In this document: positions 1 to 64,000 of the stretch, piece by piece
Layout: each line of letters starts with the position of its first letter
Position numbering within the stretch: the first letter of the stretch is position 1
Assembly (NCBI GenBank): GCA_025201805.1
Contig: MU619278.1
Span: 129,738 to 193,737, forward strand
From: Parasitella parasitica NRRL 2501
Taxonomy: Eukaryota > Fungi > Mucoromycota
Direction: 5' to 3'
DNA: 64,000 bases
Notes under the pieces: model-generated
Database searches by the model: none
Told to the model about the DNA's origin: nothing
Seen by the model: only the letters and a program-made list of their open reading frames with translations
Position numbers and translations under genes: made by a program

Positions 1-90
1 ACTGGTGTCCCACTTTCATTGCGACGTCCAAATTCAATTTCAAAATGACCCAAATTTTTTCTTACTGGCCCAACCTAGTTTCGTCGACTG
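1..90. mobile_element. Possible right end (TIR) of a Tc1/mariner-type element extending off the window start
   Basis: Sequence ends ...GTTTCGTCGACTG|TA; the reverse complement TA|CAGTCGACGAAACTAGGTTGGGCC has a Tc1-like TA|CAGT terminus. The partner end is not in the window. Confidence 0.3.
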
Positions 91-528
91 TAAAAGATTT
101 CTGATAGATATGAAATACAAGTTAAAAGGCTTTTCAGAGGTTTTATTTAGTCATTATTGAAATAAGTACAGTAACATACTTGATAAAGCTTGTTATTGCT
201 TTGAGAGAAAATTTCATTGCTGTTTCTTTATTTGGTTCAAAGCACATATAAACATTATAACCAGCTAATAGATCACGATTGAGCCACCTCACAAAAAAAC
301 TTAAAAAACTATTGTGCAAAACGATGCATTTCTTTCCACTTTACACTAAATCCATTGCTAATCAGAAATTTCGGATGCAGTTAAACATTTTTTTCATTAA
401 TATCCCTTTCAAAATTAACAAGTCGTCATGTGAAACTTTGACATCTCGTTTACTTGATAAATAAGCAAGCAATCTAATTTTCATTTTTTTTCTCTTTCAA
501 AATATATAATTTTAAATTATAATACATA

Positions 529-1595
529 ATGACTAATTTGTGTGCGGCAGTTCGTGATTTGATTATGAATATGATTGCCATATTGGTAAATTGCATTTGT
601 TTGCCATTTGCCTTTTGGAATGTAGTTAAAGCAGGTATCTCAGCTTTTACAGTATGCGGTAAAAACAAATTTACGCCCAAAGTGGTTGCTATTACTGGAG
701 CCAAGTAAGTATTAGCTAAACACTAATTTTCACAAATCATCCAACAAGGTGTAATATAGCTCTGGTATTGGTGAGGGTATTGCTTACGCTTATGCTAAAG
801 ATAAAGTTTCACTGGTTTTATTGGCTCGTAATCTAGGTAAATACCCGTTTTACTGCTGTCTCATAGTAGATGCTAAATAGTATTGGAGCAGAGCGTTTGA
901 AGAAGGTTGCTGAAAATTGCAAAGAACTGGGTTCTCCTGATGTCAAAATTGTCCAAATGGATGTTGCTGATACCAGGTCTGTCACCGACTTCTTTGATGA
1001 AAAGACTATTGAATATGGCATTGATCTTTTTATTGCCAATGCTGGTATTGCAACCGTCCCCGAGACGCCACTTTTGGATCAAGCCGAGAAGATTTTGCAA
1101 ATTAATGTGATGGGTGCTATTGCGGGTATTAACTCTGTTTTCAAGGCAATGCAAAAGCGTGGTTGTGGCGGCCAAATTGCCGTTGTTTCCTCTGTTTGTG
1201 GTTTCTTCAACCCTCCTGTTTTGCTTAGTTATGGTACCTCCAAGGCAGCTGTCATGTCTTATTGCCGTGATCTTCGTGCTCTTGGTAAAGAAGATAAGAT
1301 CACTGTCAATACCATTGCTCCTGGCTATATTGCTACCAACATGACTAGCAGTTTCTCTAGAAAAGACAAGCGCTTCTTCTTGACGCCTGAATATTTTGGT
1401 GAGCAGGTCAAGAAGGGTCTTGAAAATGATGTTCCTTTGATATCTCTTCCTCTTCATCAATTCTTTGGATTTGCCACGATGGCTGCTTTGCCTCCAGCTG
1501 CCAAACAGTGTGTGACAGACTTTCTTCATAAGCGAATTGATCCTATCTTGTCTAAAAAGAAGCTTGAAAAGGTTTTACCCGAAAAATCTCACTGA
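529..1595 (+). CDS. Short-chain dehydrogenase/reductase (classical SDR) with hydrophobic N-terminus, 3 exons
   Basis: ATG at 529; GT-AG introns at 705-759 and ~837-890. Spliced TGANSGIG cofactor motif, NAG motif and YGTSK (YxxxK) catalytic motif. Confidence 0.9.
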
Positions 1596-1860
1596 AATTT
1601 TGGTTGTTTTGGATTAAGATTTTTTTAGCATTTTCATATAAAATTGTTTCGCTGATTCCGTATTTACAGTGGACAAAATATTGAGACAAGAATCAAAGGT
1701 GGTATATATTACAATAATAAATAATATAAAAGCGAATAAAAGCACAAATAGAATAGCGAGGAGCGAAATATATGATGACAAGTTGAGATACGGAAAGAAA
1801 AAGGAGGATGAGAAGTCTATGTAGAGGGTGGCATGTTTAGAAAGGCCTGCAATCTGAACT

Positions 1861-4110
1861 TTACAAAGGGGGAGGAGATACGCGGGCAGAAGTGGGAGCA
1901 GAGTTTGAAGGAGTTCCATTATCACTATTATTGCTTGGTGTAATAGCTTGCTTTTTGCCTTTGAGCATATTTTTCAATGCTCTCAAGGCAAATACCGTCA
2001 ACCCGATACCCCTCCAATCTTCATCATGTAAGTCGCGAAGATCGCCTACAGTCATGATGTCCTGATTCTTTAACTTGTTTGCCCATTCATGAGCCTTATC
2101 GACATTACGATGACTTGCTATAGCACAGTCCCGTACAAATAACTCAATATCAGTGTCATCGGCATATTCTATGAAAATATTATAATGGAAAGCGGCATTA
2201 AGTGGTGCGCAAGGTCAATATAAGAGTAAAATTCACATACCTTCAAGAATTCGCGACACAAGGGCTTCGCAGGAAATGTGGGAAGTCAATGGAGGGGAAG
2301 GAGAATCATATGGATTTTCGGATTTCCTTACAGGTTCACTCTTAACACTTCCATTGCTGCCTGTAGAATTAGCACTTTGAGGAAGGCAAGTGTCGGTGAA
2401 AACTGAAGCGAGGCGAGCAGCTGCAGTGGAATTTTCTATACTTTTGAAGCGAGACGTGTCAATCTTTAAATCATGGTTGAAACGCGGGTTCTTTTTGAGC
2501 ACTTCCAGCTGTTCTGTTGTCAATTGCTGGGTTTCCTTGATTTCGCGAAGGCTGCGGATGGCATCACGATATCTAATTTCAGCGACACGAGCACGATTCT
2601 CGTACCCATCACATTTATTTTCTACCTCCAACACATGTTCAGCCGCTCTCTCCAGCTCTTCGCGTGTTCTTTCAAGTTCAGATCTAATGTCACTTTCACG
2701 TCTCCATACAGATTCTCTGCTTTGATCATCCTGTTCATTCTCACCTCCACCATTCCTGGGCTTTTCGATATCTCTCAATATACGGTTGATCTCTTTGGTG
2801 ATGTGATGCTGATATCTCTCTGGAAGCACTTGCTCTTCAATCTACACGATTACAAAACAAGCTTAGCGACTTAATTTAACACGTAATGTCGTACCAAGTA
2901 TATACCATCTCACGAACAACCTGTTCAGCAGTGTCTGTTTCTACATTAAAGTCAAATTTCACAGAAAGTTTATCCATGCCTTTGAAAACGACCTGAAGCG
3001 TGAGATGGACGTGAGCCGGATCAGCAGCAAGCAAGACAACGTCAGGCTCAACGGCAAGAAATGTGTGTTCCAAAATGTCTTGCGCAGTCATTCTCTCGTC
3101 TTCTATGCCTAGGCAGTTGTCGATAATTTTTCGAACTTCTTCGTTCTGAACTTCCAATAAAATAGCAGGTTTAACGCCCTGTTACACTCATAGTTAGATG
3201 GTTGTAACAGCTCTGATGAGTAGTGTGGACTTACAGAGGAAACCTTTTTGTAGATTTGAGCTGCATTTTTGCATTCTCCATAAGGATAGTCGCCCGTTAC
3301 CATTTCTAAAAGGCACATGCCGAATGCATAAATATCTACCTTTTCATTGTAGCCTTGCTCTTCATACATTTCTGGAGCCATGAACTCTGGAGTGCCAATG
3401 ATGGTGTATTTTTTGCCCATTTTCATCTCGGCGGTACCCATATCGCCAATTTTGACTTCGCCATGAGCGCCATTGATGAATATATTGTCGCACTTGATAT
3501 CTCGATGAATGATAGAGGGGCTATAGCCATGCAGATAAGCCAATCCTTTAAGGATTTGACGAGACCAGCGCTTAACAATCTTGATGTTGGGCAAGCGCAA
3601 TTTACGAATGTATTCTCGAAGCGTCCCAGAGGTCATCAGTTCCGTTACAAACACGAATTCGTTTTTTTGATGCCAGGCATCATGAAAAGCTATGATATTG
3701 GGATGCCGGACAGATTTTAAAATGCCAATTTCATGCTGCATTTCCTTGTGGTCGATGGACTTGGTAGCCTGCATTGTGTTCCATGCAACCTCATAGCCTT
3801 CTTCTCGGTCGATCGCTTTATAGACTATTTTGTACGCACCTTTACCTAACAGAGTGTTGAGACGGACATAGCGCTCATTAGGCGAGACTTCGACAACTTT
3901 TTCGGCATCATGGGAGCGAGATTGATCGATAATTTCATTTGAATGGGGCATTGGACCAGAGCGACGCTGTTGAGAGATGGTCTTTTTCTGTTGATTTTGA
4001 TCAGAATTGGCGTAATAGCTGTGCTGTTGCTGCTGCTGACGATTGTCCAGCGGATCATCGTCAAAGTTGATGGTTTCATCCTCGAAGCTAACTGATTGAG
4101 AGCTAGTCAT
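1861..4110 (-). CDS. WNK: WNK-family (with-no-lysine) Ser/Thr kinase with PF2/CCT-like domain, coiled coil and C-terminal SAM-like domain, 4 exons
   Basis: LGKGAYKIVYK (Lys in the Gly loop), VAWN lacking the beta3 Lys, HRDIKCDNIFING, DMG, GTPEFMAPE. KFDFNVETDTAEQVVREM follows the kinase domain. ORFs 3109-4110, 2876-3157, 2233-2829 and 1861-2055 are joined by GT-AG introns. Confidence 0.93.
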
Positions 4111-7100
4111 CTTGATTCTGAACGAGCAATGATAATGCGCAGAAGTAGAGTAGGCTTGTATGCGTGTGTATTTAAAGAGACAAGACGAGAGCCGTAAGAG
4201 GGAAAGTTTTTATAAAGAAAAACGGAACCACACTTTGCTGTTTTGTCCAGGTTGATTTTCTTTTATTTGATTTAAACTGTGTAAAGAAAAAGAAAAGAAA
4301 AGGAAAAAAAAAAAAAAAAAGAATATTTCGACCGTTCCCAAATCGACCAGCTTCTGCTAATGTTTATCGCTTGAAATCAATTGATAGAAGAAGGCTTGAT
4401 ATCAAACTTTTCTCATTGGTAGCTACGTCATGTTAGGTAGACTCATTGGTTCAAATGCCCTTTGAGTCGACCAAGACCAAAGAACAAGCAGTCTTTTCAC
4501 ACGCAAGAATAAGGCAAGATCCCCCTCTCTTTCCCACCGTCGAAGCTAGTTGCCCGACAATAGGCGGCTACTGAACGGAAGCCCAATGATACTTGATTAT
4601 GTATATGTTTTCAGATGAGACCATAAGGTTAAGAGGATCACATCGTTTACGCTGTGAATGTGATCGTAAACATGAAACATTTCATCTTGACATTTAATCA
4701 AATCCTTTGTGTCATTACGGTGATCCAAGCATTTTAATTGTGTTTCTTTGTCTACATTATATCAATTGACATAATTTGTAATATTGGAACATGACACGAC
4801 ATGTGTTTAATCCGTTATGATCACAGCTTGATGATGGGTCATAGTACATCTATTTACTCAAAACTTTATTTGCTGTTATGGTATCATACCAAAATATGAA
4901 AAAAGCAAAGCAAATAAAAATCAGAAATTGGCGTCGTCTGTATAAAGCAATTTGTAATTGTCGCGAGCATCTTCTAACTATAAATTATCTTCGTCATCAT
5001 TACTGTCATTCAAGACAGGCAAAAATATACTTCGGTATAACAATAGCGAATCTATTATAGTGTTTCTACAGCAGACTGTTAATTAAGAGAGACAGCTTTT
5101 GCAGCTGTACAATTCAGTATTCCAAACACATTAAAACATCTTGAAAGAAAACTTGCTCATGTTATCAACCACGCAAAGAATCTCCTTTTAACTCGATTAC
5201 AAGCATGGTTTGATTTTAGTGTCGCCTCATACGGCTTTTTTTTCTTTCTTTTTGCCAGATCCATTTATATCAAAAACACTATGCCAATTTCATCTATTTC
5301 AATTGTAAACATGGGCACCACTGCATCATTAAAATCAGGCTTAACTCCTTCGAAATTGAGTGCTATACCATAAACAGTAAATAAAAGCTGTAGCATAAAC
5401 CATCGCATAATGGCTGTCTCTTGCTTTTGCTGCAGATCCATATACATTGTGAAAATAAGCCTTGATGCCAGTTTTCGTTTCAAATCTATCAAATAGGTAA
5501 ATCTTACCTTGTAAGAGTCAACAAAGGTAAACCAAAATTAAATGAAACACATATATGACACCTTTATTAATGTCGTCTATTTATACAATATTCTTGACTA
5601 ATGGTCCATGTAATTACGCCTAACGAATTCTTGTTAAAAAACAATCCTATTATTTTATAATTTTGTTCTCAACAATTGGTAAGATTTAATAGTCCTTCAT
5701 TACCATCTAGTTTACCTTCTATCAAGTTGGCTTTTCGATAGTATATCATATACTACCCAGACTCAAACAAACTCCTCAGATAATTTTATCCTGATTCGAT
5801 CTTTGATTTTAGGCTAGGATTTTTAGATGATGATCAACAATAATGTTTTACATTTTATAATTTCAGATTTAGTGGTGTTGTATTCATCTTAAAGGCCACA
5901 GCATATGCTGTAAGTAGCAAAATTACGCGCGCGGATCATAATGTTTATTGTTGGTAATTCTTTTTTACAAATAGGGGAATAAGTTACACGTTGTAACTGA
6001 ACCTCTTGAATGAATCTAGGCTTATTCAAAGATTACATCAAGGCCAGATTGCGGAATGTCGGTAGGACGTGTTGTCTATACTTTTTTTTTTACAGTACAA
6101 AACGAAGAATGGATCTGTTCTTGGAAATTGTTGATGTGCCAGAACGGCATCGAATTAAGCAATTATTAGATTGGTAATTATTTGTATGCATGACAAGGAG
6201 TCAGTTATTTTGATGTACAATAACATGTAGTAAACTTGGTATGTAATGCCAAGTTTAATGTCCAACAATGTTGACAAATAGCCTTACAATTGATTTAATT
6301 CTGTATAAAAAGATGGCAGTTTCTCATAAATAAAGTCATTAGTTTTTGTGTCTGACCTTATTTTTATAAAGCTATACATTTTTTTAGATTATATTAATAT
6401 AATATTTTCTGCGCATAACAAAAATGCTGTGATTTAATAGTATTTGGCACTTATTGTCGAACATCAAATGTTACAAACAGATAAAGATTGCTTATTGTTA
6501 CGCGCAGAGGATATACGAATTTAATCTGCTCACAAAAGGTATAAATTTATGAGAATAAGGTCAAACACAAAAATTAAAAAAGACTTAACTAATGAGAAAG
6601 TGTCATCTTTTTATACAAGATTATATATCTATTGTAAGGCTATTTGTCATCATAGTTGGACATTAAATTTGGCATTACATGCCAAGTTTACTACATGTTA
6701 TTGTAAATCAATAACTGACTCCTCCTTGTCATTAATGCATAGAAATACTTACTAATCTAATAATTGCCTAATCTCATGCCTGTTGAGATCTGCAAGATCG
6801 AAATAAGAAAAGTATTAAATAAAACGTTGAATTAACGAGATACGAAAACTTGAGATTACTTTATTAAAGATTCAACTTTGCATCTGCTATTTATACTTTT
6901 TACAACTACATAAATTTTTGGTGACTTATTTAAAATACTAGTCGATACTAATCGATAAGAATAATTTGCAAGCAACATCACATATCCTTAACAGGGTAAG
7001 ATTTATTAGTATACTACAAGACTGTTGATCTTTGATCTGACAGTACCTTATTTTTTGTCAATCGTACATATCTGTGATACAGGTAGCCTTTTTGATTTGA

Positions 7101-7277
7101 AACAGGTATTTTATTTTCCTGTTGCGACAAGCATAACAACACATTATTGGACAATCTCCAATCTTCAATTGAAGTACATTATGATGGTCTCCTATCTTAA
7201 ATTATGGCAGATTATATATGCTTCAATTATAGAATGACATCTATTGATGGACCAAAATTTTATTCTAAACAAAATTA

Positions 7278-10200
7278 TTACATGAATGGATTGACAGGAT
7301 ATATGTTAACGATGGGTGGAGACCGTTCTACATTTACTTGAATTCGAACAGTCAATTTAGAAAAGGCTTCGAATCTTTGCATCTTTGTATCTGGATCAAT
7401 CAAATTATCACTCAATAATTCTTTAGGGATATCATAAACAACCTTGGGGGCAGTCGCGTGATTTTTGTCATCTCCCTCTTCTTTTTCTTGTGCTTGAGTG
7501 CTAGTATTATAATCAAGCTGAGTACCAGAGGGTTCAACGTAATTTTCATCCAGTTTTCTGTTGTGATCCCATTCTCTGTTGGATTCGATGCCTTCCTTCC
7601 AATAGGCAGCCACACAGTTTTTGTGCGGATCATACACAAACTTTTCAATGGGAAGGGCATCCATATGGATACGTTTCTCAAGACCATATTCAGGCACCAA
7701 AATATCAAAACAATCTTTCAATACTTGCGTGACAATTGCTGTACAAAGGACAGCCTTTTGAGTTTGCTGTTCAAGCATGTGCAGGTAGTGCGCCAGATAG
7801 AGTTGAATGTTCATATCCTGTGAATTCTTGGCGCCTTCCTTACGCTCATTACAATGGGAAGCAGCGGTTGTAACAGATTTCTTCTTGTAGCCACAGGTTT
7901 CCTTATTGTTGAGAGCAGCTTCCAATTGGCGATGAACAATGATATCAGCAAAACGACGGATAGGAGATGTAAAATGAGTGTACAAAGGCACGTTCAAAGC
8001 ATAGTGTCTATACTTAAGAATGTCGCAAGAACCTGTACAAAAATATTTGGCCCGCTGCATGGGTTTGACGGCTAATAATCTCAAAACTGATTTTACATCC
8101 TCACTTTCGATCGCACTGAATGATTTTTGCATGGAACCGGCTGATGATCCATCGAAAGTATAGCCCAGTTTCTCTGCAATTTTGATAAACTCGTTCTGTA
8201 AAAAATCGTTACTATACCAAAACACAATCAGATGCCGGAATGAAACTTACCAATGTCCTTTCATGAGGAGGTGAATGCTGACGAAGCAAAGCTTCGTTGG
8301 GATAATGCTTGGCAATTTTTTCAGCAACACTCATGTTAGCACGAAGCATAAACTCTTCAATCAGCCGATTAGCGTCCTTCTGTTCGTAAATAGAAATCCC
8401 ACAAGGCTCTCCGAGATCGTTCAGTTCGAACGAGAGACGGATAGAGTTGATTGACAGAGCCCCATTGGCAAAACGACGTTCACGCATTTGTTTCGATATA
8501 CTAAAGAGATACTGAATATCCTGTTCGACTTGAGATACACTAAATGATGTGATAGAAGCAGTTTTGGGTAGGCCTTGGCCTTCGATTACGCTTTGAGCAT
8601 CCTCATAAGCTAATTTAGCACAAGACCTAATATTTAAATTTAGTGGAATGGCCTCAAGATTATACATGTGCACTTATAAATACTAACTTGATAACAGATT
8701 TACCAAACCATGTATCTTTAATATTGCCAGCACCGTCCATTTTCCAAATAACAGAGAAAGCGAGTCTTTCTACCCCAGGATTAAGACTACACAGTTCCTC
8801 ACATAAAAGTGATGGCAGCATGGGGATGACACGGTCGCATAGATAGGTACTTGTTCCTCTTTCATATGCCTCATGATCTAAAGCAGTATGCTGATGAACA
8901 AAATGAGATACATCTGCAATGTGCACACCGACTTCAAATTCGTCTTCATTGAGCCTTATTACATGAACAGCGTCGTCCAAATCTTTAGCTGTGGCAGGAT
9001 CAATAGTGAAAATTCGAGTAGACCGAAGATCACGACGCTTATCGATGTCTGACTGAGAGATCGACCAAGGCATATCCGGTAATCCCTTGAGCGCTTCCTG
9101 ACCAAATGGTTGCTCAGCAATGCCGTTATCTTCCAAAACTGCTCGGGTTTCAGCCACAATGTTACCAATATGTCCCAGTTCGCGCAAAACGGTACCAAAA
9201 GGATTGGTGGAATCTATGGGCCAACGTGTGATTTTGGCAATCATCAGCAGGTTTTGGTATTTTTCTTCATTTTTGAGGATATCACCAGGAGCATTCTTGA
9301 GCTGAATTGCAATAACAGGTTTGCGTAGATCTGTGGGCTTAAACCACACAATGCGAATGTTCTTATTATTATCATTTTCAGTGGCCGTTGACTCATTACT
9401 ATCATCCACATCAACAGGAGCCATAGCGTCATCCGTGTCTGGTGTTTTGAGCTTCACGGGAGCGTTTCGATGAATGTGGAGAATGCCCGAACAAACCTGA
9501 TTTTTATTTGTAGCAGTGATTGCCACCACCTTACCCACAAACTTGGGTTTACCTTTGTCGTCTTCACCTTCGTCCTGAGGCGGTCTTTCAGCTGCAGTGC
9601 TGTGCCTTTGCTCACGTTTCTGGATCATGTACTCCTTTTTCTTGGCCCACACGGATTCAAGGTCCAATGGTTCAACTACAACTGTATCGCCATCCAATGC
9701 TCGATTACGATCATGTTGTCCACTAATAAAAATGTCTGCTTCCAAATTTTCGCAAGTAACATAGGCGTCAGAACGATTGCGCTTGTTGATGCGCAACACA
9801 CCCTTATAAAATATGCCTTTATCAACCTTCTCCTGACATTCTTTCGGATCTAGGTAAGGAGCGAAGCGAACTCTGCCAGTCTTTGCGTTATGAATGATAT
9901 CGTTAGGATGGCAATAATCCTCCTGCTCATAACTCTTCATTGCCTTCTTGATCTCCTTGTTTTCTCGTTTTTTCTCACTTTGAACAAGCTGGGACGTCTT
10001 TTTGACAGATATGACACTTTTCTTGTTTTTCTCTTCCTTCACAAATACAACTGGTTTGACAGGTTCTCCCAATTCAGTAGTGCTCGATTTTTGCTTCTTG
10101 AGTTGGTTTGGTTTCGATTTTTGAACTGATTTCTTGCCTTCCAAAACGGCAGCTGCCTGATTGCTCTCTTCTAAAGTAGTGATTTTTTTACTTGTCTTTG

Positions 10201-11068
10201 TTTTGGCTTCTTTACTTGGCTTTTTCTTTTTCCCTAATTTTTCTACTGTCATGAAGGCTGGGGGAGGGATCTCTGCATGGCGATCTAAAACAATTGCATC
10301 ACGTTAGAGTTTTCAGCCAAAAATTGTAATCAAATACCTATTTTACTTTTAGCACTAGGGACCGACTTACTGCCAATTCTTGACGATCCGCTATTTGAAG
10401 ATGTTGAGAAAGAAAACTTGGGTGTTGGCTTGTCGTGATAGCTCTTGGTTCTATGGGTGAGAGGAGCAAAATAAATCGAGTTGCGCTTATCGTCAAGCGT
10501 GAATGACTCACAAAGAGCATCATGCAAGCCTTTATAATCGATCGAGTAATCCCCTTGCCCCAATTCTTTGCTGACCACCTCTGAGAGCGGTTCCCTGAGC
10601 GAGGTGTGCTTTTTCTTTCCATTTCCTTTCTTGCTGCTTTGGTCTACAGGCTCATTATCGGCATCTCTCATGCCTTTATTTTCAGCATTGCAAATACTGG
10701 TGCCTTTAAGCATGCTATTTGATTTTGATACTTCACTTTGGGGAGCTATATTCTCCTTGTCTTCTTCATCATTGACCTTTTTTCTGCTCTTTTTATTCCT
10801 TTTCTTCTTGGGCTTCTCTTTGATAGCAGCAGTTTCAGGTTGCTGGGGGTCCAGCTCGTTGCTCTCCCCAGTTGAAATAGACTTTGTGTTCTTCTTGAAG
10901 TCGCTGCGACGCGTCTTGGGTAGATCATTGCTCTTGCCTGAGGCATTAGTAGCTTCAGCAGCCTGATGATCATTCACAATCTTTTCAATAGCCTAGAATA
11001 ACGTTAGTTTTGTAAGTTGATGCATTGACAACATGGCAGATGTCTTACTTTTGTAGGCTCATTGGCAT
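7278..11068 (-). CDS. DIS3L2: DIS3L2/Ssd1-family RNB 3'-5' exoribonuclease with long Lys-rich N-terminus
   Basis: RNRALDGD, TIDPATAKDLDDAVHV, LIEEFML and YTHFTSPIRRFAD motifs. The first exon MPMSLQK (ATG 11068) splices to the 10330-10977 frame. Confidence 0.9.
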
Positions 11069-12166
11069 GAGTATTTTCGTCTTCTCTTTTCATATAAGCC
11101 GATGTGAAAATGCAAGAAAATTAATCAAAAGAAAGAAGATTGTTTTTGCTTTTCTTTTTAAACGATTTCTGCTTGCACCAACGGTTCAAAGACTGCTTTA
11201 TGCCATTGCTACGGCATGCCGCAGAAACAAATCCAGCCTGCCGACGCAGCAAACTTGCGCAAGGATATTAGAGACAAAAGCACAGGCCGTGTGAGCTATT
11301 CTGTAAGAACCAGATGTATGCAGCGAATATAGGTTAAAGGCATTAGGAACAGATACAATGCTACATTGAATCTTGTCCAATACTGCTAATTATCCCATTC
11401 ATAGATATAGTATGACCTTCCACGGTCTTTGATTCCGATCGCTGCGAGCTGTTTGTAGTATAATGCCAGTGATTTTCGTTATACCTGATCAAGCGCAAGA
11501 GCCATCCTTGAACTGTCAGCAATGCTGCACAGGCATCTGTGGTATACTATAATACCCACGTCATCCAGTATAGCCTCCTCTCTGTACATATATGTCTACT
11601 TGATCTCAAGTATAGAATGTCGTGTAACTCTAGTCTATAGTTGCACAATACTGTTACATTTTAGCTTGTAACAAACACGAATCTCCCTGTATCGCATGTG
11701 CTATATATAATACACACATGTACAAAACAAAAGTTTATCTTTTTCGTGAGTGAATAAAAAGAGACAATCTGTTTGTGTTTTGCATCTGATTTATGCACTG
11801 CATCTGTACGCAACCGAACGGTAGAGGTTAACCATGTTGTACCTTTGTTTCTGCATGTCATACACACATAAAGAAATGAGAAAAGAAATCTAAATGGCGT
11901 GTAACATGTAGATTTGTTATGAAGAAAATAAAAAAAATCAATAGTATTTAGATGTACATTTATTAGTAAGCGAGAAAGGAAAGTGAATTATGTATATGTT
12001 GTCAAGTACTATGGAAAGTGTTTGCAAGTGGGTGGTTAGAAAACAGGGTGATTGTATTAGTGTTATTATTATTAGGTGTTGTATGAGTATAAAGATTGGA
12101 TGAGAAATGTGGCTGTTGGCTGGTGTAATGTGAGATATCTAGTGGGCGGGTGCGTTTTCTACATAT

Positions 12167-14024
12167 TTATTCCTCGTTATCCTCATCAAAGAACTTTTCA
12201 GCAACAATGTATTTGTCGTTTGTTTTGTAGAGTCTCTTGATACAAGCAATAGTCGCAGGCAAGGTCATGAATGCCCAGGCAGCAATAGGCAAGGATATGT
12301 AATCAAAGATGTTGCGCCAGGTACGAGACTCAGTCTTGCGATACAGTTCCCGATCAACGACTCGGTGAAGGTGCTCGTAAATGGCCAAAGTACCAAACAG
12401 CGGAAGAGGTAAAAATACAGTGATGATCTTGACAATGTTCCACAAGTTGGCAAAGAATTCGGAGGTGAGGATAGGATTTTCAGAAGGTTCGACAAAGGCG
12501 ACCATCGAGTGAGGTGGAAACAGGATAAACTGCATCAAAGGTACTGCAGCAAACATGAGCCAACCTGAGGTGACAGGAATCAGATGAGCTTCCATCACCT
12601 TGGTACACATGACAAGCTTGTCGAGCCAAAAGCTCGGTGCGGCGTACATGCTCGTCTTTTTGGCTGTGAGTGAAGCAAATACATGATTTCCATCCAACAC
12701 GGTATCCTTGACACCGAAAGAGTTGCGCAGAGTGTAAGCAAGATCGGCAATGCCGTTGTAATGGCGCTTAGCTTGGACAAAGCGAGCATGCATATTGGCA
12801 ACATAGCCAGGAGTTTGGACGTTGGTCAAATTGATGGGTACAAAAATAGGGCAACAGCGAGCGAGTCCATCTGTCTTGAAAAAACACTTTAGCATCATGT
12901 GCATGTCCTCACCAACTGAATCAGCGTCTGTGTCCCAGTAGCCAACTCTTTCTGCCAGAACCATGCTAAGACTGTACGTAGAACAGGGAAATGAGAGTCC
13001 AGCACTGTTGCTCAAGCTGGACATGACCATGGCAGACCAGGTAATATCAGTCATTCTCACTGCAGCGGGAACTTCGTAACAGTTGCGGGAAAAGAAGATG
13101 GGTGGAGCAAACAGCAAAAAGTAGGGATCTTCTGCTCTGTTGAATGCCTTTTCGACCTAAATCATGAATTATACAGTTAGCTTTGGTTGTAATAAACACA
13201 TGTAACCACCATTACCTCGTTGGTATACAGCTCGGGGATAGATGAATCAGAATCGGATACAGTCAAGATAACCCGTCTTCTATCGATGCCTTGCTGCAAC
13301 ATTTGTGCACAGCCATGTCTTGCAGCATACGCTACATTGGAGCCCTTTCCGCGCGTTTCGCCGGGAATGTCAGCAGGATGAGCAGTTACAATAAACTGAA
13401 GAAAGCTATCCTTGAAATAGTCTGCCAGATTGTTTGATTTCTGTTCGTAATTCATTTCAGAGGCTTCCATGGCCAAGATAATGACATAGTTAGTCTGAGC
13501 ATTCCTATAATTTGTTTGGTTGTTTAGTACTGTGTCCTTCCCTTGATTCCCTTCTCCCCTCTTAACCCCTTTATTTACTTGTGATTGGCTAGGCGTTTGA
13601 TGGTGTCTCTCAATAGAGCCTCTGGCTCTGCATAATTAGGAACGATAAAAGCATGAATGAAATGAGAGTCATCGTATGGGTTCAATGCGGTTTCCATTTC
13701 TTCGAGCTCCTCAACCGATGTGATTCTTTCGCGTGTAGTAGTAGGAGAAGGAGGGCTAGTGGTAGTGCTGTCGGTCTTTTCTGCGCTGCTTTTGTTAGAT
13801 CTAAGGTTCCATTCACGAATGGTTTTCGTCATTTTGGTTGCTGTGGTGTAGAATTTGAATACATGATTTACTTGAGTGTACAAAAAGACGGCAAAATAAA
13901 CCAATAAAAATACAATGTAGGTACGAGGGATCAATAGAGGACCAAGAGGTAGCAACAGGACGGACCCAATGGCTACCATGGGAGCCACCAACTCGAATGG
14001 ATAATTTAATAGGGCTGCCTTCAT
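12167..14024 (-). CDS. Membrane-embedded GT2-family glycosyltransferase, 3 exons
   Basis: N-terminal TM helices; PNYAEP, RGKGSN, DSDS (DxD), GEDMH and QAKRH (QxxRW variant); C-terminal TM helices. Confidence 0.8.
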
Positions 14025-15363
14025 CGTATTAAAAGAAATGAAATTAAAAGAAAAGCAGAAAAAAGAAAGGAGAGGAAAGTGCCTGCACTCTCTATTTATC
14101 TCTTTTTTGTTTCCTCCAAGCCTTTTTTAAAACCTCATTTTCACATTTGAGTGTAACACTAAATGTTCTTTATTTTTAACCACACTATAGTAAGAAGTGG
14201 AAAAAAATAGCGCAGCCCTAATGCCGAGATTGCGCAAGAATAATCATCCTTTTTTCGTGAATCTGGATGTTACCCATTGTTGTGAGTTGTCCTTACTGTC
14301 GTTGTACTCTGGATTTTTTTTGTGAAATCACAGTATTTCATAGAAGGAGTATTATAGATTTGAGTCATAATTTGTCGCTTACAAAAATTATATTGTGAAC
14401 TTGTCTTGGTTTTCAAAATAACCCTGACTATTTTGATTAACAGAGTCAACCACGGGAAGGTGGAAGCTCATCTGACCCCCAAGCACCCTCCCCCACCCAG
14501 ATCTCCAACAAATAAATGTTCGGTGGTCCTCGTCACCTTTGCTAAAATAGAGTAGCTGTAGCAGACTATCTTCCTCATGCAGCTTGGACTGGTTGGCCAT
14601 AACTAGCGATTCTCTGAAGCTCTTTTTTTTTTTTTGCAAGGAACGTTCAAGACTATTTTACAAAACTAGCCTCTGATCTACCCAGTGATTATAGCGTACT
14701 ATGAAAAGAGCCTTTTAATTAGCTATCACCTTTTTATATCTAAAGCCTCCCATTGCCAGCTTATTTATTAAATAAAGATAGGGGGGATATACGTTCAGTT
14801 GTCGTAAAAGTATAAATTATGATTTTTGTTTAATTAGCAATATGTGCTCTCTTACTACATACAACTTTATTTATACAATCATGTCATTAAGTGTAACAAA
14901 TGTACAACAAAGAAAAGAGGTTTGAAACGTGATGTTATCCACCTTAGACTATGGAAGGATTTTAACAATGAGAATCTGATTCTTTATGATAGAAAACCAT
15001 ATTCTTTTTCCTTTTGTGTTCTTGTTGCCCTGATGATTTTTTTTTTAAAAAAAAGCTCAGATCGGATCCAAAAATCAATACAATACGGGGATTGAATACA
15101 CGGTATGATGATATTGCCATGGTTTGGCATTGATCTAGTAGCAAATACAAGCATATCATCATGATATCAGTCCTCGAGTAAATAACATCATGCAAATGTA
15201 TATCATATTACTCTTTGTAAGAGTCATTGACTGCAAGCAAGATGACAAAAGATCAAAAATTAAGGAGAGGATTAAAAAACGCATACAAGAAGCTGATTTC
15301 AGCTTTCATGCCAAATACGTGGCGTGGTTTGGCCAAATACTGTATTCCTTTTATTAGATGTAT

Positions 15364-17278
15364 CTACTTTTTCTTTTTGCTACTAGTCTTGATTTTTCTC
15401 TTCTTTTCCGCCTTGGGGAGTTTATGCTTTCTACGTTCTCTAGCTTCTTCTTTGGTTTTCTGTTTTCTTTCCTTCTTGTCATCTTTGTCCTCATTCTTTT
15501 TGCCTCTTGGAGGTCTGGATCTCCTCTCTCCATCATCATCTTCAGAATCGTCTTCAGAGTCTTCCTCAGATGAATCGCTTTTATCGTGTTCTTTTTCTTC
15601 TTCTGTTGCTGCTGCTTCAGCCTCAAATATATCATCATCTTCGTCATCATGTATGTCTAGCTGCTGTATAGACTTTGTTACACCAGTGCCAAGTAAATCG
15701 GCATAAACAAGACTTTCTCCTCCGCCTTGCTCTACTATCAATGTATCTCTATCAATATCAATGACTTCCTCCAATGTGCTAGGTATATACGATTTCATGA
15801 AAATCTCGTCCTCCGCCTTGTTGATTGAGAGACTCGGGTTCGTCTTCATTTCCTCTTGAATCTGGCATGCATGACAATGAGTAACCCATACCCACATACA
15901 TGACACAATCATACATACCTTTTCCAAGCGAGCATCGACTTGTTCTTCCTCATTACCAAATGTAGCATCAGTGACAAACTTGAAAAGCTCCATATAACTC
16001 ATCACTTGCACTCCCTTTTTGGAAAAGTAATCTGTAACATTAGAAATGTCCTTTCTTAAGAATTCGGATGCGTGAGGGTGGTCATGCTCCACAGATTGAG
16101 ACACATCGATAATGTAAAGCTTTCGGGAATGGTACAAAATGTTATATTCGCTCAAATCAGCATGCACCAGTTTGCAGACTTGATACATGGTGCGCACGTT
16201 TTTCACAAGCTGATAGTACAAGGCTGGATATTTTGAATCCTCAATTTGAGCGTCCTTTAGGCGAGGATAAGCCCATCCATTTTTGTCGCCCAAAAATTCC
16301 ATCACCAGAACATGCATTCTCAACACCAGTGCGTTGGGTGAAGGGATACCTGCCTGTTGAAGACGTCGCAAATTACGCATCTCCTTTTCTGCCCATACTT
16401 TGACCATTTTTCTAGGGTTAGATTTGGAATAACCATGTCTAAAACGGAACTCGCCCGTAACGTATCTGTCACGATCCTTGAATGTCAGAATGGATGTTTT
16501 GTATACTTTAATGGCTTTGTGTTGGCCATCTTCTGTCATAGCATGGTATACATTAGCTTCTTTTCCGGTACTGATGCAACCATTGATCTCGTAGAAAATG
16601 CCTCTATTCAGCATTTTGAAGAGAATAATACGAGTACGAGGGTCCAGCACTTGCTCTACAGTCGCACGATCCGCTTTATCCTTTTGTACAGTCCTAAATT
16701 TTTAACAAGCATTAATGATTCTACTACAGTGCTGGCAGTATCCAGACTTACTTGTCTCCACTGGCCTTCTTGGAACTCAATTTAATATCGCTTGCAACGG
16801 AAGATGTGATTTTTGATGGGTTGTAGTCTTCTCCAATATGAATCCTACTAGCAAAATGACCCAAACTGTCGATTTGGCTATCCAACATTTGTTTTTTATC
16901 CCGAGTGATTACTTGACCATCGGCTGCAGGAGCTGCTCCAGGTTTACGAATAGGTGCTGGTGCTAGTTTTTTGTTGACTGCAGGTGCTGGCTTGTCAGCA
17001 GACGCAGATGGTGCAATTTGTTGACGAAGCTTGTTGTATTGTTTGGTGAAGTCTAATTATAACTAGTAAATACCATTGATACTGAAAGCTCTATTTCCAC
17101 TAATATCTTAGTTACCGCCGGTAGCATTATCCCACATGTCTGTATCATTGAGTTCATCGTCGAGATAATCATCATAATCATCGTAATCATCAAATTCCTC
17201 CACTGCTAATTCTTCATCTACGAGACTCTCAATAGGTAATTCTTGAGTAGTTTCCAACTCTTTCAAGTCTACTGACAT
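15364..17278 (-). CDS. RIO1: RIO1 atypical protein kinase
   Basis: [39 protein letters not shown] and [12 protein letters not shown] motifs; acidic/Lys-rich tail; ATG at 17278; introns include 15862-15918. Confidence 0.96.
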
Positions 17279-18703
17279 GATTTTAATTGTTTAAATTGTG
17301 TGAAGAAGGTGAACATTGCTAAAAAAAATCCAAAAAAATATTTTGACATGAAAGATGTTCCATAAGCCACCTCCAAAAATAAAAAATTGGTATGTTGACA
17401 AGCGCAGTAAAAGCTCATCTTTCAATGGCAAAAGCTTCCTCAATGCCTGCAACAGTGTATAGACGAATTCATGTATTCATGTGCTACTAACAACTCTTTG
17501 ACTTGAGCCTATAATAGTCTGAATCTATCATTTAAGGTATTCCAGAACTCGTTTATTCGTGATTTTTATATATCTCTGAAGCGGAAAAGTACTCTCAATT
17601 ATGACCCTTGATCCATAGAAGCCTTCTGAAGTAATTTCAGCATTTTTCTCGATCAAAAAAATTTCATTGATTTTTAGAGATTTTTCCCTTGATATCATAA
17701 GGCTTTTTTTGTCGATTTCACAAGATCCGATTTTACACCCCAAAAACTGAATATTTTTAAAAGATATACATTAATGAAAAGTGCTTCAAAATTTCTAATC
17801 TATTACATCAAAGACTCTTTTTTGCTGTTACTTAACCAGAATTTTGAGTTATGCTCAATAAAATGATTTTTTGATTTTTTCGATTTAATCGACGTTTTCA
17901 GTATAAATTTGTTATAAATTTTACACCATTCGATAGAGCGTCAAAAATAATTATCAAGTCTATTAATTTATATTGCACATTGTATTACTACACTTTCGAG
18001 TATTCATGAGAAATAGGACAATTTTTTTTTTTTTTAAAAAAAAACTTTCAAATCAAACAGAAGTTTATTCAAGATCGATATTCGGAGTTTCAATCTTTAT
18101 TGAAGAAGATGCTCAAATAGGTTGTATACATTCATTAGAATATTTTCATTTGTACATTAGAGTAATTGATAGATGCTAAATACAAGTAAACAGGCTCTGC
18201 ATATCTCAAGTAAGCTATTGAGGTTTTTTTAGCCATTTTTTGTTTTTAATAGCAGAAATATTCTATTTTGTTGCACTCTCCTAAAGGGTGATGCTCTTAA
18301 ATACGTAAAAAATGTTTGTTGATGTTGTAATTGATGATTTTGATAACACACTTTGATTAAACCAACAATAGATCAAATCTTACTATCACCTGATTGAGTT
18401 CAAGTAGTTGTATATTACGTTTTCTTTGACAGATGAGCTCAAAAAATTGGAACACTCATCGAACCTTTTAGCCCATTGGCAGATGCTTCCTATTATATTG
18501 ACTGGAAAATCCAGTATGATTTAGCCATTATTGAGATGCATTTAACGGATACTCTATGATGAAGCGTGATATTAATATGTCCAGTGACGAGATTTCATTG
18601 CATTCCATCTGGAGGGATCTCGATCCAACTATCGCGCTACAGAAACCAGTCCTATTTCAAAGGAATAAGCAAGCTTTGCGTCCTATTCTTTGCTCTTCAT
18701 ATC

Positions 18704-19234
18704 ATGACATCTAAGGCAACACAGGAATACAGATCCTCTTTCATCACACTTATATCACAGCTCTCTGAAATAGAGCAAAAGGGACAAGAATTCTTTGATA
18801 AAATGTATATACAATGAAAGCATATGGTATAATTCCGGTATTAAATGCTTTCCAAACAAAATGTTAGTGAAAAATCTGTATTTACACCATATGATCCAGC
18901 AGAAGCAAAAGGTCAGTATGCTCTATGCATATACACATAGTTCGTGAAATGTTGACATGTATAATTGCTAGCGGATTACAATCATTTGATAAACACACTT
19001 GAAGCGCTAGAAACACATGCTAGAAGCTGTGGTTTATTGAGCATATCAGGACATGCAGATGCGCAAAATACAAGAAATTTAGCGACACGCAATGCAGAAA
19101 CATTACAGGCAGTGGATACGTTCTTTCAGGAAAAGAATCGTTTATTAATGAATATTAGAGCAGCTGTGAATGCGTCCTCAGTTGTGGGAACATCATCTAA
19201 TGCTACAATCACTACCACTAATATTACCAAATAA
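18704..19234 (+). CDS. Small alpha-helical hypothetical protein (~135 aa), 3 exons
   Basis: ATG at 18704; two phase-compatible GT-AG introns join MTSKATQEY...FFDKI / EKSVFTPYDPAEAK / ADYNHLINTLEAL... Confidence 0.7.
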
Positions 19235-19424
19235 AGATCTCTCTATCTCTTTTTCTACCTACGTACTGTAGAGCCAAATACACGATCTTTTTACACCTTG
19301 TTTATGCGGAAAAGAAAATTTTATCCAATGATATAATGACACCTAGATCTTTTTTAAAAAAGCTATGATGGCTGTGTAAAGAGGCAACCGTCTCTCTTCT
19401 ATCTCTTTCTTTTTCAAGAAAAAC

Positions 19425-21836
19425 ATGAGACTGAATTGCATTTTATTGCTGCTCACTAGTCTGCTGGTGTTTGTAGCGGCACCTGTGTTGGCGGATCAAA
19501 ATCAGCAGAAACCTATCAATGCTGTTGCATCAAGTCAACAGCAAGAGGGAAAGCCGGTCGGTACAGACCCCTTGGCTGGCTTGCCAAACGACATCCCGGA
19601 AGACGAACTTGCTTCTTTGGAAAAGGAAAAATTCACGTTTCAGGTACAGCATTCAAGGAAGCTCAATTTTCGCATACATGGTTCTGATAGCTGTAAATGT
19701 ATCTAGACTGAAGTTTCTCGTTTAATGCATCTCATTATCAACTCACTCTACAAAACGCGTGAAATCTTTTTAAGAGAATTGATTTCCAATGCGTCTGATG
19801 CTTTGGACAAGATCCGATTTCTCTCTCTGACAGACCCTGAGGCTATTGCAGCTAATCCCGGCCTCGAAATTACCATTGCTGCTGATCCCGACAAAAAAAC
19901 ATTGGTCATTACTGACACTGGCATTGGCATGACTCGCCAACAGCTCAAGGACAACTTGGGCACAATTGCAAAATCGGGCACATCTGAATTTCTGGCCAAA
20001 ATGGAAAGCGGCAACAGCGATATCACTCAGATTGGGCAATTTGGCGTTGGTTTTTATTCCGTGTTTTTGGTTGCTGATAAAGTTACTGTTGCGTCTAAAT
20101 CAAACGACGACCCAGACCAATACATTTGGATGAGCACTGCTGTCGATGATTTCACTATTGCCAAGGATCCTCGTGGAAATACCTTGAAACGTGGTACTCA
20201 GATCACTCTTTACCTGAAGCCTGATGCTTACCGTTTCTTGCAAGAAAAGAATTTGAAGGAGCTGGTGCACAAGTATTCTCAATTTATCACCTTTCCCATC
20301 ATGGTTTGGAGTGGGCAAGAAGAGGAAGTTCCAGTCGAAGAACAGGATACCTTACTAAACAGCGATTTGATAGAAGAAAGCATGGACGACGACAACAAGA
20401 ATGACAAGAAGAAAACCGAAAAGCGCATGGTATATGGGTGGCATCATGTTAATGTTCAAAAGCCTATTTGGATGAGGGACCCTAAGGATATTACTGACAA
20501 AGACCACAAAGAGTTCTTCAAATCATTGACTCGCGAGCCTACTGATCCTTTGGCATGGACTCATTTCAAAGGCGAAGGAGAAATCGAATTCAGAACGCTG
20601 CTATACGTACCTTCTGTTGTCAACGACGTCTTTTATCAGAACGTTCAAAAAGACGAATCCAACCATCCCATCAAACTATTTGTCAAGCGTGTGTTTATCA
20701 GTGACGAAGTTGATTTACTGCCCAAATGGCTTTCGTTCCTCAAGGGTATCGTGGATGCGGATGATATGCCCCTCAACGTTTCTCGTGAAACATTGCAAAA
20801 ACATCGTAGTCTTCGTATTATCACTCGTCATTTGGTCAAAAAGGCACTAGACATGTTTACTAGTCTCAGCGAAAGTGACCCCAAGGCATTTGCTAAATTT
20901 TTGGGCCAATATAGCACTATTTTGAAGTACGGAGCCATCGAAGATCAGCCTTATCGCAAGAAAATCACTAGCCTTTTACGATTTGCTACCTCATCCAATA
21001 CTGAGCCGTTTAGCAGCAGTTTGGATGACTATATTGATCGTGCCAAGGCAGATCAGAAGAGTATTTACTTTATGACTGGTAGCAACAATGCCGAAATTGA
21101 GCAATCACCATTTATTGAAAGCTTGCTTGCCCGTGGCTACGAAATCATGTACTTTACTGATCCCATCGATGAATCCTTTGTTGATAAAATCCCTGGTTAC
21201 AATGGCAAGCAATTTGTTAACATTGCCAAAGGCGATTTGACATTCGGAGACGACGAGGTGGAAGCAGACCGCGATTTGGAGGTTAAGTTTAGACCTCTGA
21301 CTGACTGGTTAGTGGACACGCTACACGAGAGCGTTGAAAAGGCGGTTATTTCTCGACGCTTGACAACTTCACCATTCGCTATTGTAGCCCCCAAATCAGG
21401 ACTTAGTGGCCATGCTCAACGTGTTTTGGATGCCCAAGGCGCGAATCACAAAAATCCCAACATGGAATATATTTTGCAAAGCATGCGAATGCAAAAGAAG
21501 ATTTTAGAAATAAATCCCAACCACCCTGTGATCTCAACTTTGTTGGACTATGTGAAGGAGGACAATATCACCGAAGAAATGATCAACCTGATCCAGTTGA
21601 TGTACGAAACGACTGCAATCCGAAGCGGTTTCCCTTTGAAAGACATGACGCAGTTTGCCGGTCGTGTAGAAGGTTTGATCCGCAAAGCAGTTGGCGTTTC
21701 CATCTTGGAAGAAGCCAAGATTAAGGTTAAAAAGGCAAATGAGAAAACTGAACAGGAACGAGAAGCGGATCAACAGCTGAAAAAGACTAATATTGTCTAT
21801 GAAGACGAAAACGATGTTGATCATGACGAACTATAA
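19425..21836 (+). CDS. HSP90B1: ER Hsp90 (GRP94/endoplasmin)
   Basis: Signal peptide; FLRELISNASDALDKIRF, IGQFGVGFYS and PLNVSRETLQ motifs; C-terminal HDEL; intron ~19644-19707. Confidence 0.95.
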
Positions 21837-22162
21837 AATTTATAAATAAATAAAAGTGGGCTTGGCAAAATAGTTACATAAAATGGCTTGCATGCCCCAC
21901 TATTGATCTTTAGGCGAAAAGCAAAGTATACACTAAGACCAGATATAAAAGCCGTTGTCATGGCAAATATGATCTAGATTCTTGCATTTGCGAGTAATTG
22001 AACTTTCTTTAATTTTGTGCAAATTGCAATAAAATTCACTTTTTTTAGTTTATTTTGGTACCTTCCATATTTAGCCACCAAGAAATATATACAAAAAGCC
22101 AAGGTTAATTAGTTTGTCCTCTTTTCTTTCTTTCTTTTTCGTCTTCCCCTTGATTGTAGAAT

Positions 22163-23076
22163 ATGCCACCTGTCGACTACACAAGCTACGAGAATTACCT
22201 GGTGGCACGGCAAGCCGTAGCAGAAGCAACCACGAATAGACTCACACCGACAGAGGATCAAAAGATCATTCTGATTATTATTGGTGTGTATACGGCTGCC
22301 ATTTTGATTTTATGGAACATGCCTATAGCAAAAATCATTTTATCGCCATTTAAGGTACAGATCCGTCTTCTATATTCGCATTGCATGTACTAAGTCTGCT
22401 TTAGCTATTGACTGTTGGCTTACATGAGTTTTCACATGCATTTGTGGGCTGTCTTACTTGCGCCAAAATTGAATCTATCGAAATCGATCCAGACGAGGGT
22501 GGTGTTACTAGAATGGTAAAGTATATATTGAGACGATCCACGTTTGACATGGTAAATTGATTGAAATTTTAGCGAGGCGGTATCCCAATGTGTACCTTGC
22601 CAGCTGGCTATCTGGGTTCCTCATTGATTGGTGCTATTTTGGTAATGTGTGGATTTAACATAATGGCATCCAAAATTGCAAGCATCTTTTTGGGCGTATG
22701 TCTGTTATTCACGCTATGGTGGGCCAAGAACTGGCTGACTAGAGGCATTGGACTTTTATTTATTGGCGTCATGATCTTTTTATGGTGGTTGGCGCATGGC
22801 GTAGGCCTTCGATATTTTGTGTTGTTTGTGGGTGTTATGTCATGTCTCTACTGCCTTTGGGATATCTTGGATGATTTGGTATTCCGGAAAGTTCACGAGT
22901 CGGATGCTTCAAAATTTGCGCAAGTGTGTGGGCATTGTATGTCCAGTCGAGTATGGGGTGTGTTCTGGTTCATTATCAGTCTGGTCTTTTTTATTGTAGG
23001 TATCCTTATTGGTTTGGCTGCTTTCAAAGAAGATCAACAGACTCAACAGCAACAGGCACAAGGGTTTGGCTGGTAA
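22163..23076 (+). CDS. Peptidase M50B-like membrane protein, 3 exons
   Basis: The middle exon encodes LHEFSHA (HExxH); PAGYLGSS and SDASKFA motifs; multiple TM helices. Confidence 0.88.
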
Positions 23077-23487
23077 AATTCGATTATTTGCGGCTTAATT
23101 ATTGTATATACCCCCCTCGCATTTCTACGGATTATGAATGAAATAATAAACATTGTTTTGTAAATAAGCATTTGCTATAGAACGACAATTCTTTGTCAAT
23201 GGATCAGCAAAAGGACTAGATTCATTATTATCAAGGGATTTTTGAGGAGTGCCACCTATACTGTATCAATAGGTAGTAACAGCGAGGCAGTCGAGGAAAT
23301 TTACGAATTACCAACAATCTTTTAATAATAATAAACAAAAATGCCTATTAGAAAACGAATTATACAATATTAAATGTGGTTTTCAAAGCTTTGACTACAG
23401 TAAATTTATGAAATTGATCTGTGTTTGTATATTCAGGTTGTTTGACATCTCAACACCATTAAAAAATCGGGAAAATCTATGGTCTAA

Positions 23488-23535
23488 AACAACAACAACA
23501 ATAACTACTACTACTTCTACTACTACTATTACTAT

Positions 23536-23585
<50 letters not shown>

Positions 23586-23605
23586 TTACTACTACTACTA
23601 CTACT
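23488..23605. repeat. Compound trinucleotide microsatellite, (AAC)n then imperfect (ACT)n
   Basis: Directly visible ~118 bp tract. Confidence 0.97.
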
Positions 23606-23985
23606 CTTAATGTTCAAGCTGTAACCGAGTAAAAGCACCTTGCAAGGGAAGGGAACTCAGTTGGGCCGCAGATGATTTTTCTCCAAAGATCAGCCATCTA
23701 TACATGCCAAATTTTGCCCGATGATTGAGGTATTTAAATGCAATGATCACGTCAAATTCTCTCACGTATACCCTACACTCTTACTAGTTTTGTTGCTCAC
23801 TTTTACCAGAAGACCTTGATGGATGTCTAATCGCATTGGAATGATGACGTAGGGTTTGTATCAGGGGGCGGACAGCAAAGTGAAAGGTCCTGGCATAGAA
23901 AGACAAAGGCCAGAAGAAGTCTTGGACATTGTATTTATTTATTGTTTCCTCCCCACTCTAAATTATTTCTATTTATCAACTAAAA

Positions 23986-25634
23986 ATGGCTTCAAGGTTC
24001 CTTTCTAATACCCTTCAGGCTAATGTTAGCTTGACAAAGCAGGTAAGCATCATTCAAATGACATCCGAGTTGTGGTGCACAACCCTGTTATTTACCTTGT
24101 AAACAAACATTAGTTTGTTCGTCCTTTGGCTACCGCTGCCAAGCAAACCTCAGCGACCCGTATCACTAACTTGCCCAACGGCTTTACTGTCGCAACTGAA
24201 GAAAACACCTCTTCTGGTGCTGCCACCGTTGGTATTTGGATTGATGCCGGCTCTCGCAATGAGTCTGCAAAGACTAGTGGCGCTGCCAACCTCTTGGAAC
24301 ATGTTGCCCTTCAGGTAATTTATTCAATTCATTTTTATGCTACAGAAGAGACTGTCAGAAGCAGAGGGGGGGGGGAGATGTGTGTTATGAGGGGGGTGTT
24401 TTTGGCATATAGCAAGATGTTAAGACGATGCAACGTCATGTAATAACGATTCCTTGTATCAATAGGGCCAAGCTGCCAAATTTGACAAAATTGGGGGTGT
24501 TCTCACTGCCCAAACTGGCCGTGAAGTTACCTCTTTCTCTGCCAGAACCTTGGGAGCTAATGTCAAGGAATCCGTTGATATTCTTGCTGATCTCATCCAA
24601 AACACCAACATTGACGCCGCTTCTATTGACAAGCAACGCCAAGCTGTTTACAAGCAACAACTTGCTGCCGAGACCAACTATGAGGCTGTTGTTTTCGACC
24701 ATTTGCATGCTACTGCTTTCCAAGGTGAAGGTTTAGGTCGCCCTGTTGCTGGTGTCAAGGAAACCGTTGAGCAATTGACTGCCGAAGATTTGGTTGCCTA
24801 CCAAAAGCAGAACTATGGTGCCAACCGCATGGTCCTCGTTGGATCCGGCGATGTAGACCATGATGCTCTTGTTCGTCTCGCCGAGGAAAAGTTCAGTGGT
24901 TTGCAAACTGCTGCCCCCATCGCCCAAAAGAAGACTACCTTCACTGGTTCCGAAATCCGTCTTCGTGATGATACTTTACCTCAAGCTCGTATTGCTCTTG
25001 CTGTTGAGGGTGCTCCTTATCTTTCTGAAGACTACTTCAACTTGCTCGTTATGCAAGCTGTCATTGGTTCATGGGACAAGAGTTTAGGTGCTGCTGCCAA
25101 CCTTTCTTCTAGATTGTCAACCATTGTTAACAACAACCATCTTGCCAACTCTTTCACTGCATTCACCAAAGGTTATAAAGATACTGGTTTGTGGGGTATG
25201 TACGTTGTTACGGAGAACAAGGATCAAATCGATGATTTCGTTCACTTTACCCAGAAAGAATGGGCTCGTCTTTCTACAACTGTCACTGCCTCTGAAGTTG
25301 AACGTGCAAAGCAACAAGTTAGAGCAAGTTTGTTGTTGAGCCTTGACAATACCAATGCTGTTGCTCAAGATATTGGTTCTCAAGTTCTTGCTTCTGGCAA
25401 GCGATTGACTCCTGAAGAATTGAAGGATTTTATCAACAAGGTTTCTGCCAATTCTGTTCACAAGACTGCCAAGCAATACATTTGGGATCAAGAACTTGCT
25501 GTTGTTGGTCAAGGTCCTATTGAATGTTTGACTGATTACCTTAGAGTTCGCGGTTTCATGGCTTACAACAGGTAAATTTGACGCTTGAACACTGGTATAC
25601 ACTTGCTAACTATTTTTCATCGCATAGATTCTAA
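23986..25634 (+). CDS. QCR1: Cytochrome bc1 core protein 1 / MPP-beta homolog (M16B), probably non-catalytic, 4 exons
   Basis: Mitochondrial presequence; WIDAGSRNE, FTGSEIRLRDD and YKDTGLWG motifs. HxxEH appears as NLLEH. The last micro-exon supplies the end of R, then F-stop at 25628-25634. Confidence 0.85.
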
Positions 25635-25777
25635 CTTATATATTTCACCTCTAATGATAAAAAAACAGACAATAAACTTTCGCTTTCTCCTTTTGACATG
25701 TAATAAAAAAAATTCAAAACTTTCAAATTAGTGAACCATAATCCTTTTGTTTCCATAGCGGTTGCAGAGACAAGCAT

Positions 25778-27160
25778 TTATTTACTGTTCAATTTAAGAG
25801 AGCCACAATATTGTCTAAGGTAAGGAGAAGCGAGCAAAAAGCTATTCAAGATAGGGCCAAGAGGAGTGAAGCTTTGTAATTTGAATAACCCCCACGGAGC
25901 AAAGCTATTGATAAACCAAGGAAACGTAATAAATGAAGTGTAAATCACGTAGAAATGTCTAGCAAATCTTGTAATTGGAGATTTGACGATTGAGTCAGGT
26001 AGCATTGGCACCAAGAAAATTGCCATTGCCTTTTCTATCACCACCAGTACACCATGAAGAACAAAAAAAGACATTTCCTGCCCCATATACCTTCCCGTGT
26101 AGAGTGTCCATCCAGCATTACACATAACAATATACTCGTGAGTGATGCCCGATGCAGCAAACACAGTCAAAGTAGCTAGAGCTATAGCTAAAGGCTTGTA
26201 TTTCGGATCCTTCCCAGTCAACTGACGGATTGAATGGTACACTGGTTTGAAGGCACTGTTAACCCAAGCAACACGAAAGATACGATGCCAGCGATGAGAC
26301 CAAAGATCCTCTAGAGAAATGCTTAAAAACGGATAATCCATCAAGTTTCTCCATTCATCTAAAATATAAACAAAAGTGGCCTGAATCGTCATGGACGTCA
26401 GAGTATATAGTTGGAACTTACCTGATCTATAAGAGCCATGTCCAACCACAATACAATGAATTAACTGAATGATTGAACCTGTCATATTGAATAATGCCAA
26501 AAGAAAAGTAATGCCAACAACAAAGAAAATAAATGCCTGCCAGGGATGGTTTTTCTGGATATTCAAGAGATCTTGCGAGGTAAAAGTCCTTAAATAAGAT
26601 ACGCAAATATCGTTTACTAATGAATTCAGTATGATGGACGGAAAAAGATGGTAAAATCTCTATACACGGTTTAGTCATTGTTATGCGGTGCTACTCAATA
26701 ATACCTTGTTCATGACGTTTGTTCGGTTTCTCTTATTTTCCTTGACTTTCTTGTCGCATCTAATGCTTGACCATAGCTCTTTATTTAAGGTAGATGGAGA
26801 TATATATGCATCCTTTTTGTATAACAATGGGTGAATCCAAAAGGTATCCCAATGCCTTTGAAATGCTGAAAAAGGCAGCGCTTGACAAAGCACACAAAAC
26901 ATATCTTTAAACCAAGTTAGTACTATAAAAGGCAAACTAATTGAATTATTACCATCGTTTTTGTCTCTGTAAAGACAAGGCATAGCTACTAAACATATCA
27001 TCAAGGGAAGCGAAATCAGCTGTTTTATCCTTGTCTGCAGAATATGTGGAGGTATAGCTGCCAAAATATACAAAGCTAGCATTGGTCCCAATGTGTAAAA
27101 AGCATACCGGCCTGTTGGTAACACTGTTCTTGCTTTACCAACAGCTTCATATTCGTTCAT
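25778..27160 (-). CDS. MBOAT family (MBOAT_2/wax-synthase-like) O-acyltransferase
   Basis: PFLSISLEDLWSHRWHRIFR, ASGITHEY and FFVLHG motifs; TM-rich; several introns. Confidence 0.85.
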
Positions 27161-28270
27161 TATGAAATTTTGTTAGAAGGAAGAAAAGGATGTACTTTTC
27201 TCGGAGCGAGGTTTGAATAAGACACTAATAGTGTATTTCTATACGTACAAAAAAACTGCATGAAAATTTCTCATCGTTTTTTACTGGGGTGATTTAGGGA
27301 GCAATATTTATAACTACCCAACAACGATTATTGATACTTTAAATAGTAGGATCAATAATGCATTTGCATTCTGTTTCGACAAATATATTTCGGCATGAAT
27401 CATGAAGATCTCTCACCTTTGCAGGTTGTAAGCATATGACCGCGTTTCATTTGAGTCTCTCACTGTACGGGCTGTTTCTTTTTTGCCGCTACGCTTCTTG
27501 GGGTACGACTTTTTTTATACCTGGGAGGATAACAATGGCATTATTTAAACTTCATGATTATTGATTTTTACTTGCTTTACATTGAAAGGCTTATTGGTCT
27601 TTTTTGATAGACTATCAACAACTGAACTGCAAAATGCAATAATAAATCCAGGTTTCGATTAGCAATCTTATTTTTATTGTTTTATAAACCTTGTAGTATT
27701 TGATGAAAATGAAAAGCGTAATATACTTGTCCCAAGCCCTTCAGTTTAAAATAAAACTCTCTAACAGTGTACATTGAGATCATTAGGCAAGTTTCTTTTC
27801 CGTTTCGTAACATGTTGGTACTACAGCTTTGGATAGCTTTAAGCAATGCAAGAAACTGTTCATTGTACAAGTGTATAAATGAAAATATCAGTAGATGCCG
27901 GTATACCAGTATTATTAGCTGTGCTTGCTAAGGTAAATTAGGGTACCACTCTGTATGGTTGCATTCCCGGATTTCTTTGTGATCAAGAACTGGGTCAATT
28001 TTTCCATCCCTAAACACTAATTATCAGTTTCTAAAAACTTTGTCTGTCGATCCGCACCGTCTTTGATTTAAAATCACACTAAAATTTACCCTGCAACTCA
28101 AAGTTTGTTAGTGACAACAGATGTCGATTATCCTTATCGTTCCTATCACATGTCCTTCCTTCTCTACATACATGATCGTTTATTGCAAAAAAGCAAATTA
28201 TAAATATAGCACAATCGCTACAGAGTGCTCAAACAAATAAATACATCAATATACTATTCGGTTGTAAATT

Positions 28271-29574
28271 TTACAGTTTGCTGTTATTGTCATGGTTGGG
28301 TATCGTATCTTTGATCTTATCTTGTTCATACTTAGACAAACGGATAAGACCTTCTTGTGCCGTAGTAGCAATCAACGTCCCATCTCTGCTATAGATCCTA
28401 CCAAACGCCATACCACGACCGCCATTGCTACGAGGGCTGTGCATATCATAAAGCAGCCTGCAGCTACAGGTCAATAAACACAGCGGTGTAAAACGATCAA
28501 AGAGTACTTACCATTCGTCAGCTCTCGCAGGATAATGGAACCACATGCAATGGTCTAAACTGGCCAACATACTAATACCTCTTGCTGGAACACCATTTGC
28601 CTTGGCTGCAGTACCAACAAATCCACTATCTGACGCATATGCAATTACACAGGCATGAAGTCGTTTATCTGATCCAAGTTGTCCTCTTGTCTTGAACCAA
28701 CGGCGCTAAAGAGTTCCCATACATCATTAGGTATCGCCATTACTGTTCCTTTCAGATAAAATTCAACTTACAGCTTTAAAAGATGGCCGACGAATACTGA
28801 TCTCACGATAGTCTACAGGGGAGCTCTCTTCAATACGGAGTTTAATGTGTTCCCGGTACTTTGGAAGTAAATCAGGTTGCTCCAAAGCCTTTTGTAATAA
28901 TTCTACATCACTAAAAACCGTTAAAGACCGAAAATCAAGCAAACGGTCGTTGATGATACTTACGAAGGAAGCGTTTCAGGTTCAGGAACCTTGGGCATTT
29001 CTGTTTGATGCGTCATTTGGATACTTGTATCTGGCTTTGTGAAGCTAAAACTGCTGACAAAGATGGCTTTGCCTTTTTGAGATGCGGTAACAAATCGAGT
29101 GGCAAAAGATCTGCCATCGCGAAGCCGAGATACTTGATAAATGACAGGAACCTCCACATTGCCCGGTAAGATAAAGTAACTGTGTAATGACTATTTGTAT
29201 CATGTGTCAATAATCATACCATACCCAGGAACAAAAGTGTGTACTATACGCTACATGAATGTCAAATTCTTCTCCAACAGTGTAAAATGCAGCCCGCAAA
29301 GCTTGAGCAACAATCTGAATATTCATTCAGTAAGCCAAATCTCTTGCCTTGTATATTTATTTACCTGGCCTCCAAAGGCACCACGAGCACCAGCAGGCAG
29401 CCAAAGTTCCTTACTCATGTATAAATTTGCATCGACCTCTTGCACTTCTACTGCATTGGCCATGCGTACGCCAAAATCGTCATCGTTTTCATCGCCAAAC
29501 TTTGCTGTGATGACTGGTGTAGAGTTTTTCTTGTCTGCAAACGAGATAACGGCAGGGAAGGTTGAATTGGGCAT
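28271..29574 (-). CDS. TES1: Peroxisomal acyl-CoA thioesterase II
   Basis: GAFGGQ, SLHSYF, RDGRSFATR, AYASD, SLDHCMWFH and AQEGLIR motifs; C-terminal SKL (PTS1). Confidence 0.93.
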
Positions 29575-30227
29575 GATTGAGATTATGGGATAGGGAAAGG
29601 GAGGGAACAGTTACCAGTTTAAATATACAAATGTATAGCTGTACAAGCCACGAGTGTATAGGATTTACAATGACTAAAGGAATAAGTTCTTTTCTTAAAT
29701 GTTGCGATTACTAATGGCAAAATCTGGAAGATATGTTTACCCAATGGGCCCAATGGAGGGATTTGTGCGGTTATTTAATATCGCTTCAAATATGGACATT
29801 ATGTCTTATCGACCACTTCAATTACATACTAAAGGAGTAACTTGAAAATACCACGCACAACTGATGAGGTCGTAATGATTCAGCTTATTAGTTTATAGTT
29901 GCACATACCCAATAGTAATAATGTCGGTTTATTTTTTGAATCTAATTTGTTTATTCACAAGATGCCAACAGAATCTTGATTAAGTCTTGGTAAATATGCC
30001 GTTGCATTAGCATGTTGGCTGTGTAAAATCTTTTCTGAAGGGAAGACATAATTAATTGCTGTAAGACTTTGATTTGGGCGGAGAGAAATCATGATGAAAC
30101 TTTTATGCAATTATTGTGGTTGGGAGCGATTGACAAGGGATTGCATATTATATAAATATCTGCCTAAAACCGTGTCTCTTTTTATATCACTTTATTTTCT
30201 TACAAAAATATCACAAGTATCCCTAAC

Positions 30228-31311
30228 ATGACTTCTGTACTCGATCAAATCAAGCAATTTACTACAATTGTCGCTGATTCCGGCGATTTTGAAAGTAAGG
30301 GTTATAAACAAGATACTTCAAATACGTTATTTCTAACATGCGATAATGTAGCTATTGCGCAGTATGAACCACAAGATGCCACTACTAATCCTTCCTTAAT
30401 CCTGGCTGCTTCCCAGAAGACTGAGTACGCCAAGCTTGTCGATGACGCCGTTGAGTTTGCCAAAAAGAAGAGCAGGTAAGAACATCCTCTCGCTTCACAC
30501 AATAGACGATGAGCTGATCTTGAATACCTATTCAAGCGATATCGACGAACAAGCTGATTGGGCCTTTGACAAAGTATTAATCAATTTCGGCAAAGAGATC
30601 TTGAAGATTGTTCCTGGCCGTGTCTCCACCGAAGTTGACGCTCGTCTTTCATTCGACAAAGAAGCCACTGTTGCAAAGGCTAAGCGATTGATTGCGCTCT
30701 ACAAGGATGAAGGCATTGATAAAGACCGAGTATTGATCAAGATTGCCTCTACCTTTGAAGGCATTCATGCTGCTCATGAATTGGAAACCAAGCATGGTAT
30801 CCACTGTAATCTGACACTTTTGTTTGGCTTCCCTCAAGCTGTTGCATGTGCCGAGGCGGGTGTCACATTGATTTCTCCCTTTGTTGGACGTATTCTTGAT
30901 TGGCACAAGGCACATAGTGGCAAAGAGTACTCTCAAACCGAAGATCCTGGTGTCATCTCAGTCACCAACATTTACAATTACTATAAACAATACGGCTACA
31001 AGACTATTGTCATGGGCGCTTCATTCCGTAATACTGGCGAGATCGAGGAATTGGCAGGATGCGACTTCCTCACCATTTCGCCTAAATTGCTGGGAGAGCT
31101 GCAGAAAGACACAAAGAAATTGGAGCGTAAATTGAGCCCTCAGGGCGGTGGAAAACAAGAAAAGGTATCTTACTTCAATGACGAGTGCAAGTTCCGTTGG
31201 GACATGAACGAAGACGCCATGGCCACTGAGAAATTATCTGAAGGCATCCGTAATTTCGCCAAAGATGGTACTAAATTGGAAGAAAATTTGATTTCTAAAT
31301 TGAAAAAATAA
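30228..31311 (+). CDS. TAL1: Transaldolase, 3 exons
   Basis: [39 protein letters not shown] and [10 protein letters not shown] motifs. Confidence 0.97.
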
Positions 31312-31965
31312 AGATTGCTCAAAGTGTAACATTTCACTAAGTCTCTCTAGCCCTTTTGTGATTATACGATTCTGTCTTGAATTTCATGATGTGTGGCAAC
31401 ATCTAGTGAGACCGCAGTCATACCTTGTGTTGAAAGTGTAATATCGACTGATCTGATTACTAGGTTTGTTAAAGCCGTGAAATAAGAGAATTTAAACATG
31501 GATGTAATCATTTGTAGAAATTAATAGGTACAATAAAATTGCAAATACAAAATAAGCCTTTGATTTGTGCTATTAATAACGCATGCCTTAATTTACTTGA
31601 TTGGATGGCCGAAGTAATCAAGACGAAGAAGTTTACTGCAGAGCAAATGCTGTTGCTTTCACTTTCTCTAGGCAACGAGCTCAAATCAGCGTGGCTTGTA
31701 AAACGGATGAGAAGTATCTTTATACTATACAGGAAACTATACATTATTATGTGGCTAAATCGAAATAAACAAAGGCTATAGATTACACAAATTGATTTAA
31801 CTGACTTGGAATGATTGGTGAACACAGATCAAAAAGGGACACCTGAAGGCAGAGAAACCCAGCCCCACGCCGGTTGCACAGCAAGCTAAAAAGGTTTATT
31901 TGAGGTATAAAAGCGTTTGTTTTCGTTTTTGCCTCCCTACTTTGTTTCTTTGTCTTGAACCCAAA

Positions 31966-34724
31966 ATGTACAAGTCAGAACACGATCAGTATCCGCTACA
32001 GGACACTCAGTTCTCAAACCAACCTCCCGTCTCTCGTTCACCTTTTGAAGATGACGGCTATCCAGCAGATCAACAAACCCCTCATTATGACCACCAGCCT
32101 TTATTAGCCTCTGGTCCTCCTGGCGGCGGCTATCCGCCTATACATAATTCTCCCTACGCACTCAGCCCTGGAGGCGCATCACCTTATCCATCCCATAGCA
32201 ATAACAGTAGTTCTCCTACTGTCCCGCAATACTTTAACCCGCCCTCACCAAATATGCATTACGGTGAAGCACCAAGACGCCAACCTCGTCGTTACAAAAC
32301 AAGTAAGTCTAAAGTGTGGAGAAGTGGGGGGGGGGAGTTCCTGTTATTAGGCTCTAATTATCGCTTTTTATAGCCAGACAGGTCAAATTGACAAAAGGTA
32401 ATTTGGTGTTGGATTGTCCTGTCCCTACCAGTTATTTGGCGAACTTGCCCCACCAAGATGGCAAAGAGTTCACGCACATGAGATATACAGGTGAGGCTTG
32501 CTATATAAAATACACAGATGAGGTCAAGTCTAACTTTCTTGCAGCTGCCACATGTGATCCCAAGGATTTCGTAAACGAGGGCTATACGCTTCGCCAACAA
32601 ATGCTTGGCCGTAAAACTGAACTGTTCATCGTCTTGACCATGTACAACGTAAGCGTTACCATTCAAGGAGAGATCAGTCTAATCTAACATAACCAAATCG
32701 ACTTGTTCTAGGAAGACGAAGTCTTATTCACACGTACAATGAATGGTGTCATGAAGAATATTGCTCATCTGTGTACTCGCGAACGTTCAAAGACTTGGTC
32801 TAAAGACGGGCCTGGGTGGATGAAGGTTACTGTATGTATTGTTTCTGACGGTCGTAACAAGATCAATCCTCGCACATTGAATGTTTTGTCCTTATTGGGT
32901 GTGTACCAGGACGGCGTCGCCAAGAACGTTGTGCACGGGAAGCCTGTTACTGCCCATCTTTACGAATATACGACGCAAATCTCTATCGCCCCTGACATGG
33001 AGGTGTTGAAACCTGGCACCTCCACCAAGAGCATAGCGCCTTGTCAAATTTTGTTTTGCTTGAAGGAAAAGAATCAGAAGAAAATCAATTCGCATCGCTG
33101 GTTTTTCCAAGCCTTCGGTCCTGTCATCGACCCTCACGTCTGCGTCTTGATCGATGTCGGTACAAAGCCCGGCCGCACATCTATTTATCATCTTTGGAAG
33201 GCATTTGACATCAACTCCAACATTGCTGGTGCTTGTGGTGAGATTCGTGCAATGGCAGGCACAGCTGGTGTTGCTCTGTTAAATCCTCTCGTTGCTGCCC
33301 AGAACTTTGAGTACAAAATGTCCAATATTTTAGACAAGCCTCTGGAATCTGTCTTTGGGTATATCTCTGTACTACCAGGTGCTTTCTCTGCTTATCGCTT
33401 CAAGGCCCTTCAAAACGATGTCGATGGCCATGGTCCATTGGAAAAGTATTTCTTGGGCGAGACTCAGCACGGCGGCGACGCTGATATCTTTACTGCTAAC
33501 ATGTATCTGGCCGAAGATCGTATTCTGTGTTATGAACTGGTAGCTAAAAAGAAAGCTCATTGGTTATTGCACTATGTGTCTAGTGCGTACGGTGAGACTG
33601 ATGTTCCTGACAAAGTGGACGAGTTCATCTCTCAACGTCGACGTTGGTTGAACGGCTCCTTCTTTGCTGGCATCTACGCTCTTTATCATTGGCGTAAGGT
33701 GTGGGCCTCAGACCACTCTTATATCCGTAAAATGTTGTTTATGTTTGAAGACATCTACAATACTTACAATCTGATCTTTTCCTGGTTTGCTCTTGGTAAC
33801 TTTTACCTAACATTCTTCATCTTAACTCGTGCGCTTGCTCCTGCCGAAGAAGGTCAGCCTGGCCTTTCAAGAGCACCCTTCTCTGCGGATGTCGCCAATC
33901 TACTGCACAACATTCTCAACTACATCTACATTATCCTGCTTGTTATCCAATTCATCATTGCTCTTGGTAATCGTCCTCAAGGCTCCAAGATCGCTTACAC
34001 TGGCTCCATGGTATTCTTTGCGCTCCTAATGATTTACATGATGTTTGCCGCTATTTGGATTACTGTTGTTGGCGTCACTACGATTGTCCAGGACTCTGAT
34101 GGCCAGTTCATTGCCATGCTGGGCCAAAGCACTTTTAGAAACATCATCATCTCGCTATGCTCAACCTACGTCATGTACTTTGTCTCTAGCTTCATGTTTC
34201 TTGATCCCTGGCATATGTTTAGCAGCTTCATCCAGTACATTCTCTTGTCTCCCAGCTACACCAATGTTCTCAATATTTACGCGTTTTGTAATACCCATGA
34301 TGTCTCGTGGGGTACCAAAGGCGACAATACTGTAGCCACTGATCTGGGGGTGGTCAAGGCCAAGAAGGATGGATCAGGCGATTTGGCTGTCGAGGTTGAA
34401 GTGCCCACAGAAGAAACGGACATTAATGCTGCATACAATGATGCCATGACTGAGCTGCAGAAGGTGGTAGAACCAGAAAAGGCTCATCGTGACGCCAAAA
34501 CCAAACAAGAGGACTACTATAGATCGTTCCGTACTAGACTTGTTTTGTCGTGGATCGTCTCCAACTTGGCTTTGGTTGTTGCCATCACTAACACCTCTGT
34601 CATTACAACTGGCGATCGTTCAGCTGCTTATCTTGGCTTTGTGCTTTGGTCTGTAGCAGGCTTGTCGTTGATCAGATTTACTGGTTCAACGTTGTACCTC
34701 ATATTCAAAGTCTTTAGTGGATAA
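31966..34724 (+). CDS. chs: Chitin synthase, division 1 (class I/II type)
   Basis: TMYNED, KINSHRW, LAEDRIL and QRRRWLNG motifs; C-terminal TM region; ATG at 31966; three short introns. Confidence 0.96.
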
Positions 34725-35313
34725 ATCTAATATAAATCGTTCTGTCGTATCCATCTCTCAATTTTGTATTTTCTTCGCCAATATCCCCTTTCTACTACTA
34801 CTCTATATATACATATCTACAAAAATTGATAATAAAAAGTTTATCAACAAATTCAAGTTATACACATATGCTCATTTATATTTATATGCACACTGCATAA
34901 TCCTAAAGGGTGGCTATTCTAAAGCCTATACGATACCACAGTTTTTTTTTTTTTTTGCTGATTAGTATTGCATGATTTGCTTGAATAATTGGCCCTTCGA
35001 TGCTTATTATCTAATCATAGCTGTCCTGATAAGGGTCCCTTGGTACGGCGGTATATTTCTGAATCATTGGCTTGGTCAAACAAGCTAAGAATGATGCCCT
35101 TGAATTTCATTTTATACAAGAGCAAAATAAGAGTTCAAACTGATTCAGGAAAGGCTCAACGCATGAAAGGCGGATTTACGAGAAATAAAAGTTTATTTCA
35201 TCTAAATAATATATAATATACATTTTTAATGTGTGCGTGTAGAAGATTTTTTTTGCTATGCTAGAAGAGAAGGATGAGTAGTAATGATTATAAAATAAAG
35301 GGTTGTAGATTAT

Positions 35314-37028
35314 TTAAAGCTTAGGTCCAGCAGCCAAAGTTTCAGAAGCAGCCTCGTCTTCATAAGTCTTGAAGTTGTCAACAAACATCTGACCAACCTT
35401 ACGGAGAGATTCGTCGAATTCAGCATCAGTGCCATTCCAAGCAGTCTTGGGGTTCAAAAGTTCAGAAGGAACACCAGAGACAGCCTTAGGGATTTGCAAG
35501 TTGAAAATTTCAAGATCTTCGTAGTCAGCCTTAGCCAATTCACCGTTGTGGATAGCATCCAAGATAGCACGAGTGTACTTGAGAGGGCAACGCTTAGATG
35601 TTGCAGCAGAGCCACCGATCCAACCAGTGTTGATCAACCAAGCGTCAGCCTTGTGAGTAGACATCTTCTGGGCCAACATGGTGGCATAGCGTTGAGGGTG
35701 GAGAACCAAGAAAGGAGCACCGAAACAAGCACTGAAAGTAGCTTGAGGCTCAACAATACCGTCTTCAGTGCCAGGAACCTTAGTAGTGTAACCGCTGATA
35801 AAATGATACATGGCTTGCTCAGCAGTCAACTTGGAGACAGGAGGCAAGACACCAAAAGCATCGCAGGTCAACAAGATGATGTTCTTGGGGTGAGATCCCA
35901 TACATGGTAACTTGGCATTGGGAATGTGGTAGATAGGATAAGCACAACGGGTGTTCTCGGTCAAGAAATCATCAGAGTAGTCAACAACGCGAGTTTCTTC
36001 GTCCAAGACAACGTTCTCCAAAATGGCACCAAACTTGATGGCGTTGAAAATATCAGGCTCCTTCTCACCAGACAAGTCAATGCACTTGGCATAACAACCT
36101 CCTTCAATGTTAAAGACGCCATCGTCTGACCAGCAGTGTTCATCATCACCAATCAACTTACGCTTGGGATCAGCGGAAAGAGTGGTCTTACCAGTGCCTG
36201 ACAAACCAAAGAAGAGGGAAACATCACCGTCGGGACCCTCGTTGGCAGAAGAGTGGAGAGAGAGAACACCAGCCTTGGGCATCAAATAATGCATAACAGT
36301 GAAAATACCCTTCTTCATCTCACCAGCATACTCGGAGCCGAGGATAACCATTTCGTTGCGCTTAAAGTTGATGGAAACAGAAGTGGTGGAGCTCATGCCA
36401 GTGGTGTAACGGTTGGCAGGGAACTCGCCAGCGTTGAAGATGGTGAAATCAGGAGTACCAAAGTCCTCGAGTTCTTCCTCGGTAGGGCGGATCAACATAT
36501 TGCGCATGAACAACAAGTGATAAGCACGAGAAGCAACAACACGGACCTTGATACGATATTTGGGATCCCAACCAGCAAAACCATCAAAGACATACAAACG
36601 AGGGCGAGTGTTGAGGTAATCGATAGCACGTTCACGATTAATCAAAAAGACACGCTCGCTGATGGGAGTATTCACAGGGCCCCACCAAACATCCTTTTGA
36701 GAGGACTCTTCTTCGACAATACGCTTGTCTTTGGGAGAGCGACCAGTCTTCTTGCCAGAGTAGGCACAAAGAGCTCCAGCAGATGAGATGACAGTACCTT
36801 GCTCATAAGTCAAAGCTTGTTCGTAAAGAACGGCGACAGAAGGGTTGCGCATGATAGTAACCTAGCAACGATATTTAGCCTCTGTGTAATACAGTGAATC
36901 CATGCTCTTACCTTATCATAGTCAATACCCGCGAATTCATGAAGATGTTCTTCGACCTTGGTGTGGACAGAGTTGGAGCTAGTGGGTCTACCACCAGTGT
37001 AAGGAGATCCGGGTCTTGAGGCAACCAT
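35314..37028 (-). CDS. PCK1: Phosphoenolpyruvate carboxykinase (ATP), 2 exons
   Basis: [26 protein letters not shown] and FSACFGAPF motifs; strong codon bias. Confidence 0.97.
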
Positions 37029-38185
37029 TTTGAGAGTGTTTAATATATTTTATTGATGTCAATGAAATCAAAGAACTGAAATTTCTGATTCAGGCTTCTT
37101 TTTATACTTGGCTCTTTCCTCGGGAAAGTCGGGCTTGTCAAGCTGCTGAAAGCGTTATTCCGACTAATTATAGTGTGAAATTCGTAACCATTAAACACTA
37201 CTGGAACGGGACATGACGGAAGTGCAAACATGTTCTCGCCTGTCCGACTTTCTCCTTTAAGAAGCAAGAATGCGCTCTTTACTTTTTCTTTGTTATAGGA
37301 GAGAGGCTAGAATAAGTTAATGCAACAAATAACAGTATTCTATGCAATAATAATAAAAATAAAAAGGATAATCAAATGTAGAAAAATCAGGATTTTAGAG
37401 CAAAAGGTCTCAAATGAATCACTTCCCCACATTATAACTTGTCCAATCATTAACAACGAGAGTAAAATTCACACATCGTGGGAACTATATTTTAATCTAC
37501 GATTTCGCCTTTGATCTAGTTTGCAAAAGACTCCTTTTTACTAATTTCCACGGAACACAATGTCTTAACTGTATTACTATGACGCTATTGAAATATACGT
37601 TGGATGGTATATTTGCTACAAAAGAACATTCTTTCTACTGCCATCCATTTAACAGATCTTTATTTGCTGCATTGTTATTCTTATTTTTGTCTCTGCAGAC
37701 TATAAAGCCTTGTTAATTGAAATGTGTGTTTTCTTCCTCTTGATGTAATTCACTTTCAAGCAGTAAAAATCATGTTACTCATCCTTAATCGAATATTGGG
37801 TATTTGCTAATGACTGGGATGTAAAAAATATGAATGTCATATGTGATTTCATTAGCTTACCAAACCCAATCGCATTGCTTGAAATTACTCTATATTATAT
37901 ACATACCTTTTTGACATGCATTCCCATGGCAACTTTGTCTTGTAAAAATAGTATACAGTGCCTTTGTCTATTTCCAAATTTATTAAGTAGCTAATGAAAA
38001 TCTTTCATATAGTAATTTGCAATGATAATAGAGATGATCAAGTACACACAGGTTCGTGCTATTCTATACGTGGCATTTTTTACCGCACAGAAGTGTCGAA
38101 TCACCAAATGTAATTTTAAAATTAGAGAACAATCAAATACAATGAATTAAAGGGTATAATATGAGAGCAAATAGGAAAAAGATGA

Positions 38186-40060
38186 CTATGCCTACATAAA
38201 AATCAGATTAACATTCATATTATGTACAACAAGGCAATTTTTATACTAACAGGAACTGTTACATACTCCCGTCTAGCCAACATGGCTTTTACCATGGCTT
38301 TACGAGACTTGGAATTTCTATTTCTCCAAAGACGAGCACATTTTACCCAAGTAAAGATTCCTACTAATATTAAAACAATGACGCCGCCTACGATTGATGT
38401 TTGGATCAAGCCTAAATATTCCTCGCCAGTCTATGAATTCCATCATGGTAAGTTTTCTGATGGCATCCTTAAATTTCGTCACAGCCAGACTTACATCACT
38501 TGCCCACCAGCATGAGCCATACCTTCCAATGACCCAGCAAGTGTTCATATTATAAGCCAAATTCAAATTGACCCACACTTTTTCCTCTGTAATATTTTCA
38601 GCGACCATCAGGTTTCTCAAGATGGTGTTTTGTCGCGGCACTCGAGGAACGTCAAAAATATAATTTTCGGGGCAGGCAGAAAGGGAGCGATCATATGACA
38701 ATGTGTTTTTGGTCAAAACCCAGGCACTGGGGTTATTTGCCTTTCTACAAGCTGCACGATATTGATCTGCGCAATCATTGGCCTGCCAGCGACCATTGCT
38801 TTTCTTGATGGCTGCGCATCGAAGCTCGTTGTTATTTGCCGGCTCGTTTACATCCCAAGACCAAATAGTAGACAGCACATTGTCGGCTAAATGTCCACTA
38901 TCTACTGCAGAGTATATTGAGTGTGCGTTTGAATAGTTGGATCGAGTAAAGTAAGGTGAATAGCCGCATTCAGTCTTTTGCATGTGTGTACGTAGCTTTG
39001 ATCAGTAAAGTTACACGTATATATCATTATACTGTGATCCACTTACTAATTGCAATGCCGATTCATATGAAAACGGCAGCTCTTCATCATCTATAAAAAT
39101 CCAGGAGCCATCGCTCAAGCAAGTTGATTCGGTTGCATTCATCAAACCACCCAAACTATTGGAGCTAAATATAGTATTGTTGTCATACATGGAAAGTCGA
39201 AAGGTTGTATTTTCACTAGAGGGAACAATTCCATATCCAATCATTAATTGGACTTTTTCTTCGATCAGATACAGCCATTGAGGCCAAGACACTTGGGCCG
39301 TTTGTTGCTTAATAATAGGAAAGTAAGGCTCTCTTCCGTGCGCATAAAAAGAGGCGCTGATGTTGATTCTATCGACTGTCAAATTCGAAGGTGTATAAAT
39401 GCGAGGTAGCAGTGCAGAATTGGGTGTGATTGATTTTCGGATGATTTGGCCAAGATTGGAGTCGGTTTTGGCTGTTTCTGAGGCATTTGTGGATAGATCG
39501 TGCAAATTCAAGACGAGAAATGCAATATCTGTCTTGAACGGGGATCGACTCACTTCTGTTGACACCAAGTAATCATTCACCGTATCCAAAAAGTTACTAA
39601 ACTTGAAATTAGACGCACAAATGTAGCCGTTAGGCAAAGTGATGTCTCCAGATGCCGCTTGTGTGGTCGTATCGTTGCCATGGATACTAAACGGGCATAG
39701 CTGCCAATCCAGTTCTATCGGATCCCAATACAGATCTACGACAAGTCTTTTATATCCCATGATCAGTACATTATCCACTTCTGATAACTTTTTCTTTGAG
39801 TAATCTCGTCCAAAAAAGGCAGTCGATAATTCTAATGCAGGCCATACAAGTTGATCAATTGTAACATTCATGGCTATATCTCTTTGAATTTGTATAGCTG
39901 TTGTTATGTTGGGAGAATTGAACGAAATGTTTTGATATGGTGTGTCACCCAGATAGGTGAAAGGCTCGAGCACTTGATCATATGATGGCCATGTTGTAGC
40001 TAATGCTTTGCTTGGCAGCAATTGCAGTATTAGCAGCCGTAACAAAAACGAAACTATCAT
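38186..40060 (-). CDS. MTC6-like type I membrane protein (signal peptide, PLC-like region, C-type-lectin-like C-terminus)
   Basis: Signal peptide MIVSFLLRLL..; QRDIAMNVTIDQ, RLVVDLYWD and WSWDVNEP..RCAA..GRWQANDC..AACR motifs; one TM helix; terminal micro-exon gives EYVTVPA*. Confidence 0.7.
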
Positions 40061-40090
40061 AAGCTTCTTCTTATTCTCTGACAATGGCAA

Positions 40091-40100
40091 NNNNNNNNNN

Positions 40101-40150
<50 letters not shown>
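40091..40150. other. Assembly gap (10 N) abutting a 50-nt poly(A) run
   Basis: N run at 40091-40100, followed by A50. Confidence 0.98.
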
Positions 40151-40152
<2 letters not shown>

Positions 40153-40801
40153 TGAGATATCCTAAATTATTTTCTCGGTAGAATATTAAATTATGAACAG
40201 AGCGAGGAGGAAGGCCCAATCAAAGTCAGATTAGATAAACCCAAAGCAAGATGATAAACTAGGCTGTATAATAGACGAGAGCAGGTTATTAGTTACTTTA
40301 TCATGTATTCATAAGGTCTACTCGCCGTTCTTGAAATCTGTGCGACAAAATATCAAACATTTAGTGATGCTTGAAATACCTATTTCAATTGAAACATATC
40401 AAGCAAAGCAAAGACAGTTTGATACATCTATATCATCGCATTAAGCCTTGGATACGATGCCCTTTTTATGAAGAAGAGATAGATATGAAATCACCCCTTG
40501 TATTTACTTCTAAAGTTGCATATAAATTGCCTAGCCAGGTTTGTAATATACCAGAAATTGGATATGGTATTATTACGCCCATTACTTCAATGTGGCTGCT
40601 ATCTAATGATAAAATATTTGACTGAATCGATTGATTTGCTATCCATGCGAGTTTTGTCAAAAATGATTGATGCTATTTCAAAATTTATAAATGATTGCTA
40701 TTCGAAAAAAAACTTTATTTTATAAAGAATAGGATGCGAATAGACCAATTTATAATTAAAAACAAGAACACAGCAAAATAAACACAATCCAACGAGGAAT
40801 A

Positions 40802-41110
40802 GAGTGTATAAATGCTTTGTTTGGTTTTGTAATTCCCATTCAAGTTTCGAATTTTTGAGAAGTCGGCGTTGAATCAAGTATACTGTATCTCATTTTCAAA
40901 AACTAGTTAAAAATATATAGAAGCTTCAGAAAACTATAAAAAAATATGTGCGTATGCAACAAAGCGTGAAAAAAATGGTCATGTATTTTGATTTGAAATA
41001 AGAGCTCATTCAACAGAGTAAATCATATTGAAAGTCGGGCGAAATAGCTTGAATCAACCAAATTGGGAGATTCGAAATCCAAAAAAGGCGATTTTTTAAG
41101 CTGTACACTT
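40802..41110. mobile_element. Possible degenerate MITE
   Basis: Begins GAGTGTATA and ends TGTACACTTC. The subterminal TTGGTTTTGTAATTCCCATT resembles the reverse complement of AATTGGGAGATTCGAAATCCAA. Confidence 0.3.
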
Positions 41111-42206
41111 CGTTCTAATTAATAATATGTTGATATGTTAACGCTTGTTTACTGAATTTCAGCAACACTTATGACAATTTTTGAAAGAAATCAAAATGGG
41201 TTGCGATTTATTGACCTGATGAAAGATAAGCGAAATCATGAATCATTTTGTAAAAAGGAGCGAGTGAGACAAAGTAAGCAAAAGGTGTATTGCCATCACC
41301 AACAAAAACGAGCGGATAAGCCTGTAATAAAAGGACAGGTAGTATATCTGTCAAGTTCAACAGTCAGTTAATCCGCTTTCTCTGAAGTTTGTTGGCCACG
41401 AACAGCTTTTCTGTAAAGACACTATTGAGAACGGAGGTTTGTCAGTTTGTGTTTGATGCATTAAAATGTGGAACAAGGTTTAGTAACAAGTAGATTATGT
41501 TTGAGACATTGCTCATTTTTAAATAAGTCTCGATTCCGAATGGCGAATCTCGTAAGTATTAATCAGTACACAAATGACATAATTTCCCACAATATTGATT
41601 TGAGATCTTATTAGTGTACCTGTATACGCCAGATTTTTGTTTGCTTAATTTGCTTATGTAAGTTTCAGGTATATGGTGGCATTTATCTATGGGTGATGTA
41701 GGCGGGTATGGTGGGCACAATATGTATTAAGGCTGTTGGCTTGACCTATAATCGACGCTTCCAAAATTTAAGTCTTGCAAAACCAAGACGAAGTTATTAG
41801 CTGATCAGGCATACCTCATATTGTCATTATTATTAAGCAACTATTTTTATAGGCATCATAGCTGGTGGAAGATATTCATTTTCTCCTTAAATTGGCATTC
41901 ATGACAAAAATTGACTGAACTTTTTTTGGCAAAACATGTGTTTTAGGAGTCTCCAAACAACCACCAAAGCGTACTAGTTGTCCAAATTCATGAAAATACA
42001 CCGAACAAGGTTTATTCACTTTTTGTTCTTCAATAATGAGCAAACGGCCAAAACGCTGATGCATAATAATAGCAGATAGAATTTAGTATTTATAAAAAGA
42101 AGGGAATAAGTGATATATATAGAGAAATATAATATATATATAATATATATAATGGTGTGCAGTAGTGATGGCAAAAGGCAGTATAAAAAAAAAAAAAAAA
42201 AAAAAA

Positions 42207-44210
42207 CTATTCTTCTGACAGTGTGCCCAGCTCATTACTGCGACGAATGGAAGAAATGGACGAACCAGATGACTTTCTGGATGTTGTTTCTGCATTTTCT
42301 TCTTCACTTAAAGAGCCAACAGCGCTGTCACTGCTTACAACGGCAGAAGTTTCAGGCTCTTCTTTAACAGGAGTCCAACCCATGCCACTCATTCTACGTA
42401 ACGCTTTAGCCCAACTACTCGAGCCGTTGCTACTTGTGCTGGTAGACTTTGATGCTTCAGGTTGTGGCCCTCCTTTTGTTACTATAGATGAATGTCTGCG
42501 TTTATCTTCCTGCGAAGAGGCTAGATTGGAAGGTTCCTGAAGAGTTTCAATGGAAGGTAGATAGGATGGTTTGAATCCCCAGGATGAGATGGTTCTGCGA
42601 CGATTACGGTTGGCTGAAGTAAGTAATTTAGATGCTGCTCCATTTGCAGCAGGTTCAACAGTTGATACAGTTTTAGTAGGTGTTGGCCCTACTCCTCTTT
42701 CACTATTTGCTCCTGCTCCTGCTCCTTCTCCTTCTCCTTCTGCTGGATTATTTGCTAGGTCAGATGATTTTTGATTTGTAGGTGTTGTGGGCTGATCGAT
42801 ACTAAGAACATCTTCCAGTTGCTTGTTGTTGATAATCTTCATTAATATCTTGTTCATGTAAAGTTGGAGTGCACGATTTGTATCTTGGAGGGTCTTGATT
42901 TCTTCGTTTAATTCTATTCAGATGTATTTAGTAAATGCTACATGCCATTGTGTGAATTAACAAAATACTTTGAATAGTTCGATCTGATTGATTATTCCAA
43001 TCCGGTACAGACGAGGCCAATTCAGCAGCAAGGTTCAAACCTTGGTTATTACTTGAAGTGCTGATCGATTCTTTCATAGCCGGGCTATCTTCCACCTGAT
43101 ATGGCGTTAATATATCTATATTTATAGGGATATACGTACTATTGAAATTTTACCTGCATAATTGGATTCATGATAAATTCACCGTTGATGGTCTTTTCAT
43201 GTAACAAGATTTGATAACTTTCGTTTTCCTCCATCAACCCTTGATATAATTTTTTAATGCTAGCAATCTCATGCTGTAAATGAGTTTCATGAAGTGATTT
43301 ATCTTGTAATTCGGTTTTTTGCTCTTGAATAACTGACTTTAATTTCTCGACTTCGTTTTTCAAATCGAAAATCAACTTGTCTTGAGCTTTGATGGTTCTT
43401 TGGGCGATTTTTGTTTCGCGGGCATAGGAAGAGTCCATTACAGCTAATTTTGAAGCAGGTCTCTCGTTCGCTAACAATGAATATCTGCCATTGTTGTCGT
43501 TTGAAGCTGCACCCGGTTGCTGTTCGCCAATATTGGATAGGCCGCTTGTAAATGGACTCATAATGCCCACTGTACTGGTGGTGACGCTACGTTTTCTGGT
43601 TGTGCGCGGTGTGCGTGGCTCGCCTGTGTTACTGAGACTGAGAGTTCTGATTTGGTTATAGAGATCTGCTTCTTTTTGTTGCCATAGAGACTTATCGGTT
43701 TCATAAACCTGTAACTATAAACAAGAATGTTTTTTAATTTACACAAGAAGATGGTTTCGTGCAACATTAGGGTCCTTACTTCAAAGCTTAGTTTTTTTTC
43801 AATGTCTTTCTTGGCTTTTGTAAGTTGTTGAATCTCTTTTCTTAGAATACCCAGGTCTTGCTCGTGAGCGTACAATTGAGTCTCGAGGCGAGCTTGAGTG
43901 TTGCCATAATTTGAATTGTCTAGTTGGATAGCAGCCAATTTCTGTATAATAGTAAAATGGTTAATTAGTAAAGAACTCGTATTCTGTCAAGGTCCACGAG
44001 AAACTTTACTTGTCTTAAATAATCATTGTCGTTGTTCAGTGCTTTATGTTGTTTTGTCTGATTATCAATGTCATGTCGAAGCTTTTATCCCTTCATTAGT
44101 AAAAGGCATTTCATTGTATTGCCGCATCTTACCTCATTTTCAATTTCTTGCCCTTGCTTTATCTGTTCTTGCAACGATTGTATCAAAATAGCAAGTTCGT
44201 CGGTGGTCAT
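42207..44210 (-). CDS. Coiled-coil protein with a Rab11-FIP RBD-like motif, multi-exon
   Basis: ATG at 44210; heptad-rich exons; LNEEIKTLQDTNRALQLYMNKILMKII resembles the FIP-RBD signature; Ser-rich tail. Confidence 0.7.
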
Positions 44211-45335
44211 CTTTTGTATGTTTGTAAAAAAATAAAAAATAAAAACAAGTTTTTCGAATAAACAAGAGAGAACAAAGAAATTTTGGGTGTTTTGTTGTTT
44301 GTATAAATATATTTATATATATTTATATATAAAAGGGAGAAAGGGGAAAAGGGGATGAAGGGATTTCAAAGGTTCAAGAAAATGTGAAAAAAGGAATTTA
44401 ATAAAAACAAACAACACTTTCATAAACAAGATATCGCCAGCAAGCAGTTAGCTATTTGTAAGGCAGTGATACTAACATTTAGTATCAGTGTTCAAAAGCT
44501 GAGCTTTGCCATAATATCGTGCTATTTGTACCACAGATAGCTTGTTGCCTCTCCTCCTTTTCTGGTTTTCCATAAAATCATGGGACCTTTCTTTCACATT
44601 TTCGCTCCTCAGTTGCAAATACGTTTATTACTTGGGTAATTGGCAGCGTATAAGAAATCCTAAAACGAAAAATCATGTATAATATCGCGGGGCTATGTGC
44701 GGGTGTATTTTGGCAAAGTTTCAATGCCTCAAGCTGTGAAGCCATAGTATTAAAAAAATCTGAATTTTAATACGGGAGTAGTTATACATCTTGTAAAGAT
44801 TTGTTTCTCGAATCTCTTTACAAAACAGTTATACTTGTATTTTTACTTCTATAATCCATTGTGCCAAAATTGCTTTAGAGTGTTTTTTTTATTTTGTAAT
44901 ATTAGCTAAAACAGCATATTTTTGGAGAACGTATAATGTGCCAGTATCACGTTTTTCAATAAATTTTTGCTGTCAGCAATACTCAGTTCCAATGTTAACT
45001 TTTCTATTGATTGACTTACCATCAATGTTGATTTATATCTCAATCAACCATCCAATTTTTTTTGCTACTTATATATAACTGACGTAATTTACTACTTGAT
45101 ATAACCTTGTTTTTATCTCTTCAATGCTGTTGATTATGAGAATTTGATAGAAATCATCAATGATGATGATATGGAGAAGCCATTCAATATCCGAAAAAGG
45201 TGAATCAATTAGATGTGACTCGAGCGATAATAACGGAAAATGTCAATGAAAAGGAAGAACCCCGAGTTTAAATAAGAAGTGCTCAAAGTGCAACTCTTTC
45301 TCTTCATTTCAAAACTCTTTAATTCCTCAATTGAT

Positions 45336-46494
<1,159 letters not shown>

Positions 46495-46568
46495 GTCACA
46501 TTTGCAAGTCTATAGAAACAAAGTGGAAGCTTCAGAACCCCTTTAATGTCTTTTTATTTTTAACCAAT

Positions 46569-47562
46569 ATGTTACTTGATACTTTAAATCATAAAAAACT
46601 ACTTAATGTACCGTGGGCTATCCGTAGAGTCGAAAATAAAACTTATTATGTCAAATACATGTTCGAAGAGAATGAATATGCAGTTCTAGTCACTGATTTA
46701 CGTTTGGTTTGGTTTGAACATGGCGATTTTAAACGCATTCAACAGAATGGCAAAGTACAGAGCATCGATATAGAATCCGAAAAAGAAGCAATAGCAGTTT
46801 TGACTCGCTTAAAGCAGTTATTTATCGATAGCATCTCTCGCTGTAGCATTAAAAAAGAAGCCAGTAAAATCAGCCTACACTGTAAACCTAGCATGAGCCA
46901 AATCCAAAATAGAATAAACACCCTTTCCTGGATATTTAAATGCGAGTTACTTGATCAAGAGAGTATCAGTGATGATGCATTGAGTGGACCGGAAGTTGTT
47001 TACGAACATTTTATTCAACCTAGTCAAGCAATTGTTAATCATTTTACCGAAAACATGTCAGGTAACATTAACCATGTGGCAAATGATGCATTGGATTGGC
47101 TAAATTATGTGTTTTAAATGAATAGATGAAAATCAAATTAAATTAAAGATGGTAAGCATATGAAGCAATTATTGGTTTATTGCATTGATCAATAAATGAT
47201 AGATGAAAGCATCAGCGTCTATGTACTCGACTACATCTTTATGTTATATATCTGAATTAATAAATGATGAAAGTAAGGAACCGGCAAAAAGAAGAATTTT
47301 GGTTATTTATTGACCATGCATTCAGATACTGGAACCATTGCAACAGTTACACAGTCGCCCCAAGAGAAACTAGAACCTCCAAGTCCAAAAGAAGAGATAC
47401 CCATGATAGTATGTAATTCACCAAATCTTTATTAAGTTTTATTAATTTTGAAAATAGACAGATGAAGAGCTGAAAGAAAGGAAAAGAAAAGAAACACAAT
47501 TATTAGAGCAGGAGGAAAGAAAACGATTGATGGCCGCCAGTAAAAAAAGAAGAAAGCTTTAA
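46569..47562 (+). CDS. XLF/Cernunnos (XRCC4-superfamily)-like NHEJ factor, 5 exons
   Basis: YAVLVTDLRLVWFE head-domain motif; four phase-consistent GT-AG introns; basic C-terminus SKKRRKL* resembling the XLF Ku-binding tail. Confidence 0.7.
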
Positions 47563-47939
47563 AGCCTCGTGGAAGGGGTAAATGGACTTCCTCTTTCTGT
47601 GCACAAAATAAACTTTTTGTCGCAGCTCGACATGTGGGAATTATCTTGCTGTTGCTGCTGTAAATAACGGTCAAATTCATCTGATGGTGAAGGAGGCATA
47701 TAAATACCATGAACATTAACTGTAGACAATTTGATCATATCTGTTGATGTTGCGGGTGATGTTTCTAATGACAGACTAGTGGATTTTTGTCTCGGTAAAA
47801 GTTTGCCAACAAATGAAATTTTTGAAAGTTGATTCTTTTTTGGATTTTTTATTTGCGTTGCAACTTTTTCGATGCTTGATCTCGATTGCCAGAAAGAACC
47901 CTTCTTCACATGTACATTTTGAGGCTCTAAAGAAGGCAT
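47559..47939 (-). CDS. Small disordered fungal hypothetical protein (126 aa)
   Basis: ATG at 47939. IKLSTVNVHGIYMPPSP resembles a KLSxVNxxGxYLPPSP motif I recall from fungal hypothetical proteins (recalled, not searched). Confidence 0.65.
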   Translation of the reverse strand: MPSLEPQNVHVKKGSFWQSRSSIEKVATQIKNPKKNQLSKISFVGKLLPRQKSTSLSLETSPATSTDMIKLSTVNVHGIYMPPSPSDEFDRYLQQQQQDNSHMSSCDKKFILCTERGSPFTPSTRL

Positions 47940-48853
47940 TGTGTTGAGTAATAAAGAAAAAAAAAATAGTACTTTCCAGATGTGGGAAGTAGTTGTCTTT
48001 TTTAAATAACAATGAGTACTAATTTTCATCATTTTATGCAGGTGAGGTAACACCACTATTCAACACCACACGCTCTTAAACGATTTAGAGCTAGCTGAAA
48101 ATCTCATTATAAAGTTAAATCCAGAAAAATATTTAAATCACTTAAAACTGTGTTTTTGATACAGATTTTTTTTTACCCAAACAACGCAGAGTTGTAAAAA
48201 TAAAATGACAAACGAAATGAAGGACTCGCCGGAATTTGGAGAGAACACCTTTAGAAAGGAAGGCCATCTAAAAAGTAGCCTTCTTTCATGGACATAAAAG
48301 CTCAGATGAAGCATTTAATTATTTGAGTTCAATGAAGAAACTAAATATATCGAAGTGCATGCACAAGCAAGCATAAACACACACTGGGAAATGCCACCTC
48401 CAGAGCTTTTGCTGCTACTACTGTTTCTCTCAAAAAGTAGCGTATTTAAGTAGATATATGCGTTCCTGAGTGAAAATAAAGCATGTATCAGATATAGCTC
48501 TGATTATTGCATTATCATACAAATAGCAACGTGGCTTGATTTGCTCTTTGGGCAAATTGATAGGTGTTTTCTGTACTAAAGTTAGTATTGTTGCAGCCAA
48601 CTGTTTATATATGGTCATGCCAATGAGAATGATAAGATTGTATCAGATGATCTTGACTCCAGGGTACGATATTTATATTTGATCTGGGTCTTGCGAAAAG
48701 GATATAGAAAATGCAATCTGCTAAAAAAAAAGTATAATCTTTCAAAATAGGCCATTAAGCGGGGGAAAAGTTGATATCTCAGATTTGGTGGTAATTCGTT
48801 CGTCCAAAAAGGAACGTATACAAAAATAATTTTTGGGCTCGTATTATGATGTA

Positions 48854-49292
48854 CAGTGCTTCCGCCCTCAATTTAACGATTTTTTGAAAAGCCTGGCCGC
48901 TTTTTCGAAAAATTTTGCGCGCATTTTTGAGTTCAAGTTGACCAGAAAAATAAACCTAATTTGGTCAGCTATTTGAAAACAATTTGACCAGCCTTTTGAA
49001 ATATATCCTTGTAGTTTACAACTGGAAACAGGTACTGCAATCACAAGTTCAAACAGATTCAACACAATTGCAAAATCGATGTAAATCACTAATATTGTAA
49101 AATGACGTGGTTCTACTAACTAGCAAGCAACACAAGTAGCAAGTAGCAAGTTAGCGAGTCGTCTCAATTTATAATAAAAATCACTGCAAACCGTTCCTGA
49201 TCAAATCACTACAATAAGCCATTTCCAATATTAGACTACCATGTTTTACCGTAGCGAAACGTTGCTGCAAAAACATTAAAATCAAGGCACTG
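48854..49292. mobile_element. Possible non-autonomous Tc1/mariner-derived element (~440 bp)
   Basis: TA|CAGTGC...GCACTG|TA ends with TA flanks; weak further inverted similarity; same terminus type as at 59606. Confidence 0.35.
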
Positions 49293-49832
49293 TATCAAGC
49301 CAATTCCAACATTTGAGAATTATGTTTTTACCGCAGCAAGCGAAGGTGAAAAACAATTGATGTTTATCTCGAAGGTGAAGCGGGCCTGCGGCAGCACGTG
49401 CTGTAAGCCACGTAGCGGCGTCGTACAGCTCGTTTTTTTTAATTTTTCGTTTTCTTTTTTCTTATAAGGTAAGAGGCTGCCACAGAGGACAGAGGAAGGA
49501 TGGCCGTTCGTTTTTATCAAGATTCTTGGTTTTCAAAAGAACACCACAGTACTTTGATCTTCCAGCCAATGATCTGGATTTCAAGTGTTTGCATACCTTA
49601 TAAGTCTGTATGAATCTACAGGAGTCAAGCTTATGCATTGCCTGTCGTCGATAGGCCACAAAGGAGTATCACGGTGACTGTTTTCATAGCACATGGAGAA
49701 GCGTACAATGTGTTTGTGCCTGTATATTTGTGTGTGTGTGTATGCCACAAATGTAGTTTAGCAATGAAAAAAAAAAAATAGGCTCCAGCTCTGAATACGT
49801 TCCCTTTTCTCTCCCCTTTCATACATTTTGAT

Positions 49833-52800
49833 ATGGAAGACCAGTTCCCAGTAAACTCTGGGGATGTCGCACCTCCTTCTCAGGCAACAAACGTGCTTTC
49901 GCATCAACTCAACACAAACAACTTTCAATTTAATACAAATGGCACGAGGAGGAAGCATAAGGAAGCCGTGCGCTCTGCTAGCAAAGTAAGGTAAATTTGG
50001 TCTAGTTGTGTGTTGTAAATACTAATCTTCTTTGCATTTATAGTTGAAACTGGAGCGTATTCTAGGGCTCACTTCAATATCATCCAATATCTTGGCGACA
50101 GCGAATGATCTCATTGCTTATGCAGCAGGCGCTGTTGTTGTTGTTTACAACCACAAGCGAAACAAACAAGTGGCATTTTTGTATCCACCAGCTGTCATAC
50201 AGCCAGCTGCATCAAACAACAATAGCGGCAATATAAACAGCAGCAACACGAACCAGCCATCAGCAATGCCTCTAATCACCCCTCTTGGAGGCGGAAACAG
50301 TAATAATGGTGAAATATTAACCACTTCTCAGAATATCCCTATTGACGAAAATAAGTCTACGCCTGCTGGCAATCGTGCGAAACCCATCAGCTGCTTGGCA
50401 TTATCACCTGATGGAAACTATTTAGCTGCTGGAGAGGTTAGGCGCAACAAAACAACCAAAGACTAGTCACTAACTGTTTTGCTGTTATAGATGGGGCATC
50501 AGCCTAGAATCTTCATTTGGGATGTAAAGGAGAAAAAGCTGCTTCGAGAAATTAGATCGCACAAGTTTGGCGTTCTTTCATTGACATTTTCTCCGAATAT
50601 GAGATACCTGGTTTCAGTTGGATTTCAGGTACATATTTTTGATATGATGTATATAGATGAATTAACTGGCAACCTCTTGTCAATTAGCACGACGGGTATC
50701 TGTATGTTTGGAATTGGAAAAAGGGTACCAAGTTGGCTGGCAACAAAGTAACTAGTAGGGTAAATGCTGTATCATTTTCAAAAGATGGATCTTATTTTGT
50801 CACTGCTGGGCTGAGACATGTAAAATTCTGGTACTTGGATGCTCGAGGTCGCATTCCAAAAAGAGTGAGTAGATTGTATTAAAGGGTGCCTGCTAGCCAC
50901 TGATTTGGGTGTATACGTACATCATAGGGGAACTTGTCGTCAAGAGAAACTCAGGTGCTGGATGGTAGATCAGGAATACTAGGTGTGCTACGAGATGCTA
51001 ATTTTGTCAATGTTGCTTGTGACCAGAGTGGCAATACTGGTTACACCTACTTCATTACAGACACTGGCATTTTGTGCATCTTCAAGGAGGGAAGAGTCAT
51101 TGATAAATGGGTTGATCTTCAGGTAAACAAAAACAGTAGCACTTGATAGGTTTCATGTGTATAAACAATGCCCATTAGGTCAAAAATGCGTTCTCCATTG
51201 CAGTGTCGTCAAATTATGTGATATGTACTTGCTCAGAAGGCGTCATTCGGTAGTGTACCTTTTTTTTATTAAAATGTAATGCACTCCTACTTTTTTCGCG
51301 TATGGCTAACATTTTTTTTTTTTTTGTATACAATAGCCTGTTTGAACCAGTTACACTGAAATATGCGGGGATATTGCCAAAACCTCATCCTTTAGGCACT
51401 GATATTAGTTTGGTGACTTCGCCTGAAATGGTTCGTCCTGCAGATGAGTCCACATCTTATCCCGATGCCATTGCTATGGTCTATGATGAGATTGCGCAGA
51501 GAGTAATATCAGTGTATTCGGACCGTAGTCTGTATGTTTGGGACATTAGGGACTTGACAAAGATTGGAAAGTACAGAAGTTTTATATTTCATAGTGATTG
51601 CGTGTGGGGCGTTGAGGTAAGTGTATTATAATACAGCGAAGAATCAGCATTTGTCAATCCTCTCCTTTTTTTTTTTTCTTTTTTTTTCTAGCCCTGTCCA
51701 ACTGTTGAGCGTGTGGATAATGCAATCCCATTGAATTCGTTTGCCACTTTCTCGGCTGATGGTACAATTCGTATTTGGAATTTAGACAACCCCATTCACT
51801 CCTCCTCATCATCACCATTATCACCACAGCAACAACTGAGCCGTGCAATGTCTCCCAGCAGTAGCACAGCTGTTGGCGCACATCGACGAAACATTTACTC
51901 GCGCGAACTTGTAAAGATGATATATGCTGATCCTGATGCTGCTGAGTTCTCAAAAGTCAAAGGGGACATGGACTTTGGGGAAGATCAATGCCCTGATTTT
52001 GGAATTCGATCTCTGAAAATGAGCGCTGATGGGCAAATAATGGCTAGCGGCGATCGCAATGGCAACATGAGGGTGCATGATATGAATTCTTGGAAGATGT
52101 TGACGTACCAAGAAGCCCACGACTCTGAAATTTTATCCATTGACCTAACGACTCCAAAAGACAAAGGTATGCATTTGTGGCTTTTATTACAAATTGTGGT
52201 ATTCATCTTACCCTTGTTTGATTAGATGCACCAAGCTTGATTGCAACAGCGAGCAGAGATCGACTTCTCCATATTTTTGATGTCAAGTCTAATTTTCAGC
52301 TCGTCCAAAGTTTAGACGATCACTCATCATCCATTACTGCAGTTAAATTCTCTGAAGATTCGAACCGATTGATCAGCTGTGGCGCAGATAAAGGAATCAT
52401 TTTTCGACATCGCACTCATCCTGTCACTCCATTTCACGATGCAGTGCCTCGACCCTACTCCTCCTATCATAATTATTCGGGGAGAAGCACAGTATTTGAT
52501 ATGGCACTCGATTTGAATGACCGCTACATAGCAACGGTAACAGGAGAACGCAAACTGTATGTGCTGAGTGTCGAATCCGGTAAGCCTTTCCGTATTTGCA
52601 AACCAGAGACGTCAGACGAAACGGGGAAAGTGTCAGAAAACTCAGGTGGCAGCTTGATCAACATTGATTTGGATCCATTTTCTGGCACATATGCTGTGAC
52701 AAGCGGCTCGGATCGATGCATTCGATTGTTTGATCTTACAAGCAGTAGTTGCATCGAGAAAGTGTCCGCTCACTCTGAAATGATCACCGCTGTCAAATTC

Positions 52801-55035
52801 ATCCGAACCAATACTGAAGAAGATGGTCTGCGAGTAGTGAGCACATGCTCAGATGGCACTGTGTTTGTATGGAAAGTCAGTCAAGAGATCATAGCAAAAA
52901 TGTGTGCAAGAGCAACCGAAAGAGATTCAAGAATGGGCCAAAAACTTAAAGTAGCAGTTGAAGAAGACAATGGCAATAGACGCACGAGAAAAGGATCCAC
53001 GGCCGCAGCGGTGCGTCCTACAGCTAGTATATCACAAATGATACGCCAAGGAGAACGGAAAACTTTTTCCACAATGTCGCCTACAGAGCAAAAATACGAT
53101 GATTTATACAAAAAGATTGCTATTTCGTCAGGGAGACGAAGCAATCGAGATAGCCAGGTAGCAGCTAATAATAATATACCCATCAATACCGTCAACACAA
53201 ACAATAATATGCATTTTCAACCACACCAACCACAAATTAATGACACAGCGACAGTTCCAACTGCCCATACTAATCGAATCAGCCATCCAAGTAATAACAG
53301 AGCCTTTTTTAGCCGCAGAGATAAAGATGCTAACAATGGTAGAAAGTCGCCACCTGATCGGATTGGAGGAAAATTAGATAGGCTCTACAACGGTCTCCCT
53401 ACCAGTGGAAATAGCGGCAGAGACAAGGCATTGAATCAAGCTGCCTCACCAGCAGGCCTGGCTCAGTACCGTCAGCAGCAGACACCCCCCTCTCCGTCTA
53501 GAATGAACCAAGTGCTGCGAAGAGCCATGTCAAGAGACGCGCTGAAAAAAGACCAGGAAGCAAGGAAATCATTTACTGCATTCAGTCCACAAAAGCAGAA
53601 TCAGGAACGTGAAACACCTGTATCACCCGCCATACATAGAAGGAGCAGCCAGCCTGTGTTCTCGACTAATCATGCAGTAGCAAGCAAAAGACTTGGTGAT
53701 CAACATTTGAACATAGATACTGAAGCTTGTACATCTATCGCTGAAGGTAAGTCGTGGCGGCACACTGTGCACAGCTGTCACAAAGGTACTCATGCTTATA
53801 TTAAAGATGGATCAGACAATGATGCTGATGATGTGGATGATTCAAATCGGGATCAGGACGAAAACGAGGAGGAGGACGAAGACGATTATGATGAAGAGGA
53901 AGAAGAGGAAGAGGAAGAGGAGATTATATTTACTCCTGAACAAGACAAAACCAGCAAGCCGTTTGAAGTTTCATTGCACCATGCACCCTCCGCCGATGAT
54001 GATACTGGAGAAGATGAAGAGGATGGCAGAACCACTCCTGTTTCAGATAATGAAACGCAAATCAAGGTAGACGAAGAGGATGATGGCTCAAGTGAAGACA
54101 ATGTGGATGATGCAATTAACCGCGATATTGTTGCCCGTGAACCGCCCCGTGTTTCAACCTCTTTAAGCCGAACTTCGAGTTCTGTGAAGGGTAATCGTCG
54201 TCGTAGTGCTTTATTTGACACTTCTACTGGACGTACATCTTGTGACCTTATACCGCCTTCTTCACCTCCTGACGAGCAAGACAACACTGGTTCCATGAAC
54301 GGAACCGCCACCTCTAATACTGCATTTAAGGAAATACAAAAAAAGCTCCAAAAAGCAGCCAAAAGACAGAGTATCACTGCTCGCTTCTTGTCTTCATTGA
54401 CAAAGTCAGATGGATCGCCAGCGTCGTCTTCACCCTCGAGGCCATCACTGGATCATATCATGAGCTCATTTCAAGATATGGCCAATAATGCTAAACCCGA
54501 AGTAATAGCGACAGCTCTTTCTCTTCCTCCTACCTCTTTAATGCGCACTAGTTGGACAGATCCACAATCATCAAAAATTCCAGTTGAAAAATTAACAATC
54601 GATGTTGCTCCTCCAATTCCATATATTGAAAACAAGGAGCCTCTGGTGGCTGTTGTTGCACAGGATGTTTCAATGAAAGAAGCGACCTTTAAATTAACTA
54701 CACCCATAATACCACCACGACAAGATGATTCCACCGTAGAAAATGCACTGGCCGATATAGATGGTGTTTCCACACTTCTGGATAGCGTATTAGAAGTGTA
54801 TTCATCCAAATTGAAATCGCCAAATGGCTGCAGCGAAAAAGCGATTACTACTATAGAAGATAAACTGAATCAGGTCGCACACAGGATTTTGAAAGCTCTG
54901 CAGCAGAAAGGACCCAATCCGGCAATGAACCAAGTTTCCAATACGACCCCACTAACAACACCCGAAATAACGGACTTACTGGAAAAGTATTCTACCATGC
55001 TGCTCAGCATGGTCGAAAGCAAATTAAATAACTAG
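49833..55035 (+). CDS. MAPKBP1/WDR62-like WD40 protein with long disordered C-terminus
   Basis: [41 protein letters not shown] and [11 protein letters not shown] motifs; ATG at 49833; ~10 short introns. Confidence 0.88.
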
Positions 55036-55304
55036 TCAATTACAGATTAGTGTATAAATGTACAGATTTTGGCTTGATTTGCATTCGAATAAAATTGTTG
55101 TACGATGCTCGTTTGAAGTAGAATGGTACACATATTTTACTGATTAACCTTCAAATAAAGTCGAAAAGTTCGATATACCTTGGGAAATATGGATCCAGGA
55201 ATTTCGTGATATATATTGGGCTGACGTCTGTTTTTTCAACAAAGTTAGTAAAATAATCTTCAATAGAACGCTCTTTTATCACTAATCCAAAAATACAACT
55301 GATC

Positions 55305-55526
55305 ATGACTTTAACAGATATTACCAACAACTATTTTACAGTTCGTAAACAACTTGGCAATTATGCCTGTGGGCTTATTATCGGCAGATATCAAGCTAAA
55401 CAAAAGATCACTCAAATTTCACATGAAATGTGCTTACCAAAGTCAATTATTACTGATTGTGTCGATCGCCACAATAAAACAAGAAGTGTAGTAATCCAAA
55501 AACGTAGGGGGAGTTTTTACCTCTGA
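55305..55526 (+). mobile_element. Tc1-like transposase N-terminal HTH remnant (truncated)
   Basis: RKQLGNYACGLIIG..ITQISHEMCLPKSIITDCVDRHNKT..KRRG matches the Tc1 paired-like HTH leading into GRP; no DDE domain follows. Confidence 0.7.
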
Positions 55527-55534
55527 AGTTGTTT

Positions 55535-56304
55535 CACCAAGTCAGATGTTTTATACACATTACCTAATTTTAAAAAATTCAAATTGTCTGCCGTGTGTCG
55601 TTGTAGAAGTTCAGTACACTGGCAATATGTCCTTTTATCGTCCATTGATCGATTATGGTTTATCGGTAACGAAACGATATTCGGTATCTCCAGTTGTACT
55701 TGCCATTATCATTGCCAATACCACGACAGAATTGTCTGATCTTGCCGTCTACCTTGCCATGGTTGGGCAAAATCTTGCTACTTGCTTAATTCTTCATCGA
55801 TTTCTGATCATTTGCAGTTCACTTCTCTTAATCCACTCGTCGCTCTGGAATATTTCCTTATCCAGCAAAAGCCATCACTACAATTTGTTGATCGAAATTG
55901 ACGACAAAACGATCCAATTACTCTATACCATTGCGCAACAAATTTTTGTTGATGGATTGAAGCAAATTGAATCAATGATCATGGCAAAAGATCTGGACGA
56001 AATCCGCGATCAATGTACACGGGCAAAATCGTATTTGCTTGAAGATGTTTTAGATGAAAGCTCAAAAAAACGTACTGTAGACTGTTTAGATAAAGTGTTA
56101 GTAAGGGTTGACGAGCCACGAAAGAAGCAAACAGGATATGTACTGTGAAATAATACCAATAATCTGGTAATCAAATATTGGCAATTGGTTGACAAGCACT
56201 ATGAAGACCATGGCCCATTAAATTGGGAAACCATCTTTACGCTTGGTAAAGCAAAAGAGCTTTCTGGTAGTTATTCAAAATAGACCAGTGTCAAATCAGC
56301 ATAA
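55535..56304 (+). pseudogene. Rpn/PD-(D/E)XK_2-like nuclease pseudogene, copy A (5'-truncated, frameshifted)
   Basis: Across frameshifts it reads TKSDVLY / LPCVVVEVQ..SFYRPLIDY / CHGWAKSCYL..NPLVAL / DDKTIQLLYTIA / LNWETIFTLGK..SYSK*TSVKSA. It is colinear with copy B. Confidence 0.7.
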
Positions 56305-57726
56305 GGTATCTTAACTTCGATTACTTTTTAAATACTGCTTTCGCATCGTTTACTTGACAATGACATTTATTTTTTTTCGTTCCTGATATTTTAATTTTCT
56401 CAAAAGTGAAAAAATTTGCCGTCCTCATTGTAACATCTTTTAATATCTTTATGTTTGATAGAGAAATCTAACGTGCCGATATTTTTCGGTAAATATTCAG
56501 CATTTGGAAAACAAAGCTCTGGAATCTAAAAGTATATTTTTAAATCTTATTCACCCAAAAAAGTAATACGAAAAACCAGTGGTGAATTGATCTATTGCTA
56601 CTAGAAAGCCAAAGAGCCCCCTTAATCTGACTCCAAAGACTATTATACCTTTTGCAAATGCAATCGAAATGAATTTATAAAAACCCGCCCATTCAAAGAA
56701 ATCAAATCGCTCATATTTCAGGAGAATGATTCGTGCTTAGGACGTGTATTCCAATTGCAGCTCCTCAACGATATAGACACTTTACTCAAGAAATAGACAT
56801 AGGGAGCCGAGAAATACAAAAAGCTTTGTAGTTTACATTATTGTCCGTTTTCATTTTAGACGAATGTTGTGCTACATCCAGAAAACAAAAAAGAAAATGA
56901 TGTACCCCTTCTTTTTCCATGCGAGTCAATTGATTATGCATCTTGCATTGCCTTTTTTCCATATTACCATTATTCAACATGTACCCAAACAGAATCCCTA
57001 CTTTTTGCTACTTGTAGTGGAAAGCGTGATTTTCATCATATCTCTTAACCTTGATACATGGTATAATGATGCGAATCAAAAGACTGTTTAAAACACAACA
57101 GTTTAAATTAGTCAGGATCATTATTGTAGATACATGTTGGCCTGGGTATATATTTTAGGTGCATATATTGCAATTAGGCTTGTGATTCGTGTGTAGAGTA
57201 CTGTTATAGGCTAATAATATGCGTATTTTAGCGGGAAACAAAGCCTAAACAAAGGAGGCCATAGGTAACTTTATATGAATGGTGGCCACATGTGATTGTA
57301 GGGTGTTTCTTCTTAATACAATGTACGTCATTTCATACAGAAAAAAAAACGGATTTTGCATAACAAATATACGGCTCTATAGAAGTGATGAGAAATCACA
57401 TTATCATTATATGACATGAATTCGTTGTCTCTATAATATAACCGTTAGTTTGGCCTTTGCACTCCTGAATTCTTCATATTCTTTCCAACTCATTTAATAG
57501 AAAAGAAATTCGACAAGAACATTGCTAAATTAGGTACATGACTTCTGTAACTCATACTAAAGTAAATACCAGCATGTTGCACTAAATTTCAAGCCTCCCC
57601 ACTTTCTTTTTGGCATGTTAAACATCACATTTCTGTGGTATATATAATGAGCTTTCAATACCTTCAAATTTCTTTCTTTTTCCTCATCTGTAACATATTA
57701 TCTATCCACCCATTCATTTACAAATC

Positions 57727-58138
57727 ATGAAGTTCAGCGTATTGTCATCCTTCATCTTCTTGCTCATTAGCGCAGCCTTCTTTATCCAGTCTTCAAATGC
57801 ATTATCACAACCATCAGAGTTAACTGCACTCCATAATAACCCCCGTAGAAACGTGGCTAGGTATGGGTCATCTATAGCTATTCAATGATTTGTTTCACTA
57901 ATGCTTGTCATTAAACAGTTATTTAGCAAAGAGAAAAACATCCAGCAAGCCCAAGAGTTGCGATGGAGAATGTCCTTTAAAGCTTCCCTCATGTCCAAAA
58001 GACTGTCCTCAAACCTGTGGCTATAAAGGTGAGTTAAATCTACAGACATTTAAGCGACTCTATTTTGACAGTTATATAATAGTAAAAAACGATGGATGCT
58101 GTGTGATACTCACTAGCCCATTTTGCCCTGATACATAA
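57727..58138 (+). CDS. Small secreted cysteine-rich prepropeptide (8 Cys), 3 exons
   Basis: Signal peptide MKFSVLSSFIFLLISAAFFIQSSNA; pro-region ending in LAKR; mature C-x3-C-x6-C-x3-C-x3-C-x8-CC-x7-C; two phase-consistent introns; TATA-like sequence at ~57639. Confidence 0.85.
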
Positions 58139-58197
58139 GCTACTGTACACTATTCCCAAGAAAAAAAAATACTGTAATAAAAATCAAATAAACTTTA

Positions 58198-58792
58198 TTA
58201 GTTACATCTTTCATCTTGCAGCATATCTTTTAACATGTCCACTTTTTGCATTATTACTAGGGGCAAATGTTTTGAAACATTACATGTCCACAAAGCAAAA
58301 GAGCTGATTGCTAAAATTATACCTAGTATTGTACCCACTGTCACCTGAGCTTTCGTATGGTGCTGTAGATGCACACGAGACCAAACAACAGAAAAACAGA
58401 AACAATAAAAGGCGATCAGCAGCAAATATTTGTATGGAATTGTTGGTGAAACGAGCACCACGCAAGTTAAATAGCTCGTAAAAAAGCTAATCGCTGTGGA
58501 ATGGGATGACGGCATTCCGTAGCTCTCTTTGACATGCTTCATGCCGCCAACAGGCACTGGACGAGGTTGTTTTATTACATTCTTCAGTGCCTTTGCAACG
58601 AGGGTCGATGCTATGGCACTGACAGTAAAATACACCATATGCATTGAGCGCAAGTACACAAGCGCAAGAAAGGTGCATGTAATGACAATTTCACGAGTCT
58701 ACATGAATATAGAGCATTAGTTGTGTTGAAGAATAATGAAAATTTCTATTTACAAGAGCTAATAATTTCAATATGAAGGTACTGCTTGTCAT
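58198..58792 (-). CDS. PAP2-family dolichyldiphosphatase-like protein (CAX4/DOLPP1), 2 exons
   Basis: KNVIKQPRP, YGMPSSHS and SRVHLQHHTKAQV are the three PAP2 motifs. Confidence 0.88.
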
Positions 58793-58838
58793 TTTGCCAT
58801 GTCGTATATAAACAGTTGTCAAAAAACGCGATTTTAGG

Positions 58839-58869
58839 NNNNNNNNNNAAAAAAAAAAAAAAAAAAAAA
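58839..58869. other. Assembly gap (10 N) abutting a poly(A) run
   Basis: N run at 58839-58848, followed by an A tract. Confidence 0.97.
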
Positions 58870-59605
58870 GGCAAGTACCAGAAAGGAATGCCAATTATAT
58901 GCTGTACATCTCATGCATCAAACAGAACAAGACATTGTGGATTACAGGTTTGACAGGCATTTAGACGTGAATAGTCTTTGCAAAGAATACGTGTCCTAAT
59001 GCCTGCTGAAACATGATTATTAGCACAAATGGTAGTTAACTTGCCTATATTACAAGACCCCGGCCGCCCCAGTGCTAATAGGTTTTTCATTGTTATACAT
59101 ACATATATTTGTACATCAGCACTTTGCCACATTCATTGCTTATCACCGAAAGTGATTTTGACTCAACACTCATTCAAAATCTCCCCTATAAAATGGGTTT
59201 ATACTGTTAAATGGGATATACGGCCTAATCTTGCAAATCCACAATGATGAACTGTGAACATTGGAAAACATAAAAACCATGATATACGCATGCATATGTT
59301 AAACAGGTATGGGATACTGGATCCCGCGTGCCATCTATAATACCACCACACGGATTCGTTCCTTTTCTCTGATATGTACAGCATTTACCAACATAATCTG
59401 TGCAATCAGGACTGTTTGGTTGTACACGATGATAATGACAGCTCTTTGCTCTCGGAAAAAAATTAATGGGTCCAAAGGTTCTCGATTGGCAGGTTATCAT
59501 CTTTGATTTCTTCACCATTGACGATATCCTCGGCAAGGCCCTCTCATATTTTATCAAAAAATAAAATCGGCGAGGATGAGGTTTTAAAACTCACTGAATT
59601 TCATA

Positions 59606-60180
59606 CAGTGCCTCCTCCAATTTTCGTTTTCGACCAAACTGATTTCGTTTTGGTCTCTGACCAGATAAAGTCCAATTTTCGCTTTTTTATCGGCCAAAGT
59701 TCGTTTTGGTAAGGCCACTTCTTAAGTTCGTTTTTGTTCGCTTTAAAGCTCGCTTTTACATCACTCAATCTTCATGTTAAATCTCAAGGTTGAAAGTTGT
59801 TGACAGAGTGATTCGCAATGTTGTGAAGAGCTTTTCTGCTAGTACTTTTGCCTGCTTCAGTAAATCTAGTTTTCAAGTCCTCAGTGCCCGTAGACGCCAT
59901 AACAGCAAAAGCTGTCATTGCCCGTGAGATCAGAAAGTCTCTGAAGCCCAAGAAGATCAAGATTGCTGGAGACCGAAAGAGAAAGTACCCTGTTGGTAAA
60001 AAGATGCCTAAAGGAGCTGTTACTGGGCATTATATAAAATTCATAGCTAAAACACTAGATGAACTGGACAAGTTTCCTGAAATGAAAGGTTTGGACATTG
60101 CCATGGATTACACCTATTCATGCCTCGCAAGATATGACAATGATCGAGGCAAGAGGCTATAAGGTCTTATATCTTCCTCT
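59606..60180 (+). mobile_element. Fragmented Tc1/IS630-like element: left TIR plus catalytic-domain fragment
   Basis: TA|CAGTGCCTCC terminus with repeated TTCGTTTT motifs (59606-~59770). 59890-60180 encodes AITAKAVI..PKGAVTGHYIKFIAKTLDELDKFPEMKG..MD(fs)TPIH..IEARGYKVLYLP. Confidence 0.8.
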
Positions 60181-60328
60181 TTAAGACACTGAGGACTTGA
60201 AATAAAATAACAGAAGTAACGAAGCGAAAAAAAATGATCTTTGGGGCTATATGGTTCTTCAACCCAAATATTGTATATTTTTACTATGTATAATAACATA
60301 TAGAAAGCATGATTATCAAGGAGTTGAA

Positions 60329-61353
60329 CTACAGAGTATGTCGATGAAAAGCCATTTTGAGTGTGGAAAAGGAATTGTATCTGTCGAAAAGATTTTTTTT
60401 TTCAATTCCCTTAGTAGCAGGAATCCTATTTCATCTTCCCTGGGGTTTTCTTTATATAAGCCTGTACGAATATAAGATCCTCTGATTCTGTAGTTGCAAT
60501 TGCCAACTTTTCTTTCTCTATGCAACGTCGTTTAAAATGATCAGCAAAGCTGATGCCATTCTGTGCATATTTCATGATACGCTTTCTTTAGGCTTTGTCA
60601 TCAGATTCATTGTTTTTGGACTCTCTTCTTCACTTGAGATGTGATTGCATTGCAGAAGGATTCTATCTGGGTGTCCTGAATGACGTTGTTATCAAACTTC
60701 TCATTGAATAGTTCGCTTGCTATATTATAAATCTTTTGTAAAGCAGGATCCATATATTCGTCTAAAAAAACAATATGCTTCTGTTGCTGTGTTGAGAAAT
60801 GAATCAATGCAATCATTTCTGGCATAGGTACTTCTGTTCGTGGCGCAATGGAATCAGCATTGTATATGTATACTTTTTTTGCCCAAAGTGAACTACGTAG
60901 TGAATAGTATGGTTCATTCTCTTGTTTGATAAAACCCTCCTCGCGAAAACGTTTGCTTGAAAACCCATTAATATTGACGATCACAAAAAGTGGAAGAGTC
61001 TTTTTGTTGCCAAATATATTTAATGAATATCTCATCAAACGTGTTATAAACTCCTGAATAACCTTGTTCTGAATCTCCACTATGATAAATGGAAGATTCT
61101 TTTTGTTGTCTTTAGGATAGTATACTATATCAGATCGTGTGTTGTCATTGTGCTCTGTAGGTCCAATATAATACGCCAGAGTGCAAATACTATCACCCAC
61201 AACTGAGCTGATTAGAATATCTTCTACTTTTTCTGTGCGAAACAATGCCTTGCTGCAAGAATCAGTTCCAGGTTTAACCGGTAAGGACAAATCGTATATG
61301 TTTTCAGCATGAAGGGCACTGTATGACGTATCGTCTTAAGTGGAAGTTGACAT
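60329..61353 (-). pseudogene. Rpn/PD-(D/E)XK_2-like nuclease pseudogene, copy B (near full-length)
   Basis: ATG at 61353 with a stop at codon 6; PGTDSCSKALF, TRSDIVY..IIVEIQ..FITRLMRY, LWAKK and DPALQKIYNIA motifs; frameshifted C-terminus ending ..YNSFSTLKMAFHRHTL*. Confidence 0.78.
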
Positions 61354-61559
61354 TGTTATTTACAAGTAAAAGGAAAGAGAAATTGAAAAAAAAAAATTAT
61401 ACAACAAGTTATTAAATCCATGTACACAGCCAATTTATTGGTATATAAATCTATGTTATGTGATTGTTTACTTACGCCAACATTGTAGTTGTAACATAAT
61501 CAAGTAAATGAAGGTTTGATAATCACTCCTTGCCTTCCGTTGGTTTAAAATTTCATCAA

Positions 61560-62917
61560 CCATATTTTATTTCGTCAGTTTCCAAACTTGATTTCGTCAA
61601 ATTATGATTTTAATAAATCTCGTTTTTTTCAGTGCACTGGGAAAAGGATTGCATGCTATGGTTGACCCATCCTTGGCAAATTTCAGCAGATACTTCTAAG
61701 TACTCTTCCTTATGTGTTCAACCAAAACATGAGTACCTCTCATAGCAGGATTTCTTCTGACTAAGGTTTTTAGCTTTGAGAAGCATTCCTCAATCGGATT
61801 GAGGAAGGGAGAGTATGGAGGCAAAAGGCACATTTGGTGCTGAGAGTTCTTGAACAACTCTTTTACCATGAGTGCCTTGTGGATGCAGGCATTATCCATG
61901 ACGAAATGGTATGAACCAGCCCCAGTATCATCCAATTCCTTCATAATGCCTTGGATAAACTCCTTGAAGATCTCGCCAGTTGTGCCTCCTTGGACCTTCT
62001 TGACAGAGACATCTTCAACGCCATGATACGAAATGGCTGCAAGAATGGAGACGTTGACAGCCCTCTTGGATTGCGTGAACACAACGCTCTGGCTCGTTTT
62101 CTTAGAGTATCCAATCCCACGAACCAAATTGGCATTAAAACCAGCTTCATCGACAAAGATACAATTGTGGTTGTATGCAATGCCTTTTGTCTACAACTTG
62201 TTAACATACTCGATTGTGGCGGCTATGTTTCTTCGCTCTTCAACAGGTTTGACGCGAGTTAAAGTATAGCCAATGTGCTCTACAAGAAATCTCCATAGAC
62301 CACTGTCTGCCAGATCAGAAAAGCTGCTCATTAGCTTTTCTTTTAACACTTCAAGCGTTTGAATGCAATCCTCGTCAAGAGTTTTTTGTAAAAAGAGCCA
62401 ATGATCTTCATTGAACTTGGTAGTTTGCCCCTTTCTTCTTCCTCTTTTCAAGGGCTCACTACGACCTTCCTGCCTGTAAAGATTTACCTGGATACTACGG
62501 GTAGCGCGACTGACACCCAGTTCTCCAGCAGCCTGAGAAATTGTCTTATCGCCCATCGTATCACGATATTGGATAGCCAGGTCTCATAATTCTTGAGAGA
62601 GCTTTTTGTAAGCTCCTCTTAGACCCCTATGATGGTTTCTTGAGGGAAACTGTTGCTTATTGATGTTTTCCTTTGAAGTTCTGCGGGTAGTCACCATTTT
62701 GTAAGCTTTAAAGTTAATGTTGAAAGTAGAGAAAGAGAGAGATTAATCCTTAGAACAAATTCTTTTAAATAGAAACACTGGTAACACTTAAAAAGACACT
62801 TTGGAAAAAGCGCCATCTCAATGACGAACTGCTCATCATTATTACATCTTGACGAAATCAAGTTTGGAAACTGACGAAATAAAATATGGCTTTTGCTCAA
62901 TTTTGACCGAAATCCGG
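61560..62917 (-). mobile_element. Tc1/IS630-like DD34E DNA transposon with disrupted transposase and TIRs
   Basis: Perfect 41-bp inverted repeats at 61560-61600 and 62849-62889. ATG at 62697; HTH; FVDEAGFN and VMDNACIH-(34)-NPIEE motifs. Premature stops at 62584 and 62191 and a 3' frameshift. Probable outer right end CCGG|TA at 62917. Confidence 0.93.
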
Positions 62918-63673
62918 TAATAGGCTAACGTGGCTTTCTCATTTCAAGTATTCAAGGGCGACGGTTAACAAGTATTAAAAATCCATGAGCAAGTGCAGAG
63001 GGTTAGATTTCATCTCTCCTTTTTTTTTTCTTTTTTCTAAATGATTACTGAGAGCATAGATTAATGCGAGACATAATATTTGGTCTCTCGACCAAATCGT
63101 TGCATGTTAACATCGACGAATGTGGAAATACAACACATTTTTCAAGGACATGCCAATCAATCTGTTGGATGGATGATCGTTAGCCGATGGCAAGTATGCA
63201 CGTTATATTGAATGTCTTTTGTTGTATGTGCTTGTAGTAACGAGATGCAGAGAAATGCCTTCTATGTCAGTGCATTTCAAGTTTGTGGCTCGCAGTAAGG
63301 CTGTTTACCGTCAAAGAAAGAAGAAATAAATTTTCTGAATATTGTTGCAATTATGTTAGAAATTCCCTTTTCAACTTTTATACACTCCAATGTAAGATAT
63401 TGTTGCTTTACAGCCAAATTCAATAAACAGGTAGATCAACAGCAGCGAGAGAGGCAGCATGAACATGGAAAAAAAAAGGGGGGGGGGTGTTATTATCATA
63501 AATGTGATCAATGCCAAAACGTTCTGGGTTTTGACATTTATACACCATTGATGGCCACTACTGCGACTTTTTGAGAAATGCGCTTTGTTGCTGTGTCGGC
63601 CATGTGCATTGTTGTTATCCAAATTTTATGAAATTGTGCATTATTCATGAGAAATACCGATTTGGTCTATTGG

Positions 63674-64000
63674 GTTAGCCTTCTTGTCCAAAAGCGTCTT
63701 GCTGCCTCTGTCCTCAAGTGCGGTCAAAGAAAGATTTGGCTAGATCCCAATGAAGTCAACGAGATCTCCAATGCCAACTCTCATAAGTTTTCACTGTTCC
63801 CGACCCCACTTTGCTATACTCATACCTAGCAACAGGCGCCGACATTCGTAAACTCGTAAAGGACGGTCTTATCATTCGCAAGCCCGAGATCTCTCAATCT
63901 CGCTTCCGTGTTCTTGATCGTGCTGCTGCCAAATGTAATGGTTGTCATACGGGTCATGGTGAGAGAAAGGGTACTGCTGATGCCCGTATGCGTGTCCTCC
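63674..64000 (+). pseudogene. RPL19: 60S ribosomal protein L19 (eL19) pseudogene, intron-containing, runs off the window
   Basis: [45 protein letters not shown]. The intron donor GT is mutated to AT at 63783; conserved KRxGRH has become KCNGCH and GKRKGT has become GERKGT. Confidence 0.85.

Follow-up and report, generated by a model that had tools for sequence, protein, structure and literature searches.

Background

Rpn/YhgA-like nucleases are known from bacteria, where they promote RecA-independent recombination. Fanzor1/TnpB-like nucleases were reportedly described by Bao and Jurka in 2013 from eukaryotic Tc1/mariner and other DNA transposons, those of Mucorales included. The Tc1/mariner transposases cut both DNA strands unaided. 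In a 2012 survey, the YhgA-like and DUF2887 families were recorded as bacterial only (PMC3424549). A search of the literature for PDDEXK, Rpn or YhgA in transposons of fungi or Mucorales returned nothing relevant, and no report of such nucleases in eukaryotic transposons was found.

The window analysed here, a 64,000-nucleotide stretch of the Parasitella parasitica NRRL 2501 genome, holds two decayed copies of a putative nuclease of this type, copies A and B, together with several Tc1/mariner sequences (Table 1). In Circinella minor a B-type and an A-type copy are arranged in the same way as in the window.

Table 1. Coordinates of the features of the nuclease locus in the window
Positions	Strand	Feature
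55576-56301	+	Copy A, decayed second family member; N-terminally truncated, frameshifted; convergent with copy B; matched by the family profile
59603-59889	-	3' end piece of a Tc1/mariner element; includes the motif copy at 59871-59888
59896-60183	+	Segment from the interior of that Tc1 transposase gene (AITAK...MD); frameshift after it
60185-60216	+	Motif consisting of transposase codons DTEDLK, then remnant; inverted copy of 59857-59889
60221-60328	-	3' flank of the nuclease; 78.5% identical to Benjaminiella; continues into the inner, degenerate portion of the Tc1 terminal repeat
60329-61353	-	Copy B, pseudogene of the Mucorales family of putative Rpn/YhgA-like PD-(D/E)XK nucleases
61354-61531	-	Upstream region of the nuclease (178 nt before its start); 88% identity with Benjaminiella; the conserved unit ends here on the left
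61547-62905	-	Complete Tc1 of another subfamily; transposase in two ORFs; outside the conserved unit
62942-62959	+	Weak second "terminus" proposed earlier; chance-level match (13/18)

Results

Copy B is a pseudogene

Copy B matches the family profile with an E-value of 2.8e-88 and, by tblastn, is 67% identical to an intact 344-aa protein of Benjaminiella (dS 1.05, dN/dS 0.19). The preliminary description of this DNA had reported an ORF of ~1 kb at this site. A nuclease-like frame is indeed present on the minus strand, but it is not open: codon 6 is a TAA, the frame shifts twice (at about 60616-60653 and 60363-60412) and no fewer than three additional stops lie in frame, one of which falls at the position of the invariant W313. 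The open stretch 60607-61290 retains the D, E-I-Q and R motifs (SD...VEIQ...R). Copy B is an immobile, decaying relic.

Seven public runs from six studies contain the stretch. Runs X1 and X7 gave no sign of a transposition event, an empty site or a polymorphism, nor of any joint skipping the unit. The diverged run X11 contains only the flanking genes, at 85-89% identity and on separate contigs, and run X10 looks bisulfite-converted. One contig of an RNA-like run spans 60340-61335 at low depth.

The ends proposed earlier are not element termini

Copy B had been placed in an undescribed element of ~1.4 kb with ends at 60185 and 62959, interrupted by a nested Tc1. The motif GACACTGAGGACTTGAAA does start at position 60185, and its inverted partner at 59871-59888 (17/18 identical) is real, two such matches being found against 0.12 expected, which is above chance. 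The inverted repeat is longer than it had been drawn, and pairs 59857-59889 with 60185-60216. Nevertheless, the motif was rejected as an element terminus, since it belongs to a Tc1/mariner transposase pseudogene that has been rearranged, in which it encodes DTEDLK; these codons also make up the partner at 59871, within another piece of that Tc1 that has the opposite orientation. The position of the motif is homologous to a site inside the DDE_3 ORF of the Benjaminiella Tc1, which reads ...QFQDTEDLKTRITEAGK... at that point, and 60185-60216 and 59857-59889 each match Tc1 copies elsewhere in the Parasitella genome. Contrary to what had been stated, the neighbouring Tc1 fragment extends past 60185: the motif itself is Tc1, and the Tc1-derived stretch continues to ~60216-60245.

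The opposite end, at 62942-62959, is a chance match. Its 13/18 identity is equalled or exceeded by six other matches of 13/18-14/18 in the window, for which shuffling gives an expectation of 3.7 and a maximum of 8. It was not recovered in a search of the window allowing three mismatches, and a partner of it was absent from related loci. Another candidate, the motif downstream of copy A (56414-56431), was also rejected, as its 13/18 identity is at chance level.

The presence of a Tc1 beside the nuclease was confirmed by a DDE_3 match (E 3.5e-22), accompanied by weak HTH matches, and by perfect 41-nt terminal repeats (61560-61600 and 62849-62889). This Tc1 is multi-copy, its repeats having at least eight further matches in the genome, and the reading direction of its transposase is towards the nuclease; a clean TA duplication was not readable at its ends. 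It is not nested in the unit, because homology with Benjaminiella ends at 61531, 12-16 nt short of the Tc1, and there is none beyond it. The homologues do not share the boundaries 60185 and 62959: the Benjaminiella homology (59603-61531) crosses the first and stops before the Tc1. Hence, the element does not exist as drawn. Transposase codons make up one of its ends and a chance match the other, and the conserved unit does not include the Tc1.

Rearranged Tc1/mariner pieces next to the nuclease

A Tc1 terminus, TA-CAGTGCC, is read at 59601-59609. The minus strand of 59780-59889 codes for the transposase C-terminus (GTEDLKT...NNFQP), which is followed by a stop. The 3' end piece matches Tc1 copies on C74, C2 and C27, and in the Benjaminiella locus (L046) both ends of the Tc1 align with it. 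The internal piece at 59896-60183, which is inverted relative to it, keeps the same orientation towards the nuclease as its Benjaminiella counterpart (L046, 11403-11695), to which it is 88% identical with a dS of 0.14. In the canonical Tc1 copies L037 and L041 the relative orientation of the two pieces is opposite to that of the window; a multi-copy contig joining 59886 and 60183 on opposite strands agrees with these copies and not with the window. Relative to Benjaminiella, deletions of ~72 nt and ~150 nt precede and follow 60185-60216, respectively. The homologous Benjaminiella ORF belongs to DDE_3 (E 7.6e-25), and the pieces at 59603-60216 are assigned to DDE_3 through their 88% identity to it, the window copy being frameshifted and with deletions. 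The Tc1 end on the nuclease side is truncated in the window, in Benjaminiella and in L050, and one CAGTG end (59601) is present. Units of the Benjaminiella type are therefore without two good ends, and the copy B unit is bounded by one true Tc1 end only.

The nuclease-Tc1 junction is conserved between genera

The conserved unit extends from 59603 to 61531 and comprises the nuclease and a tail-to-tail Tc1. Window segments 61531-60221, 60183-59896 and 59778-59603 are collinear with positions 9830-11154, 11403-11695 and 12553-12739 of L046. Besides Benjaminiella, the junction was found in Phycomyces (87% in Phycomyces nitens, with the Tc1 interior flipped), in Thamnidium, Circinella and Gilbertella, which have the same internal Tc1 deletion, and in an assembly labelled Rhizopus stolonifer (91.6% over 2.27 kb). 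The genes next to the junction differ wherever genera were compared, and are shared only by two Circinella species. Those Benjaminiella flanking genes with a detectable match find it on other Parasitella contigs, with exons only 67-76% identical, and the intergenic flanking DNA of Benjaminiella did not align to the Parasitella genome. The unit is thus found at non-homologous sites, as expected of a mobile unit.

A target-site duplication or a matching terminal repeat was looked for at the left boundary (61531) and not found, and no clean TA duplication was found around 59603-61531, L050 or L011. The 178 nt upstream of copy B are likely to represent either a promoter/5' region or an element end. 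A candidate Tc1-like terminus at this boundary (CAAGGAGTGATTATC in the window, similar to CAATGAGTGATTGTTAC in the Rhizopus microsporus arm) is short and differs in orientation between lineages, and was not relied on.

Divergence inside the unit is mosaic, with a dS of 0.14 in the Tc1 part, 88% identity in the upstream region and a dS of ~1.05 in the nuclease. Recent horizontal transfer as the cause of the likeness between the window and Benjaminiella was rejected on this last value for the nuclease alone, and not for the Tc1 part or the upstream region. The B subfamily is single-copy in each genome, Gilbertella having two copies that form a palindrome, and its synonymous divergence is deep (dS 1-2). 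These observations, taken with the Circinella synteny, fit old vertical inheritance as well.

Assignment of the nuclease family

Residues D75, E93, Q95 and R105 of the family align with D63, E82, Q84 and R94 of RpnA, which are required for its activity (PMC5350276). In the family alignment Q95 is invariant, and D75, E93 and R105 are conserved or nearly so. The preliminary assignment as Rpn-like is thus supported at the level of the catalytic motifs (D, E-x-Q and R, ordered and spaced as in RpnA), and on these motifs the family may be classed as Rpn/YhgA-like PD-(D/E)XK nucleases. DUF2887 and Transposase_31 are the only Pfam families recurring among its weak matches (best E-values 6e-4 and 0.006; 3 of 11 members each, all short of the gathering cut-off). 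The nearest named clusters by language-model features were also Rpn/YhgA-like (Transposase_31) and DUF2887. An hhalign comparison of the family with RpnA alone gave a low probability (11%).

The structure model had a mean pLDDT of 61, with residues 40-130 of the core at 62-83. Every Foldseek match against the PDB had an E-value above 0.08, and most were Hjc, NucS, cap-snatching and Bax1 nucleases; with VIA-align, NucS reached a Z of 7.1 over residues 31-129. Nearly all these weak fold matches are PD-(D/E)XK enzymes. Neither the Foldseek search of the PDB nor the wide VIA-align search gave a significant match, a helical hairpin (220-282) dominating the list, and a PDB sequence search with the family profile found nothing relevant.

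Among the family members compared, dN/dS was 0.12-0.19, and the protein is therefore under selection where intact. The Parasitella genome contains ~56 loci, mostly broken, and the public data 1180 clusters at 50% identity. This large, hitherto undescribed family is eukaryotic and has so far been seen in Mucorales only. Its genes are annotated as "hypothetical proteins", a label that in this family covers many pseudogenes called as genes, copy B included.

Inverted repeats around family members

The R. microsporus gene (L056) lies between two Tc1 ends, with arms of 377 nt (99% identical) that carry the Tc1 transposase C-terminus and run into assembly gaps. At L007 the inverted arms, at least 530 nt long and 99% identical, contain DDE_3, and their outer ends lie beyond the locus limit. 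Gilbertella has perfectly matching inverted arms with a total of more than 2.7 kb, and L019 has flanking inverted repeats of 277 nt (97%); such repeats also occur at L006 and L060 and in Circinella. Two family members are flanked by Tc1 transposase genes that face each other. The Tc1 ends of R. microsporus and Circinella are directed at the nuclease, and therefore the gene lies between Tc1 copies, not inside one.

At L011 an intact 338-aa gene is located between 137-nt repeats, 99-100% identical, that start TA-CAGTGCGG; the right end reads CACTCG, without a clean TA. Repeats of this family are present at other sites too, in one case next to a DDE_3 ORF (C10), so that the L011 gene lies, as expected of a passenger, between TA-CAGTG repeats also used by a transposase-bearing element.

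Inverted repeats of at least 40 nt were found in the 64-kb window at two transposon-like loci only. They were absent within 1.5 kb in about two thirds of the paralogues examined, and within 5 kb at L059. A DDE_3 match was listed within 3 kb at 7-8 of the 56 family loci, against ~1.6 expected.

Discussion

We consider it probable that the interval consists of the tail of a Tc1 transposase pseudogene, a dead nuclease gene with its upstream region and an unrelated Tc1 outside the unit, and that the family is a passenger of Tc1/mariner elements across the Mucorales. On this reading, family genes are flanked either by Tc1-type inverted repeats or by a pair of Tc1 copies that face each other, and it would be a DDE transposase supplied in cis or in trans, rather than the nuclease, that moves the units. 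The nuclease probably makes DNA breaks that favour persistence or spread of the unit, and the palindromic rearrangements around the gene may be driven by such breaks. The loose comparison with Fanzor-like cargo of Tc1/mariner elements, which had been suggested for copy B, is supported at the family level (L011, L007, L006 and L019, R. microsporus, Circinella and Gilbertella, and the junction in differing gene neighbourhoods); the unit of copy B itself has a single true Tc1 end. A further reading, which we put forward tentatively, is that these are an undescribed class of Tc1/mariner-derived units of Mucorales, in which the Rpn/YhgA-like nuclease would be a second gene with a role in the life cycle and would cause the palindromic and long-inverted-repeat architectures. 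It might cut transposon ends or empty sites, leading to copying and retention, or act together with the DDE transposase.

The family could instead consist of fast-evolving host genes, for example of defence or repair, lying in transposon-rich regions, with Tc1 sequences and repeats gathered through independent insertions and rearrangements. Purifying selection (dN/dS 0.12-0.19), the locus syntenic between the two Circinella species, the single B-type gene per genome with its deep dS, the many paralogues without flanking repeats and the transposon-rich context of the window all agree with this explanation. We regard it as unlikely, since an identical nuclease-Tc1 junction is shared by six or more genera whose neighbouring genes differ, members of two subfamilies that have diverged deeply are surrounded by near-identical long inverted arms across different genomes and assemblies, the TA-CAGTG end of L011 is of the Tc1 type and common to other elements, and most copies are broken, as in transposon families. 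It is also conceivable, with a still lower probability, that the nuclease is a parasite of the Tc1 elements and not their cargo. A unit of ~1.15-1.45 kb, made up of promoter, nuclease and a short tail, would cut in or between Tc1 terminal repeats and be copied in by repair, in the manner of a homing endonuclease. This would account for the Tc1 ends directed at the gene on either side in R. microsporus and Circinella, for the window Tc1 of a different subfamily that ends 12-16 nt from the unit boundary, for central segments of similar size across unrelated subfamilies, and for the break-like palindromes and flips (the Gilbertella arms, the Phycomyces Tc1 interior and the head-to-head Tc1 pieces of the window). 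However, neither a defined target sequence nor an intact uninterrupted target was found, the ends of L011 are Tc1-type and face outwards as normal, and RpnA, the characterised relative, has little sequence specificity (PMC5350276).

Very improbable, finally, is the proposal that the PD-(D/E)XK enzyme itself acts as the transposase of an element with terminal repeats and no other gene. The order inverted repeat, nuclease, inverted repeat at L011, L019 and Circinella, over 1.4-1.9 kb and with no other gene, is what such an element would look like. Against it, the ends proposed for copy B fail, and the terminal repeats that can be read are of the Tc1/mariner kind or contain DDE_3 genes: those of L011 are shared with nuclease-free elements, one of them beside a DDE_3 ORF, and the longer arms carry DDE_3 transposase genes. 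Moreover, the nuclease subfamilies have no repeat family in common. If the passenger reading is true, the family would add to Fanzor a second case of bacterial-type nucleases carried by eukaryotic DNA transposons, and Mucor, Rhizopus and Phycomyces would offer a tractable system for the roles of passenger nucleases.

Like the bacterial Rpn/YhgA-like (Transposase_31, PF04754) and DUF2887 (PF11103) proteins, the Mucorales proteins appear to combine an N-terminal PD-(D/E)XK core (D ... E-x-Q ... R) with a helical C-terminal region, and, as with rpn genes, their copies occur in variable genomic contexts. They differ in a conserved motif peculiar to their C-terminal domain (GKMKW..CY..G, LK.AFHR), in being eukaryotic and in their physical link to Tc1/mariner elements. 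In Tn7, too, a PD-(D/E)XK nuclease gene (TnsA) and a DDE transposase gene (TnsB) are adjacent on one mobile unit, but TnsA belongs to another PD-(D/E)XK family, and a Tc1/mariner transposase cuts both strands by itself. In arrangement, R. microsporus and L007 resemble composite transposons, or Tc1 relatives with long inverted repeats, in having near-identical Tc1 copies or transposase-bearing repeats around a central gene. Fanzor proteins have a RuvC fold and are RNA-guided, whereas the Mucorales family is assigned to PD-(D/E)XK and its placement with respect to the terminal repeats is less regular. Both, nonetheless, are known or putative bacterial-type nucleases encoded by a non-transposase gene in or attached to DDE transposons, with many diverged and decayed copies.

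Motif copies and limits of the conserved unit

The preliminary description had proposed a new element with terminal inverted repeats, ending at 60185 and 62959, in which a nested Tc1 interrupted a ~1.4-kb unit. The 18-base motif was confirmed at 60185-60202, and an inverted partner (17/18 positions) was found at 59871-59888, two such matches against 0.12 expected; the inverted repeat is longer than had been described (59857-59889 and 60185-60216). Both motif copies are Tc1/mariner sequence, codons for (G/D)TEDLK lying one in each of two pieces of the same transposase gene. In canonical Tc1 copies of the P. parasitica genome (contigs C74 and C87), and in a multi-copy contig from public reads, the two pieces have the opposite relative orientation; therefore the window copy is rearranged, and it was this rearrangement that incidentally produced the facing inverted repeat. 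The supposed second terminus, 62942-62959, matched at only 13 of 18 positions, which is chance level (six other 13/18-14/18 matches in the window; 3.7 expected in shuffles, maximum 8), as was the motif reported 3' of copy A at ~56415.

The Benjaminiella locus was collinear at the DNA level with three window segments, a stretch taking in 178 nt 5' of the start, the nuclease gene, its 3' flank and the tail-to-tail Tc1. Homology passes 60185 and ends at 61531, 12-16 nt short of a complete Tc1 at ~61547-62905, beyond which it is not resumed. Since this Tc1 falls beyond the homologous stretch, it is not nested, and there is no 1.4-kb unit with ends at 60185 and 62959. Beyond the conserved unit, window and Benjaminiella DNA could not be aligned; those genes flanking the Benjaminiella unit for which a match was detectable had it on other P. 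parasitica contigs, at 67-76% identity over exons only. The left boundary, 61531, has neither a matching repeat nor a TA, and Benjaminiella-type units have only a truncated Tc1 repeat on the nuclease side. Divergence within the unit is a mosaic, with dS values of 1.05 for the nuclease and 0.14 for the Tc1 piece and 88% identity in the upstream region. The latter (61354-61531, 178 nt 5' of the dead gene) is this similar despite the near-saturated synonymous sites of the gene; either it is a non-coding element under constraint, or it was replaced at a later time.

Copy B (60329-61353, minus strand) was aligned to P0002, an intact Benjaminiella poitrasii protein of 344 aa. It showed a TAA at codon 6, two frameshifts and three or more additional in-frame stops, one of them in place of the invariant W313; on this alignment it is a pseudogene. 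Its closest proteins belong to other Mucorales genera (52-66% identity), and no second DNA-level copy of 60190-61545 was found anywhere in the P. parasitica genome. In an RNA-like run a low-depth contig covered 60340-61335, with ~40-fold less depth than the neighbouring gene. The neighbouring PAP2-like phosphatase and L19 genes were spliced and well covered in an RNA-like run (introns 58027-58080 and 58699-58753). Run X10 shared no 31-mers despite covering the locus, because its differences from window 58001-64000 were nearly all C>T (282) and G>A (499), as in bisulfite-converted DNA.

Features of the window and of related loci
Feature	Location	Strand	Observation
Tc1 3' end	59603-59889		starts TA followed by CAGTGCC; minus strand encodes transposase C-terminus
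Internal piece, same Tc1 gene	59896-60216	+	one frameshift, two deletions
Collinear segment	61531-60221		76% to Benjaminiella
Collinear segment	60183-59896		87% to Benjaminiella
Collinear segment	59778-59603		74% to Benjaminiella
MITE-like palindromic structure	6146-6780		~635 nt; inverted repeats 46-88 nt, 81-92% identity
PAP2-like phosphatase	58026-58754	-	
Ribosomal protein L19	63647-64000		
Junction, assembly labelled Rhizopus stolonifer	L050		nuclease truncated at its 5' end; 91.6% identical to Benjaminiella across 2.27 kb
Junction, Phycomyces nitens	L055		interior of the Tc1 flipped; 87% identical to Benjaminiella
Junction, Thamnidium elegans	L047		shared internal Tc1 deletion
Junction, Circinella minor and C. 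umbellata	L048, L049		shared internal Tc1 deletion
Junction, Gilbertella persicaria	L058		two copies in a large perfect palindrome; Tc1 with the shared internal deletion
Tandem arrays at Tc1 ends	L047 12170-12345; L048 9859-9964 and 11123-11218; L058; L006 1336-1457 and 3356-3465; L060 3190-4651 and 7652-8960		
Convergent paralogue pairs	window 55576-56301 with 60329-61353; L048 10001-19815; P. parasitica C153, C68, C45, C54, C1, C4		
Palindromic duplications	P. parasitica C62:148558-149472, C21:47972-52141; L058 1200-8599		with nuclease genes or fragments
Inverted DDE_3 pairs	P. parasitica C46, C128, C25, C66, C30, C29, C45		

The nuclease family

The family alignment showed a conserved E, D, V-E-I-Q motif and R; the C-terminal part that comes after them is helical and has a separate motif. 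Pfam gave only sub-threshold matches, to DUF2887 and Transposase_31 (YhgA-like), which a language-model search returned again; the structure model was mediocre, with weak matches mostly to PD-(D/E)XK enzymes. In a profile comparison with E. coli RpnA (P 0.0027, probability 11%), D75, E93, Q95 and R105 aligned to D63, E82, Q84 and R94. Mutation of RpnA D63, E82 or Q84 (Q84K) abolishes all three phenotypes, and the recombination phenotype is lost with Q84A and with R94A (PMC5350276). Intact genes are under purifying selection (dN/dS 0.12-0.19). Clustering at 50% identity gave 1180 family clusters with an E-value no higher than 0.001, the named homologues all being Mucorales 'hypothetical proteins'. 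YhgA-like genes of Burkholderia rhizoxinica, the Rhizopus microsporus endosymbiont (PMC3424549, table of PD-(D/E)XK families), are a conceivable bacterial source.

A profile search gave ~56 distinct family loci in P. parasitica, mostly fragments or stop-bearing copies; 7-8 had a listed DDE_3 match no more than 3 kb away, against ~1.6 expected under even spread, a crude control since transposons cluster. Long near-identical inverted repeats surrounded 4 of 12 paralogue loci (flanks of ~1.5 kb examined); inverted repeats of at least 40 nt occurred at only two loci of the 64-kb window, both transposon-like. At L011 an intact 338-aa gene is flanked by 137-nt repeats (99-100% identical, two internal boxes per arm), the left one starting with TA followed by CAGTGCGG; this repeat family has further genome members, one of them on C10, where a DDE_3 ORF and a decayed copy of the nuclease lie next to it. 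The flanking repeats measured 277 nt at L019 (97% identical) and 104 nt at L006 (built of hexamer arrays), and the L007 arms, at least 530 nt and 99% identical, hold a DDE_3 transposase reading towards the gene. Two further members were sampled from other genomes: L060 had large inverted arrays and a nearby Tc1, and L059 neither.

Several arrangements recurred around these genes. Short-unit tandem arrays, inverted between the two sides, stand at nuclease-flanking Tc1 ends, with units of nine bases (e.g. TTACTTTCG), hexamers (e.g. GTATCG) and longer units in L060. Strongly diverged paralogues frequently form convergent pairs, and copies A (55576-56301) and B are arranged as at the Circinella minor locus. 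In Gilbertella persicaria, perfectly matching inverted arms of 719 and 2005 nt lie in a palindromic stretch that spans 7.4 kb or more. Tc1 DDE_3 matches often form inverted pairs of identical score, plus-strand copy first and minus-strand second, 2.4-8 kb apart; among those tabulated, a nuclease gene lies inside the C45 pair alone. A central segment with a transposase gene on each side, the two facing one another, may represent a general architecture of Tc1 in P. parasitica.

The same nuclease-Tc1 junction was found in the genomes tabulated with different neighbouring genes in each, gene order around it being common only to the two Circinella species. The high cross-family identities of Benjaminiella with Phycomyces and with the R. 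stolonifer-labelled assembly suggest transfer, taking the organisms as labelled in the assemblies.

Discussion

The element drawn in the preliminary description is refuted, and the window locus is a decayed relic. At the family level, nuclease genes are physically linked to Tc1/mariner repeats and transposase genes, the junction recurs at sites with different neighbouring genes, and decayed copies are numerous. We infer that nuclease-bearing units would be moved by a DDE transposase, acting in cis or in trans. In R. microsporus the nuclease gene is flanked by 377-nt arms, 99% identical, which carry the transposase C-terminus and both end in assembly gaps; their Tc1 ends face the gene, as they do in Circinella. 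This orientation is also consistent with a pair of Tc1 copies forming a composite, or with a selfish gene inserting at Tc1 ends. The nuclease, whose activity is predicted, would be an accessory whose DNA breaks favour persistence or spread of the unit, and such breaks may cause the flips and palindromes around nuclease genes. The family-level association with Tc1/mariner elements merits a dedicated survey, and it appears to be undescribed.
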